Part shown: positions 1 through 49,875 of the stretch, piece after piece | Numbering within the stretch: the stretch's first letter is position 1 | How the letters are laid out: the number at the start of each line of letters is the position of its first letter | DNA from: an uncultured Coxiellaceae bacterium | Lineage (GTDB): Bacteria; Pseudomonadota; Gammaproteobacteria; DSM-16500 | DNA length: 49,875 nucleotides | Direction of reading: 5' to 3' | Assembly (NCBI GenBank): GCA_964427485.1 | Contig: CAYRUP010000001.1 | Coordinates: 1 to 49,875 of the forward strand | Made by a program: the position numbers and the translations under genes | The notes under the pieces: generated by a model | What the model was told of the DNA's origin: nothing | Seen by the model: only the letters and a program-made list of their open reading frames with translations | The model's database searches: none

Positions 1-113
1 TAGAAGAAGAGTTTGAAACAGAAATTCCAGATGAAGATGCTGAAAAAATTACAACTATTCAGCAAGCGGTGGATTATATTAATTCCCATCTGGAAGAACA
101 CAGCAAAAGCTAG
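1..113 (+). CDS. acpP: acyl carrier protein, C-terminal fragment (5' end outside window)
   Basis: The frame from nt 3 reads [36 protein letters not shown], with stop TAG at 111-113. This is a typical acidic ACP C-terminus, and it lies directly upstream of fabF as in the conserved fab cluster. Confidence 0.8.
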
Positions 114-117
114 TCAT

Positions 118-162
118 TAACGTGAGTATTGCATAAGCGTGCTTTTGCCAGTACTCACGTTA
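118..162 (+). terminator. acpP-fabF intergenic hairpin (attenuator/terminator-like)
   Basis: Perfect 11-bp inverted repeat TAACGTGAGTA (118-128) / TACTCACGTTA (152-162), 5 nt after the acpP stop. There is no clear U-tract, so partial termination or RNA processing is as likely as full termination. Confidence 0.4.
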
Positions 163-201
163 GGGTTACCCTAGTACTTTTTGTTAAATGAGGGGCTTGC
201 C

Positions 202-1446
202 TTGAGTAAGAAGCGTGTTGTTGTTACAGTTATGGGTATGATTTATCACTTAGGCTCTAACGTGGAGAATACATTGAAAGGCATCGTGGCAGGAAAAAGC
301 AGCGTTACTTTGATTGATCATTTTGATGCATCAGAACTCAGCTGCCGCATTTGCAGTCACGTCAAAAATTTTGATCCAAGCCTATTTATGCCAGAAAAAG
401 AAGCGCGCAAAAAAGACTTATTCATCCAATATGGTATAGCTGCTGCAGTGGAAGCAATCCATGATTCTGGATTGAAAGTCACTGAAGAAAATGCACACCG
501 CGTTGGACTTGCTATTGGTTCGGGCATTGGTGGATTGCCACTGATTGAAAAATGCCATTCTGTATTAGCCGAATCGGGTCCAAGACGTATCTCACCTTTT
601 TTCATTCCCGGCGTGATCATTAACATGATTGCCGGAAGTGTATCGATTATGTATGGTATGCGTGGTCCTAATATAGCCGTTGTGACAGCGTGTACAACAG
701 GCACTCATAATATTGGTTTAGCTGCACGTGCTATTGCATATGGCGATGCCGATGTCATGGTAGCGGGTGGTTCAGAAATGGCGACTACCAAATTAGGTGT
801 TAGCGGTTTTGCATCCATGCGTGCCCTTTCAACTCGTAATGACGCTCCAGAAAAAGCCAGTCGTCCATGGGATAAAGATCGTGATGGCTTTGTACTCGGT
901 GACGGTGCGGGCATTATCGTTTTGGAAAGTTATGAACATGCAAAAAAACGAGGCGCAAAAATTTATGCTGAACTCGTTGGTTTTGGTATGAGTGCAGATG
1001 CCTCACATATGACTAGCCCGCATCCAGAAGGTTTGGGTGCAGCACTTGCAATGAATAATGCATTACAAGATGCGGGCATGAATCCCAATGAAGTGAATTA
1101 TATTAATGCGCATGGTACTTCAACTTTAGCGGGAGATGAGCTTGAAGTTCTTGCGATTAAACGCAGTTTCGGTGACCACGCATACAAGTTAGCAGTGAGT
1201 TCGACAAAATCGATGATAGGTCATTTGCTAGGTGCTTCTGGATCAGTAGAAGCCATATTCTGTATTTTAGCGTTACGTGATCAAGTTGCACCGCCGACTA
1301 TCAATTTAGATAATCCAAGTGAAGGGTGTGATTTGAATTTTGTACCAAATCAAGCACAACCCATGAAAATTGATGTCGCATTATCTAATTCATTTGGTTT
1401 TGGCGGAACAAATGGATCGTTGTTGTTTCGTAAGTTTGTGGAATAA
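202..1446 (+). CDS. fabF: 3-oxoacyl-ACP synthase II (KAS II)
   Basis: ORF 181-1446. Readable motifs are the active-site Cys context AVVTACTTG, His motifs INAHGTST and [12 protein letters not shown], and the C-terminal [15 protein letters not shown]. Start placed at TTG 202 (MSKKRVVVT) 6 nt after GAGGGG (190-195). TTG 181 is the alternative. Confidence 0.95.
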
Positions 1447-1492
1447 AGTTTCATTTAATACCCACGAAGTATAACCAAAATAGTTCGTAGTT

Positions 1493-1580
1493 CGTAGGGT
1501 GGATTAGATGCGTTTTTTGCATCGTAATCCACCAAATTTACGGTGGATTACGGCAAAAAAAACGCCTAATCCACCCTACG
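1493..1580. repeat. R2 palindromic repeat, full double-hairpin copy
   Basis: Outer palindrome CGTAGGGTGGATTAG (1493-1507) / CTAATCCACCCTACG (1566-1580) encloses two GGTGGATTA...TAATCCACC hairpins. Nt 1494-1539 (46 nt) recur identically at 44698-44743. Confidence 0.85.
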
Positions 1581-1659
1581 AAAAACTGACACTTCGATTT
1601 GTGTGCATACCCTAGCCCTGCGTGGGGGATGACATTATGGTTTTAGAAAGGTAAAAAAA

Positions 1660-2787
1660 ATGATAACAAAAAAACATCGCGTCTTAATTGCTATCATGAG
1701 TATTGTGCTGGTTCCTTGTTTCTTGTTTTTAATTGCCTGGATGATTTTTTTACGCGTGTCTATCGTGTCGGATGATCAAGGCATCAAATATACCGTAGCC
1801 GAAGGCGCTTCCATCAAATCCGTTATTCATGATTTATCTGTATTAAATGTCATTAAACATCCGCTATTTTTTAATTTGCTAGTTTCCTTAAAAGGAAATA
1901 AACATGAGCTCAAAGCCGGTGAGTATCTTTTTCCGAAAGGAACAACCCCTGTTAGTTTGTTAACTCAAATTACGACCGGTACGGGAATTTTTTATCATAC
2001 TTTCACGATTGTAGCGGGCTGGAACTTCAAACATTTGCGGGATGTCTTAGAACATGAACCCAATTTACAACATACCTCAGCTTCCTTAAGTAATGCAGAA
2101 ATAATGCGGCGTTTAGGTCATCCCGAATTACAGCCAGAAGGATGGTTTTATCCAGACACTTATTTTTTTGTGCAAGGGTCATCTGATTTCATTTTGCTAA
2201 AACGTTCATTTCAACGGATGCAAAATAAATTAAACGAAGTCTGGAATAAGCGCGATACAGGATTACCTTATCAGACACAGAAAGAAGCGCTCACCGTTGC
2301 TTCCCTCGTTGAAAAAGAAACGGCACTCGATCCAGAAAGACCTGTTATTGCGGGGGTGATCGTGAATCGTCTCAGAAAAAATATGTTATTACAAATTGAT
2401 CCTACCGTTATTTATGCAGCGGGAGTTAATTACGCTGGTAAAATATATAAAAAAGATTTGCAATCGAATAGTCCTTATAACACCTATGTTCATAAAGGCT
2501 TACCACCCACACCCATTGCTATTCCTAGCATGGCATCCATTAAAGCGGCACTTCATCCTGCGCAACATGCGTATTATTATTTTGTAGCAAAAGATGCTAA
2601 TTCGGATAGTAGCCATCAATTTTCCACAACACTCACCGAACATAACCAAGCAGTTGCCGTTGCTAAAGAAAAAGAGTCTGATAAAGAATATTTTAATGAA
2701 AAATTAATACATTCTTATTTACAATCAACACAGACCCAGACCCTAAATGGAGAAGATTCCAGTGCAAAACAAATTTATTACCATTGA
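1660..2787 (+). CDS. mltG: endolytic murein transglycosylase MltG (YceG family)
   Basis: N-terminal TM helix (IAIMSIVLVPCFLFLIAWMIF). YceG motifs TVASLVEKETA (catalytic Glu region) and NTYVHKGLPPTPIAIPS. Conserved position between fabF and tmk. A ~45-aa C-terminal tail overlaps the tmk start. Confidence 0.9.
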   Translation: MITKKHRVLIAIMSIVLVPCFLFLIAWMIFLRVSIVSDDQGIKYTVAEGASIKSVIHDLSVLNVIKHPLFFNLLVSLKGNKHELKAGEYLFPKGTTPVSLLTQITTGTGIFYHTFTIVAGWNFKHLRDVLEHEPNLQHTSASLSNAEIMRRLGHPELQPEGWFYPDTYFFVQGSSDFILLKRSFQRMQNKLNEVWNKRDTGLPYQTQKEALTVASLVEKETALDPERPVIAGVIVNRLRKNMLLQIDPTVIYAAGVNYAGKIYKKDLQSNSPYNTYVHKGLPPTPIAIPSMASIKAALHPAQHAYYYFVAKDANSDSSHQFSTTLTEHNQAVAVAKEKESDKEYFNEKLIHSYLQSTQTQTLNGEDSSAKQIYYH

Positions 2788-3388
2788 AGGTATCGAAGGC
2801 GTTGGTAAAACCACGGCAGTCCAATTTATTCAAAATTATTTGACACAAACCAAGCAGGAATTCATCGTAACGCGTGAACCAGGCGGCACTCCTATTGCGG
2901 AAGAATTGCGCCGAATTATGTTAACACCCGATCAGAAAGAAAATATCACAGCGGATACGGAATTATTATTGATGTTTGCAGCTCGCGCGCAGCACATTGC
3001 CAATGTTATTCTTCCTGCGCTACAAGCAGGAAAATGGGTCGTGAGCGATCGGTTTTCTGACGCCAGTTTTGCTTACCAGGGCGGGGGTAGAAAAATGGCT
3101 ATGGAAAAAATTCAAATGCTAACAGAATGGATTGTGCAGAATGTTTACCCCGACACGACTTTTTTACTGGATGCACCGCCGGCGCTCGGTTTGGCGCGAG
3201 CAAAAAATCGTGGGGCTCATGATCGAATTGAACAGGAAAGAATAGATTTTTTTGAACGCGTGCGTGAAGTTTACCTCGCGCGCGCAGAAGCTTATTCTGA
3301 TAGATTTGTCGTAATTGATGCGACTCAATCATTAGAAGATGTGCAAAATAAATTGAAACAAAAACTAGATATCCTTCTGACGAGGTAA
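2747..3388 (+). CDS. tmk: thymidylate kinase
   Basis: P-loop FITIEGIEGVGKTT and the DRFSDASFAYQGGG motif. ATG 2747 overlaps mltG by 41 nt. GTG 2762 (MQNKFITIEG, 9 nt after GGAG 2749-2752) is a plausible alternative start. Confidence 0.92.
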   Translation: MEKIPVQNKFITIEGIEGVGKTTAVQFIQNYLTQTKQEFIVTREPGGTPIAEELRRIMLTPDQKENITADTELLLMFAARAQHIANVILPALQAGKWVVSDRFSDASFAYQGGGRKMAMEKIQMLTEWIVQNVYPDTTFLLDAPPALGLARAKNRGAHDRIEQERIDFFERVREVYLARAEAYSDRFVVIDATQSLEDVQNKLKQKLDILLTR

Positions 3389-4404
3389 TGCTTATGGAAA
3401 CTGAAACGATTTTACCTTGGCAAAATTTAATTTGGGAATCATTATTAAAACGGCATTCTCAGGATCGTTTGCCGCATGCATTGCTGTTTGCAGGTGCTGA
3501 TGGGGTAGGTAAAAATCAATTTGCTCGCGTATTTGCAAATTATCTTTTATGTCATTCGCCTTTCGGTGAAGCACCTTGTGGCCAATGCCGCGCTTGTCAT
3601 TTAATTCAGGCTAAATCGCATCCTGATTTGAGATGGATTGAGCCGGAAGAAATAGGACAGATGATTAAAATCGACCAAATTCGTGAAGTAGTCGATTTCG
3701 TCAATGAAACTGCATTATTAGGTGGTTATCGCATTGTGGTTATTAGTCCCGCTTCAGCTATGAATATGAATGCGGCAAATGCATTATTAAAATCATTAGA
3801 AGAACCTACACCGAAAACAGTTTTAATCCTAATTTGTAATCAGAGTGTGCGTTTGCCTGCAACCATCAATAGTCGTTGCCAACGCATTATTTTTTCTAAA
3901 CCCTCACCCGAAGCCGCGTTGACTTGGTTGCAAAATCACGCGCCCTTATCGAAAGCTAATCTGAATGATGATGACACGCTGCAGTTATTATTAAATTTGA
4001 CTGAAGGCGCACCATTGAAAGTAAATGAGTTATTGGCCAATGAAACATTGACGCTGCGTAAAGAATTATACCAAGCGTTGTTACAGTTGAGTTACCAACA
4101 AGCAGATCCTTTGCAGTTAGCGGCGAAATGGCACGAAAAAGAAATACATACTATTTTGAATTTGTTGCAAAGTTGGTTGAGGGATTTATTGCGTTTTAAA
4201 TTATCGCAGACCGATGAAAGCATTATTAATGTCGATTATCAGTCGGCTATTGACAAGTTAACGGAAAGATTTACGCATGAAAATTTGTTACAGTATATGG
4301 ATCAGGTTCAACAAACCTATGCTCGAATGGTGGGTTCACTCAATATCAATCGACAACTTTTATTAGAAGAAATCTTTATTCATTGGGCGAAATTATGTTC
4401 TTAG
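3388..4404 (+). CDS. holB: DNA polymerase III delta-prime subunit
   Basis: HALLFAGADGVGK degenerate P-loop, zinc module CGQCRACHLIQAKSHPD and sensor INSRCQ. The start overlaps the tmk stop (TAATG at 3386-3390). Confidence 0.9.
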   Translation: MLMETETILPWQNLIWESLLKRHSQDRLPHALLFAGADGVGKNQFARVFANYLLCHSPFGEAPCGQCRACHLIQAKSHPDLRWIEPEEIGQMIKIDQIREVVDFVNETALLGGYRIVVISPASAMNMNAANALLKSLEEPTPKTVLILICNQSVRLPATINSRCQRIIFSKPSPEAALTWLQNHAPLSKANLNDDDTLQLLLNLTEGAPLKVNELLANETLTLRKELYQALLQLSYQQADPLQLAAKWHEKEIHTILNLLQSWLRDLLRFKLSQTDESIINVDYQSAIDKLTERFTHENLLQYMDQVQQTYARMVGSLNINRQLLLEEIFIHWAKLCS

Positions 4405-5183
4405 TGGATTCACACTGCCATCTTGATCAACTTGATCCAGCCACTCATCAAGGTGATGTCGCGAAGACGATTGCATTTGCGGAAGAACAGGGCGTCAAAC
4501 ATTTTTTATGTGTTTGTATTACGTTAAATGATTTTCCCAGCATGTTGAAGATGATCCGCGCTTATGACAATGTCAGTGCGTCAGTGGGTTTGCATCCCAA
4601 TGAACAAGTTTCATTAGCGGAACCGACAGCAGCAGATTTAATCGCATTAGCTGAAGACAAAAAAATTGTCGCGCTGGGTGAAACAGGCTTGGATTATTTT
4701 CGTAGCAAAGGGGAGTTGGAATGGCAGCGCGAACGTTTTCGTCAACACATTCGCGCGGCAAAAGCAACGGGTAAACCGCTCATCGTACATTCGCGGCAAG
4801 CGAAGGAAGATACGATTAAAGTACTACGTGAAGAAGATGCGGCATCAGTAGGTGGTGTATTGCATTGTTTTACGGAAGACATGGCCATGGCAGAAGAAGC
4901 GATGGCTTTGAATTTCTCTATTTCATTCTCTGGTATTGTTACTTTTAATAGCGCTAAAGAAATTCAAAATGTGGCTCAGCATATGCCATTAGAACGTATG
5001 CTTATTGAAACCGATTCACCTTATCTTGCGCCCGTACCTTATCGTGGCAAGCCAAATGAACCGGCGTATGTGCGCTATGTTGCCGAGTTTATCGCAAAAT
5101 TACGCGGTATTCCGCTTGAAGAAGTGGCTGAGCATACGACCGCTAATTTTTTTAAGCTTTTTAATCAAGCTAAAAAAACGTAG
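4395..5183 (+). CDS. ycfH: TatD-family metal-dependent hydrolase (YcfH-like)
   Basis: MFLVDSHCHLD N-terminus and the IETDSPYLAP motif. Conserved position after holB. Start placed at ATG 4395. The track start 4383 is a TTG that adds MGEI. Confidence 0.9.
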   Translation: MFLVDSHCHLDQLDPATHQGDVAKTIAFAEEQGVKHFLCVCITLNDFPSMLKMIRAYDNVSASVGLHPNEQVSLAEPTAADLIALAEDKKIVALGETGLDYFRSKGELEWQRERFRQHIRAAKATGKPLIVHSRQAKEDTIKVLREEDAASVGGVLHCFTEDMAMAEEAMALNFSISFSGIVTFNSAKEIQNVAQHMPLERMLIETDSPYLAPVPYRGKPNEPAYVRYVAEFIAKLRGIPLEEVAEHTTANFFKLFNQAKKT

Positions 5184-5220
5184 AATGAATAGATCGACCC
5201 ACATCCTCGAGATTGTAAAG

Positions 5221-5262
5221 CTCCCTTCTCCCGTTTACGGGAGAAGGGCCGGGGATGAGGGT
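5221..5262. repeat. R1 palindromic repeat, half copy
   Basis: CTCCCTTCTCCC-GTTTAC-GGGAGAAGGGCCGGGGATGAGGGT is one hairpin plus the terminal GGGGATGAGGGT box. It lies in the tatD-lolC spacer. Confidence 0.85.
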
Positions 5263-5280
5263 CTCTTTAAACAAGAGACC
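5260..5280 (+). promoter_or_regulatory. hairpin immediately upstream of the lolC start, covering the only purine-rich SD-like stretch
   Basis: GGTCTCTT (5260-5267) / AAGAGACC (5273-5280), 8 bp with a 5-nt loop, ends 5 nt before ATG 5286. AAGAGA is the only SD-like sequence there. Confidence 0.3.
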
Positions 5281-5285
5281 AACCC

Positions 5286-6536
5286 ATGTTCCGACCCGCA
5301 GCCATTTTTATCGGATTACGTTATACGCGTGCCAAACGTCGTAATCACTTTATTTCCTTTATTTCATTAATGTCTATGTTTGGCATTGCTTTAGGCGTGT
5401 TGGTATTGATCACAGTGTTATCGGTAATGAATGGTTTCGATCGTGAAATCAAAAAACGCGTGTTTAGTATGGTGCCGCCAGTCACTGTCAGTACCATGGC
5501 GGATTATGTTGTTAATTGGCAGGAAGTGGAAAGTTTGATAAAGAAAAATCCCAATATCATGCGGGTAGCGCCTTTTGTGAGTGGCCAAGTGTTACTGACT
5601 AATGATGGTTTAGTGCAGCCTGCCTTATTGGATGGTGTGGATCCTAACGCTGAAAAAAATATCACTGAAGTATCCAATAAAATGGTGCAAGGTAAATTGG
5701 AGCAATTGGTTGCGGGAAATTTTGGTGTGGTGTTAGGCGAAGAATTGGCGAATCGATTAAATGCGGTAGTAGGTGATAAAATTACGGTGGTGACACCGCA
5801 AGTCTCGCTGACGCCAGCCGGTGTTATTCCGCGTTTTAAACGTTTCACTGTGATTGGTATTTTTCGTGCGGGCAGCGGTTTTGGTTTTGATTCCAATTTG
5901 GCATTTGTGAATTTATATGATGGTCAAAGACTCATGCAGCTCGGCAACGCAGTAACGGGCGTGCATGCGAGTATCAAAAATGTATTCCTGGCATCCTTGG
6001 TTTCACAGCAATTAACAGCAGCACTGGGTCCCACCGCCCGCGTGACAAATTGGACAGAACAGTTCGGTGCATTTTTTCATGCGGTTCGTTTAGAAAAAAC
6101 GATGATGTTTTTTATTTTATTATTAATTATTGCAGTCGCTGTTTTTAATCTTGTTTGCACATTGGTGATGGTGGTGAATGACAAAGAATCGGACATTGCG
6201 ATTCTGCGAACTGTTGGAGCGACACCACGCATGATTATGACGATTTTTGTTGTGCAAGGTGCGATTGTGGGGGTGGTGGGCACTATCCTGGGCGTCATCG
6301 GCGGCGTGCTGCTGGCGCTTTCTGCGCCTGATTTGGTGAGAGGAATAGAACATCTCTTTCACGTCCAATTTCTTTCTTCCAGTGTGTATTTCGTCAATTA
6401 TCTTCCTTCAGAATTGCAATGGCTCGATGTCATACGGATTAGTTTTGCAGCGCTTTTTTTCAGTTTGCTCGCAACGTTATATCCCGCCTGGCGTGCCTCG
6501 CGTACTGAACCTGTGGAGGCACTTCGTTATGAGTAA
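5286..6536 (+). CDS. lolC: lipoprotein-releasing system permease LolC/LolE family
   Basis: 416 aa. N-terminus is MFRPAAIFIGLRYTRAKRRNHFISFIS, followed by a TM helix, a large periplasmic loop and three C-terminal FtsX-type TM helices. It is followed by lolD with overlapping stop/start. Confidence 0.88.
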   Translation: MFRPAAIFIGLRYTRAKRRNHFISFISLMSMFGIALGVLVLITVLSVMNGFDREIKKRVFSMVPPVTVSTMADYVVNWQEVESLIKKNPNIMRVAPFVSGQVLLTNDGLVQPALLDGVDPNAEKNITEVSNKMVQGKLEQLVAGNFGVVLGEELANRLNAVVGDKITVVTPQVSLTPAGVIPRFKRFTVIGIFRAGSGFGFDSNLAFVNLYDGQRLMQLGNAVTGVHASIKNVFLASLVSQQLTAALGPTARVTNWTEQFGAFFHAVRLEKTMMFFILLLIIAVAVFNLVCTLVMVVNDKESDIAILRTVGATPRMIMTIFVVQGAIVGVVGTILGVIGGVLLALSAPDLVRGIEHLFHVQFLSSSVYFVNYLPSELQWLDVIRISFAALFFSLLATLYPAWRASRTEPVEALRYE

Positions 6537-7209
6537 TTCAGTTATTGCCTGTTCAAATTTGGCAAAAATTTACCTCGACGCAGCCGCGCAAGTGGATGTG
6601 TTGCGCCAAATTGACTTAGCTGTAAAACCCGCTGAATTAGTCGCAATTGTGGGAAGTTCCGGTTCGGGTAAAAGCACATTATTGCATTTATTGGGTGGAT
6701 TGGATAAACCGACTACCGGCAAAGTTTGGGTGGCGGGTAAAGATTTGGCACAATTATCTGAGAATGAAAAATGTCGCTTGCGTAATGAATCGCTTGGTTT
6801 TGTCTATCAATTCCATCATTTGTTGCCGGAATTTACCGCATTAGAAAATGTCAGCATGCCTTTATTAATCCGTGGGATTCAACCAGAAATCATTGCAACC
6901 AAAGCCACTGCATTACTGGAATCAGTTGGATTGCAAAATCGTATGCAGCATAAAATTGGTGAACTGTCAGGTGGTGAGCGGCAACGTGTTGCTATCGCTC
7001 GTGCTTTGATTGCACAACCTTTATGTGTACTTGCTGATGAACCTACGGGAAATCTGGATCCACGCAATGCGGATAAAGTTTTGCAGCTATTTCTTGAATT
7101 ACAGAAAGAACATAAAACTAGCGTTGTGATGGTTACGCATGATAGAAATATTGCTAAACATGCACAGCGCATATTGGTGCTTGAGGATGGGAAGTTAACG
7201 GCTGCTTGA
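6529..7209 (+). CDS. lolD: lipoprotein-releasing system ATP-binding protein
   Basis: Walker A GSSGSGKST, ABC signature LSGGERQR and Walker B VLADEPTGNLD. Start at ATG 6529 (MSNSVIACSNL) overlaps the lolC stop (ATGAGTAA). The upstream part of track ORF 6382-7209 lies inside lolC. Confidence 0.92.
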   Translation: MSNSVIACSNLAKIYLDAAAQVDVLRQIDLAVKPAELVAIVGSSGSGKSTLLHLLGGLDKPTTGKVWVAGKDLAQLSENEKCRLRNESLGFVYQFHHLLPEFTALENVSMPLLIRGIQPEIIATKATALLESVGLQNRMQHKIGELSGGERQRVAIARALIAQPLCVLADEPTGNLDPRNADKVLQLFLELQKEHKTSVVMVTHDRNIAKHAQRILVLEDGKLTAA

Positions 7210-7213
7210 TAAT

Positions 7214-7312
7214 ACCCTCATCCCCAACCCTTCTCCCGTAAACGGGAGAAGGGAGTTAGTTGCTTGTCTCCCTTCTCCCAACGTAGTTGGGAGAAGGGCA
7301 GGGGATGAGGGT
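7214..7312. repeat. R1 palindromic repeat, full copy
   Basis: ACCCTCATCCCC-AACCCTTCTCCC-loop-GGGAGAAGGGAG-spacer-CTCCCTTCTCCC-loop-GGGAGAAGGGCAGGGGATGAGGGT. This is two hairpins nested in a terminal palindrome, beginning 5 nt after the lolD stop. Confidence 0.9.
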
Positions 7313-7361
7313 CTACACAACCCACCTTCCTCTTGATTATTTTGTTTTTATACCTTCATCC

Positions 7362-7392
7362 CCATTCCTCCTCGTAAACAGGAGAAGGGAGT
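7362..7392. repeat. R1 palindromic repeat, degenerate half copy
   Basis: ACCTTCATCCCCATTCCTCCTCGTAAACAGGAGAAGGGAGT is a decayed version of the left half of R1, lying 50 nt after the full copy. Confidence 0.6.
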
Positions 7393-7435
7393 TAACGGTT
7401 CCTCTATCTCTCTTACCCCCACTCAGGACTCACCC

Positions 7436-9721
7436 ATGCGCATGTGGACTCTCGCGTTTTTATCAGGCGTTTTACTATTACAACAATTTGCTCAAATACC
7501 CGCGCAATATTGGATTGTCATTGCGATTTTTTTTGCTTTTATTATCGAATGGATATTAGTAAAAAAGGGGCGCTATTACCGATTACTCGCAGCCTTGTTC
7601 TTCGGGTTTGCTTGGGCATTATTTTATGCGCATTGTATTTTGAGTTGGGAACTACCCAAGGAATGGGAAGGTAAGCCATTACTTGTCAGTGGTTATATTG
7701 CAGATATTCCTGTGGTTTCAGAACATAGAACAACATTTTTATTTAATCTAAAAAAAATTCAATCTGACAATGCGCGTACATTGATTAAATTATCCTGGCA
7801 AAACCCGCAAGTTATTTTGCATCCGGGCGATCAATGGCAATTTGTCGTGCACTTAAAACGTATTCATGGTTTGAGAAATCCGGGTGGTTTTGATTATGAA
7901 GCATGGGCTTTTCAAACAGGGATTCGTGCCAGTGGTTATATCGTCATGGAATCTCAAACCAAGTTATTAGCAAGTCATTGGTATCATTATCCACTTAACC
8001 GAATTCGTGAAAAGTTGAAAGAAAAAATTGAAAAAAATCTACCGACGAGTAACACATCAGCTTGGATTAGCGCGCTTGCCTTGGGAGAACGCCAAAATAT
8101 TTCTGCAGAAAATTGGGAAATACTTCGAAAAACAGGCACGAATCATCTCATGGCGATTGCAGGGTTGCATATTGGATTGATGGCAAGTTTCGTTTTTTTA
8201 TTAGTAAAAGGGTGCTGGCGACGCGTGACGTATCTCACTTTGAAAATGCCTGCACAATACGCGGGAGCAATCGCAGCTTTTGTTATGGCGCTTCTATACA
8301 GTGCATTGGCTGGATTTTCGATTCCGACACAGCGCGCGTGCATTATGCTTTCTATCACTCTCATCATGTTACTGATGCAGAGAAATACAATTGCATGGCA
8401 AGCTTGGTGTATCGCGATGCTTTGTGTACTTTTCCTAAATCCTCTCTCAGTACTGACAGAAAGTTTTTGGTTATCTTTTTGTTCGGTCGCCCTGATTATT
8501 TATGGCATCAGCGGGCGTCTCGCACCTAAAAACCTTTGGTGGAAAATAGGGAGAATACAATGGGTCATTGCACTCGGTTTAATTCCCTTAAGTATTTGGC
8601 TTTTTCAAGAATGTTCATTGATTTCCTTTATTGCAAATAGCCTAGCGATTCCTTGGGTTGGATTTATTGTCGTACCTTTGACATTGCTGGGCTGTTTTTT
8701 CTTATTATTTTCTTCGGTATTCGGTGGATTTGTTTTATGGATAGCAGATAAAACGCTCGCTGTTTTATGGATTATTTTAACTTATCTTTCCAGCGTATCC
8801 TGGGCATCTTGGTCAGTCGTGATGCCAGCACAGTGGATTTTATTTATGGCGTGTTTGGGCATGGTGATATTGCTCGTACCGGCAGGATTTCCTGGACGTT
8901 ATTTTGGGTTTGTTTGGCTGCTGCCTTTATTATTTTATCATTATCCAGCACCTAAAAAGGGAGAAGTTTGGTTTACATTGCTCGATGTGGGTCAGGGACT
9001 TTCTGCGGTTATTCAAACAAAACAGCATATTGTTGTATTTGATGCGGGATCGAAGTTAAGTAGTAATTGTGATATGGGAGAAAGTGTCGTCGTGCCTTTT
9101 TTACATTCTCGCGGCGTGAAAAAAATTGATATGTTGGTGATAAGTCATGGCGATAATGATCACATAGGTGGTGCGCCTGCATTAGGTGAACATTTTCCTA
9201 TACTAGCAGCAAGAACCAGTCATCCAGAAAAATTATTCTCTTTGCCGAGTCAATATTGTTTGCGCGGTGAAACATGGGAATGGGATAAGGTGACTTTCGC
9301 ATTTCTTTATCCACCCGCGGATAAATTAAATTTAGATAACAATAGTTCGTGTGTATTGCGTATCACAGATGAAAATGAACATCATATTCTACTGACAGGT
9401 GACATTGAAAAATTAGCTGAAAATTATTTATTGCAAGTCGATCCAAAAAATTTATCGACGGATATTTTAATTGCACCCCATCATGGCAGTAAAACATCCG
9501 CTGTGACGGAGTTTGTGAAAGAAGTGAATCCAAGTTATGTTTTATTTCCGGTAGGGTATCGCAATCGTTATCATTTTCCAAATGTAAGCGTGTTAGAAAA
9601 ATACCGTGCATTAAATGCCAAACTATTTTCAACAGTCGATGATGGTGCAATTCAATTTGCACTATCAACCGATAAAACGCCGCGGCTTTATCGATTAGAT
9701 CACAAAAAATATTGGAATTAA
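7436..9721 (+). CDS. comEC: DNA internalization competence protein ComEC/Rec2
   Basis: 761 aa. Polytopic membrane core with a C-terminal metallo-beta-lactamase domain (ISHGDNDHIGG, APHHGSK). Confidence 0.9.
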   Translation: MRMWTLAFLSGVLLLQQFAQIPAQYWIVIAIFFAFIIEWILVKKGRYYRLLAALFFGFAWALFYAHCILSWELPKEWEGKPLLVSGYIADIPVVSEHRTTFLFNLKKIQSDNARTLIKLSWQNPQVILHPGDQWQFVVHLKRIHGLRNPGGFDYEAWAFQTGIRASGYIVMESQTKLLASHWYHYPLNRIREKLKEKIEKNLPTSNTSAWISALALGERQNISAENWEILRKTGTNHLMAIAGLHIGLMASFVFLLVKGCWRRVTYLTLKMPAQYAGAIAAFVMALLYSALAGFSIPTQRACIMLSITLIMLLMQRNTIAWQAWCIAMLCVLFLNPLSVLTESFWLSFCSVALIIYGISGRLAPKNLWWKIGRIQWVIALGLIPLSIWLFQECSLISFIANSLAIPWVGFIVVPLTLLGCFFLLFSSVFGGFVLWIADKTLAVLWIILTYLSSVSWASWSVVMPAQWILFMACLGMVILLVPAGFPGRYFGFVWLLPLLFYHYPAPKKGEVWFTLLDVGQGLSAVIQTKQHIVVFDAGSKLSSNCDMGESVVVPFLHSRGVKKIDMLVISHGDNDHIGGAPALGEHFPILAARTSHPEKLFSLPSQYCLRGETWEWDKVTFAFLYPPADKLNLDNNSSCVLRITDENEHHILLTGDIEKLAENYLLQVDPKNLSTDILIAPHHGSKTSAVTEFVKEVNPSYVLFPVGYRNRYHFPNVSVLEKYRALNAKLFSTVDDGAIQFALSTDKTPRLYRLDHKKYWN

Positions 9722-10104
9722 GTTACCACGTCTTGCTTTCCATGCGCGAGTAAATCAATTGCCATGAGCAAGGCTGCATTATCAATGGGTTTTTCAAAGG
9801 ATACTGTAGCGCCTAGCGATTCAGATAAGTCCAGATAACCGGTTGGATCCAGTCGACCACCGCCTGAAATCGCAATGATTTCCATACTCGGATGTTTATC
9901 TCTGACTTCTGATATCAAGGTAATGCCGCTTTTTTTTGGCATAATGATATCAGTCACCATAATATCAGGTTCAGATGTTTTAAGAATTTCAGTGGCTTCA
10001 TCGCCGTTAGTCGCACTTTCAACTTGATGCGAAGCGCGCATTAATACCTGGGCTAGCATATCTCTAACTAGATCATCATCTTCAACCAATAATATTTTAG
10101 CCAT
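9718..10104 (-). CDS. stand-alone response regulator receiver (CheY-like)
   Basis: MAKILLVEDDD acidic pocket and phospho-acceptor Asp in DIMVTDIIMPKKSG. ~128 aa with no output domain. Start ATG 10104 is preceded by AAGGAG (complement of 10112-10117). It overlaps the kinase stop by 8 nt. Confidence 0.85.
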   Translation of the reverse strand: MAKILLVEDDDLVRDMLAQVLMRASHQVESATNGDEATEILKTSEPDIMVTDIIMPKKSGITLISEVRDKHPSMEIIAISGGGRLDPTGYLDLSESLGATVSFEKPIDNAALLMAIDLLAHGKQDVVT

Positions 10105-11152
10105 GATTTTTCTCCTTATATTCAGGCAAAAGCAGGGTAAAAGTCGTTCCATGTCCTAGCTGACTTTCAACAAGAATTTCACCTTGATGCTCTTTAATAA
10201 TGGAATGGACAGTAGATAAGCCCAATCCAGTTCCTTTGCCTACTTCTTTAGTAGTAAAAAAGGGTTCGAAAATACGTTGCATAGTCGTTTGATCCATCCC
10301 ATGTCCCGTGTCTGATATAGTAATTTTACAATATCTGCCCGGAATAATTTCAGGTAATTGTTTAAGCAGTTTATCGGTGGAAGGTATTTGAGCAAGCACA
10401 ATACTGACACTGCCTTCACCATCCATGGCATCGACGGCATTATTGATGATATTGACCATCACTTGATGCAGCTGAGTCAAATTCGCCAGAATCGTGCAAT
10501 CACCGGGCATAGGCCAGAGAGAAATGACGACGCTGGCAGGAATGGTGGGTTTTAATAACCCTAAAACGCCTTCTCTCATTTCTTTGAGGCAAATCGCCTT
10601 AAAATCATGATGTTGGCGTCGACTGAATGCCATAATGCGAGAAATTAAATCTTGCCCCCGTTTGCAGCCATCTAATACTTTGCCTAAATTTTTATGCACA
10701 AGGCTTTCTTCCTGGACATCGTCTCTCGCCATTTCAACATAACCGATAATGGCATAGAGAATATTATTAAAATCATGCGCAATTCCGCCTGCCAAAGTTC
10801 CAATGGATTGGAGTTTTTGGCCTTGTAATAACGCTTTTTCCAGCTTTTGCTTGGTTTCTTCCGCATGAATACGGTCTGCTATTTCTTTTTTGAAGTTTTC
10901 ATTAATGATTTCAAAGGATTTTTTGCTATGTTGAGTGACTTGGATGAGGCGGATGGCAAGACCCAATAAAATAGCCAATAAAATCCCTTGTCCTAGGATA
11001 ATCCAAGTATGGGTATCCTCCGGTATTGCGCGAAATGGCCTGAATTGCAGGTAACATAGGAATATTGCAACCAAAATACCTACGCCAGCAGCAACGTAGG
11101 GCAGCCAAGGATAAGGGAGACGAATGTGATCATCTTTAAAATCGTGGCTCAT
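10097..11152 (-). CDS. sensor histidine kinase (two TM helices, HisKA + HATPase_c)
   Basis: H-box GIAHDFNNIL, N-box NIINNAVDAM, G1 DTGHGM and G2 GTGLGLS. Two closely spaced N-terminal TM helices leave almost no periplasmic loop. Confidence 0.88.
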   Translation of the reverse strand: MSHDFKDDHIRLPYPWLPYVAAGVGILVAIFLCYLQFRPFRAIPEDTHTWIILGQGILLAILLGLAIRLIQVTQHSKKSFEIINENFKKEIADRIHAEETKQKLEKALLQGQKLQSIGTLAGGIAHDFNNILYAIIGYVEMARDDVQEESLVHKNLGKVLDGCKRGQDLISRIMAFSRRQHHDFKAICLKEMREGVLGLLKPTIPASVVISLWPMPGDCTILANLTQLHQVMVNIINNAVDAMDGEGSVSIVLAQIPSTDKLLKQLPEIIPGRYCKITISDTGHGMDQTTMQRIFEPFFTTKEVGKGTGLGLSTVHSIIKEHQGEILVESQLGHGTTFTLLLPEYKEKNHG

Positions 11153-11268
11153 AATTAATAGCTTAATCGATTTAAGCGATTGAGGCTATAAAGCAATTTA
11201 TTATATACTTCACCATGGCAGCGTAGATATCTGGGCATGGACGTTCACTAATTTGAAGTAATGAGACT

Positions 11269-14200
11269 ATGCAATTAAAAAAGATTAAGATTTCAGGTTT
11301 TAAATCGTTTGTTGATCCGACTACAGTATTGATTCCAAGCCAATTAGTCGCCATTGTTGGGCCTAATGGGTGCGGCAAATCAAATATTATTGATGCTGTT
11401 TGCTGGGTGATGGGCGAAAGTTCCGCGAAATATTTGCGCGGTGAGTCATTAACAGACGTTATTTTTAACGGTTCCAGTGCCAGAAAACCCGTAGGCCAAG
11501 CTTCAGTTGAGCTTATCTTTGATAATCAGGATGGCAGCCTGGGTGGTGAGTATGCGAGTTATGCTGAAATCTCAATCCGTCGTGTTATTAATCGCGATAG
11601 CGAGTCGAGTTATTTCTTGAATGGAACACGTTGCCGGCGTAGAGATATTATCGATATTTTCTTAGGTACGGGTTTAGGGCCTCGCAGTTATTCTATCATT
11701 GGCCAGAATATGATTTCTCGTATTATTGAGGCGAAACCGGATGATATGCGAGTTTATTTGGAAGAGGCGGCGGGTGTTTCCAAATACAAAGAAAGACGGC
11801 GTGAGACGGAAAATCGCATCCAGCATACCAAAGAAAACATGGCGCGTTTGGATGATATCCGCACCGAGTTGGATAAACAGTTAAATAGCTTAAAGCGTCA
11901 AGCGAATTCAGCCGAAAAGTTCAAATCATTAAAGCAAGAAGAACGCACGATACGCGCGCAATGGCTTGCAGCGCAATGGCGTCAATTTGATGCGAAATTG
12001 GTGCAATATTCATTACAAATCCAACAACAAGAAACCGGGCTTGAGGCCAAACAAGCTGAACTAAGCGAAATCAATTTAACGACCGATAGAAAGCGGGATG
12101 AACATCGTTTGGCGCATGAAACTTTCCAGGATATTCAACGTCGTTATTATTCGGCCGGGAATGAGATTACCCGGATCGAGCAAGACATTCATCATACCAA
12201 AGAACGTCAACAGCAATGGCAAGCTGATATGGATCAGGCTGAGCGTGATTGGTCTTTAGTGAAAGAAAATTTAGAAGAGGTTGAACAAGAGTTAAGTGAT
12301 TTAACCGAAGAATCCCAGCAATTAGATCCAAAACTGAATGAAGCAACCCAAACAGCAAATGCTCTTCTTGAAGCTTATAGTGAAGCTGAAAATGCAATGC
12401 AGACGTGGCAGCAAGAATGGGATCAATTCAATCAGCACGCAGCGCAAACGACCCAGACGGCCGAAGTCGAACAAACTCGAATCGCGCATTTGGAGCAACG
12501 ATTATCTGCACTTAAACAACGAAAAATGCAGCTTGAACAAGAACAAGCGCAAATCAATTTTTCTGAGCTAGACAAAGCGATTGAAACACTGTCGGAACAA
12601 ATTTTGCAAATGACCGAATTGTCTGACGAACATAATCAAAAACTGAATGATGTTCGTCATGAAATTACTACGGTACAAACAATAGAGCAGCAAACGATTC
12701 AACAATTAGATCAAGTCCGTAACAATGCACAACGTTTACGTGGTCAACAAGCGTCTCTTGAAGCATTGCAGCAAACCGCATTAGGGCAACGCAATAATCC
12801 CGTTACTGCATGGTTGGCACAACATAATTTAGATAAAAAACTGCGTTTAGCGCAAAGTGTTGAAGTTGATGCAGGTTGGGAACAGGCAGCGGAAAAAGTA
12901 TTAGGTACCCATTTGCAGGCGGTTTGTGTTGAGAACTTGACAGATATTGTGAGTGCGGTTGATGATTTAAAAGAAGGGAGCTTGTGTGTATTCTCAACGA
13001 AAGCTCCTGCAACGACCGACACTGCTAGCAAAGCAACCTTATTACTTAATAAAATCAAATCAAAATGGCCACTGGATTCTTTATTGTCCGGTATTTATGT
13101 GGCTGACACAGAAGAAGAAGCCTTAGAACTCTGTCAATCCTTAGAGCAACATGAATCCGTTATCACACGTGCGGGCGTATGGCTGAGTCCAACTTGGTTG
13201 CGTGTTTCACGCGATGAAAATCCGGCTGCGGGTGTGTTTCAGCGCGAGCAGGAGTTAAAACAATTAATTAAACAAGTGGCGCAATTAACTGAACATCAGG
13301 ATGAGTTAGACGAAAAATTAATTCAAAGCCGCGAGCAATTAACCGAATTAGTCATCATGCGCGATGAATTGCAAAAAGTGGTAAATCAAGCACACGCAGA
13401 AGTTTTGCAAACAGAAGCGCAACGCAAAATGAAAGAAGAGCGGCGAGCTGAAATCAAAATACGTGCAGAACGTTGCCATACTGAACTTCTCGATAACACG
13501 GAACAGTATGAGCAAACTCAAACTGAATTAAGCCAGGCTCGTTCTGTTTGGCAGCAAGCTTTAAGTGATTTAGAAAAATTGGCTGATCAACGGGATGCTT
13601 TAGCCGAAGCGCGTGACCAATTACGCGACCGAGTGCAGCAAAACCGTCAAAAATTGAATGAGGCAAAAGAACTGCGCCATCAATTAGAAATTCGTTTGCA
13701 AACCACAAAATCACAGCAAGGTGCATTGCAACAAACTATTCTGCGTATGCAAACGCAATTAACCACACTGACCGAACGTAAAGAAACTTTACGCAAAGAT
13801 TCTCATACTGGGACATCCTTACCCGATTTAGAAAAAAACTTAAGTGTAGCATTAAGTCATCGTTTGCAAATCGAAGAAGAATTGAATATTGCGCGCAGCA
13901 CGATTAATGAACTCGAACATGAGTTACGTGACTTAGAAAACAAACGCCAAAGCGTTGAGCGTGAAATCGCAAAAATACGCGATATGTTGGAGACCTTGCG
14001 TCTTGAAGGACAAACTTTAAAAATTAAAACTGAGACGATTCATGAGCAGTTAAAAGAAACGCATCTTTTGCTCGAAGATATATTAAAAGAATTACCAGAA
14101 GATATGGCGCCTGAAATGTATCATCAGCAATTGGAACAAGTCACGTTGCGCATTACCCGTTTAGGCCCAATTAACCTCGTCGCGATTGAAGAATTTGCCT

Positions 14201-14775
14201 CCTGCTCTGAGCGCAAACAATATTTGGATAAACAAAATGAAGATTTGCTGGAAGGATTAACGACGCTGGAAAATGCGATCGCAAAAATTGATAAAGAAAC
14301 CCGCGCACGCTTCAAAGAAACATTTGATAAAGTCAATGAACAATTCGAAGAATTATTCCCGAAAATTTTTGGGGGTGGTCGTGCGTATCTTGAATTAACC
14401 GGGGAAAATTTATTGGATGCAGGTATTACTGTGATGGCTTGTCCTCCCGGCAAACGCAATAGCACGATTCATTTGTTATCAGGCGGCGAAAAAGCCATGA
14501 CAGCGATTGCCTTGGTGTTTTCTATTTTCCGTCTGAATCCAGCGCCATTTTGTTTGCTCGATGAAGTTGACGCGCCACTGGATGATGCTAATATTGGTCG
14601 TTTTTGTCAGTTAGTGAAAGCAATGGCAGATAAAACGCAATTTATTTTTATCAGTCATAATAAATTAGCGATTGAAATGGGTGAACACTTGATGGGTGTG
14701 ACGATGCATGAGCCAGGTGTGTCGCGATTGGTAAGTGTCAATGTAGAAGAGGCTGTTAGTTTAGCAGGAGCATAG
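11269..14775 (+). CDS. smc: chromosome partition protein Smc
   Basis: 1168 aa. Walker A GPNGCGKSN, long Q/E/L-rich coiled coils, a central hinge, signature LSGGEKAMTAIAL and Walker B CLLDEVDAPLD. Confidence 0.95.
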   Translation: MQLKKIKISGFKSFVDPTTVLIPSQLVAIVGPNGCGKSNIIDAVCWVMGESSAKYLRGESLTDVIFNGSSARKPVGQASVELIFDNQDGSLGGEYASYAEISIRRVINRDSESSYFLNGTRCRRRDIIDIFLGTGLGPRSYSIIGQNMISRIIEAKPDDMRVYLEEAAGVSKYKERRRETENRIQHTKENMARLDDIRTELDKQLNSLKRQANSAEKFKSLKQEERTIRAQWLAAQWRQFDAKLVQYSLQIQQQETGLEAKQAELSEINLTTDRKRDEHRLAHETFQDIQRRYYSAGNEITRIEQDIHHTKERQQQWQADMDQAERDWSLVKENLEEVEQELSDLTEESQQLDPKLNEATQTANALLEAYSEAENAMQTWQQEWDQFNQHAAQTTQTAEVEQTRIAHLEQRLSALKQRKMQLEQEQAQINFSELDKAIETLSEQILQMTELSDEHNQKLNDVRHEITTVQTIEQQTIQQLDQVRNNAQRLRGQQASLEALQQTALGQRNNPVTAWLAQHNLDKKLRLAQSVEVDAGWEQAAEKVLGTHLQAVCVENLTDIVSAVDDLKEGSLCVFSTKAPATTDTASKATLLLNKIKSKWPLDSLLSGIYVADTEEEALELCQSLEQHESVITRAGVWLSPTWLRVSRDENPAAGVFQREQELKQLIKQVAQLTEHQDELDEKLIQSREQLTELVIMRDELQKVVNQAHAEVLQTEAQRKMKEERRAEIKIRAERCHTELLDNTEQYEQTQTELSQARSVWQQALSDLEKLADQRDALAEARDQLRDRVQQNRQKLNEAKELRHQLEIRLQTTKSQQGALQQTILRMQTQLTTLTERKETLRKDSHTGTSLPDLEKNLSVALSHRLQIEEELNIARSTINELEHELRDLENKRQSVEREIAKIRDMLETLRLEGQTLKIKTETIHEQLKETHLLLEDILKELPEDMAPEMYHQQLEQVTLRITRLGPINLVAIEEFASCSERKQYLDKQNEDLLEGLTTLENAIAKIDKETRARFKETFDKVNEQFEELFPKIFGGGRAYLELTGENLLDAGITVMACPPGKRNSTIHLLSGGEKAMTAIALVFSIFRLNPAPFCLLDEVDAPLDDANIGRFCQLVKAMADKTQFIFISHNKLAIEMGEHLMGVTMHEPGVSRLVSVNVEEAVSLAGA

Positions 14776-14784
14776 GAGTAAAAC

Positions 14785-17647
<2,863 letters not shown>

Positions 17648-17657
17648 AGGGGTAGAT

Positions 17658-17764
17658 ACCCTCATCCCCGACCCTTCTCCCGTTGCCGGGAGAAGGGAGC
17701 TGATAAGAAGTAGCTCCCTTCTCCCGACGCAGAATGCGTTGGGAGAAGGGCAGGGGATGAGGGT
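17658..17764. repeat. R1 palindromic repeat, full copy
   Basis: ACCCTCATCCCCGACCCTTCTCCC-GTTGCC-GGGAGAAGGGAGC...GCTCCCTTCTCCC-GACGCAGAATGCGTT-GGGAGAAGGGCAGGGGATGAGGGT, beginning 11 nt after the ligA stop. The reverse complement of the copy at 24805-24910 matches it except for the central spacer and a few bases. Confidence 0.9.
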
Positions 17765-17986
17765 ATCAAAGGCAAGAGAGTGTCAATCAGATTTTTATTT
17801 TATACCGAAATCCTAAAAAAAGATTATCGTTTTGCTTGTTCGCAGAATAAACTAATTTTTCTTTTCCTTCGTTTTTTACCCAAAAGAAATTTTTTTGCTT
17901 GGTGGGAACAGCGAATCCAGTAAATTTAAAACATCTCCCTTCCCTCACACAATATGCATGGCGAGAAGGGTTTTAAGGATGGACAA

Positions 17987-18835
17987 TTACCCCAATTTAT
18001 AGCCTGAAGGGGGATTCATTGCACTGCTTCCCGATGGCGATGGGCTTCCTGATGAACCTTTTTTAGAAAGTAGCAACAAACCACCTCCGATGAAGGCAGT
18101 TAATGCGACGGTAGTTAATACTGCTATCGAATTCATTTCTTTTTCTTCGCCAGGTTGATCAGTTAGAGCAGGCTTATAAGCGTCAATCAGTGTGCTAAAT
18201 GGCGTTGGCGTACCGAGCAGAATATTTTTAACAATCTCATTATCTGTCTCAATTCGATCAAGTTGATAGCCATATTGATCATTGCGTTTGATGAGTGAAA
18301 AATAGGAAGTAATAGGACCAGGAATAGCACCATTACAGTCAGCAAACAGAATTGGAATTTCGGAATAAGTGCACATCAATTTAATCGTATTGGATTTTTT
18401 ATCACGCACAATATTCACTTGAGTAAATTCATTTGGGTACTGAATAATTTCCAATAAATTGACTGTGCTAGGACAGCGTATTTTTGCCAATAATAAATTG
18501 TATGTAACCATTCCAACTGCTTGAGTATTTGCTTCAATGATCGCATTCGCATTTTCTTTGCCGCCAAATAATTCAGATAATTTAGCAAGAATTTCATCAT
18601 CTCTGATTTTATTAATTGGTTTACCAGGGAAATAATCAGCAAGTGATTTACCTTCACATAAAAAATTTCTCTGCAAATAGTCTTTGCGAAATTGTGTCAT
18701 TTTTTCTTCTGAGCCTGGTTCAAAAAAACCGCGAGCAATAAATTGAGTCACATCTTTCATTAATAATGATGGAACAGAAGAAGAAAGAATTTTTAATCCA
18801 GCTTCTAATCGATAGCGATGAATAGTATGAGGCAT
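17987..18835 (-). CDS. hypothetical tail-anchored membrane protein (orphan)
   Basis: 282-aa ORF with GGAG 7 nt upstream of the ATG, 38 nt downstream of the NRPS-like gene on the same strand. It has a single C-terminal TM helix (IAVLTTVALTAFIGGGLLLL) followed by a GSSGSPSPSGSS low-complexity tail. I recognise no domain. Confidence 0.6.
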   Translation of the reverse strand: MPHTIHRYRLEAGLKILSSSVPSLLMKDVTQFIARGFFEPGSEEKMTQFRKDYLQRNFLCEGKSLADYFPGKPINKIRDDEILAKLSELFGGKENANAIIEANTQAVGMVTYNLLLAKIRCPSTVNLLEIIQYPNEFTQVNIVRDKKSNTIKLMCTYSEIPILFADCNGAIPGPITSYFSLIKRNDQYGYQLDRIETDNEIVKNILLGTPTPFSTLIDAYKPALTDQPGEEKEMNSIAVLTTVALTAFIGGGLLLLSKKGSSGSPSPSGSSAMNPPSGYKLG

Positions 18836-18873
18836 AACAAAACTCCATGTAAGTAATTACCCAGTATAATATA

Positions 18874-21800
18874 TCAAATGAAAATTTGCTTCCGCTTTCC
18901 TTCCGGCGTCGGTAAGAAACCAATTTCACAAAGATATTTCATGTAAAGACGTAATAATCGATCATTTAAATCAGGATAAGAAATTCCAGCGGTTTTAAGC
19001 GCAGCGATCGTGTGATTCATTTCAATTTTATACGCGTTAGGCGGAGTGATTTTTGATAAATAATGGGGTAAAAAAGAAAAGAGCGCATTTTCAGGACCAA
19101 TTTTGGTAAGATGTTGGCGCCATTCTTTGTGAGAACATAATTTGATTGTATAACCATAATCATTTAGCCATGCAATCAAATCAGTCCACATAATTCCATT
19201 CGGATGATCGATATGATAAACATTAGATTTGTCAGGTTTTTGTAACGACAAATTAATGATAGCTTTACTGACGAAATCAACAGGTAATAACCGAATTTGT
19301 TCGTGCCAATTCGGTGCAAGACCGAGTTGAATACAGCCTTTGATGAGCAACAATAAAGAATCATTCATGTTGGTAATGCCACTATCTGATTGTCCCCAGA
19401 TATGACCCGAACGATAAATCGAAACCGGTAGACCACGATTTTTTAATTGCGTCAGAAGGCGTTCAGAAACCCATTTGCTGAGTGCGTAGCCACCCACAAG
19501 TTGACTGGCATTGGCATCAGGAAATTCTTCTAATAGATGATTTTTATCATCTATTTTATTTGCTGCAGAAAGGGTTGAAATATAATGGATAGGTTTATCA
19601 TATTGCTGTAAGGCAAATTTAATCATTTCTATCGTACCTTGTACATTGCTGGTGCGTAAATTAGTGTAAGAAGTAATTGTATTAATTTGTGCACTACAGT
19701 GATAAATCAAGTCAATTTTTCCAGCGAGACTTTTGTAAAGCTCAACCGGAATTCCAAACTGATCATTGCCGACATCACTTTCAATCATCACGATCCGTCG
19801 ATTCGCTAGGGAAATTTCATCCGATAATTCATACCGATCAATATTCGTGATGAGACGTGTGGCAATGCTTTCAAATTTTCCTTTACGAATCAGACAATAA
19901 ATTTTTGCATCCGTATTGGCTAACAATTCACGTAATAGATAAATACCAAGAAAACCTGCGGAACCTGTCAGTAATATCCCTTGAGGATTATAAATTGAAG
20001 AACTTAATATTTTATTTGGAATGACATCATCATGTAAAACGGCATCCCGCGCAATTTCATCTTGTATCGAAGTCTTGTGAGTATAATGCGTTCCTTTTGA
20101 CTCAATATATTCTGCCATGATTGGAATAAACGGTAACTCAAAAAATATTCGTTCAGGAAGCGCTAATTTAAATTTTTGTAAGATACGTACGGATAATTCA
20201 GCGACGCGTTGGGAATTACCACCGATATCAAAAAAATTGTCTGTGATACTGACGGAATCTAAATTTAAAATATCACACCACATCGCATAAATTTCTTTTT
20301 CAATTTCATTACGCGGTTCAGCATGACTCCGTTCTAATAATCGCTCAAAATCTTTAGGCGGAGGTAATAAGCGCCAATCAATTTTTCCATTAAATGTTAA
20401 AGGCAGATTGGTTAGCGTACTAAAAACAGTAGGAATCATGTAATTCGGTAATTTGCGTTTAAGCGCGCTCCTTAAGCTACGCTTCGCTGCTGCGCTTTGC
20501 AGTGTTTCCATGAGATTATGCGTTGAAAGATAATATTCGACACTTTTTTGTAATAAATTTTGTTGTTTATTGGTTTGCTCAAATTGAATGCCTGCACGTT
20601 GTTCGCGCTGCCAAATGACTTTGCCACTTAACCACAATGCTTCGTTGAAACCCGGTAATTTTAAATTTAAGCGTACACTCTGGCCTTTGACTAATTCATC
20701 AGTCGCGCCGGTTAGGGCAATACCTGACTTTGAAATATCTTCACTTAATGCTTGTAAATAATGCATTTTGTCGATAGAGATGAGACAGCGTTCTTGATAA
20801 GGAATACGGATTTTATCTAGATTAGGTACAAGATAGGCGATTAATGTTTTAGCGCCATTCGTCAATTCTTTTGCAATAACAACCACTTCATTGACATCAG
20901 GATATTGATTCAATGCAGTTTCAATTTCGCTGAGTTCGATGCGATAGCCACTTAATTTTATTTGATGATCAATACGACCTACAAATTCCAAATTTCCATC
21001 TTTAAGCCAACGAACTAAATCACCCGTACGATAAACTTTTGCATCGGGGTCATCACTAAAAATGTTACGAACAAATTTGTCGCGCGTCAATTGTGGACGA
21101 TTCAAATAGCCTGCGGAAAGATTTGCACCGCCAATTAAAAGTTCGCCTACATTACCGATCGGTACCGGTTCCATGTGTTGATCAACCACATAGACTTCTG
21201 AGTTTGCCAGCGCTTTTCCTATGGGTGGCGGCAAATGTTTTGTGGCATCCGGTGGTGTATTTGCGTGATAAATTTTAATAAAGGTTGTTTCAATCGTTGC
21301 TTCAGCAGGACCATACACATTCCAGATATCGAATGGATAAATTTGCGCGGGATAATGCGCGAGCATTTCACCACCTAATTTGATTAATCTAAGACTGAGT
21401 TGATCAGGCCAAGAAAGATTAAATAACACTTGCGCATAAGCAGTAGGTAAATCACAAAGCGTAATTTTTTCCTGTACGAGCCAAGCCATGAATAATGCTG
21501 GCGAAAATTTCACATGATCATCGACTATATTGATATTTGCACCGTTTAAAAGAAAAGGAATAGTTTCACAAAAAAACGTATCAAAACCCTGTGAAGCAAA
21601 TTGCGATGCACGATCGTTGGAAGTAATATCAAAACAGGATTTATACCAATTGCTTAAGTTGACCAAGCTTGAGTGATTAATGATGACTCCTTTGGGTTCG
21701 CCTGTTGTGCCTGAAGTATAAATAACATAGGCATGCCGTTCATTACTATCGGATTTAACAATCGGTAATTGTTTCGGGAGATGCTTTACCACAGAAAGAT

Positions 21801-23010
21801 TTTCATCAATAATAACGGTCTTATATAAAAATTCCTTATCAATTCTTTGTGTATTGTTGACTAAAATAAGATGCGTTGTGCTATCTTCAATGATGAATTT
21901 AATGTTTTCATCGGAATATTTTGGATTAATTGGAACATAGACTGCGCCAATTTTAAATATGGCAAGCATGGTTGCAATTAAAAGTGGGGTACGTTCCATC
22001 AAGACAGCGATCGTATCTCCAAAACGGATTTTGCGTTGTGCTAAGAGATGGGCAATTTGATTGGAGATTTCATCTAATTCTTTGTAGGTCATATTGGTTT
22101 GGTTGTGTGTGATAGCAATATAATCCGGTGTTCGTCGCGCTTGTTGGATAAATAAATTATGCACGCATTCATTTTTTTTGACGGAAAAACGTTTGTATTG
22201 CAGTTTATTCCATTCATGCAATAATTCTTGTCTTTCTTCGGAAGTCAGAATCGAATAATGCGTCACTAATTGATCAGGATCAGATACAATTTTTTTAAGT
22301 ATTACGCGATAATGTTCTATTAAATTGACTAGACTATCTTGTGTGAATCGTTTCGTATTACATAAAATGCTTAATTTTAATGGAGATTCACTTTGCATAA
22401 TCAATACAAGTGGATAAATACCAGGATCTAACGTACTGAGATTTAAATTTTCTTTTTGAATGGAAGTAATTTTTTTCGATGGATAGAGTAATAAATAATT
22501 AAATAAATTTTTAAAGGCAGCGCTGCTTTGAGTTTCTTTGCCAAATGTTTTTATATGTTTATTGTTTTCTATTAATTTTGCTTCTGTGTTATTTAAATAA
22601 TTCAATATCGTTTCTTCTTCATGAATAGTCGAGCGCACTGGGAGTAGGGGCGGGAGAATAGATAATTCTTTGCTTTTAGTATTTTTTGCAATACACGCCA
22701 TCCCGTAAATGATATCGTCTGCAGTGGAATAGCGATTTAATAATAATCCCCATGCGCCATGAATAAGGGTGGAAATTGTTAGTTTATTTTTTACTACGAA
22801 TTTTTTTAAAATTTTTGCTAATTCAGAATCAATGGGAATTTCTTCGTGATGATAGGTGCGTATGTTTTTTCTTTTTAAGCTAGATCGATCGATTTCAAAA
22901 TCTTCTAACCATACTTTGGAATGTGAGGAAAAATTTTCAATGACATGCTTCCAATAGCCCGTCATAGCAGGCGTTTTTTTTGCAGATTTTTTTGATTTTT
23001 TGACAGGCAT
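18874..23010 (-). CDS. NRPS-like enzyme: truncated condensation-like domain, adenylation domain with PilZ-like insert, carrier domain, terminal thioester reductase
   Basis: A-domain cores are all readable: A1 MTYKEL, A2 FKIGAVYVPINP, A3 YVIYTSGTTGEPKGV, A4 FDTFFCE, A5 NVYGPAEAT, A6 GELLIGGANLSAGYL, A7 YRTGDL, A8 GRIDHQIKLSGYRIELSEIE, A9 LPNYMIP and A10 NGKIDW. Carrier motif is FFDIGGNSQR (Ser933). The reductase has the Rossmann motif LLTGSAGFLG and YALSK (YxxxK). The N-terminal ~260 aa resemble only the C-terminal half of a condensation domain. Confidence 0.92.
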   Translation of the reverse strand: MPVKKSKKSAKKTPAMTGYWKHVIENFSSHSKVWLEDFEIDRSSLKRKNIRTYHHEEIPIDSELAKILKKFVVKNKLTISTLIHGAWGLLLNRYSTADDIIYGMACIAKNTKSKELSILPPLLPVRSTIHEEETILNYLNNTEAKLIENNKHIKTFGKETQSSAAFKNLFNYLLLYPSKKITSIQKENLNLSTLDPGIYPLVLIMQSESPLKLSILCNTKRFTQDSLVNLIEHYRVILKKIVSDPDQLVTHYSILTSEERQELLHEWNKLQYKRFSVKKNECVHNLFIQQARRTPDYIAITHNQTNMTYKELDEISNQIAHLLAQRKIRFGDTIAVLMERTPLLIATMLAIFKIGAVYVPINPKYSDENIKFIIEDSTTHLILVNNTQRIDKEFLYKTVIIDENLSVVKHLPKQLPIVKSDSNERHAYVIYTSGTTGEPKGVIINHSSLVNLSNWYKSCFDITSNDRASQFASQGFDTFFCETIPFLLNGANINIVDDHVKFSPALFMAWLVQEKITLCDLPTAYAQVLFNLSWPDQLSLRLIKLGGEMLAHYPAQIYPFDIWNVYGPAEATIETTFIKIYHANTPPDATKHLPPPIGKALANSEVYVVDQHMEPVPIGNVGELLIGGANLSAGYLNRPQLTRDKFVRNIFSDDPDAKVYRTGDLVRWLKDGNLEFVGRIDHQIKLSGYRIELSEIETALNQYPDVNEVVVIAKELTNGAKTLIAYLVPNLDKIRIPYQERCLISIDKMHYLQALSEDISKSGIALTGATDELVKGQSVRLNLKLPGFNEALWLSGKVIWQREQRAGIQFEQTNKQQNLLQKSVEYYLSTHNLMETLQSAAAKRSLRSALKRKLPNYMIPTVFSTLTNLPLTFNGKIDWRLLPPPKDFERLLERSHAEPRNEIEKEIYAMWCDILNLDSVSITDNFFDIGGNSQRVAELSVRILQKFKLALPERIFFELPFIPIMAEYIESKGTHYTHKTSIQDEIARDAVLHDDVIPNKILSSSIYNPQGILLTGSAGFLGIYLLRELLANTDAKIYCLIRKGKFESIATRLITNIDRYELSDEISLANRRIVMIESDVGNDQFGIPVELYKSLAGKIDLIYHCSAQINTITSYTNLRTSNVQGTIEMIKFALQQYDKPIHYISTLSAANKIDDKNHLLEEFPDANASQLVGGYALSKWVSERLLTQLKNRGLPVSIYRSGHIWGQSDSGITNMNDSLLLLIKGCIQLGLAPNWHEQIRLLPVDFVSKAIINLSLQKPDKSNVYHIDHPNGIMWTDLIAWLNDYGYTIKLCSHKEWRQHLTKIGPENALFSFLPHYLSKITPPNAYKIEMNHTIAALKTAGISYPDLNDRLLRLYMKYLCEIGFLPTPEGKRKQIFI
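18877..19983 (-). other. terminal thioester reductase (SDR) domain of the NRPS-like protein
   Basis: Residues ~1010-1378 contain GILLTGSAGFLGIYLLRELL, IYCLIRK, HCSAQIN and GGYALSKWVSE, which is the pattern of NRPS/CAR terminal R domains. Confidence 0.8.
20482..20811 (-). other. PilZ-like insertion inside the adenylation domain (residues ~734-843)
   Basis: 156 residues separate A8 (678-697) from A9 (854-860), where roughly 50-60 is usual. The extra segment reads IRIPYQERCLISIDKMHYLQALSEDISKSGIALTGATDELVKGQSVRLNLKLPGFNEALWLSGKVIWQREQRAGIQFEQ. It contains a DxSxxG motif (DISKSG, nt 20722-20739) and a PilZ-style beta-strand pattern. The Arg motif is non-canonical (RIPYQER). Confidence 0.5.
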
Positions 23011-23022
23011 TACAATGTCCTC

Positions 23023-24651
23023 TCAAAAGGTCATCAAACTTCTTTCTTCTAATTTGGCGATTTTATTAAATTGTAAAATAATCTTTTGTTCCGGTAAGGG
23101 TCTGCTGAGGTAATAACCTTGCACGATATCACACCCATTATCTGCGAGATATTGCAATTGTTCTGCGGTTTCAACGCCTTCTGCCACGACTTTCATTCCA
23201 AGACTATGCGCCAGTGCAATGACTGCACTGATAATGGCGGTATCATTTTGATTGTAAGAAATTCCTTTAATAAATGTTTGATCGATTTTCAAAATGCTAA
23301 TTGGAAATTTTTTAAGATAACTGATCGAAGTATATCCGGTGCCAAAATCATCCACAGAAATATGTACGCCACTATTTTTGATACGTTGCAGTTTACTCAC
23401 TGTTGCTTCAACATCTGACATCATTGCGGTTTCTGTGATTTCAAGTTCGAGATATTTGGGGTCAAGTGAAAATTCCAAAAGAATACTTTCAACTAATTTT
23501 GCAATATCTTGATGTTGAAATTGTTTTGGCGAAAGATTAACAGCAACGATGACAGGTTCGAAGCCTTGTTGCTGCCAAGCTTTACTCGCTTTGCAAGCTT
23601 CGCGTAATGCCCATTCACCAATTTGCATGATAAGACCTGTTTCCTCGGCGAGCGGAATAAACTCAATGGGGTTAATCAAACCCAGTTCCGGATTTTCCCA
23701 ACGAATTAATGCTTCTACACCTGCAATTGAGCCATCATTTAAATTTAATTTTGGTTGATAATGCAGTACAAATTCATTATTACTAATGGCTTTTCGCAAT
23801 GCAGCTTCAAGTTTTATATGCTCATGTGCTTCCACACTCATTTCTCGAGTGAAATATTGAAATACGCTGCCACCGGATTGTTTTACATTGTGCATGACGA
23901 TATCGGCATTTTTTTGTAAATCTTCCAGTGATTCTCCATCATTTGGGTAAATACAAATGCCAATACTAATCGTCACCATTAATTCATGATTTTCAATTTT
24001 GATGGGCTCAGCACACACTTGTAATAATTTATCAGCGACGGGACTTGCAAATTTGGGATGTCCAATATCATTTAATAAAATGATAAATTCATCGCCGCCC
24101 AATCGAGCTAAAATATCACCCGAACGTAATACCGTTCTAAAACGATTGGCTATTTCTTTTAAAACGAGATCGCCTGCGGCAACACCCAGTTCATCATTTA
24201 TATTTTTAAATCGATCAATATCAATAAATAAAATAGCCATCATTTTTTTATGCCGGCTTGAATGGTGGAGGGTTTTGTTGAGCATTTCATGAAAAAAAAC
24301 GCGATTGGGCAATGAGGTTAAATCATCGTAATGTGCCAAATGGATTAAATGTGCTTTATGAAGGGTGAGTTCATTTTCAATTTGTTCGTGATCAGTGAGT
24401 TCTTGATTTAATTGTGGATGATTATCTATCGGCTTTGCAGGTGGATCAAGATGATTGAGTATCAGAAAATCGAATAGCCATAGAATAAGTAGTAATGATG
24501 TTGCCCCTAAGATGATAAAACTGATGGTATAAATGGGTGTTGGATCTGAGAAGCTGCGCATTAAAAAGAGTTTTGATCCAGTATAAGTTAGCGTGAGAAA
24601 ACTAACCCAGACTAGACCCACTCCAAATAATATTTTATTGCGCAACTTCAT
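23023..24651 (-). CDS. membrane-anchored diguanylate cyclase/phosphodiesterase (GGDEF with I-site + EAL)
   Basis: Two N-terminal TM helices. RSGDILARLGGDEF carries an RxxD I-site 5 residues before an intact GGDEF. EAL motifs are GVEALIRW, DDFGTGYTSISYLKKFPISILKIDQTFI and AEGVET. Start placed at ATG 24651 (MKLRNKILFG) 5 nt after AAGGAG. ATG 24774 is the long alternative. The stop lies 12 nt before the NRPS-like start. Confidence 0.9.
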   Translation of the reverse strand: MKLRNKILFGVGLVWVSFLTLTYTGSKLFLMRSFSDPTPIYTISFIILGATSLLLILWLFDFLILNHLDPPAKPIDNHPQLNQELTDHEQIENELTLHKAHLIHLAHYDDLTSLPNRVFFHEMLNKTLHHSSRHKKMMAILFIDIDRFKNINDELGVAAGDLVLKEIANRFRTVLRSGDILARLGGDEFIILLNDIGHPKFASPVADKLLQVCAEPIKIENHELMVTISIGICIYPNDGESLEDLQKNADIVMHNVKQSGGSVFQYFTREMSVEAHEHIKLEAALRKAISNNEFVLHYQPKLNLNDGSIAGVEALIRWENPELGLINPIEFIPLAEETGLIMQIGEWALREACKASKAWQQQGFEPVIVAVNLSPKQFQHQDIAKLVESILLEFSLDPKYLELEITETAMMSDVEATVSKLQRIKNSGVHISVDDFGTGYTSISYLKKFPISILKIDQTFIKGISYNQNDTAIISAVIALAHSLGMKVVAEGVETAEQLQYLADNGCDIVQGYYLSRPLPEQKIILQFNKIAKLEERSLMTF

Positions 24652-24710
24652 AATGGCTCCTTTAGATACAAAAAGATCAAGCCACCGTGGAATGCGGTTG
24701 GTATAAGTGT

Positions 24711-24719
24711 ATTTTAACA
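24711..24719 (-). promoter_or_regulatory. candidate extended -10 promoter element for the GGDEF-EAL/NRPS operon
   Basis: The minus strand reads TGTTAAAAT (TGn + TAAAAT), ~60 nt upstream of ATG 24651 and inside the long-ORF extension. This favours the shorter start. Pattern match only. Confidence 0.3.
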
Positions 24720-24804
24720 TATTATGCTGGCAGGTTTTTGCTATTTTGCGGTGTTTTGATCTTGTTGTGGTCATTCTTCTTGAGCGTAATTACAGATTTT
24801 CAGC

Positions 24805-24910
24805 ACCCTCATCCCCAGCCCTTCTCCCAACGCATTCTGCGTTGGGAGAAGGGAGTTTAACATTTTAGCTCCCTTCTCCCGGCAACGGGAGAAGGGCTGG
24901 GGATGAGGGT
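24805..24910. repeat. R1 palindromic repeat, full copy (inverted relative to 17658-17764)
   Basis: ACCCTCATCCCCAGCCCTTCTCCC-AACGCATTCTGCGTT-GGGAGAAGGGAG...CTCCCTTCTCCC-GGCAAC-GGGAGAAGGGCTGGGGATGAGGGT. It has the same two loop sequences as the 17658 copy, in the opposite order. Confidence 0.9.
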
Positions 24911-24921
24911 GTAGAATGACA

Positions 24922-25740
24922 TTATGTCCTTGATGATGGGCTACTACGTTGATGTTCTTGTAACTCTACTTCTATTGGAGATTCTTGCTTATCTTCTTTA
25001 CCTAATTTATCTAAATGAATTGTTATACTCCTATATAAGTTTCCTTTACTTTTTCCTTCTGTCACTCTCTTTTCAATAGTTTTTTTGAATTCTCTCAATT
25101 GATCTCTTACCGCTTCGTCAGATTCTGCTTTGTTTAATGCGAGAGCGAGTGTTTTTGCTATTTCTATAATATAATCTTTCCTCTCTTTTCTTTCTAATAA
25201 ATAATCCAATACGATATTTAAACTTGATGTTTTAACATCTTCAACGCTCGTCTTATTTTTTGCTTGAAAGATAGATTTCTTAATAGTTTCCTCAATTTCA
25301 ATTTCTCTTTTTCTTTTCCATAAAAGTTCATCCAAGATGACACTTTTTACCCTCGTTTTATATTCTGCCTCTACTTTTATCATAGCTGCGGAACCATAAA
25401 GTCTAGATAATTTTGCTAATTGTGCATCCACAACTTCTTGCAATCTTCCTGGCTTACCATTGAGCTGAGCAGAATAAAATTCATTTATTCTTTTTAATAC
25501 CATTAAAATAAGAATTATTTCACCTCGTGAACGGGTGGTGGATTTATTGGCGTCTTCTATGTGATCGAGCGCAGTTTCTATCAAGAAATTTTTTTTGTCA
25601 TAAAGAGTCTTATCATCGCTCCACTTCTCTTTGCGGCAATAATAAGTTAACAAGATTCCTCGCGTTGAATCTTTAAAATAATCAAAAGTATTAGATTCTA
25701 GGTCATAATCTTTACTTTCATACACGGCTCTATCTTTCAT
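24922..25740 (-). CDS. hypothetical protein, K/E-rich, predicted helical (orphan)
   Basis: 272-aa ORF in a stretch that looks markedly AT-rich by eye. Charged, heptad-like sequence (KRKREIEIEETIKKSIF..., LREFKKTIEKRVTEGKSKG). I recognise no domain. Confidence 0.6.
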   Translation of the reverse strand: MKDRAVYESKDYDLESNTFDYFKDSTRGILLTYYCRKEKWSDDKTLYDKKNFLIETALDHIEDANKSTTRSRGEIILILMVLKRINEFYSAQLNGKPGRLQEVVDAQLAKLSRLYGSAAMIKVEAEYKTRVKSVILDELLWKRKREIEIEETIKKSIFQAKNKTSVEDVKTSSLNIVLDYLLERKERKDYIIEIAKTLALALNKAESDEAVRDQLREFKKTIEKRVTEGKSKGNLYRSITIHLDKLGKEDKQESPIEVELQEHQRSSPSSRT

Positions 25741-25797
25741 GTGATTTATTCCCCGTTTTATTGGTGAATTATTATATCACATTATGATCAAATTTTG

Positions 25798-26454
25798 TTA
25801 TTTAACGCCATTTTCGATCTTATTTTGCTCCTTACCATCTAATAATTCACGCATTTTGGCTTTAATCATATCAATTGCGATCCGATTGCCGCCGCCGCGC
25901 GGAACAATAATATCTGCGTAGCGTTTGGAGGGTTCAATGAACTGAAGATACATGGGGCGTACTGTTTCTTCATATTGTTTAATGACCGAATCCAGCGAGC
26001 GGCCACGTTCATTCATGTCACGTTTCATGCGGCGAATCAGGCAAATATCTAACGCGGTTTCCATAAAAATACGGATATCCATTAACTCGCGTAATTTGGG
26101 TTCGATAAATAACAAAATGCCTTCTAAAACAATAATCGTATGTTGACCGATTTTGCGGGTTTCTTTTTCGCGTAAATGCATAGAATGATTATAAATAGGC
26201 ACATTAACGGGATTGCCTAATTGTAATTGTATTAAGTGTTGAATCAGTAATTCATGATCCAGAGAATTGGGATGGTCATAATTAATTTTCGTGCGTTCTT
26301 CAAAAGGTATGTTGCTGTGATCTTTGTAATAGGAATCTTCTGAAATGACGACAACTTGGTCGGAGCCCAATTCGTTTACGATGGTATTTGCCAATAAACT
26401 TTTGCCAGAAGCGGATGCTCCGGAAATACCAATGATAATTGCTTTTTTACTCAA
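25798..26454 (-). CDS. udk: uridine kinase
   Basis: P-loop IIGISGASASGKS, then the conserved NYDHPNSLD region and the rest of the protein. TTG start at 26454 lies 7 nt after GAGGAG. Confidence 0.92.
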   Translation of the reverse strand: MSKKAIIIGISGASASGKSLLANTIVNELGSDQVVVISEDSYYKDHSNIPFEERTKINYDHPNSLDHELLIQHLIQLQLGNPVNVPIYNHSMHLREKETRKIGQHTIIVLEGILLFIEPKLRELMDIRIFMETALDICLIRRMKRDMNERGRSLDSVIKQYEETVRPMYLQFIEPSKRYADIIVPRGGGNRIAIDMIKAKMRELLDGKEQNKIENGVK

Positions 26455-26457
26455 GGG

Positions 26458-27000
26458 TTATCTCCTCAATAATACGTTCAATGCACCGCGGCCACCGCTT
26501 TTGGCGGGAGCACTGCAAAAAGCCAGCACTTCTTCAGTTTGACGCAGCCAATGGTTCAATTTATTTTTTAAGATCGCTTGATTGCTATAGCGTCCTTTTC
26601 CATGAATAATCAACACGTGCCGCAATCCTTGTTGCCGACAGCGCTGTAGAAATTCACTCAGCGATTGGCGCGCTTCTTCCACTTTTTTGCCATGCAAATC
26701 CAAGATAGCGTCTACATTATATTGACCCAAGCGCAATTTGCGAAGCATTTTATACTGTACCCCTGAACGGGCAAATTCTAAATGATCTTCGCCGCTGACC
26801 GAAGGTAGATTTTCATGATCCGAAAACTGAAACCCCATTTGTGGTTCATCTACCACTGCATTTTGACGCCGTTTTGGTGTTGGACGATTGACTTGGTCTA
26901 TAGAAGTTTTCGTGTGCTTTAACGGCTTAACTCCGCGCATTGCTTCGCGAAAGGCAGTTTTGTCATCTTCTGAGAGGTCGGTTTTTTTTAATTTAGCCAT
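26458..27000 (-). CDS. Smr-domain protein (SmrA/YdaL-like endonuclease)
   Basis: C-terminal Smr domain with DLHGKKVEEARQSLSEFL ... LIIHGKG. Start placed at ATG 27000 (MAKLKKTDLSEDDK). The longer track start at 27066 adds 22 unconvincing residues. Confidence 0.85.
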   Translation of the reverse strand: MAKLKKTDLSEDDKTAFREAMRGVKPLKHTKTSIDQVNRPTPKRRQNAVVDEPQMGFQFSDHENLPSVSGEDHLEFARSGVQYKMLRKLRLGQYNVDAILDLHGKKVEEARQSLSEFLQRCRQQGLRHVLIIHGKGRYSNQAILKNKLNHWLRQTEEVLAFCSAPAKSGGRGALNVLLRR

Positions 27001-27087
27001 TGTCGGTTCGATTTTCGTTTCGATATAAAGATATGGTATAGCATAAATTTCCCTTCTGCGAAGCATATGAACAATTTGTGAAAATTA

Positions 27088-27096
27088 TGTTAAAAT
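27088..27096 (+). promoter_or_regulatory. candidate extended -10 promoter element for hslO
   Basis: TGTTAAAAT lies 32 nt upstream of ATG 27128 in the divergent smr/hslO spacer. Pattern match only. Confidence 0.3.
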
Positions 27097-27127
27097 GCCC
27101 CACTTTAGCTGAGATTTTACTAACTAT

Positions 27128-28021
27128 ATGAATGATAAAGACATATTACAACGCTTCATCTTTGAAAATGCTTCTGTGCGTGGTGAAATAGTGCGTCTCG
27201 AAGAAAGTTATCAAACGATCATGAATCAGCATAAATACCCGCCCGTCATTCAACATATTTTAGGTGAAATGCTCATTGTGGCTTGTCTTTTGAGTGCAAG
27301 CATTAAATTTAAGGGACGTGTGACTGTACAGTTTCAAGGAAAAGGGGGGTTGAAATTGTTAGTTGCGCAGTCAAATCATAATTTAGAATTGCGTGGTCTT
27401 GCGGAATGGCAGGGTGATTTTGCTCCGGAAGAATTGTTGGCTCAGCTTAAACAAGGTGTATTGGCAGTGACGATGGATCCTGAAACAGAGGGCAGTAATC
27501 GCTACCAAGGCATTGTTCCCTGGCAGGGTGATTCACTTGCTCAATCGATTGAAGGCTATTTTAGTCATTCAGAACAAGTGCCTACTCGCATCTGGTTGGC
27601 AGTGGACCAAAACCGTGCTGCTGGATTTCTTATTCAAGTGATGCCACGCGAATCAAACCGTAAAGGACAAAGTGAAGAACATGAATCTGCTTGGGAACAT
27701 ATTTCCCATCTTAGCGCGACGTTGACTGCGCGAGAACTTTTGCAACTCGATAATCAAGTTTTGTTGAAACGACTTTATGTAGAAGAAGATGTACGTATAT
27801 TTGCACCGTCACCGGTCTCTTTTCGTTGTACTTGTTCAGTGAAACGCAGTGAAAATGCCTTACGCATGTTGGGTGAAGCAGAAGTTTTAGAAGAATTAAA
27901 TGAAAAACAGCAGATCATTGTGATTTGTGAATTTTGCAATAAAGAATTTCTTTTTGACCGAGTTGATGTCGCTCGAATTTTTAAACAGGGCGATGCAGAT
28001 TTATCAACGAAATTACATTAG
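27128..28021 (+). CDS. hslO: redox-regulated chaperone Hsp33
   Basis: Alignable by eye to Hsp33 along its whole length (LQRFIFENASVRGEIVRL, SEQVPTRIWL). The C-terminal zinc switch CTCS ... CEFC is present. Confidence 0.93.
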   Translation: MNDKDILQRFIFENASVRGEIVRLEESYQTIMNQHKYPPVIQHILGEMLIVACLLSASIKFKGRVTVQFQGKGGLKLLVAQSNHNLELRGLAEWQGDFAPEELLAQLKQGVLAVTMDPETEGSNRYQGIVPWQGDSLAQSIEGYFSHSEQVPTRIWLAVDQNRAAGFLIQVMPRESNRKGQSEEHESAWEHISHLSATLTARELLQLDNQVLLKRLYVEEDVRIFAPSPVSFRCTCSVKRSENALRMLGEAEVLEELNEKQQIIVICEFCNKEFLFDRVDVARIFKQGDADLSTKLH

Positions 28022-28028
28022 GATTCCT

Positions 28029-29093
28029 ATGAGAGTACGTAAAAAATGGCTTGTTTGCAGTCTCATTACGCTTGTATTGATAATCGGGATCCGTGCGCTT
28101 ATCAAATATCATCAAAGTAATGTCCCGATGGCGCAGGAAAGAGTGGTGGTCGATGCCGAACAAGTGAAAGCAGGAAGTATTCCCATTGAGGCGCATGTTA
28201 TTGGAACGCTGGTCGCAGCCAATAATACGGAAATTACGCCAGAAATCGCAGGTCATGTCGCCAAAATTTTTTTTCAAGATGGCGGCGTGATTGTGAAGCA
28301 AGGTACCAAGCTAGTTCAACTTGATGATGCAGCCTATAAAGCAAAATTAACTTCAGACAAAGCAAATTTGATTTACAGTGAAACCGACTATAAACGCAAA
28401 GTTTTACTTGGCAAACAAGGCGCTATTTCACAACAGGCAATTGATCAAGCACTCGCTGATTTAAAAACGAAAGAAGCGGCGGTTGAAGAAAGCGAAGTGG
28501 ATGTGAGTAAAATGCTTTTAACAGCACCTTTTGATGGAGTGTTGGGGAAATTTAATATTAGCCCGGGGGATTATGTGACAGTGGGCCAAAAAATTGTTTC
28601 ACTCACGGATATTCAGCATTTACATGTCGAATATTCTGTGTCTGAAAAATATTTAGCACAATTAAAACCCGGCCAAACAATTAAAATTACCACCAGTTCC
28701 TATCCAAATAAAGAATTTACGGGAGTCGTGAAATTTATTTCGCCTACGATCAATAATGAAGATCGTACTATTTCACTTTATGCAGAACTTTCTAATGAAG
28801 AACATCTATTAACATCGGGTATGTTTGTCAATGTCATCCAAGAATTAGGTTCAGAGAATAATGTCATGATTATTCCTGCCAATAGTTTGGTGCCGACGAT
28901 AGATGGTCAGCAAGTTTATAAAATTGTCGACAACAAAGTGATGGCTGTCTCCGTGAATATTGGTCAACGCATTCAAAATGCCGTGCAAATTACATCAGGA
29001 CTCGCACTCGGTGACAAAGTTGTTACGGCAGGTCAGCAAAAATTAAAAGATGGGATGGCTGTTCAAGTTAATTTGTCTAAAATGACGGTTTAA
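28029..29093 (+). CDS. RND efflux periplasmic adaptor (membrane fusion protein)
   Basis: N-terminal signal anchor, a coiled-coil hairpin and the lipoyl/beta-barrel motif LTAPFDGVLG, with an RND permease downstream. Start at ATG 28029 (MRVRKKWLV). The upstream part of track ORF 27927 lies inside hslO. Confidence 0.88.
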   Translation: MRVRKKWLVCSLITLVLIIGIRALIKYHQSNVPMAQERVVVDAEQVKAGSIPIEAHVIGTLVAANNTEITPEIAGHVAKIFFQDGGVIVKQGTKLVQLDDAAYKAKLTSDKANLIYSETDYKRKVLLGKQGAISQQAIDQALADLKTKEAAVEESEVDVSKMLLTAPFDGVLGKFNISPGDYVTVGQKIVSLTDIQHLHVEYSVSEKYLAQLKPGQTIKITTSSYPNKEFTGVVKFISPTINNEDRTISLYAELSNEEHLLTSGMFVNVIQELGSENNVMIIPANSLVPTIDGQQVYKIVDNKVMAVSVNIGQRIQNAVQITSGLALGDKVVTAGQQKLKDGMAVQVNLSKMTV

Positions 29094-29111
29094 CGTCAGT
29101 GTTAAGGACAC

Positions 29112-29190
29112 TGTCATCCTGAGAGCGTTTTTTTGCTCGAAGGATCACTCGGGGTATATTGAGTGATCCTTCGTTTCACTCAGGATGACA
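29112..29190. repeat. R3 palindromic repeat, diverged full copy
   Basis: TGTCATCCTGAG...GAAGGATCACTC / GAGTGATCCTTC...CTCAGGATGACA. The termini are the same as in the copies at 37584 and 44634. It lies between the adaptor stop and the next ORF. Confidence 0.8.
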
Positions 29191-29224
29191 AAATGTAATT
29201 ACAATATGATCTATGAGGAATAGG

Positions 29225-29872
29225 ATGAAAATACAATCCGTGATATTTGGTGGGGCGGCGCTAGGTGGGACAGTGGGTGTATTTTGCGACATGATACATG
29301 CAGTTATATTGCCACAATATTATTTTACAACCTATATCAATGATCACATAGGTGAATATCCAGGTTGTAGCAAAAAAATTGTGTATTTAAATGATGAATA
29401 TAAAAACGTGGTTGTTTGTGAACAGGCAGATGTAGGTAATGCATTTTACAATGCAACGAAGAGTTATGCAGACTCTCAAACAGAAGCAGATCTCAATTCA
29501 ATGACTTTTTTAAAATTTAGTTTCGGAGGATTTATTCTAGGCGGGCTCGTTGGTTATTATTGTGCAGATCCCGCAGAAAATCAAATCCAACCCGTACACA
29601 TCCATCCAATACAAGTTCAACCTGTTATGGTCGTAAACATAGCAGCTGTACCGGACGTATACCCACCTAACTCACCCACCCATCCTCCTGCGCCACAGGC
29701 TGACGAGGATGATGATCTGGTTATAGGCCCAAATATCGAGTCAAATTATTCTCCAATGTTCTTTAAATCGGAGCAACCGTTAGCTAATTGTGGAAATAAA
29801 GAAGCGAGATTAGGAGAAGGGGAATCTTTATTACCAAGAAAAGGAATTTCCTACGGATCGGTAAACACTTAA
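29225..29872 (+). CDS. hypothetical membrane protein inserted between RND adaptor and permease genes (orphan)
   Basis: ORF 29213-29872. ATG 29225 lies 5 nt after GAGGA. Two Gly-rich hydrophobic segments (VIFGGAALGGTVGVF, FSFGGFILGGLVGYY) and a Pro/Gln-rich tail (IQPVHIHPIQVQP...NSPTHPPAPQADEDDD). It ends 13 nt before the RND permease start. Confidence 0.55.
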   Translation: MKIQSVIFGGAALGGTVGVFCDMIHAVILPQYYFTTYINDHIGEYPGCSKKIVYLNDEYKNVVVCEQADVGNAFYNATKSYADSQTEADLNSMTFLKFSFGGFILGGLVGYYCADPAENQIQPVHIHPIQVQPVMVVNIAAVPDVYPPNSPTHPPAPQADEDDDLVIGPNIESNYSPMFFKSEQPLANCGNKEARLGEGESLLPRKGISYGSVNT

Positions 29873-29885
29873 CTAGGTATATATA

Positions 29886-32800
29886 ATGGGATTTACAGAA
29901 TTTTTCATTCGCCGACCGGCTTTTACCATTGTGATCAGTTTGGTTTTGGCGATCGTTGGAATAATCAGTTATTCTCATCTCGCCGTGCGCTGGGTTCCGA
30001 ATATTAATCCACCGTTTGTTTCCATTCATACCGAATATCCTGGCGCGAGTGCGAATTTAATCGAATCACAAATCACCACACCAATTGAAAATGCACTCGC
30101 GGGTGTGGATGGAATTGAAACTTTATCTTCAAATAGCAAACAAGACGCGAGTAACGTCAATATTCAATTCAAATTAGGGCATAACATTAATGCTGCGGTA
30201 GAAGATGTGCGCAGCGCATTACAACATATTTCAAGTTCTCTGCCGAAAAATGCAAAAGTGCCTGAAATTGAAAAAGCAGATCCTAATGCGACTCCCATTC
30301 TCTTCATTGCATTTTCGGATTCCAACCGTTCGGCAGAAGAAGTGAGTGATTATGTCAAACAATTTATTTTGCCAAATTTCCAATCCGTTGACGGTGTGGC
30401 AACGGTGTTGACTTATGGCGAAAGAACGTCGGCCATGCGCATTTGGTTGGATCCAATGAAAATGGCTGCGTTTAATGTCACAGTCGATGATGTGGATCGC
30501 GTGCTATCACAACAAAATGTGGAAGTACCGAGTGGAAAAATTCGTGGCGCAACGCGATTTTATAGTGTCGTGACCAATGAAACATTAAAGACCGCGAGTG
30601 AATTTAACGATTTAATTATTCGCGATAATCAAAATCAAATTGTACGCTTAAAAGATATCGGCCAAGCTGTCGTCGATGCAGAAAATACCGATACTATTTT
30701 TCGTTTGAATGGGCAATCTGCCGTCGCACTCGCCATTATTCCACAATCCACAGCAAATCCATTAGATGTTGCAAACGATGTGCAAAAAGAATTTAACTTG
30801 ATCACCAAAACATTACCGCAAGGAATGCAAGGCAATGTTGCTTTTAATCAAGCGAAATTTATTCAAGCCTCGATTAAGCATGTGTATGAATCTTTATTTG
30901 AAGCAATCACACTCGTTTTAATTGTCATCTATTTATTTCTGGCAAGCTGGCGTGCTGCCATTATTCCAATTGTCACTATTCCAGTTTGTTTGATCGGTAC
31001 GTTTGCTGTGATGTATTTGCTAGGGATTAGCATCAATACGATCACGTTGATGGCTTTTGTGTTGGCGATTGGTTTAGTTGTCGATGATGCGATTGTGATG
31101 CTGGAAAATATTAATCGTTATGTGGAATCAGGGATGCAACCGTTTGCAGCCGCGATTAAAGGCAGCCGTGAAATTGTTTTTCCTATCATCGCGATGACGA
31201 TCACATTAGCGGCAGTCTATGCACCCATTGCATTTACCTCAGGTATGTTAGGCGCAGTATTTTGGGAATTTGCCATCACACTCGCCGGTGCTGTGATCAT
31301 TTCTGGTATCGTTGCATTAACGCTTTCGCCCATGATGTCCGCGCGTTTATTAGAGCAAAATCACCCGAGTGAATATAGTCAATGGCTGCGCGTGCGTTTT
31401 CAATTATTGCAAGAAAAATATCAAGCTTTATTAACTTTAATGTTAACAAAAAAATTGGCTATTCTGATTTTGTTATGTTGTGTTGGTGCAGTCGGATTTA
31501 TTATTTATCGCACATTGCCTTCCGAAGTTTCACCCATGGAAGATATGAGTGAAGTGGAAGCCTATATTTCCGCGCCGCGTGATGCCAGTTTTGCGTATAC
31601 GGATTCTTACATGCGTCAGTTGGAAGAAATTAATAAAAAAATTCCTGAGGTTGAGTCTTTCATTTCGCAAGCGGGGTTTTGGTCACCTTCAAAAGGAATG
31701 CAATTTATTAATTTAGTTCCCGAGGACAAACGTACGCACACGGAAATGCAAATCGTCCAAGCACTTGATTCGCAAGTGAGTAAAATTGCGGGTGTTAAAG
31801 TCAATATTTCACCGGCGACATCCCCTTTGATGTGGTTTTCAGATGATGATGGTTCGACTGTTTCGATGCGTATCATGACTTCAATGGATTATAAAAATTT
31901 GCAAGCACTCATGCAGCGTGTAATCAAAGCCGCACAAAAATATCCGGGTTTTACGCGCGTAGACAGTAGTTTGAAATGGGATGGTTCGCAATTTGAGATT
32001 AACGTTAATCGTGAGAAAGCGTCTGATATAAAAGTGCCAATGCAAGATATCACCAATACGATTTCCACTTTTTTAGCGGGACATAATACTGGGCATTTCG
32101 AATATGATGGAAATTTATATGATATTATTGTGCAAATGAATATGGCGTCATTAGCAAACCCCAATATTGTTTCCGAACTTTATGTCCGTAATCTTAATAA
32201 TAAAATGGTTCCTTTATCCGATTTGGTGACAGTCACTGAGACGACAAATCCAGAATCATTGCCTCACTATGATCGACTGCGCGCGGATAGCTTGCATGCC
32301 AGTTTGAAACCCGGTTATACCATTGCCAATGCAGTTGCAGCACTCCAAAATATTGCGCGTGAAGTATTGCCAGACAATGCTAAATATACATTTGAAGGTG
32401 AGGCACAAACGTATTTGGATTCCAGTGGTAAAATGAATACGACATTTTTGTTGGCGTTAATTTTTATTTATCTTGTGTTAGTCGCGCAATTTGAAAGTTT
32501 TATTGATCCGTTTATTATTTTGCTCACTGTGCCTTTTGCGGTTATTGGTGCTTTACTGACATTAAAACTGGCGGGAGGAAGTTTAAATATATATAGTGAC
32601 ATTGCGCTGGTGACTTTAATTGGTTTAATCGCAAAGCATGGGATTTTGATTACAGAATTTGCGAACCAAGAACGCGCGAGAGGGAAATCCATTGAAGATG
32701 CGGTGATTTATGCAGCTAAATTGCGTTTACGGCCGATTCTCATGACAACAGCTGCCATGGTGTTAGGGGCTTTTCCTCTGGCGTTTGCAAATGGTCCTGG

Positions 32801-32951
32801 TGCGGAAACACGTCATCAAATTGGTTGGGTCGTGGTGGGCGGATTATTGTTGGGGACATTTTTCTCCCTGATTGTTGTGCCAGTCGCGTATACTTATTTG
32901 GCGAAATTTAAAAATGTCGATAGTGCAGTATTAGCAAATCAAGAAACTTAG
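29886..32951 (+). CDS. RND family efflux transporter permease (AcrB/MdtB-type)
   Basis: 1021 aa. N-terminus MGFTEFFIRRPAFTIVISLVLAIVG. Two large periplasmic loops and 12 TM segments with the typical repeat structure (VVDDAIVMLENI, ITEFANQ). Confidence 0.93.
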   Translation: MGFTEFFIRRPAFTIVISLVLAIVGIISYSHLAVRWVPNINPPFVSIHTEYPGASANLIESQITTPIENALAGVDGIETLSSNSKQDASNVNIQFKLGHNINAAVEDVRSALQHISSSLPKNAKVPEIEKADPNATPILFIAFSDSNRSAEEVSDYVKQFILPNFQSVDGVATVLTYGERTSAMRIWLDPMKMAAFNVTVDDVDRVLSQQNVEVPSGKIRGATRFYSVVTNETLKTASEFNDLIIRDNQNQIVRLKDIGQAVVDAENTDTIFRLNGQSAVALAIIPQSTANPLDVANDVQKEFNLITKTLPQGMQGNVAFNQAKFIQASIKHVYESLFEAITLVLIVIYLFLASWRAAIIPIVTIPVCLIGTFAVMYLLGISINTITLMAFVLAIGLVVDDAIVMLENINRYVESGMQPFAAAIKGSREIVFPIIAMTITLAAVYAPIAFTSGMLGAVFWEFAITLAGAVIISGIVALTLSPMMSARLLEQNHPSEYSQWLRVRFQLLQEKYQALLTLMLTKKLAILILLCCVGAVGFIIYRTLPSEVSPMEDMSEVEAYISAPRDASFAYTDSYMRQLEEINKKIPEVESFISQAGFWSPSKGMQFINLVPEDKRTHTEMQIVQALDSQVSKIAGVKVNISPATSPLMWFSDDDGSTVSMRIMTSMDYKNLQALMQRVIKAAQKYPGFTRVDSSLKWDGSQFEINVNREKASDIKVPMQDITNTISTFLAGHNTGHFEYDGNLYDIIVQMNMASLANPNIVSELYVRNLNNKMVPLSDLVTVTETTNPESLPHYDRLRADSLHASLKPGYTIANAVAALQNIAREVLPDNAKYTFEGEAQTYLDSSGKMNTTFLLALIFIYLVLVAQFESFIDPFIILLTVPFAVIGALLTLKLAGGSLNIYSDIALVTLIGLIAKHGILITEFANQERARGKSIEDAVIYAAKLRLRPILMTTAAMVLGAFPLAFANGPGAETRHQIGWVVVGGLLLGTFFSLIVVPVAYTYLAKFKNVDSAVLANQET

Positions 32952-32963
32952 GACTTAGAAAAT

Positions 32964-33521
32964 ATGCTGAATTTATTTTATGATTTTGTTCCCGTTTTAT
33001 TATTTTTCTTTGCATTCAAATTGAAAGGAATTTATGTCGCGACCGTGGTTGGCATTGTTGCGACAGCCATACAAGTTTTGCTGACTCTCCTTTGGAAGAG
33101 AAAGTTTGATAAAAAGCAATTAATTACTCTAGCGGTATTTATTATTTTTGGCGGCATGACGCTTTATTTTCATAATCCCATTTTTGTCAAATGGAAACCG
33201 AGCGTGATATTTTGGGTATTTGGTTTAGTGTTTTTATTGAGTCAAGTTATCGGTAAAAAACCACTGATTCAGCGCATGATGGAAGGAATGTTAGAAGAAA
33301 ATAATAATAAAATGCCAGATCGAGTGTGGAAAAAAATGAATTTGGCATGGGCCATATTTTTTATTTCACTGGGTACACTGAATATTTATATTGCCTATCA
33401 CTACAGCACGGATACTTGGGTCAACTTTAAATTTTATGGAATCTTAGGTTTATTGTTTATTTTTAGTTTTTTACAAGCGTTGTGTTTAGCGCGTTATTTG
33501 TCGACTGAAGTGAAACAATAA
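32964..33521 (+). CDS. yciB: intracellular septation protein A (YciB/IspZ)
   Basis: 185 aa with five TM helices. N-terminus MLNLFYDFVPVLLFFFAFK is typical of YciB. Confidence 0.9.
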   Translation: MLNLFYDFVPVLLFFFAFKLKGIYVATVVGIVATAIQVLLTLLWKRKFDKKQLITLAVFIIFGGMTLYFHNPIFVKWKPSVIFWVFGLVFLLSQVIGKKPLIQRMMEGMLEENNNKMPDRVWKKMNLAWAIFFISLGTLNIYIAYHYSTDTWVNFKFYGILGLLFIFSFLQALCLARYLSTEVKQ

Positions 33522-33778
33522 TGGAATCAACAGAACGGATCGTATTGATCAAACACCGACTGCAACAAGCATTTTCACCGACTGAATTGGATGTTATTGA
33601 TGATAGTGAAAAACATCGCGGTCATGCCGGCAGTCGTGATGGAGCAGGGCATTATACGGTCGTTATCAAAGCGGATTGTTTCAAAGAAAAGTCACGCATT
33701 GAAATACATCGCGAAATTTATCGTGTGTTGAATGATCTTATTCCTCATGAAATTCATGCTTTGTGCATTAAGTTATAG
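33521..33778 (+). CDS. BolA family protein
   Basis: 85 aa with DDSEKHRGHAG ... HYTVVIKADCF ... IHALCIK, the BolA signature. The start overlaps the yciB stop (TAATG). Confidence 0.85.
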   Translation: MESTERIVLIKHRLQQAFSPTELDVIDDSEKHRGHAGSRDGAGHYTVVIKADCFKEKSRIEIHREIYRVLNDLIPHEIHALCIKL

Positions 33779-33797
33779 AGTAGCGGTGCCCCCACGA

Positions 33798-33860
33798 ATT
33801 TTACCAATCAAAATAGTTGCTTAGAAAGCCTTCCTAAGCAACTATTTTGATTGGTAAAAT
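33798..33860. repeat. 27-bp perfect inverted repeat (long hairpin) downstream of the BolA-family gene
   Basis: ATTTTACCAATCAAAATAGTTGCTTAG (33798-33824), a 9-nt loop AAAGCCTTC, then CTAAGCAACTATTTTGATTGGTAAAAT (33834-33860). It is AT-rich and much longer than a normal terminator stem. I saw no second copy in the window. Confidence 0.85.
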
Positions 33861-33948
33861 GCATGGGAACCCCTCAGTGTTTCGCCTCATTAAGATTTCC
33901 TTAACTCTTGCTTGCTAAAATACCAACTTCGGTAAAAAGGTATAATTT

Positions 33949-35442
33949 ATGTCTAGAGCAAGAGAAACAATTCAAGCATCATCAATTGATTTTGATGGTT
34001 GTTATGGTCGACAAGAATTAAAAAAGTCAAAAAAGTCAAACGTAGCAAACAATACACATGTAGCAAACAATACGCATTTGGTGACCGAGATATGCGGTAA
34101 CCGTGGTCGAAAAATATTGATGGTAGGTTCTAATCGACAAGATTACTACGTTAATAAACATAATTCTGAAAAAAATGGCAACGGCTGCTGTTTTTCAGAA
34201 ATGGTAATTTTAGAAAGCTATCTAAAAACACAACAAATTCCAGTTCACTTAGACAAACTCTTATTAGCCGATATCGACAATTACTATCCACTCGGCTTTT
34301 CTTTCGATAGGGCATTACAAGAAGATGCTAAAAAGATTAAGCATCTGGAGTGGGCTCACGCATGGGATAATTCAAAACTAAGGATTCTCTATGCGCAAAT
34401 GCATTATTTGGCATCTGAAAATCCTAATGCAGATATTAACTATGATTTTTATGATGATAGAAAGGAGATGCTTCTCGGTTTAAATAAATTATTTAAGAAA
34501 AATCCTGGATTAAAACCCGGTAATGTAAAATTAAATTTACGTCATTGGGCCGGCGGTGATGATGGTCCAGATTTGATTGGCTCCCATGATTTTTCTGATG
34601 AGACACCTATTGATTATAATTGGCAAAATAATGTTAGGTTTTTAGGAAGTGACGAAAACTGCGAGGGTTATGATACAGAACGGAAAGTTCGTCCCGAAAT
34701 GATTCCCAATTTTTTACAAAAACGTGTCTTAATTGATCCAAAATATAAAAACGAAGTTTGTGAATTTAAGTTTTCTGAAGTTTTTGAATTTAAGTCTTCT
34801 CTTGATAAGCAACTTAAAGATGCAAATCACTCTCGTCACACACAAGAATTTAAAAATGCACTAGACATCTATGTAAACATAAATCCAACGTTATTATCTA
34901 GTGATGAGAGATTTCTATATTTTAAGAAATTAGCGCGGACATTTTTTGATTATGCCAAAGAAAATCCTGCTTTTGTCAAAAAGAATAAGGCACTCTTTTC
35001 CCAATATACTTCAATAGGAGCATTAATACAAAAATTCAAATTTGAGTATTTCTGTGACGTTCAAAAAAAATCGCCTAATGAGGCAAAAAATCTTTTTGCT
35101 AAGATTGAGTTCCGTCTTTTGAGTGCGGTAGATAGGGAAAGATATAGAGATAAAATGCCTAGAATCCATGGAAGTGAGTTTAAAAGTATTATTCAAAAAT
35201 ATAATAATTCACTAGCATGGTGGAGCGCTGGCTTATTCGGTGGTAGCGACGCTATGAAAGAGTTAAAAAAATTAAGTGATAAAGACTACGTGACTATAGA
35301 TCAAATGGAAGAAGCTATTTGCACTGATAAAGAAGGTGGAAGAAGGGTTGCTTTATTGCGTGGCGTGGGTTCAGTGAATGGCAGTAACACAGATGCGATA
35401 ATCCACGAGCTCAGTGGAGCATTTCAGCTGAAACCAACATAA
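33949..35442 (+). CDS. hypothetical protein (orphan, effector-like)
   Basis: 497-aa ORF in a stretch that looks AT-rich by eye. No TM helix or signal peptide. Short tandem repeats lie near the N-terminus (KKS KKS, VANNTH VANNTH). I recognise no domain. Confidence 0.65.
   Translation: MSRARETIQASSIDFDGCYGRQELKKSKKSNVANNTHVANNTHLVTEICGNRGRKILMVGSNRQDYYVNKHNSEKNGNGCCFSEMVILESYLKTQQIPVHLDKLLLADIDNYYPLGFSFDRALQEDAKKIKHLEWAHAWDNSKLRILYAQMHYLASENPNADINYDFYDDRKEMLLGLNKLFKKNPGLKPGNVKLNLRHWAGGDDGPDLIGSHDFSDETPIDYNWQNNVRFLGSDENCEGYDTERKVRPEMIPNFLQKRVLIDPKYKNEVCEFKFSEVFEFKSSLDKQLKDANHSRHTQEFKNALDIYVNINPTLLSSDERFLYFKKLARTFFDYAKENPAFVKKNKALFSQYTSIGALIQKFKFEYFCDVQKKSPNEAKNLFAKIEFRLLSAVDRERYRDKMPRIHGSEFKSIIQKYNNSLAWWSAGLFGGSDAMKELKKLSDKDYVTIDQMEEAICTDKEGGRRVALLRGVGSVNGSNTDAIIHELSGAFQLKPT
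34042..34077 (+). repeat. 18-nt tandem duplication inside the 497-aa ORF
   Basis: GTAGCAAACAATACACAT / GTAGCAAACAATACGCAT (VANNTH x2), preceded by AAAAAGTCA x2 (34021-34038). Confidence 0.85.
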
Positions 35443-35458
35443 ACATTCTCTCACCCAC

Positions 35459-35487
35459 GTCATTCCGCGCTAGAACACGCGGATGAC
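35459..35487. terminator. palindrome overlapping the aroC 3' end, possible bidirectional terminator
   Basis: GTCATTCCGCG (35459-35469) / CGCGGATGAC (35478-35487). It lies within the last ~10 codons of aroC (minus strand) and 17 nt after the stop of the convergent 497-aa gene. Confidence 0.35.
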
Positions 35488-36560
35488 ACTGATTTTCTCC
35501 CCACAAAATTCTGTGCGCGATCCCGCAACACATGATCCATTAATACCAAAGCGACCATCGCTTCCGCAATCGGCGTTGCACGTATTCCAACACAAGGATC
35601 ATGTCGTCCCATCACAGAAAGTGTCGTTGCTTCATTATAAATATTTATCGTCTCAATAGGCGTTGTAATACTCGAAGTGGGTTTCATGGCAATGCTAGTC
35701 ATAATAGTTTGCCCAGTGGAAATGCCACCTAAGATACCGCCCGCTTCATTTGATAAAAATCCTGTGGGAGTCATCGCATCGCGATGTTTTGATCCTCTTT
35801 GCGTAACTGCAGAAAATCCCGCGCCCACTTCAACGCCTTTTACGGCAGGAATACTCATCAGTGCATGCGCAAGATCTGCATCCAAACGATCAAACACTGG
35901 TTCACCCAAACCCACAGGAACACCTTCAGCAAGTATATTGATACGTGCACCGATGGAATCACCTTGTCTGCGTAATTCAGTGATAAAATTTTCCAGCTCA
36001 ACGACTTTATTTGGATCAGGACAAAAAAACGGATTGTTAGTTGTTTCTGCTAAATCGATTTTATCCATGCTAATGGGACCGAGTGCAGCAAGATAACCTT
36101 GAATGCGAATGCCATAATTTTCGCGCAAATATTTTTTTGCAACAGCACCTGCGGCAACACGCATGACCGTTTCGCGTGCGGATGCTCGACCTCCACCGAG
36201 ATGATCACGCAAACCATATTTTTTTTGATAAGTAAAATCAGCATGCCCCGGACGAAATTCATTTTTGAGTTCTGCATAATCACTCGCACGTTGATTGGTG
36301 TTTTCAACCAGTAAACCAATTGGCGTGCCAGTCGTCAAACCTTCAAAAACGCCGGAAACAATTTTTACTTCATCTTTTTCATGACGCTGTGAGGTATGTT
36401 TTGATAGGCCAGGGCGTCTGCGTTCAAGTTCTTTTTGAATATCATCAACTGATAAAGCAAGTCCCGGTGGACAACCATCAATGACACAACCGTATAATGG
36501 ACCATGACTTTCGCCGAAAGTGGTGACAACAAATAATTTTCCAATGCTGTTACCCGACAT
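35460..36560 (-). CDS. aroC: chorismate synthase
   Basis: [21 protein letters not shown]-terminus and [11 protein letters not shown]. Start at ATG 36560. The track start 36596 adds 12 residues inside prmB. Confidence 0.95.
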
Positions 36561-37473
36561 AATTAACCTTTGCGAGTAAATTCTGACATTCAACAAGTTG
36601 TTCTGCCGTTAAGAGAAAAACACCGCCACCACCACGTTGAAATTCCAGCCAAGTGAAAGGTATTTCGGGAAAAGCATCCGCCAATGCATACTCACTATTG
36701 CCAACTTCAACGATCAAAATTCCGTGTGGGTTTAGATAAGCAGGAGCTTGTTGTAAAATTCGAATCACAATATCAAGACCTGATTTACCCGCTTTAAGAC
36801 CGAGTTTAGGTTCATGATGATATTCTTCGGGTAAATTTGCCATGTCTTCTTCATCCACATAAGGCGGATTGCTGACTATCAAATCATATTTTTGAAGCTC
36901 GAGTGAATCGAATAAATCAGCCTGATGAAGCTCAACTTGATTTTCCACCTCATGACGAAGCACATTAATTTTTGCGACGGCAAGTGCATCCGTTGCAATA
37001 TCGGTTGCATCGACATAAGCTTCCGGAAATGCTTTCGCACACGCAATCGCAATACAACCACTTCCCGTGCATAAGTCTAGGATTCTATTTACAGACGAAG
37101 GATCAATCCAAGGTTGAAATTGATTTTCAATGAGTTCAGCAATGGGTGAACGGGGAATTAATACCCGCTCATCGACATAAAAAGTCAAACCAGCAAACCA
37201 AGCTTCATGCGTTAAATAAGGCAGTGGAACACGCTCATGAATTCGCCGATGAATGATTTTATAGAGGGTTTCACGTTCCGTCATCGTCAGTTTGGCGTCT
37301 AAGACGGTGGGGTTAATATCATGCGGTAAATGCAAAGTATGCAAAATGAGGGCGATCGCTTCATCCCAAGCGCTCTCCGTACCATGACCAAAACAAAGCC
37401 CTGCCTCATTAAAACGACTGACGGTCCAGCGTAAAAAATCGCGAATAGTAACTAATTCAGAAAGTTCTTTCAT
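36550..37473 (-). CDS. prmB: 50S ribosomal protein L3 glutamine N5-methyltransferase
   Basis: SAM motif [13 protein letters not shown] and catalytic IVSNPPYVD. It lies upstream of and overlapping aroC, matching the conserved prmB-aroC pair. Confidence 0.9.
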
Positions 37474-37583
37474 GGGTTCCCGATCCTTAATAAAAGTACC
37501 GCTATTATTCTACAAAACACATCGTTTTTCATGTGAAATATCCGTATAATTTCCAGCGATTATACATAGCTCCCTGGGGCTGA

Positions 37584-37666
37584 TGTCATCCTGAGCGCAG
37601 CGAAGGATCACTAAATCATAATAAGGCGATCCTTCGCTGCGCTCAGGATGACATTTGTTCCTTAGC
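37584..37666. repeat. R3 palindromic repeat, full copy
   Basis: TGTCATCCTGAGCGCAGCGAAGGATC - ACTAAATCATAATAAGGC - GATCCTTCGCTGCGCTCAGGATGACA (26-bp perfect arms), plus a conserved tail TTTGTTCCTTAGC. It lies in the divergent prmB/nagZ spacer. Confidence 0.9.
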
Positions 37667-37686
37667 TTGATACTTAGGGAAAAAGG

Positions 37687-38742
37687 GTGACGAATCATAT
37701 GTCGCAACAAATCGGTCCAGTCATTATTGATTTGATGAGCCATGAGCTCAGCCAAGAGGAGCACGAGCTCCTTCAACATCCACTCGTGGGCGGCATTATT
37801 TTATTTGCCCGTAATTTTACATCAGCGGGTCAAATAACCGAACTTTGCCGCACCGTGCGTGCCGCGCGTAAAACACCTCTTTTAATTACAGTCGATCAAG
37901 AGGGTGGGCGGGTACAGCGTTTTAAAGAAGATTTTGTGCGATTACCCAGCATGGGAGAAATCGGCAAGCTTTACCATACTTCTTCGGAAGAGGGTCGACA
38001 TTTTGCGTATTGTACGGGTTGGATAATGGCGGCAGAATTATTGGCCGTGGGAGTGGATTTAAGTTTTGCGCCGGTGTTGGATCTTGATAAACAACGGAAT
38101 ACGGTGGTGGGCGATCGCTCTTTTTCTGCTAAACCCGCAGTAGTCAGTGTATTAGCCCAAACCGTTATGCGTGGTATGCATGAAGCTGGCATGGCTGCAA
38201 CGGGAAAACATTTTCCCGGCCATGGAACAGTCACAGTGGATTCACATATTGGATTGCCTCACGATGCGCGTAGTTTTAATAAGGTTTATCAGGATGATAT
38301 GCAGCCATTTATTGAATTGATCAATGCGGGCATTGATGCGATGATGCCAGCACATATTGTGTTTTCAAAAATTGATGAAAAACAAGTTGGTTTTTCGCGT
38401 TATTGGTTACAAGAAATTTTACGTAAAAAATTGAATTTTTCAGGTGTGATATTTAGCGATGATCTTAATATGCAAGGTGCGGAAGTTCTGGGTGGCTATG
38501 CAGATCGCGCAGCGCTCGCATTCGAGGCGGGTTGTGATCTGGTGTTAATTTGTAACAACCGAGCAGGCGCAATTCATATTTTAGATCATTTACCTCAACA
38601 CGCTTCCGTTTCGCCGGAAAAATTTAATCGGTTAAAAGGAAAGTTTTCACATAATTTGGCCTCATTACATGCATCGGATGCATGGAAAAATCATGTTAAT
38701 ACATTTATTCAATACAGGAAGGCGTATGAAAACAACCCATAA
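37687..38742 (+). CDS. nagZ: beta-N-acetylhexosaminidase
   Basis: GH3 motifs KHFPGHG and VIFSDDLNM. GTG 37687 or ATG 37699 (MSQQIGPVIIDL) could be the start. Confidence 0.92.
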   Translation: MTNHMSQQIGPVIIDLMSHELSQEEHELLQHPLVGGIILFARNFTSAGQITELCRTVRAARKTPLLITVDQEGGRVQRFKEDFVRLPSMGEIGKLYHTSSEEGRHFAYCTGWIMAAELLAVGVDLSFAPVLDLDKQRNTVVGDRSFSAKPAVVSVLAQTVMRGMHEAGMAATGKHFPGHGTVTVDSHIGLPHDARSFNKVYQDDMQPFIELINAGIDAMMPAHIVFSKIDEKQVGFSRYWLQEILRKKLNFSGVIFSDDLNMQGAEVLGGYADRAALAFEAGCDLVLICNNRAGAIHILDHLPQHASVSPEKFNRLKGKFSHNLASLHASDAWKNHVNTFIQYRKAYENNP

Positions 38743-39286
38743 TATTAAAGAGGTATTTGCTAAAGCAGAATGCATTTATGATTTAAAACAGATGGAAAAA
38801 GCATTCGATAAAATGTCTCGCGAAATTACGGACAAATTACAAGATGAAAATCCATTGGTATTATGCGTGATGGTTGGTGCTCTGATTCCTGCGGGACATC
38901 TATTAACGCGGTTACATTTTCCGCTGGAAGTCGATTATATTCATGCGACTCGTTATCGTGGAACAATCCGCGGCGGCGATTTACATTGGCTTGTTGAGCC
39001 ACGTAAATCACTAAAGGATCGCACTATTCTAATTATCGATGATATTATGGATGGTGGTTTAACATTAGCAGCGATCATTGATTATTGTAATCAGTTAGGT
39101 GCAAAAGCGGTTTATACCGCCGTGATGGTTAATAAAATTCGTCAACGCGAACCCAATGTTCATTTTGAGCCTGATTTTGTCGGTGTGACGACAGAAGATC
39201 GTTATTTAGTGGGTTTTGGGTTGGATTACGAAGAATATTTGCGTAATGCACCGGGAATCTATGCAATTGCTGAAGAACATCAGTAA
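38726..39286 (+). CDS. hypoxanthine/guanine phosphoribosyltransferase family protein
   Basis: PRPP-binding loop ILIIDDIMDGGLTL. Start at ATG 38726 after CAGGAAGG, overlapping the nagZ end by 17 nt. Confidence 0.85.
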   Translation: MKTTHNIKEVFAKAECIYDLKQMEKAFDKMSREITDKLQDENPLVLCVMVGALIPAGHLLTRLHFPLEVDYIHATRYRGTIRGGDLHWLVEPRKSLKDRTILIIDDIMDGGLTLAAIIDYCNQLGAKAVYTAVMVNKIRQREPNVHFEPDFVGVTTEDRYLVGFGLDYEEYLRNAPGIYAIAEEHQ

Positions 39287-39302
39287 AGTCAAGGAGAGAC
39301 TT

Positions 39303-40085
39303 ATGAAACAGTATGGCTTTTTGCAAGCAATTTACATGTCATTTTATTCACGTGCTCTGTATCGCGATATCGCAAAAAATTGGGGTGCTGAAGTATTATT
39401 GTATTTGTTCATGTTACTTGCGATTTGTTGGATTGTTTTAATGTTTCAAATCCAACCTGCGTTAAACCGCGGCGTTAAGCTTTTTGCTGATACGGTAGTG
39501 CCTCAATTACCGGAAATGATTTATATCAAAGAAGGTATTGTCAGCACACCGGAAGCGCGCCCTTACTTTGTGCGTGATTCAGAAACACAAAAAGTGTTAG
39601 CGGTGATCGATACGACAGGTAAATATACCACCTTAGAAGAAACCCAGAGTTCATTTTTATTAACAAAAGATACCGTCATTTATGCAGATAAAAATGCGGT
39701 TAGAATCCAAAAGCTGCCAACGACTCTAACAAAAGACATTAATCCAACTCAAGTGAAAGAGGTTGCAATTAAATTTGTTGGTTGGTTATGGGTTCTACTG
39801 TTGCCTATTTTATTGTTAAGTTCGTTTATTTATCGTTTAGTTCAAGCTTTGTTTTATGCCTTGTTAGGCAAGCTTTTTGCCGTATTATCGAATATATCTA
39901 TTTACTATTTTGACATATTCAAATTAGCCGTCGTGGCAATTACGCCAGCGATCGTGATAACTACAGTGGTCGAATGGTTGAATGTCTGGCAGCATGGTCA
40001 CCTATTAATTTATTTTATTTTATCGATGGCTTATTTGATATTTGCGATCAGAAGCATTGATATAAAAAAGAGAATCGATTTTTAA
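39303..40085 (+). CDS. DUF1189-like polytopic membrane protein
   Basis: Start at ATG 39303 after AAGGAG (39291-39296). The N-terminus MKQYGFLQAIYMSFYSRALYRDIAKNWG and the TM pattern resemble the DUF1189 family. This assignment is from memory only. Confidence 0.65.
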   Translation: MKQYGFLQAIYMSFYSRALYRDIAKNWGAEVLLYLFMLLAICWIVLMFQIQPALNRGVKLFADTVVPQLPEMIYIKEGIVSTPEARPYFVRDSETQKVLAVIDTTGKYTTLEETQSSFLLTKDTVIYADKNAVRIQKLPTTLTKDINPTQVKEVAIKFVGWLWVLLLPILLLSSFIYRLVQALFYALLGKLFAVLSNISIYYFDIFKLAVVAITPAIVITTVVEWLNVWQHGHLLIYFILSMAYLIFAIRSIDIKKRIDF

Positions 40086-40100
40086 AAAGGAACTGAAGTC

Positions 40101-42575
40101 ATGGGATGGATTTGGGTGTTAGGTTTTGCGTTGTTATTCAGTATGCTCGCGTACAACCGTGCCAAATTGACAGTTTGGACTGTGGGCATGGTTGTCTTTT
40201 TATTACTGCTGACGCGATTAAGTCACATGTCTTCGTGGGGTTTAATCACCGCATGGGCTCTCTTTTTTATTATTTTTCTTCCGTTACAAATTACTGCATG
40301 GCGATATAAATTCATTAGTCGACCTATACTCAAATTTTATCGCAAAGCGATGCCAACCATGTCTCGTACAGAAAGAGAAGCGTTGGCAGCCGGCACGGTT
40401 GCTTGGGAAGGAGAATTATTTCGTGGTAATCCCCATTGGAATACATTGTTAAGTTTTCCAAAACCTAAATTATCCGATGAAGAAGTCGCGTTTCTGAATG
40501 GTCCAGTTGAGGTCCTCTGCAGCATGATTGATGATTGGGATATTACTCATGTACGCGCCGATTTGCCGCCCGAAATATGGAATTTTTTAATTAGTGAAGG
40601 ATTTTTCTCACTGATTGTTTCTAAAGAATATGGCGGCAAAGAATTTTCCGCCTTCGCGCATTCCCAAGTGTTAACCAAGGTTTATAGTAAAAGTGCATCC
40701 GTTGCAACGACGATTGCTGTGCCCAATTCGCTTGGGCCTGCGGAACTCTTAAAGCATTATGGGACGAACGAACAAAAGAAATATTATTTGCCTCGTCTGG
40801 CGCGTGGCGAAGAAATACCTTGTTTCGCTTTAACAGGACCTGAAGCAGGTTCTGATGCCGGTGCGATGTCAGATAAAGGCACCGTTTGTTGGGGTGAAAT
40901 TGACGGTAAAAAAGTATTAGGTATCCAGTTGAATTTTGATAAACGGTATATCACCTTGGCACCTGTTGCAACGGTGATTGGATTAGCCTTCAAATTATAT
41001 GATCCTGATCATTTGATCGGGAATAAAAAAGATTTAGGTATCACTTGTGCATTGATTCCTCGCAATACACCCGGGATGAGTATTGGCCGCCGGCATTTTC
41101 CAGTGAATTCTGCTTTTCAAAATGGCCCTATTCATGGCAAAGATATGTTTATTCCTGTCGATTGGATTATTGGTGGTGCGAAAATGGCAGGCCAAGGCTG
41201 GCGCATGTTAATGGAATGTTTAGCTTCCGGACGAGCCATTTCTTTGCCAGCCAGTAGTTTGGGCGGCGCAAAATTATTGGCATACACAACCGGTGCTTAT
41301 GCGCGGGTACGCCGTCAATTCAATGTGCCTATCGGACGATTTGAAGGTATTGAAGAAGCATTAGCGCGCATTGCCGGTTATACCTATATTATGGATGCTA
41401 CGCGTTCATTTACCGCATCGATGATTGATATGGGTGAAAAACCTGCGATTGGATCAGCGATTACGAAATACCATGTCACGGAGTTGGGCCGTATCGTGGG
41501 TAATGATGCAATGGATATTCATGGCGGAAAAGGCATTTGTCTTGGTCCACAAAATTATCTGGGACGTGCCTATGAAGCCATTCCCATTGCAATCACGGTG
41601 GAAGGCGCGAACATTTTGACGCGCAGTCTTATTATTTTCGGTCAAGGTGCTATGCGTTGTCACCCTTATGTATTCGCTGAATTTGATGCGGCACGTAATA
41701 CCGATGAAACAGAAAGTCTGATTGAATTTGATAAAGCGCTCATGGGTCATATGAGTTTCACGATGAGCAATTTGGTGAGAAGTCTTGTGTTGGGGTTGAC
41801 TGCAGGGCGATTAGTGATTGCTCCCGAAGGAAAAACCAAACGTTATTTCCAGCAAGCCACACGTTTCAGTGCGGCATTTGCTTTAATGGCCGATGTTGCT
41901 ATGTTGGTCTTAGGTGGTTCACTGAAGCGCAAGGAAACCATTTCTGCACGTTTAGGCGATATTTTAAGTGAGCTCTATTTATTATCCGCAGTATTGAAGC
42001 ATTATCATGATCAAGGCAAAAACGGCGATGATTTGCCGCTGGTGCGCTGGGCGGGTTTAACTTGTCTTTATAACATTCAACAACGTTTTGACGAGTTACT
42101 CAAAAACTTCCCGAATCGTTTTATGGCTATGCTCTTGAGGATATTGATTTTTCCTCTCGGTAAACGTTTTTCTAAACCCAGTGATAAACTCGGCCATAAA
42201 GTCGCGCAATTGATATTAGACCAAACACCTTCGCGTTATCGATTAACGGAGGGAGCTTATGTTTCGGCAGTAGAGGGCAATATGGCTGCTTTGTTGGAAG
42301 ATGCCTTGCTGAAGACAATTGCGGCTGAACCCATTGAAAAAACATTAAAAACGGCTGTGAGTGACGGGCTTATTGAACATGCTATAATGGTCGAACGCGC
42401 CAAGCAAGCTTATGCCAAGCAGATTATTACGCAGGATCAGCTGGATATTGTTTTAGAAGCCGAAGCAGCGCGTAAGAAGGTTATCGCTGTTGATGATTTC
42501 ACAACAGAAGATTTAATGCATGGGTGTGTGGATTTAAAAAATAAATTTTATGCAAACAAAGAATCAACCAATTAG
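40101..42575 (+). CDS. fadE: long acyl-CoA dehydrogenase FadE
   Basis: 824 aa. N-terminal TM helices, then an acyl-CoA dehydrogenase core (CFALTGPEAGSDAG) and the FadE-type C-terminal extension. Confidence 0.9.
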   Translation: MGWIWVLGFALLFSMLAYNRAKLTVWTVGMVVFLLLLTRLSHMSSWGLITAWALFFIIFLPLQITAWRYKFISRPILKFYRKAMPTMSRTEREALAAGTVAWEGELFRGNPHWNTLLSFPKPKLSDEEVAFLNGPVEVLCSMIDDWDITHVRADLPPEIWNFLISEGFFSLIVSKEYGGKEFSAFAHSQVLTKVYSKSASVATTIAVPNSLGPAELLKHYGTNEQKKYYLPRLARGEEIPCFALTGPEAGSDAGAMSDKGTVCWGEIDGKKVLGIQLNFDKRYITLAPVATVIGLAFKLYDPDHLIGNKKDLGITCALIPRNTPGMSIGRRHFPVNSAFQNGPIHGKDMFIPVDWIIGGAKMAGQGWRMLMECLASGRAISLPASSLGGAKLLAYTTGAYARVRRQFNVPIGRFEGIEEALARIAGYTYIMDATRSFTASMIDMGEKPAIGSAITKYHVTELGRIVGNDAMDIHGGKGICLGPQNYLGRAYEAIPIAITVEGANILTRSLIIFGQGAMRCHPYVFAEFDAARNTDETESLIEFDKALMGHMSFTMSNLVRSLVLGLTAGRLVIAPEGKTKRYFQQATRFSAAFALMADVAMLVLGGSLKRKETISARLGDILSELYLLSAVLKHYHDQGKNGDDLPLVRWAGLTCLYNIQQRFDELLKNFPNRFMAMLLRILIFPLGKRFSKPSDKLGHKVAQLILDQTPSRYRLTEGAYVSAVEGNMAALLEDALLKTIAAEPIEKTLKTAVSDGLIEHAIMVERAKQAYAKQIITQDQLDIVLEAEAARKKVIAVDDFTTEDLMHGCVDLKNKFYANKESTN

Positions 42576-44643
42576 TCCAAAGCAAGGCGGATTGTTCGTA
42601 TCTCTTTTAGTATTGACACTGTTTTTGATTCTAGCAGAGATCAGTTTTTCAATTCAGTGCAGTGAAGGGTATTTTGGCGATTTTAAATTAATCGCCAATC
42701 ACTTGGCGATTCCTTTTTCTGTCGTTTTACCCGGCATACTTTATTTTATCTTTGCGCAATTGCTAGTGCATTTTGTTTTTGTGTTCATGGTGTGGTCTAT
42801 TGCGAGATTGGCCAGTATTGCATTAGGTTTGTCGTGGAAAAAAACCGAAATAATGGGCATTACTTTGTGGTTTGTTGCATTGACTGCATTGTTGCTCAGC
42901 AATCGATTATTGTTTCCCAACTCAAAATTTTCCTATCTTCTTCTCAGTATGGTTCATCCTCATGTCGCTGCGATAAGTTTTGCGGTGCTGTTTTCCATAT
43001 TATTACCCATTGTGTTGTTAGCCTGTTTTGGATTTTTCGTTTTTATTGCGCGAAAAACCATTCGAATTTTTTTGACAGCGGGTTTAGGCTTTGCCGCCAT
43101 GTTGGTCGGATTTTCTTTGCATCAAACTAGCGCTGTGACTGATGCAGGCACTGTAGCTCAGCCTAATATTATTTTGATTAGCTTTGATTCTATGCGGCCC
43201 GATTTTCTTGGTTTTTTTGGGTATACCAAAATGACACCGCATATAGATCAGTTTTTAGATCATTCCACGGTATTTTCTGAAAGTTTAACGCCAATAGCCC
43301 GGACTTATCCTTCCTGGGTGAGTCTCCTGACTGGAATTTATCCTAAATTAAACCATATTCGCACCAATCTGGCGGATCAAACTGAGTTAGATACCAGTGA
43401 AACAATTCCTACCTTGTTACGCGAAGCGGGTTATCGCACTATTTTTGCAACCGATGAAACGCGTTTTAGTAATATTGATCAACGTTATGGATTTGATGAA
43501 GTTGTATCGCCACCGATTGGGTTTAATGATTTTTTATTAGGGACATTGAATGATTTCCCCCTTTCAAATTTAGTCGTGAATACCAGCGTCGGTAAATACT
43601 TATTTCCCTATAGTTATTCGAACCGCGCTATTATTCCTACGTATGATCCAAATAGCTTTTTAAATTTATTACGTCCGACTTTATCACAGCCCAGAACAAA
43701 ACCCACACTTTTAATTACGCATTTCTGTTTACCGCATTTTCCTTATGCATGGTCTAAGTTACCGGTAAAAAAAGTAAGTTTGCATCACTACCAAGCATCG
43801 CTTTCCAGAGCGGATCAACAGTTTTATGATTTTATGGCTATGTTAAAAGAAAATAATTTTCTTCAGCATAGTATTGTTATTTTATTATCGGATCATGGTG
43901 AAGGGGTTGAAATCCCAGGTGATCGAATCACGGATCCTGCTTTATTTATTCCAGGCGACAATAATAAAAACGCTGTCATTCCTCGTTTTTATCCACCGAG
44001 TGCCGCGCATGAAAGGGTCAATACATCGGGTGGTCATGGGACGGATGTGCTTGGGTTATCGCAATATCATACGGTACTTGCTTTTCAGACATTTGGCATA
44101 AAACCAAATCAAGTCAAAATAGTCAATGGTATTGTTACATTGATGGATATTAAACCCACCTTATTGGATTATTTGAATTTGCCATTTGGACGCTCAAGTG
44201 GCGATTCATTAAAGGATTATGTATTTGGGCAAAAAACCTATGTAAATACGGTTCAGGATTTTTTTGTGGAAAGTGATTTTTCACCAGAAGCCGTTCGCAC
44301 CGTGCATCCTGAGGAACGTAAAGTGTTATTTGAAGGCATTGATTATTTTCGCATTGATCCCATTTCGGCTCGGATTGTGGTGAAAGATAGTATGTTGAAA
44401 ATGATTATCTCCAGTAAACAATACGCAAATTATTATGGCCAGTGGGTATTAGCATTATATCCACAAAAAAATAAGCAGATGATGCCAATTTTGGTTGATC
44501 TTAAATCAGGGCGTTGGACGAATGATTTAAACACAAGCTTTGCAAAACAATCTCCAGCCGAGCATATGCTGATTGCATTGAAGCATTTCTTTGGAAAGGA
44601 TATTGTAAACATCACGGCTAAGAAAGCCCTACGGGATCACTAA
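42550..44643 (+). CDS. membrane-anchored sulfatase-family (alkaline phosphatase superfamily) hydrolase/transferase
   Basis: ~190 aa of TM helices, then the sulfatase-domain motifs NIILISFDSMRPDFLG, TYPSWVSLLTG and ILLSDHGEG. It overlaps the fadE end by 26 nt. The last codons and the stop lie inside an R3 repeat. Confidence 0.8.
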   Translation: MQTKNQPISPKQGGLFVSLLVLTLFLILAEISFSIQCSEGYFGDFKLIANHLAIPFSVVLPGILYFIFAQLLVHFVFVFMVWSIARLASIALGLSWKKTEIMGITLWFVALTALLLSNRLLFPNSKFSYLLLSMVHPHVAAISFAVLFSILLPIVLLACFGFFVFIARKTIRIFLTAGLGFAAMLVGFSLHQTSAVTDAGTVAQPNIILISFDSMRPDFLGFFGYTKMTPHIDQFLDHSTVFSESLTPIARTYPSWVSLLTGIYPKLNHIRTNLADQTELDTSETIPTLLREAGYRTIFATDETRFSNIDQRYGFDEVVSPPIGFNDFLLGTLNDFPLSNLVVNTSVGKYLFPYSYSNRAIIPTYDPNSFLNLLRPTLSQPRTKPTLLITHFCLPHFPYAWSKLPVKKVSLHHYQASLSRADQQFYDFMAMLKENNFLQHSIVILLSDHGEGVEIPGDRITDPALFIPGDNNKNAVIPRFYPPSAAHERVNTSGGHGTDVLGLSQYHTVLAFQTFGIKPNQVKIVNGIVTLMDIKPTLLDYLNLPFGRSSGDSLKDYVFGQKTYVNTVQDFFVESDFSPEAVRTVHPEERKVLFEGIDYFRIDPISARIVVKDSMLKMIISSKQYANYYGQWVLALYPQKNKQMMPILVDLKSGRWTNDLNTSFAKQSPAEHMLIALKHFFGKDIVNITAKKALRDH

Positions 44644-44695
44644 ATTATAATAAGGCGATCCTTCGCTGCGCTCAGGATGACATTTGTTCCTTAGC
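44634..44695. repeat. R3 palindromic repeat, right-half copy
   Basis: GGATCACTAAATTATAATAAGGCGATCCTTCGCTGCGCTCAGGATGACATTTGTTCCTTAGC matches the copy at 37604-37666 with one mismatch. The left arm is not recognisable in the upstream coding sequence. Confidence 0.88.
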
Positions 44696-44697
44696 CG

Positions 44698-44743
44698 GTA
44701 GGGTGGATTAGATGCGTTTTTTGCATCGTAATCCACCAAATTT
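44698..44743. repeat. R2 palindromic repeat, half copy
   Basis: GTAGGGTGGATTAGATGCGTTTTTTGCATCGTAATCCACCAAATTT is identical to 1494-1539. It lies 2 nt after the R3 copy. Confidence 0.9.
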
Positions 44744-44950
44744 CTAAGCAGTTGGCCTTGAAACTTGTGCACATGTGCCTTCATTCCAGTCTTGCTTCAT
44801 AAGCAAAAGTTCTAGATAGGCCGATAACAAATTATTACCCCGCAACTTATTGAAAATACCAGCGTGTTTAACACTGTTTAATTACTGTCCTTTCTCTCAA
44901 GTTGCTACTCTTATCAAGCTTACGCGGGTTTTCTATAGGTTAATAACAGA

Positions 44951-44975
44951 GTTACCCACAGAATCTGTGGGTAAC
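44951..44975. other. 11-bp perfect hairpin in the convergent spacer
   Basis: GTTACCCACAG - AAT - CTGTGGGTAAC. Confidence 0.6.
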
Positions 44976-44998
44976 TTAGACCACCCTCAACCAAAGAA

Positions 44999-45044
44999 CT
45001 CCCTTCTCCCAGCGATAGCTGGGAGAAGGGTAGGGGATGAGGGT
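44999..45044. repeat. R1 palindromic repeat, half copy
   Basis: CTCCCTTCTCCC-AGCGATAGCT-GGGAGAAGGGTAGGGGATGAGGGT, ending 48 nt beyond the stop of the Lon-like gene (which lies on the minus strand). Confidence 0.85.
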
Positions 45045-45092
45045 GTGGCAAAATCTCTTTTAAACTGTCAAGTCAATCGCAAACAAACCCTA

Positions 45093-47306
45093 TTATTTTT
45101 TTGATTTATGCACACTGTTAGCAAATTCTTTTAATCTTTTTTCAACTTTATCGTAAAAAGAATTTTTCGCATAATGTCCCTCACTATCTCGTTCGCCTAA
45201 CGGCATGCCTGTCATCAGTGTGACTGCATCATTAATTGTTTTGATAGGATAAATGAAAAATTGATTGGCTTTTGCTGCAGTTACTATATCTTCTCTCAAC
45301 ATTAAATTTTTTGTATTGACGGCGGGAATAATAACGCCCTGTTTTCCATTTAAGCCACGTTGTTTGCAGATATCAAAAAATCCTTCTATTTTTTCATTCA
45401 CACCACCTATCGGTTGAACTCTTCCATACTGATCAATAGAACCCGTCACTGCTAAATATTGATAAATCGGCACGTTGGCTAATGCCGAAAGTAATGCACA
45501 AAGTTCACCGACTGAAGCACTATCACCATCCGTCCAGCAATAAAGTTGCTCGAATGCAACACTGGCGGAAAGAGAATATAAAATATCTGGATTAAATCGA
45601 CTCGCAAGAAAATTTGTAATAATTAAACCTGCTTTCGAATGAAATGGACCCGCTAATTTAATTTCACGTTGTATGTCAATGAATTGTCCTTTGCCTGCAC
45701 GCACTCTGGCTGTAACACGAGTTGGATGGCCAAACGAAAAATTACCCGCGCGTCGTACGGAAAGACAATTGACTTGGCCAATCGATTTTCCCTCGGTACG
45801 AATGATAATAAAATTACGCTGAATATTTTCGAAATAAATTTCTCTGACTCTATCCAAACGATGAATTTTAGTTTCAATGGCTTTTAGTACATGGTGAGCT
45901 TGAATTATTTTTTTGTTTTCTTGATTCGACCAATAGGCAGATTCTAAAATTAAATCCTTAATTTCACTAATATAGGTCGTTAGTTTTTCACTATCTTCTG
46001 CGAGTCGACTACTATAATTAATAATTTCAGCCACCGCAGATGCCTGCAAAAACCCCACTTTTTCTTCTTGCGCAATCGTTCCAATGAGGCGGGCATAAAG
46101 TTGAATATTTTTATTATTGCGAATAATATCTTCATCAAAATCAACCGCGACTTTAAATAATTTCAGAAAATCATGGTCATGTTGACATAACAAATAATAA
46201 AGCCCGCGTGATCCCATTAAAATAATTTTTGTTTCAAATGGAATTGGCATCGGTTCTAACGACACAGTTTTGACTGGCCCATGCATGTTTTGAATAGGAT
46301 CGATTTTTATTTTTTTTGAATATAATGCATTTTTTAAAGCTTCCCATGCATGTTTGTTTTTTATAAGTTTACGTGCTTCTATAATTAAATAACCACCGTT
46401 TGCTTGATGCAAAGAACCTGCTCTGATCAAGCTAAAATTCGTCGTGAGCGTTCCTTGTTGCGTTATATATTCAACTCGACTGATTAAATTTGAATAGTAA
46501 GGTGTTTCATCAAAAATAACAGGTGCATGTTTCAATTCTCGATTATCAACCAGCAAATTAACTTTATATTTAACTAACGCCGGATTATCCATTGAAAATG
46601 CATAGATGTCAGTTTTTTTATCGTGACTGATGAGTTCATCAATATAAGCAATAATATCATTTTGCACTTCGGTCAGATATTGAATGACTTGTTTATTCTT
46701 GATGTACTTTTTTTTGAGTTTGGCAATAAGTGGTTTTAGCACGATAGAAATAATTTTATTCTGAAAATAATATTCTCTTTCATATTGTTCTTTGTAGGGA
46801 TAAGGCGTTCGATCTTTTTTTGCAGCAATCGATTTATTTTTTCTTTCGTGTTTATTTTTTATATATTGTTGAATTTTTTTCATTCCCAGCCGGTATTCGC
46901 GACTTTCAAACATATTAAGAATACTGGCACTTAATTTTTCGACTAATTTTTTCATGTCATATTGAAAAATAAATCCTTTACCGGCTGGAAATTTCAATGC
47001 AATTGGTTTTTCAGGAATTTCAAAGTTATGAATGTAACACCAATCTGAAGGAGCCGGTTGTTTCGCTGCGTGAATTTTCAAAGCTTGATGAATGACGGAA
47101 TGTTTTCCTATGCCGGTTGGACCCATGGCATATAGGTTGTAACCTTTATTTTGAATGTTGATACCAAATTGTATTGAGGATAAAGCTCTTTCCTGACCAA
47201 TAAATTTTTTGGAAATTTTTAAATGCTTTGTGGTTTTAAAACCTAATTGCGCGCTATCAATTTTTTTTCTGAATAAAGAAGGATGTAGTGGCTTTAACTT
47301 TTTCAT
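45093..47306 (-). CDS. Lon-like ATP-dependent protease (AAA+ with S16 Lon_C domain, YcbZ/LonB-type)
   Basis: Walker A AMGPTGIGKHS and a C-terminal Lon protease domain with the catalytic Ser context DGDSASVGELCALLSAL and GGVNEKIEGFF. 737 aa. Confidence 0.85.
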   Translation of the reverse strand: MKKLKPLHPSLFRKKIDSAQLGFKTTKHLKISKKFIGQERALSSIQFGINIQNKGYNLYAMGPTGIGKHSVIHQALKIHAAKQPAPSDWCYIHNFEIPEKPIALKFPAGKGFIFQYDMKKLVEKLSASILNMFESREYRLGMKKIQQYIKNKHERKNKSIAAKKDRTPYPYKEQYEREYYFQNKIISIVLKPLIAKLKKKYIKNKQVIQYLTEVQNDIIAYIDELISHDKKTDIYAFSMDNPALVKYKVNLLVDNRELKHAPVIFDETPYYSNLISRVEYITQQGTLTTNFSLIRAGSLHQANGGYLIIEARKLIKNKHAWEALKNALYSKKIKIDPIQNMHGPVKTVSLEPMPIPFETKIILMGSRGLYYLLCQHDHDFLKLFKVAVDFDEDIIRNNKNIQLYARLIGTIAQEEKVGFLQASAVAEIINYSSRLAEDSEKLTTYISEIKDLILESAYWSNQENKKIIQAHHVLKAIETKIHRLDRVREIYFENIQRNFIIIRTEGKSIGQVNCLSVRRAGNFSFGHPTRVTARVRAGKGQFIDIQREIKLAGPFHSKAGLIITNFLASRFNPDILYSLSASVAFEQLYCWTDGDSASVGELCALLSALANVPIYQYLAVTGSIDQYGRVQPIGGVNEKIEGFFDICKQRGLNGKQGVIIPAVNTKNLMLREDIVTAAKANQFFIYPIKTINDAVTLMTGMPLGERDSEGHYAKNSFYDKVEKRLKEFANSVHKSKK

Positions 47307-47332
47307 AAGTTTTTATTCCATCTACGTGCAGC

Positions 47333-47350
47333 GGCACGGCGAGCCGTGCC
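47333..47350 (-). terminator. GC-rich hairpin after the ElaB-like gene
   Basis: GGCACGGC / GCCGTGCC (effectively a 6-bp GC stem with a GCGAGC loop), 31 nt downstream of the minus-strand stop at 47381. No clear U-tract. Confidence 0.35.
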
Positions 47351-47380
47351 TGAGTATGGCAATGAAGTTACTTTTTAGTG

Positions 47381-47659
47381 TTATTTTCGTATAAAGTAAC
47401 CAAGCAGCATTCCCGTCAACAATGTCAAACCGATTGTTTTTAACGGTTTTTCTGCTGTATAATTAGATACATTTTCATGTAAATTTGCTGAGCGCTCTTT
47501 GGTTTCATCCCAATATTGTGTAAATGTATCGGTTGCTTTTCCTTTTGCATGATTCACTGCGTCATAGAGTGCGCCTTTAATTTTTGCTAAATCACCATGT
47601 AAATCATAATTATGATGGTGGTGGTGTGAATGCCGGCTCTTTGTTTTTGCTTTGTGCAT
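47381..47659 (-). CDS. DUF883 (ElaB/YqjD/YgaM family) membrane-anchored stress protein
   Basis: Start at ATG 47659 after GGAGGTTGG. 92 aa with a His-rich N-terminus (SRHSHHHHHN), a helical body and a C-terminal TM anchor IGLTLLTGMLLGYFIRK. The upstream part of track ORF 47381-47788 lacks an SD. Confidence 0.8.
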   Translation of the reverse strand: MHKAKTKSRHSHHHHHNYDLHGDLAKIKGALYDAVNHAKGKATDTFTQYWDETKERSANLHENVSNYTAEKPLKTIGLTLLTGMLLGYFIRK

Positions 47660-47720
47660 ACCAACCTCCAATATATTTAGAGAAATAATTTTTATTATAC
47701 GCGTATCGAAATTTTTTTTA

Positions 47721-47748
47721 TTGACTGTTTTTACAAAAAAAATACTGT
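47721..47748 (+). promoter_or_regulatory. candidate sigma-70-type promoter for the small Q/N/P-rich ORF and csbD
   Basis: TTGACT (47721-47726), a 16-nt spacer, then TACTGT (47743-47748). Pattern match only, in an AT-rich spacer. Confidence 0.3.
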
Positions 47749-47892
47749 ATTCTTGCTCTGGTTTAAGAATAAGTCTTAATAATTCCAATTTTAGGGTATT
47801 TGCTAATTCATTTTATGGGTTTCACTAGGTTGTTTTCATTCGGATGATAGTCGCAAAATAGTTAATATCAAAAACCAAATGGAGGCTTTACA

Positions 47893-48051
47893 ATGCGCGA
47901 ACAACCAAAAGGTAATCAACAACCGAACCAAAATCCAAATCAAAGACCACAAAATCCAAACCAAAGACCACAAAATCCAGGGCAAGGAACCGATAATCGT
48001 CAACCAGGTCAAAAACAACCATACGATCCAAAAAATAGAACAGACAGATAA
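47893..48051 (+). CDS. small Q/N/P-rich protein (52 aa), not in the ORF track
   Basis: ATG 47893 lies 7 nt after GGAGG (47881-47885). The frame reads MREQPKGNQQPNQNPNQRPQNPNQRPQNPGQGTDNRQPGQKQPYDPKNRTDR, with TAA at 48049-48051, followed by a GC hairpin at 48066-48087. The two tracked ORFs over this region (47836-48075 minus, 47879-48118 plus) lack an SD. Confidence 0.5.
   Translation: MREQPKGNQQPNQNPNQRPQNPNQRPQNPGQGTDNRQPGQKQPYDPKNRTDR
47935..47976 (+). repeat. 21-nt tandem duplication inside the small ORF
   Basis: CCAAATCAAAGACCACAAAAT / CCAAACCAAAGACCACAAAAT (PNQRPQN x2). Confidence 0.85.
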
Positions 48052-48065
48052 TTCCGCGTTTATCA

Positions 48066-48087
48066 GGGCAGACAAATCAGTCTGCCC
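48066..48087 (+). terminator. hairpin between the small ORF and csbD
   Basis: GGGCAGAC - AAATCA - GTCTGCCC, 8 bp, 15 nt after the TAA. With no U-tract it may be a processing or attenuation site. Confidence 0.3.
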
Positions 48088-48110
48088 CTATCAATATAAT
48101 GGAGCACACA

Positions 48111-48332
48111 ATGAATAAAGACATCGTGAAAGGTCGCTGGAAAGAAATTAAAGGAAAAGTGAAACAAAAATGGGGTAAGCTTACCGATAATGAAATTACC
48201 CAAATGCAAGGCACTTATGAAGAATTATCCGGCACCTTGCAAAAAAAATATGGCTATCGTAAAGATCAAGCTGAATCTGAATTGAATGCATTTCTGGAAG
48301 AAAATCATTTTGATGATGATGAGCGATTTTAG
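48111..48332 (+). CDS. CsbD family stress-response protein
   Basis: MNKDIVKGRWKEIKGKVKQKWGKLTDNEITQMQG...LQKKYGY is the canonical CsbD pattern. ATG 48111 lies 6 nt after GGAG. Confidence 0.85.
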   Translation: MNKDIVKGRWKEIKGKVKQKWGKLTDNEITQMQGTYEELSGTLQKKYGYRKDQAESELNAFLEENHFDDDERF

Positions 48333-48342
48333 AAATCTCTAT

Positions 48343-48430
48343 ACCCTCATCCCCAGCCCTTCTCCCAACTGCGAGCTTTTTCATTTTTTCTCCCTTCTCC
48401 CGGCAACGGGAGAAGGGCAGGGGATGAGGG
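48343..48430. repeat. R1 palindromic repeat, full-length copy with decayed first hairpin
   Basis: ACCCTCATCCCCAGCCCTTCTCCCAACTGCGAGC...TCTCCCTTCTCCC-GGCAAC-GGGAGAAGGGCAGGGGATGAGGG. It fills the convergent csbD/MFS spacer. Confidence 0.85.
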
Positions 48431-48443
48431 ATTCAAATTTAAA

Positions 48444-49715
48444 TTAATTTCTATCCTTAACCCACAACAATAACACCGCACCCACCGCTAAATAAATCGG
48501 TAAAATACCCAAAGCAATATGATAACTGTACAATGAAAAATAATGTACGCCATTCACTATTTTCCCATCCCACGCTAAATCTAATAATTTACCAATGCCA
48601 GGTTCAGTAATACCATCGAGTACAGCATCACTCATGTTGATCATGGCTACTACGGTCGCAGTCAATTTCAAATTATTTAATTCTTTTCCAATTGCAAAAA
48701 CCAACATGAATGCACCCAAGAAAAATCCGAAAGTAAAAAGCAAAAGACCGAGCAACCAAACGGACATGGGATGACAGTACAATACCAAACTGATCGAAGC
48801 ACACGAAATCAACGTACTGAAAAACATAACATAGCGTCTTTCACCTAATCGATCCGAGATAAAACCTAAGATTGGACTACCCAAACCTAATCCGATAAAT
48901 ACCAATGAAATAGCTGAAGCCGCTTGAGTTTTTGTTAATTCATAAGCTTGTTCTAAAAACGGATTTCCCCATAAGCCACCAAAAACAGCAATCGGACTAA
49001 AAGCCAAACCACCATAAAGTGTGAGCAACCAATTTTGTTTATTTTTAAAAACTTCTAAAATTTCTTTGAAAGTGACATGTGATTGATTTGCAGGAATGGC
49101 TTTTTTAATCGAAGAGGGTGCATCACGAACAATAACAACAAAAAGTATTGTTAAAATAAATCCGGCTATTCCAACTGCACTTAATGAAGATCGCCAACCC
49201 AGGGTTGTGACTAGCCACGCTAAAGGTGCTTGACCAAAGACAGCGCCAGCCATGGCTGCAGTTGCAAGTAAGCCACTCACTAATGCATATTGACGAGGTG
49301 GAAACCAGACAGCAGCTAATTTCATATAAGCGACTGTTGCAAATGCAACTCCAATCCCCATGAGTGCGCGTGAAAGTCCAGCTGCAAGTACATCGTATGA
49401 ATGCGCAAATAAGAAAACGCCGAGTGCGCAAGCAAAAATAGCCACTGAAGTCAGCCAACGCGTACTGTATTTATCTAAGATCACACCGACAAATAATTGC
49501 GTAATCATGTAAGCGTAATAAAACGCGGCTGCGAGATTTCCAAGACCCACACCCGTTAAATTAAATTCTTTCATTAATTGTTCTGTGATAACGCTAGGAT
49601 AAATCTGCAAAACATATTTATAAAAAAGAAAGCCAGCGCATAAACTGATGATAAGCAATGGATATAACGGAGACAATTTTTCACGTAGTATGGATATGCA
49701 ATCAGAAGGTTTCAT
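48444..49715 (-). CDS. MFS transporter
   Basis: 423 aa with ~12 TM helices in a 6+6 arrangement and a central cytoplasmic loop (RDAPSSIKKAIPANQSH). The loop between TM2 and TM3 reads DKYSTRW. Substrate unknown. Confidence 0.85.
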   Translation of the reverse strand: MKPSDCISILREKLSPLYPLLIISLCAGFLFYKYVLQIYPSVITEQLMKEFNLTGVGLGNLAAAFYYAYMITQLFVGVILDKYSTRWLTSVAIFACALGVFLFAHSYDVLAAGLSRALMGIGVAFATVAYMKLAAVWFPPRQYALVSGLLATAAMAGAVFGQAPLAWLVTTLGWRSSLSAVGIAGFILTILFVVIVRDAPSSIKKAIPANQSHVTFKEILEVFKNKQNWLLTLYGGLAFSPIAVFGGLWGNPFLEQAYELTKTQAASAISLVFIGLGLGSPILGFISDRLGERRYVMFFSTLISCASISLVLYCHPMSVWLLGLLLFTFGFFLGAFMLVFAIGKELNNLKLTATVVAMINMSDAVLDGITEPGIGKLLDLAWDGKIVNGVHYFSLYSYHIALGILPIYLAVGAVLLLWVKDRN

Positions 49716-49875
49716 TATTCAGCTCTAAATCATTACTAAAACAACTGTACAGATTTTATTAGCGCAAATCAATTTTTATTAGATCTTGTTAGATAGGCTT
49801 GACAATATTCACCGTTCAGGCATTCACTCAGAAAACTTGTACACAATTACAAATTTTAATCATACGTACTTAAAA

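Follow-up and report, generated by a model that had tools for sequence, protein, structure and literature searches.

The stretch of DNA analysed here, 49,875 nucleotides long and called the window, comes from a Coxiellaceae genome related to Legionella and encodes a stand-alone NRPS-like enzyme whose adenylation (A) domain is interrupted by a PilZ domain; the gene lies directly downstream of one encoding a GGDEF-EAL protein. PilZ-interrupted A domains are a previously uncatalogued family, and no published description of them was found in the literature. We give a probability of roughly 0.5 to the reading that the receptor inserted in this interrupted-A family has a regulatory role and is probably under c-di-GMP gating, here in a stand-alone NRPS-like enzyme beside a GGDEF-EAL source or sink of the signal. 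The original prediction had read the locus as a three-gene operon forming a local c-di-GMP circuit. The domain content, the PilZ insert and the adjacency of the GGDEF-EAL gene supported that reading; the unity of the three genes was not upheld, the RxxxR motif of the PilZ insert is only half present, and the adjacency itself is possibly inherited. The features on which the analysis rests were located as follows.

24795..24920, minus strand: palindromic repeat element, highly structured, between orf272 and the GGDEF-EAL gene
24774..23023, minus strand: GGDEF-EAL gene, longest ORF, 583 aa
23869..24336, minus strand: GGDEF domain, aa 147-302 (Pfam PF00990, E 2e-49)
23098..23805, minus strand: EAL domain, aa 324-559 (Pfam PF00563, E 3e-76)
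23010..18874, minus strand: NRPS-like gene, 1378 aa, architecture C*-A(a8-PilZ-a9)-T-R
22219..22965, minus strand: C*, condensation C-terminal lobe only, aa 16-264 (Pfam Condensation profile 194-456)
20821..22146, minus strand: A core and first part of Asub, aa 289-730, motifs a1-a8, terminal strand TLIAYLVPN
20476..20820, minus strand: PilZ insert, aa 731-845, six-stranded barrel and helices
20356..20475, minus strand: resumed Asub, aa 846-885, a9 LPNYMIP and a10 NGK876ID, by alignment to LgrA and other A domains
20107..20295, minus strand: carrier (T) domain, aa 906-968, Pfam PP-binding, Ser933 in GGNS
18913..19977, minus strand: terminal thioester reductase (R), aa 1012-1366, TGSAGFLG and YALSK
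18835..17987, minus strand: orphan gene, 282 aa
17659..17763, no strand assigned: second copy of the palindromic element, in the gap between ligA and the orphan gene, which converge

The PilZ assignment of the insert was supported by both sequence and structure. The Pfam PilZ profile (PF07238) matched aa 735-822 with an E value of 6.9e-11 and 42.8 bits, against a gathering cutoff of 22.5, and the AF2 model of the insert (pLDDT 81) showed the six strands followed by a helix that characterise the PilZ fold. At E <= 0.001 Foldseek matched 26 PDB entries; those listed were PilZ domains without exception, and the best were the PilZ domains of MotI, Alg44, MapZ and BcsA with c-di-GMP (TM 0.73 on target for Alg44, 4rt0). 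By sequence, the nearest PDB chains were the non-binding PilZ domains of Xanthomonas and Pseudomonas (3dsg, 3cnr and 4f48), at E values of only 0.1-1.

The insert lies between motifs a8 and a9, where the alignment placed about 114 residues in the window's protein versus about 6 in LgrA. The two A halves correspond to those flanking the methyltransferase of TioS (5wmm), with query residues 294-731 matching chain residues 67-486 and query residues ~846-884 matching 886-924. A boundary of the form L(V/A/I)(A/G)(Y/F)xxP has been reported for all a8-a9 interruptions (PMC8341866), and the TLIAYLVP before the insert fits this rule; a9, LPNYMIP, follows the insert. The core motifs are intact on both sides, as in other interrupted A domains, but the insert is not a tailoring catalyst such as a methyltransferase, oxidase or ketoreductase and contains no catalytic domain. 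The 2020 census of interrupted A domains describes seven families, with a PilZ insert not among them, and insertion between a8 and a9 is compatible with activity in the known examples (PMC8341866).

The remainder of the enzyme agreed with the predicted C*-A(PilZ-like)-T-R architecture, including the FDTF, TGSAGFLG and YxxxK motifs, as judged by Pfam and motif reading. Pfam AMP-binding aligned at aa 289-636 and only the first half of AMP-binding_C at aa 695-730, and the A-domain motifs read FDTF (D477), YTSGTTGEPKG and NGK876ID; their family forms are YTSGTTGxPKG (a3), YrTGDL (a7), GRxDxQvKIrGyR (a8) and nGKiD (a10). The T domain has the family consensus DlGGnS. The R domain was matched by Pfam NAD_binding_4 (aa 1014-1251, E 3.6e-57), by TIGR01746 (288 bits against a cutoff of 213) and by the R domain of MxaA (PDB 4u7w), and its motifs, TGSAGFLG at 1015 and Y1175ALSK, are conserved in the family. 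The protein carries all the marks of an A-T-R reductase module, namely the GGxS serine, TGxxGxxG and YxxxK. The specificity code, whose prediction had been proposed, could be read as D-T-C-D-K-G-V-I-E-K in the window and D-[TSA]-C-D-K-G-x-[IV]-E-K in the family, but it assigned no substrate and, to our knowledge, matches no described code; D235 is retained, which fits a substrate of the alpha-amino acid type. The C* region aligned to McyB and SrfA-C from residue ~200 onward. Neither the sequence nor the Pfam match includes an N-terminal lobe or HHxxxDG, and C* falls outside the definition of an NRPS condensation domain by two lobes and that motif. The 12 nt between the upstream stop and the NRPS start leave no room for a missing lobe, the mean identity of C* in the family is 28% with no invariant column, and the domain looks vestigial.

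Both Arg residues of RxxxR contact c-di-GMP in characterised PilZ domains (bioRxiv 10.1101/814665). The putative receptor of the original prediction stood in its PilZ fold and in a complete [D/N]hSxxG (D758-I-S-K-S-G763), but not in RxxxR, which reads L731-D-K-I-R735 with Leu in place of the first Arg and is followed by I-P-Y. R735 was identified as the second Arg by its 23-residue spacing to DxSxxG and its 'R-h-x-h' context. Family-wide, R735 and S760 are present in 110 of 110 clusters, G763 in 109 of 110, and position 758 is D in 99 and N in 11 (110/110 together), with the h position hydrophobic. The first RxxxR position is an invariant Leu throughout the family and is never Arg in cyanobacterial versions. 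Since RxxxR is half-degenerate, binding of c-di-GMP is not assured; K/R733 and R/K741 are conserved in the insert and might compensate for the missing first Arg. The PilZ barrel matches the catalytic domains in conservation: identity across the family is 51% for the barrel, 54% for the A core and 52% for the T domain.

The NRPS-like family, with proteins of ~1350 aa, comprises about 110 clusters at 90% identity and includes a protein of the named species Aquicella lusitana. The cassette is not confined to this family: multimodular NRPSs of cyanobacteria, Sericytochromatia and Marithrix have A domains interrupted by the same PilZ insert. All of these keep R735, S760, G763 and D/N758, and the cyanobacterial versions have two or three PilZ copies in tandem. 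No GGDEF/EAL gene was found within 10 kb of the cyanobacterial PilZ-NRPS loci.

The neighbour was described in the original prediction as a two-TM GGDEF-EAL protein with an intact GGDEF, an RSGD I-site and intact EAL motifs, and the Pfam matches, motifs and hydropathy upheld each of these points. The I-site RSGD (RxxD) lies 5 residues before GGDEF, and the EAL domain has a full catalytic set (EALIR, NLS, ELEITE, DDFGTGY, KID, EGVE and QGY). Two N-terminal hydrophobic segments, 48-66 and 79-109, are separated by about 12 residues, and the protein has two TM segments and no periplasmic sensor domain; most relatives carry a CHASE4 periplasmic sensor, which has been lost in the lineage of the window. 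Orthologues at 22 related loci keep GG[DE]EF, RxxD, EAL, N, E, DDFGTG, K, E and Q, except for GGDEY in two and GSDEF in two. With intact cyclase, I-site and phosphodiesterase motifs, the protein is predicted to be active. Translation probably starts at M42, giving a product of 542 aa, because AAGGAG sits 6 nt 5' of the internal ATG at 24651.

The ORFs confirmed three minus-strand genes with spacers of 12 nt (GGDEF-EAL/NRPS) and 38 nt (NRPS/orphan). Shine-Dalgarno sequences are present in both, GAGGA 7 nt 5' of the NRPS ATG and GGAG 5' of the orphan ATG, and no terminator-like site was found in either spacer by a scan that performed no better than chance overall. The palindromic element at 24795..24920 folds as RNA with -88.6 kcal/mol (z = -12.3), its arm sequence occurs 10 times in the window where 0 occurrences are expected, and the element probably marks a transcript boundary 5' of the three-gene unit. 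The two copies of the element bracket the unit.

The original prediction was to fall if the neighbourhood was conserved in no relative, and this was not the case: of 26 informative loci, which span NRPS identities of 41-81%, 23 have a co-oriented GGDEF-EAL orthologue as the immediate upstream neighbour of the NRPS gene. For about 40 further NRPS family clusters, the longest contig was, judging from a comparison of tables, of the same size as that of a GGDEF-EAL orthologue. The pair is co-oriented and contiguous, with spacers of ~10-70 nt or with only a Gcw_chp gene between. This gene, for an outer-membrane protein, is the widespread third gene and is absent from the window. The orphan, by comparison, was confirmed as a 282-aa tail-anchored protein (one hydrophobic segment, 236-257, and a 25-aa tail, by hydropathy) with no Pfam or NCBIfam match. 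A search of 5.8 billion proteins gave only two homologues, each encoded immediately 3' of the NRPS gene in the closest relatives, and its poor structure model gave no significant fold match. The orphan is a lineage-specific add-on outside the conserved module.

It is unlikely that the insert would be a structural or docking module for another ligand or a partner such as the neighbour's EAL domain, and no c-di-GMP receptor. The missing half of RxxxR in the family and all distant versions speaks for this, as do the non-binding PilZ domains that are nearest by sequence (at the high E values given above) and the EAL-domain protein encoded next door in most genomes. There is a precedent in Xanthomonas, where a motif-less PilZ binds the EAL domain of FimX, which is degenerate and senses c-di-GMP. 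However, the EAL domain of the neighbour has a complete catalytic set, unlike that of FimX, and the best structural matches of the insert are canonical, ligand-bound PilZ domains. Moreover, [D/N]hSxxG and the second Arg in its 'R-h-x-h' context are invariant in ~110 clusters and across phyla, and these are motifs that binding-dead PilZ domains typically lose (bioRxiv 10.1101/814665). The resemblance to FimX-PilZ-PilB lies in a PilZ fold with an incomplete ligand motif beside an EAL-domain protein; the Xanthomonas PilZ lacks both motifs, whereas DxSxxG and one Arg are invariant here and the EAL looks catalytic.

Quite unlikely, too, is a PilZ that senses the global c-di-GMP pool, with the GGDEF-EAL protein an ordinary envelope-signal enzyme inherited alongside and no dedicated circuit. 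The conserved neighbourhoods all belong to a single syntenic interval between udk and ligA (Hsp33-Smr-Udk ... LigA-ZipA-SMC) among relatives whose LigA is 63-73% identical, and for this reason the adjacency of the two genes may be inherited and not selected. The NRPS gene also occurs without an adjacent GGDEF-EAL gene in three genomes (L002, L085 and L089), with PilZ motifs intact, the GGDEF-EAL gene occurs without the NRPS gene in one (L171), and the cyanobacterial loci have no such neighbour. Against this, the pair stays contiguous and co-oriented while the region immediately 3' of the NRPS gene turns over repeatedly (ankyrin, SET, DUF5630, a 2229-aa protein, the orphan), and in L086 the GGDEF-EAL/Gcw_chp/NRPS trio precedes a different context, with coproporphyrinogen oxidase and aconitase. 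A relic or non-functional NRPS fragment among three ORFs without joint function is highly improbable. The half-present, poorly conserved C domain and the A domain split by a foreign insert would fit a relic, but the ORF of 1378 aa is intact, conservation of the catalytic motifs of A (a3, a7, a8, a10), T and R exceeds 90% in 110 clusters with identities as low as 41%, and a8-a9 insertions are compatible with activity elsewhere.

The reading of a regulatory receptor inside the A domain sets the enzyme beside several known systems. In TioS A8-M-A9 (PDB 5WMM) and KtzH a methyltransferase occupies the same Asub loop between a8 and a9, with the same boundary strand L-I-A-Y-x-x-P and motifs kept in both A halves; tandem inserts also have a parallel, in the back-to-back M domains of known families. 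The difference lies in the insert, a non-catalytic receptor fold of ~115 aa instead of a tailoring enzyme of ~400 aa, which would regulate instead of modify. As in BcsA and Alg44, a PilZ domain of matching fold with an intact [D/N]hSxxG is fused in cis to an enzyme under its presumed control, with a c-di-GMP-metabolising enzyme encoded nearby; unlike in these, the target is an adenylate-forming NRPS-like enzyme and not a polysaccharide synthase, the PilZ lies inside a mobile catalytic subdomain and is not appended, and the first RxxxR Arg is Leu. With PvfC, the Lys2 alpha-aminoadipate reductase, carboxylic acid reductases, the MxcG terminal module and AusA, the enzyme shares A-T-R logic, TGxxGxxG and YxxxK in the R domain and, by prediction, reductive release of an aldehyde or alcohol. 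It differs from these reductases in its vestigial half C domain, PilZ insert and code DTCDKGVIEK, and all NCBIfam equivalog scores fell far below their cutoffs (MxcG 578 vs 2300, Lys2 461 vs 1030, CAR 197 vs 1300).

In the mechanism that we propose, the single-module enzyme would adenylate one conserved amino acid and load it onto the carrier domain; reductive release by the terminal domain would then yield an amino aldehyde or amino alcohol. c-di-GMP would bind the PilZ domain at the conserved R735 / [D/N]-h-S-x-x-G face. The R735-bearing linker from strand to barrel could double as the tether to Asub, so that ligand binding would alter the swing of Asub between the adenylation and thiolation positions or the docking of the carrier domain. 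Product formation would then be gated post-translationally, much as PilZ gates the cellulose synthase BcsA, and the upstream membrane GGDEF-EAL enzyme would probably be dedicated to supplying or removing the signal. The lineage of the window has a stripped-down version, with CHASE4 and Gcw_chp lost and the orphan added downstream. The more specific proposal, that a single-Arg PilZ in the mobile Asub binds c-di-GMP and directly gates the adenylation/thiolation cycle both in Coxiellaceae stand-alone reductive modules and in filamentous-cyanobacterial multimodular NRPSs, with the Coxiellaceae enzymes paired with a CHASE4-GGDEF-EAL sensor and Gcw_chp, is tentative and has in our judgement somewhat less than an even chance of being correct.

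The embedded PilZ domain and the usual place of the gene next to one for a GGDEF-EAL protein suggest, without proving, that c-di-GMP turns small-molecule synthesis on or off directly at the enzyme. Known control of NRPS output acts on transcription or through partner proteins, MbtH among them; with a receptor embedded in the A domain, a second messenger would act on the enzyme directly and allosterically. The single-Arg PilZ variant bears on the minimal motif for c-di-GMP binding. As the family is compact and widespread, the proposed gating can be addressed with one recombinant protein. The a8-a9 loop is already used in engineering interrupted A domains, and a natural ligand-sensing insert there would offer a ready-made design for switchable NRPS modules. 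If the reading is true, interrupted A domains would gain a first class that regulates and does not tailor, and a secondary-metabolite enzyme would become a new class of target for c-di-GMP.

Three ORFs were read on the minus strand of the window, at exactly the positions and with the 12-nt and 38-nt spacers of the original prediction:

24774..23023, minus strand, gene 1, GGDEF-EAL protein (583 aa)
23010..18874, minus strand, gene 2, NRPS-like enzyme (1378 aa)
18835..17987, minus strand, gene 3, orphan (282 aa)

A Shine-Dalgarno-like GAGGA lies 7 nt ahead of the NRPS-like ATG and GGAG precedes the orphan ATG; a promoter and terminator scan of the window gave counts at or below shuffle expectation and was thus uninformative. 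Since the remaining genes of the window (G+C about 0.40) belong to the usual chromosomal housekeeping set (fabF, mltG/yceG, holB, a lolC-like gene, comEC, smc, zipA, ligA, udk, smr, hsp33, an RND efflux pump, an acyl-CoA dehydrogenase and lon), the three-gene unit lies outside any biosynthetic island. The nearest public loci carry the label 'uncultured Coxiellaceae bacterium', and the nearest named organism is Aquicella lusitana. The longest ligA ORF (15530-17647, plus strand) begins at GTG and overlaps zipA by about 120 nt; by comparison with the orthologue in the related locus L002, the true start is probably an internal Met (MTVKTSS...). A 497-aa ORF with no Pfam match was found 3' of the RND efflux genes (33949-35442, plus strand), within a stretch of low G+C (about 0.35).

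Gene 2 encodes an intact A-T-R enzyme whose adenylation (A) domain carries a conserved domain of PilZ fold, placed in the a8-a9 loop of its mobile subdomain, Asub. Searches with Pfam and NCBIfam recovered the predicted order C*-A(PilZ-like)-T-R, in which C* is a C-terminal half condensation domain, T a carrier and R a reductase.

Pfam domains of the NRPS-like enzyme
aa 16-264, Condensation (profile positions 194-456 only)
aa 289-636, AMP-binding
aa 695-730, AMP-binding_C (first half only)
aa 735-822, PilZ (E = 6.9e-11, 42.8 bits versus a cutoff of 22.5)
aa 906-968, PP-binding
aa 1014-1251, NAD_binding_4

NCBIfam identified an amino-acid adenylation domain (TIGR01733, 389 versus a cutoff of 317) and a thioester reductase domain (TIGR01746, 288 versus 213), while equivalog identity with MxcG, Lys2, CAR, AusA or EntF was rejected, the scores lying far under the curated cutoffs. 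The key residues of a3, a7, a8 and a10, the carrier Ser and the reductase motifs TGxxGxxG and YxxxK are present in more than 90% of family members, so that the predicted TGSAGFLG and YxxxK belong to a pattern kept family-wide. The mean identity to the query was 54% for the A core, 51% for the PilZ barrel, 52% for T and 59% for R, and with values this similar (51% versus 52-59%) the insert is as constrained as the catalytic domains are. C* showed 28% with no invariant column; HHxxxDG is absent from this half domain, which looks vestigial.

The ten specificity-code positions of the A domain, read from motif anchors, are D-T-C-D-K-G-V-I-E-K, and the family-wide code is D-[TSA]-C-D-K-G-x-[IV]-E-K. 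The presence of D235 supports an alpha-amino acid substrate, consistent with what had been proposed from the Asp in FDTF, and D278, K299 and E331 would allow a side chain that is charged or zwitterionic. The code called for by the original prediction could be extracted, but without a specific substrate match: to our knowledge DTCDKGVIEK corresponds to no described specificity code, and any specific call was rejected.

PDB chains aligned to residues 16/59-730, 279-730 or 981-1370 of the enzyme, and every A-domain match ended at about 729-731. In a profile alignment with LgrA, about 6 residues separate the strand '...AYLL' from the pre-a9 helix, versus about 114 in the NRPS-like enzyme. The interrupted A domain of TioS (5wmm) aligned on both sides of this gap (query 294-731 to chain 67-486, query ~846-884 to chain 886-924), with a methyltransferase between the flanks where the window enzyme has PilZ. 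All a8-a9 interruptions are reported to follow the boundary rule L(V/A/I)(A/G)(Y/F)xxP (PMC8341866), to which the boundary TLIAYLVP of the window enzyme conforms. The insertion site, the 5wmm flanks and the boundary together therefore define an a8-PilZ-a9 interrupted adenylation domain. For residues 700-892, AlphaFold2 (mean pLDDT 81) modelled two strands of Asub, the six strands of the barrel, one long helix and two more, and the a9/a10 segment, in that order. Foldseek against the PDB gave 26 matches at E <= 0.001; among the matches listed, all were PilZ domains, mostly as c-di-GMP complexes, including MotI (5vx6), Alg44 (4rt0, TM 0.73 on target), MapZ (5xly/5y4r), BcsA, PA0012, PlzD and YcgR. 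When the insert was compared by sequence alone to the PilZ chains of the PDB, no match was significant (E >= 0.1), and the equivalence of residues to RxxxR is therefore drawn from spacing and motif context.

We read the ligand motifs across 110 family members. The [D/N]hSxxG motif is present, with D (99) or N (11) at position 758, I, F, L, Y or V at 759, S760 in all 110 and G763 in 109. R735 is invariant (110/110) and is followed by I/Y/F, P/L and Y/F, which matches the 'R-h-x-h' context reported after the second of the two Arg residues in RxxxR (bioRxiv 10.1101/814665); the distance of 23 residues from R735 to D758 is also usual for that Arg. The position of the first Arg, four residues before R735, holds an invariant Leu (L731), and K/R733 and R/K741 are conserved nearby. 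The insert thus has the PilZ fold and [D/N]hSxxG and lacks RxxxR. The missing first Arg would fit a PilZ domain that does not bind c-di-GMP and docks a partner instead; with R735 and S760 invariant and the structural matches mostly to c-di-GMP complexes, we regard this as unlikely.

A GGDEF-EAL gene that is catalytically complete by motif lies immediately upstream of the NRPS-like gene in most relatives. In the window, Pfam matched GGDEF (2e-49) and EAL (3e-76), and the translation contains what had been predicted: an intact GGDEF, the I-site RSGD five residues ahead of it, and a complete EAL catalytic set (EALIR, NLS, ELEITE, DDFGTGY, KID, EGVE, QGY). The two expected transmembrane segments correspond to N-terminal hydrophobic stretches at 48-66 and 79-109, which are about 12 residues apart and therefore leave no periplasmic sensor. 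Because AAGGAG stands 6 nt ahead of an internal ATG at 24651, M42 is the likelier start. The 22 orthologues from related loci keep all GGDEF-EAL motifs with the exception of GGDEY (n = 2) and GSDEF (n = 2). Most are about 830 aa long with an N-terminal CHASE4 domain, in some followed by HAMP, and the short form (about 580 aa) is limited to the window's subclade.

Loci of relatives were collected from a genome scan, a metagenome scan and eleven contig look-ups and annotated by phmmer, giving 26 distinct loci, window included, with readable sequence 5' of the PilZ-NRPS gene. The GGDEF-EAL orthologue is directly upstream on the same strand in 23 of these, and in 16 of the 26 a Gcw_chp (PF09694) gene lies between the two; the window's subclade has lost both Gcw_chp and the neighbour's CHASE4 domain. 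The Gcw_chp products have a signal-peptide-like N-terminus (L081 7014-7862 and 15 others, e.g. L084 7160-7981 and L169 9528-10367). In the usual arrangement Hsp33 (reverse) is followed by Smr, Udk, CHASE4-GGDEF-EAL, Gcw_chp and NRPS (forward), a variable stretch, and LigA, ZipA and SMC (reverse). The GGDEF-EAL / (Gcw_chp) / NRPS block is contiguous throughout, in L086 with a different downstream context. About 40 NRPS family clusters match a GGDEF-EAL orthologue exactly in longest-contig size, which suggests that both lie on the same contig. Identities to the window were 63-73% for LigA, 78-95% for Udk, 41-81% for the NRPS and 55-80% for GGDEF-EAL, which puts the divergence roughly at genus to family level.

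Three loci have no GGDEF-EAL gene, and the PilZ motif residues are intact in all three: L002 has an ankyrin-repeat protein and a HATPase-like protein in its place, and in L085 and L089 udk abuts the NRPS gene. The reverse test covered three GGDEF-EAL orthologues on large contigs; the NRPS gene was downstream in L169 and L170 and absent from L171. The last, the only locus found with CHASE4-GGDEF-EAL and no NRPS gene (7001-9472), has SGDEF in place of GGDEF, a single case and no trend. The pairing is strongly conserved, yet it is confounded by shared synteny and obligatory in neither direction. The predicted co-occurrence accordingly holds for the adjacency of the two genes, within that confounding, and not for the orphan.

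Same-site PilZ inserts were also detected in multimodular NRPSs of Nostoc, Microcoleus, Pantanalinema, Laspinema, a Sericytochromatia MAG and Candidatus Marithrix. When a representative library was searched by HMMER with a profile of the insert and its flanks, giant NRPSs led the ranking by summing many a9-a10 matches, and only matches whose best stretch spanned profile positions 1-190 were kept. These inserts retain the single Arg, a near-invariant Cys and DxSxxG, and the public labels of the proteins are no more specific than 'amino acid adenylation domain-containing protein' or 'non-ribosomal peptide synthetase'. In some of them a single A domain holds two or three PilZ copies in tandem (in cyanobacteria and Sericytochromatia: P0126, 3853 aa; L012 875-11962; P0124, P0137, P0139 and P0231). 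Each copy in P0124 and P0125 follows a 'VAYIVSNL' strand of its own, a pattern that points to duplication of strand plus insert. No GGDEF or EAL gene was found within 10 kb in these PilZ-NRPS loci. This, together with the three loci that keep the PilZ motifs next to other genes, would suit a PilZ domain that senses c-di-GMP with no dedicated local circuit; set against a pair that stays contiguous while the stretch behind it turns over, we hold it to be unlikely, slightly more so than the docking alternative.

The orphan has a single hydrophobic segment (236-257) and no Pfam or NCBIfam match. A search of 5.8 billion proteins returned two homologues (52-59% identity), each directly 3' of the NRPS gene, in L001 and L168, which are the closest relatives, so that its proposed membership in a co-occurring trio was not borne out; it is a young, lineage-specific addition. 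Foldseek with its AlphaFold2 model (pLDDT 55) gave no significant match (best E 0.06, scattered NTF2-like folds), and the NTF2-like hint was not taken as evidence. The stretch between NRPS and ligA turns over fast: it holds the orphan in the window, a SET-domain protein in A. lusitana, DUF5630 in L170, a 2229-aa protein in L082, and an M4 protease, a VanX-like protein and an ankyrin protein in L002. The window's orphan may be part of the same lineage-specific turnover. Hotspots of lineage-specific genes flank the NRPS gene in relatives (L002 5106-7807 and 12121-15672; L081 12061-12468; L170 13606-14721; L082 12692-19381), and their genes are often eukaryote-like (ankyrin-repeat, SET-domain, DUF5630, M4 protease, VanX-like dipeptidase, the 2229-aa protein without domain match), reminiscent of effector-rich regions of Legionellales.

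Two copies of a palindromic intergenic repeat (about 105-125 nt, arms GGGAGAAGGGCTGGGGATGAGGG) bracket the three-gene unit, and a further ORF lies beside it:

24795-24920, 17659-17763, 7215-7311, 48344-48430, 5239-5261 and 45021-45043, palindromic repeat
24922-25740, minus strand, highly charged 272-aa ORF between udk and the GGDEF-EAL gene

The arm sequence has 10 matches in the window versus 0 expected, and for the copy at 24795-24920 the folding energy is -88.6 kcal/mol (z = -12). The repeat has the look of a REP- or MITE-like element that may delimit transcripts. The 272-aa ORF has no Pfam or NCBIfam match and is missing at this position from all related loci examined, L001, the closest, included.

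On going from the adenylation to the thiolation state Asub turns through about 140 degrees, and the N-terminal Arg-motif loop of PilZ domains closes over c-di-GMP and passes on the signal, as in BcsA and YcgR. In the window enzyme this loop would also be the physical tether from Asub to the barrel, and because of this double role ligand binding would shift the barrel relative to the A core or to the T domain, favouring or blocking one catalytic state. The local level of c-di-GMP would be set by the neighbouring GGDEF-EAL protein, which in most relatives would answer a periplasmic cue via CHASE4, and Gcw_chp may be an outer-membrane route for cue or product. We put the probability of such a c-di-GMP-gated NRPS-like enzyme, with its neighbour setting the signal, at roughly one half.

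Seven families make up the 2020 census of interrupted A domains in bacteria; the insert is a methyltransferase in each, and a PilZ-interrupted family is not mentioned (PMC8341866); adenylating enzymes are likewise unmentioned in the PilZ diversity analysis (bioRxiv 10.1101/814665). Within the searchable library, literature on PilZ with adenylation, NRPS, AMP-binding or interrupted A domains held no relevant description. The parts are known; their combination, a signalling receptor inside an A domain, is not known to have been described. The architecture is of high interest to the NRPS and c-di-GMP fields, and its central claim, which we put forward as a proposal, is that catalysis would be gated by the ligand.

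Follow-up and report, generated by a model that had tools for sequence, protein, structure and literature searches.

The window (the whole 49,875-nucleotide stretch of DNA analysed here) carries a gene for a nonribosomal peptide synthetase (NRPS)-like enzyme of 1378 amino acids on its minus strand (18874..23010), delimited by its open reading frame and Pfam domains and found with the same architecture in 111 homologues. The domain order is a C-terminal condensation lobe, an adenylation (A) domain interrupted by PilZ, a carrier (T) domain and a thioester reductase (R) domain; all features described below lie on the minus strand. The condensation lobe (residues 16–264; 22219..22965) matches Pfam Condensation at profile positions 194–456 only, the complete HHxxxDG-bearing domain of a canonical C-A-T-R module is lacking, and a motif scan found HHxxxDG nowhere in the 1378-residue protein. 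The A-domain core (residues 289–636; 21103..22146) was assigned by Pfam AMP-binding (E 2e-72) and the conserved residues of motifs a1–a7. Its mobile subdomain, A_sub, comes in two parts: an N-terminal part that includes a8 and ends in the strand AYLVP (residues 640–729; 20824..21093), placed by AMP-binding_C positions 1–36 and alignment with LgrA, and a C-terminal part with a9 (LPNYMIP) and a10 (NGKID; residues 844–885; 20356..20481), where the LgrA alignment resumes and Lys876 is kept in 110 of 111 homologues. The T domain (residues 906–968; 20107..20295) was recognized by Pfam PP-binding, with Ser933 present in 109/111, and the R domain (residues 1012–1366; 18913..19977) by NAD_binding_4 (E 3.6e-57), a TIGR01746 match above cut-off and conserved TGxxGxxG and YxxxK motifs.

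All ten A-domain core motifs, a1–a10, are readable, as a first-pass annotation of this DNA had claimed, and the catalytic residues are conserved among the 111 homologues. Family-wide conservation of a3, a7, the a10 Lys, Ser933, TGxxGxxG and YxxxK is the pattern of a functional A-T-R enzyme, predicted to activate an amino acid, load the carrier and release the product reductively. The specificity-code positions, placed by hand from motif anchors, read D-T-C-D-K-G-V-I-E-K; the acidic ones give a hint of a basic substrate, such as Orn or Dab. With NCBIfam, the protein exceeded the cut-offs of both TIGR01733 and TIGR01746, and its best matches were MxcG (myxochelin), AusA (aureusimine), Lys2 (α-aminoadipate reductase) and carboxylic acid reductases (CAR), which share the A-T-R order and the thioester reductase. 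None of the equivalog cut-offs was reached (MxcG, 578 vs 2300 bits; AusA, 475 vs 2500; Lys2, 461 vs 1030; CAR, 197 vs 1300). Unlike these enzymes, the one described here bears a condensation remnant without the catalytic His motif; we know of none among them that carries a PilZ insert.

The interruption lies between a8 (GRIDHQIKLSGYRIELSEIE, residues 678–697) and a9 (residues 854–860) and spans residues 734–843 (20482..20811). These strings, along with RIPYQER (residues 735–741) and DISKSG (residues 758–763), were all located where the first-pass annotation had placed them. LgrA aligns as far as AYLVP (residue 729) and again from SLRSALKRKLPNYMIP (residues 845–860); since LgrA has just 7 residues across that gap, the surplus amounts to ∼108–115 residues, in agreement with the excess length originally noticed. 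The Pfam AMP-binding_C match is split accordingly, with positions 1–36 of 76 matching residues 695–730, and this break coincides with the known a8–a9 interruption site, which bears out the proposal that the insert sits in the mobile C-terminal subdomain. In a multidomain AF2 model, A_core, A_sub and T are preserved and agree with NRPS structures in the thioester state. The protein thus has the makeup of an interrupted A domain: ten motifs are kept, and a folded domain of other origin separates a8 from a9. Pfam recognizes PilZ alone in the insert; a methyltransferase, KR or oxidase insert was rejected, as no Pfam match of those kinds was seen in residues 730–845. An assembly chimera or frameshift artefact was likewise rejected, the insert being in frame in 111 homologues from independent assemblies.

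Assignment of the insert to PilZ (PF07238) covers residues 735–822 with an E value of 6.9e-11; its 42.8 bits exceed the curated gathering score of 22.5 bits, and almost all of some 110 homologues have a precomputed match to the same family. The AF2 model of the insert (pLDDT 85.6 overall) shows a six-stranded barrel followed by a helix, the barrel (residues 733–812; 20575..20814) having pLDDT above 90. When this model was compared with the PDB by Foldseek, the 43 best matches were all PilZ domains, most of the top ones c-di-GMP-bound (BcsA, PA0012, Alg44, MapZ, PlzD and MotI), with target-normalised TM values of 0.65–0.78 for single-domain targets. The canonical PilZ fold, a six-stranded barrel with a long C-terminal α-helix, is therefore reproduced in the prediction. 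Residues 813–843 (20482..20574) form two helices (DSSP 814–830 and 833–849 in the AF2 model); the stretch of about 30 residues first described as a helical-looking linker is indeed helical, but is better described as the PilZ C-terminal helix and a second helix that joins the normal A_sub helix. Searching PDB sequences with the insert family profile gave only weak matches (E 0.13–1.4), PilZ proteins making up 5 of 8 and the others including a nucleoid occlusion protein and cerebellin-4.

On three independent lines, a Pfam match that exceeds the gathering score, a predicted fold that is that of PilZ and the splitting of AMP-binding_C at a8–a9, we regard the insert as a genuine PilZ domain in the a8–a9 loop of A_sub, on sequence and model evidence; the profile match is far beyond chance. 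Two of the checks suggested in the first-pass annotation, a Pfam scan of the insert and the whole protein and a structure prediction for a small β-barrel, gave this answer. That annotation had also named an ordinary lineage-specific loop as one outcome that would overturn its reading; this explanation was rejected, given the Pfam match, the fold prediction, the constant insert length and motifs that do not vary.

The 111 homologues carrying the insert belong to the Coxiellaceae/Legionellales, and in all of them it is 113–116 residues long and free of gaps. Mean pairwise identity within the family is 0.45 for the PilZ barrel but 0.26 for the condensation lobe, which reads as a decaying remnant. 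The [D/N]hSxxG motif of canonical PilZ domains is present as D758-I-S-K-S-G763 (20722..20739), with D/N758 and S760 in 111/111, G763 in 110/111 and a hydrophobic residue throughout at the h position; the D-x-S-x-x-G signature reported earlier therefore stands. The second signature, RxxxR, is not intact. Homologue conservation and alignment with canonical tandem PilZ domains place R735, in the junction loop K733-I-R735 (20806..20814), at the second Arg. This residue is kept in all 111 homologues and K/R733 in 104, whereas position −4, the place of the first Arg, is Leu in 100. In the alignment with canonical relatives the first Arg is gone and the Arg loop is shorter by 2 residues, with R735-I-P-Y agreeing with the pattern RxxxR-h-x-h and D-I-S with [D/N]hSxxG. 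The motif had thus been called non-canonical correctly; the R735 that opens RIPYQER is its second Arg. Residue 741, at +6 from R735, is basic (R/K) in 100/111 homologues, and K/R733 lies at −2; cyanobacterial single-PilZ inserts have no conserved basic residues at these two positions. Together with residue 805, positions 733 and 741 make up the family-specific conserved basic residues, and the ligand-motif positions rank among the few invariant columns of the insert.

Directly upstream on the same strand lies a gene for a membrane GGDEF-EAL protein (23023..24774), recognized by Pfam GGDEF and EAL, in which the GGDEF, RxxD I-site, EAL, DDFGTG and EGVE motifs are all intact. It likely synthesizes and/or breaks down c-di-GMP and is the likely signal source for the PilZ insert. 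Its orthologue is directly upstream of the NRPS gene in 17 of 18 informative related loci, and the adjacency persists among NRPSs as little as 43% identical; in L005, a close relative at 72% identity, the GGDEF-EAL neighbour is absent. Because the pair sits inside a generally syntenic block (smrA-udk-...-ligA-smc), the adjacency could reflect inheritance rather than function.

To place the insert in a broader context, a profile search was used, and it returned at least 105 further 50%-identity clusters with PilZ at the same a8–a9 site, with one, two or three PilZ domains per insert. Multimodular NRPSs of filamentous cyanobacteria and Chloroflexota are among the hosts. Where inserts are tandem, the second copy often has both canonical PilZ motifs (RRxxxR and [DN]xSxxG), which links the class to c-di-GMP; among single-PilZ inserts outside the Coxiellaceae family, RxxxR was found in 2/72. 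The statement that no receptor insert was known at this site agrees with the literature searched, where none is described, but the architecture is not a one-off, as these clusters show. No GGDEF or EAL gene was found within 10 kb in four cyanobacterial or Chloroflexota clusters examined, so the pairing with a GGDEF-EAL gene is specific to the Coxiellaceae family.

A foreign domain in the A_sub a8–a9 loop, ten intact A motifs and AMP-binding_C split at the same point are also features of known interrupted A domains, e.g. the A8-M-A9 arrangement of TioS (PDB 5WMM; Lundy, Mori and Garneau-Tsodikova 2020, PMC8341866). In line with the first-pass annotation, the inserts in that review are all catalytic tailoring domains (methyltransferase, Ox/MOx, pseudo-KR). 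The PilZ insert differs from TioS-type inserts in being a small, non-catalytic ligand receptor fold of ∼115 residues including helices, and in its ability to come as two or three tandem copies. PilZ is absent from the review, the combination is absent from the Galperin and Chou preprint on PilZ diversity, and no description of PilZ within NRPS, adenylation or AMP-binding enzymes was found in the literature searched; the architecture appears to be undescribed.

Among PilZ systems, BcsA and Alg44 also hold the domain as a covalent part of a biosynthetic machine; their PilZ domains are the best structural matches and share the conserved [D/N]xSxxG. There, however, PilZ is terminal or sequential with canonical RxxxR and serves a polysaccharide machine, whereas here it is nested inside another domain of a thiotemplate A-T-R enzyme. 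In YcgR, PlzD (VCA0042), MrkH and MotI, as here, the loop that bears Arg connects an N-terminal domain to the barrel, and in such two-domain switches ligand binding closes the N-terminal domain onto PilZ. Tandem PilZ-PilZ inserts of NRPSs have this YcgR-type layout as well, with a degenerate first and a canonical second copy. The present insert departs from it in having A_sub as its N-terminal partner, in a second connection that leads from the C terminus of the barrel back into A_sub, and in a linker that is 2 residues shorter and without the first Arg.

The most likely role of the PilZ insert, at about an even chance, is that of a built-in c-di-GMP sensor controlling the enzyme. We infer that it binds c-di-GMP and that binding, with activation or inhibition as the result, acts through the following structural mechanism. 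The adjacent membrane GGDEF-EAL protein would make or degrade c-di-GMP, which would contact the junction loop [K/R]733-x-R735 and the barrel face bearing D758-x-S760-x-x-G763. Held at the inter-domain linker, the ligand would lock the barrel against A_sub, as in YcgR and PlzD. The locked barrel would alter the swing of A_sub between its adenylation and thioester-forming positions, or docking of T and R, and either effect would set enzyme output. Points for a sensor are the PilZ fold, the constraint on the insert, the invariant motifs, the extra basic residues, the canonical relatives, the linked GGDEF-EAL gene and the conserved catalytic residues. Points against it are the absent first Arg, the rarity of RxxxR in other single-PilZ inserts and the fact that mutating either Arg usually abolishes c-di-GMP binding in PilZ proteins such as YcgR and Alg44; to these are added the weak PDB sequence matches, which include a non-binding PilZ, the synteny of the block, L005 and the wider-class clusters with no GGDEF or EAL gene nearby. 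With half of the Arg motif degenerate, there is a real caveat to c-di-GMP gating.

That caveat gives weight to a reading we consider rather unlikely, though the best-placed rival: the PilZ fold may be retained as a docking or scaffold module that does not bind nucleotide and may tether the enzyme to the GGDEF-EAL protein or another partner. A Xanthomonas PilZ protein of this kind is non-binding and contacts the EAL domain of FimX and the ATPase PilB, and the neighbouring protein here has an EAL domain. This insert, like nearly all single-PilZ inserts, has no canonical RxxxR, the PDB profile search (PilZ E 0.13–0.4) scored MotI, which binds, and the Xanthomonas PilZ, which does not, about equally, and repeated loss of binding among PilZ lineages is described by Galperin and Chou. 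By the same account, however, PilZ-related domains that do not bind have typically lost the two motifs together; in the 111 sequences here, [D/N]hSxxG and the second Arg do not vary. The model is also a complete six-stranded barrel with its C-terminal helix, not the reduced Xanthomonas-type fold; its best structural matches are ligand-binding PilZ domains, and the tandem relatives have fully canonical copies.

It is improbable that an altered pocket lets the insert bind something else, for instance a different cyclic dinucleotide or a metabolite resembling a nucleotide, so that the enzyme responds to a signal other than c-di-GMP. The change of the Arg motif to [KR]xR in a loop 2 residues shorter, and the conserved basic residues 733, 741 and 805, would suit such a pocket, but there is no change in [D/N]xSxxG, which contacts guanine and phosphate, the gene conserved next door encodes a c-di-GMP enzyme and, to our knowledge, PilZ domains are established as receptors for c-di-GMP only. 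Least probable is a tolerated decoration without signalling role, a lineage-specific long loop of PilZ-gene origin: a8–a9 loops do accept large methyltransferase and oxidase inserts (PMC8341866), but the length is fixed without gaps, identity is well above that of the truly decaying condensation lobe, the ligand-motif residues are invariant, and more than 100 clusters from different phyla use the same site, some with the domain doubled or tripled.

Direct c-di-GMP targets so far are mainly polysaccharide synthases, flagellar or pilus motors and transcription factors, and control of NRPS output is generally attributed mainly to transcription and trans-acting partners; no assembly-line domain is known to us to contain an allosteric switch operated by a second messenger. 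A c-di-GMP sensor in A_sub, if real, would bring enzymes of specialised or secondary metabolism among the direct targets, and second-messenger control of peptide-synthetase-like enzymes becomes testable. A receptor riding on A_sub, whose rotation drives the catalytic cycle, would be a direct, engineerable on/off switch for an NRPS. The Coxiellaceae enzyme, being chromosomal, conserved and paired with one GGDEF-EAL protein, is a clean candidate for local c-di-GMP signalling, which would concern relatives of intracellular pathogens.

Somewhat short of an even chance, in our judgement, is the broader proposal that PilZ-interrupted A domains form a widespread, undescribed class through which c-di-GMP would act on thiotemplate assembly lines directly and post-translationally, by way of the swinging A_sub lid. 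It would take in the Coxiellaceae A-T-R enzymes together with multimodular NRPS and hybrid NRPS-PKS lines of cyanobacteria, Chloroflexota and Beggiatoa-like bacteria. If true, PilZ would be the first domain known to sit inside an A domain with a regulatory rather than a catalytic role, and c-di-GMP signalling would gain a new output class. Tandem canonical inserts occur in culturable cyanobacteria, which makes the hypothesis testable now. Oscillatoria and Microcoleus have tandem inserts, one of them being P0133 residues 955–1215. In one Microcoleus protein (P0121), M-interrupted and PilZ-interrupted A domains are found side by side.

The ORF at 18874-23010 (minus strand) encodes a 1378-aa NRPS-like protein, in which a first-pass annotation had placed a PilZ-like module between core motifs a8 and a9 of the adenylation (A) domain (window 20482-20811, residues 734-843). 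All sequence strings quoted there were found at the residue numbers given, and the module itself was borne out by Pfam. Matches were obtained to Condensation (residues 16-264, window 22219-22965, minus; C-terminal half only, profile positions 194-456), AMP-binding (289-636), PP-binding (906-968) and NAD_binding_4, the thioester reductase (R; 1014-1251). The match to AMP-binding_C (695-730) stops at position 36, covering only positions 1-36 of 76, and is followed by PilZ (PF07238) at residues 735-822 (E = 6.9e-11, scoring 42.8 bits where the gathering threshold is 22.5). Alignments with solved NRPS A domains run to AYLVP (residue 729), and that with LgrA picks up again at SLRSALKRKLPNYMIP (845-860), across a gap of 7 residues in LgrA versus ~115 here. 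The a8-a9 loop of A_sub, the mobile C-terminal subdomain, therefore holds an insert recognised as PilZ.

For structure prediction, AF2 was run on an alignment of the insert from 45 diverse homologues. A six-stranded barrel followed by a C-terminal helix was recovered (mean pLDDT 85.6, >90 over the barrel), and the modelled topology is the canonical one described by Galperin and Chou (10.1101/814665). The best 43 Foldseek matches in the PDB were all PilZ domains, namely those of BcsA, PA0012, Alg44, MapZ, PlzD/VCA0042, CeSA PilZ, MotI, PlzA, YcgR and MrkH, with E-values of ~1e-5 to ~7e-2 and target-normalised TM scores of up to 0.65-0.78 against single-domain targets. A sequence-only search of PDB chains was weak, the best matches being PilZ proteins (E 0.13-0.4). 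The ~30-aa linker anticipated after the barrel comprises, in the model, the PilZ C-terminal helix and a second helix (833-849) that continues into the ordinary A_sub helix ahead of a9. In a second model, covering the A domain, insert and carrier (T) domain (residues 266-985; pLDDT 84.8, pTM 0.65), the A_core, A_sub and carrier folds are normal, and the closest superpositions are with the thioester-forming state (EntF 5T3D, TMq 0.67; LgrA 6MG0, 0.64); the predicted A-domain fold is thus undisturbed by the insert. We regard the location of PilZ inside an A domain as solid.

A protein search returned ~110 homologues of the same architecture (41-81% identity), nearly all with PF07238 precomputed, from MAGs labelled Coxiellaceae, Legionellales or Gammaproteobacteria and from Aquicella lusitana; the next-nearest NRPSs, at ~30% identity, have no insert. 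Aligned with MAFFT across 111 family members, the insert spans 113-116 residues (exactly 115 in 101) and the barrel is essentially gap-free, with a mean pairwise identity of 0.45; values elsewhere are 0.52 for A_core, 0.57 for R and 0.26, the lowest in the protein, for the C-lobe remnant of the condensation (C) domain. Ligand-motif positions are among the few invariant barrel columns (R735, D/N758 and S760 in 111/111; G763 in 110/111), and the residue between D758 and S760 is hydrophobic in every member. Across the family, the A (a3, a7, a10 Lys), T (Ser933) and R (TGxxGxxG, YxxxK) domains keep their catalytic residues. The condensation region comprises only a poorly conserved C-lobe, and HHxxxDG is absent throughout the 1378-aa protein. 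The most plausible reading is thus a working A-T-R reductive enzyme whose C-lobe is a relic. Its best NCBIfam neighbours, MxcG, AusA and Lys2, all fell far under their cut-offs. Some cyanobacterial terminal modules, such as that of a 1593-aa gene in locus L020, have a full C domain in the same C-A(PilZ)-T-R layout, so the Coxiellaceae enzyme may be a stranded terminal module. Specificity-code positions, hand-placed from motif anchors, are D477, T478, C481, D520, K544, G546, V565, I573, E574 and K876. D520, K544, E574 and C481 of this pocket (window 21103-22146, minus) are near-invariant across the family, and its acidic residues point tentatively to an amino-acid substrate that is polar or basic.

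The Arg motif RIPYQER had been described as departing from RxxxR, and alignment with related inserts agrees: only the second Arg (R735) is present, lining up with that of the canonical D-L-R-R-x-x-x-R-V-P. The following I-P-Y gives the h-x-h pattern expected after RxxxR. The Arg loop falls two residues short of that in canonical relatives, with Leu at position -4 relative to R735 in 100/111; K/R733 (104/111) sits roughly at the place of the first Arg, and R/K741 (100/111) adds another basic residue peculiar to the family. The window's PilZ thus has [D/N]hSxxG and lacks canonical RxxxR, and mainly for the latter reason we put the chance of c-di-GMP binding at about even and no higher.

The gene directly upstream of the NRPS gene on the same strand (23023-24774, minus) encodes a membrane protein of 583 aa in which Pfam finds GGDEF and EAL domains, its GGDEF, RxxD I-site, EAL, DDFGTG and EGVE motifs all intact. 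In 17 of 18 informative related loci this place is taken by an orthologue sharing 58-77% identity, with NRPS identity down to 43%. The exception, the third-closest relative (L005, NRPS 72% identical), has ankyrin-repeat and HATPase_c genes instead (3031-5732); downstream of its NRPS are a thermolysin-like M4 peptidase, a D-Ala-D-Ala dipeptidase and another ankyrin protein. Synteny extends over the entire block (smrA, udk, GGDEF-EAL, NRPS, ligA, smc), so the neighbouring positions suggest a functional pair and do not prove one. Some loci have a Gcw_chp (PF09694) gene between the pair, as in Aquicella lusitana (L001 7014-7862) and another lineage (L003 7160-7981); the window has none. Orthologues in these two loci are ~830 aa with a sensor bearing N-terminal CHASE4 (and HAMP), and the window's protein has a short membrane N-terminus, so the periplasmic sensor seems to have been lost in this lineage. 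The pair is flanked by 272-aa (24922-25740, minus) and 282-aa (17987-18835, minus) ORFs without a Pfam or NCBIfam family. By tblastn against 19 related loci, the former had no match and the latter matched only in the closest relative (L004); both are lineage-specific insertions into the otherwise syntenic block. At its C-terminus the 282-aa protein has a hydrophobic segment and a tail rich in Ser, Gly and Pro.

These observations can be combined into a putative switch. The models place a true PilZ fold on A_sub, whose rotation switches the enzyme between its adenylation and thioester-forming steps; a conserved Arg lies in the junction loop, an invariant motif marks the ligand face, a predicted c-di-GMP enzyme is encoded next door, and the insert's close relatives are, judged by their sequences, canonical receptors. 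c-di-GMP would bind at the A_sub-PilZ junction and fix the barrel against the neighbouring domain, as in two-domain PilZ switches; the fixed barrel would alter A_sub mobility or T/R docking, and hence enzyme output. Taken whole, this explanation is evenly poised between right and wrong. With only one Arg of the motif present and an EAL domain encoded next door, the chief alternative is a docking module blind to nucleotides, of the Xanthomonas PilZ-FimX type, which might bind that EAL domain; we consider it somewhat unlikely given the invariant ligand-face motif. An altered ligand in place of c-di-GMP is improbable, and neutral decoration, for a barrel so conserved, highly so.

Interrupted A domains are established, with a8-a9 as the classic site, and the inserts on record have catalytic roles (M, Ox/MOx and a pseudo-KR arrangement; PMC8341866); whereas those are tailoring enzymes, the window's insert is a signalling receptor domain. 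PilZ fusions are likewise established (BcsA, Alg44, YcgR-type proteins and signalling domains), and no AMP-binding or NRPS domain is in any of the PilZ architectures listed by Galperin and Chou (10.1101/814665). Because PF07238 calls on family proteins are already in public annotation, and a full-text literature search found no paper on PilZ combined with an A domain or NRPS, the PilZ-interrupted A domain is apparently visible in databases and undescribed.

The arrangement proved real but not a one-off. An exhaustive search of 1.84 billion representatives with the insert profile yielded 422 proteins at E <= 1e-3 (111 at E <= 1e-10), and 145 new matches were annotated with HMMs built from the family's own domains. 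PilZ lies between two A_sub halves in 105 (one copy in 68, two in 34, three in 3); a further 12 are incomplete sequences with this arrangement, and just 28 consist of PilZ alone. Multimodular NRPSs of 2000-6000 aa account for many of the 105, and a Pfam check of three found a single PilZ stretch in one, two in another and three in the third. Among the named sources are Microcoleus, Pantanalinema, Aerosakkonema, Oscillatoria princeps, a Chloroflexota MAG and Candidatus Parabeggiatoa. The genes sit in ordinary NRPS or PKS clusters; in the four checked, no GGDEF or EAL genes were found within 10 kb. In Pantanalinema, two consecutive genes each encode a PilZ-interrupted A domain, one of them within a terminal module of the order C-A(PilZ)-T-R that resembles the window's protein. 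The class is broad, and directly testable.

Single PilZ domains directly after A_sub retain the second Arg in 68/72 and RxxxR in 2/72; [D/N]hSxxG is usually kept (at least 53/72 among singles and 35/38 among the first copies in tandem inserts). Second and third copies are often fully canonical (RRxxxR and [D/N]xSxxG), with RxxxR-h-x-h in at least 28 of 68 scored non-first copies, a set that includes second copies from PilZ-only proteins. Tandem inserts thereby mirror YcgR-like proteins, in which a degenerate N-terminal copy precedes a canonical C-terminal one with the Arg motif in the linker (10.1101/814665). In two proteins, P0121 (Microcoleus sp. AT9_B5, residues 1858-2337) and P0124 (635-1114), the unit running from the end of A_sub through PilZ to the A_sub C-part is partly duplicated (AsubN-PilZ-AsubC-AsubN(partial)-PilZ-AsubC), and in tandem inserts the residues ahead of the second PilZ (xxVSDLRR) resemble the A_sub strand ahead of the first (AYxVSNLxx), which suggests local duplication taking in part of A_sub. 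P0121 also has a methyltransferase (M)-interrupted A domain beside a PilZ-bearing one. In the Chloroflexota MAG, the gene that lies upstream of P0141 within its cluster (L022 5121-9992) has the Pfam order AMP-binding, Radical_SAM, B12-binding, AMP-binding, and appears to encode an A domain with a different, unusual insert.
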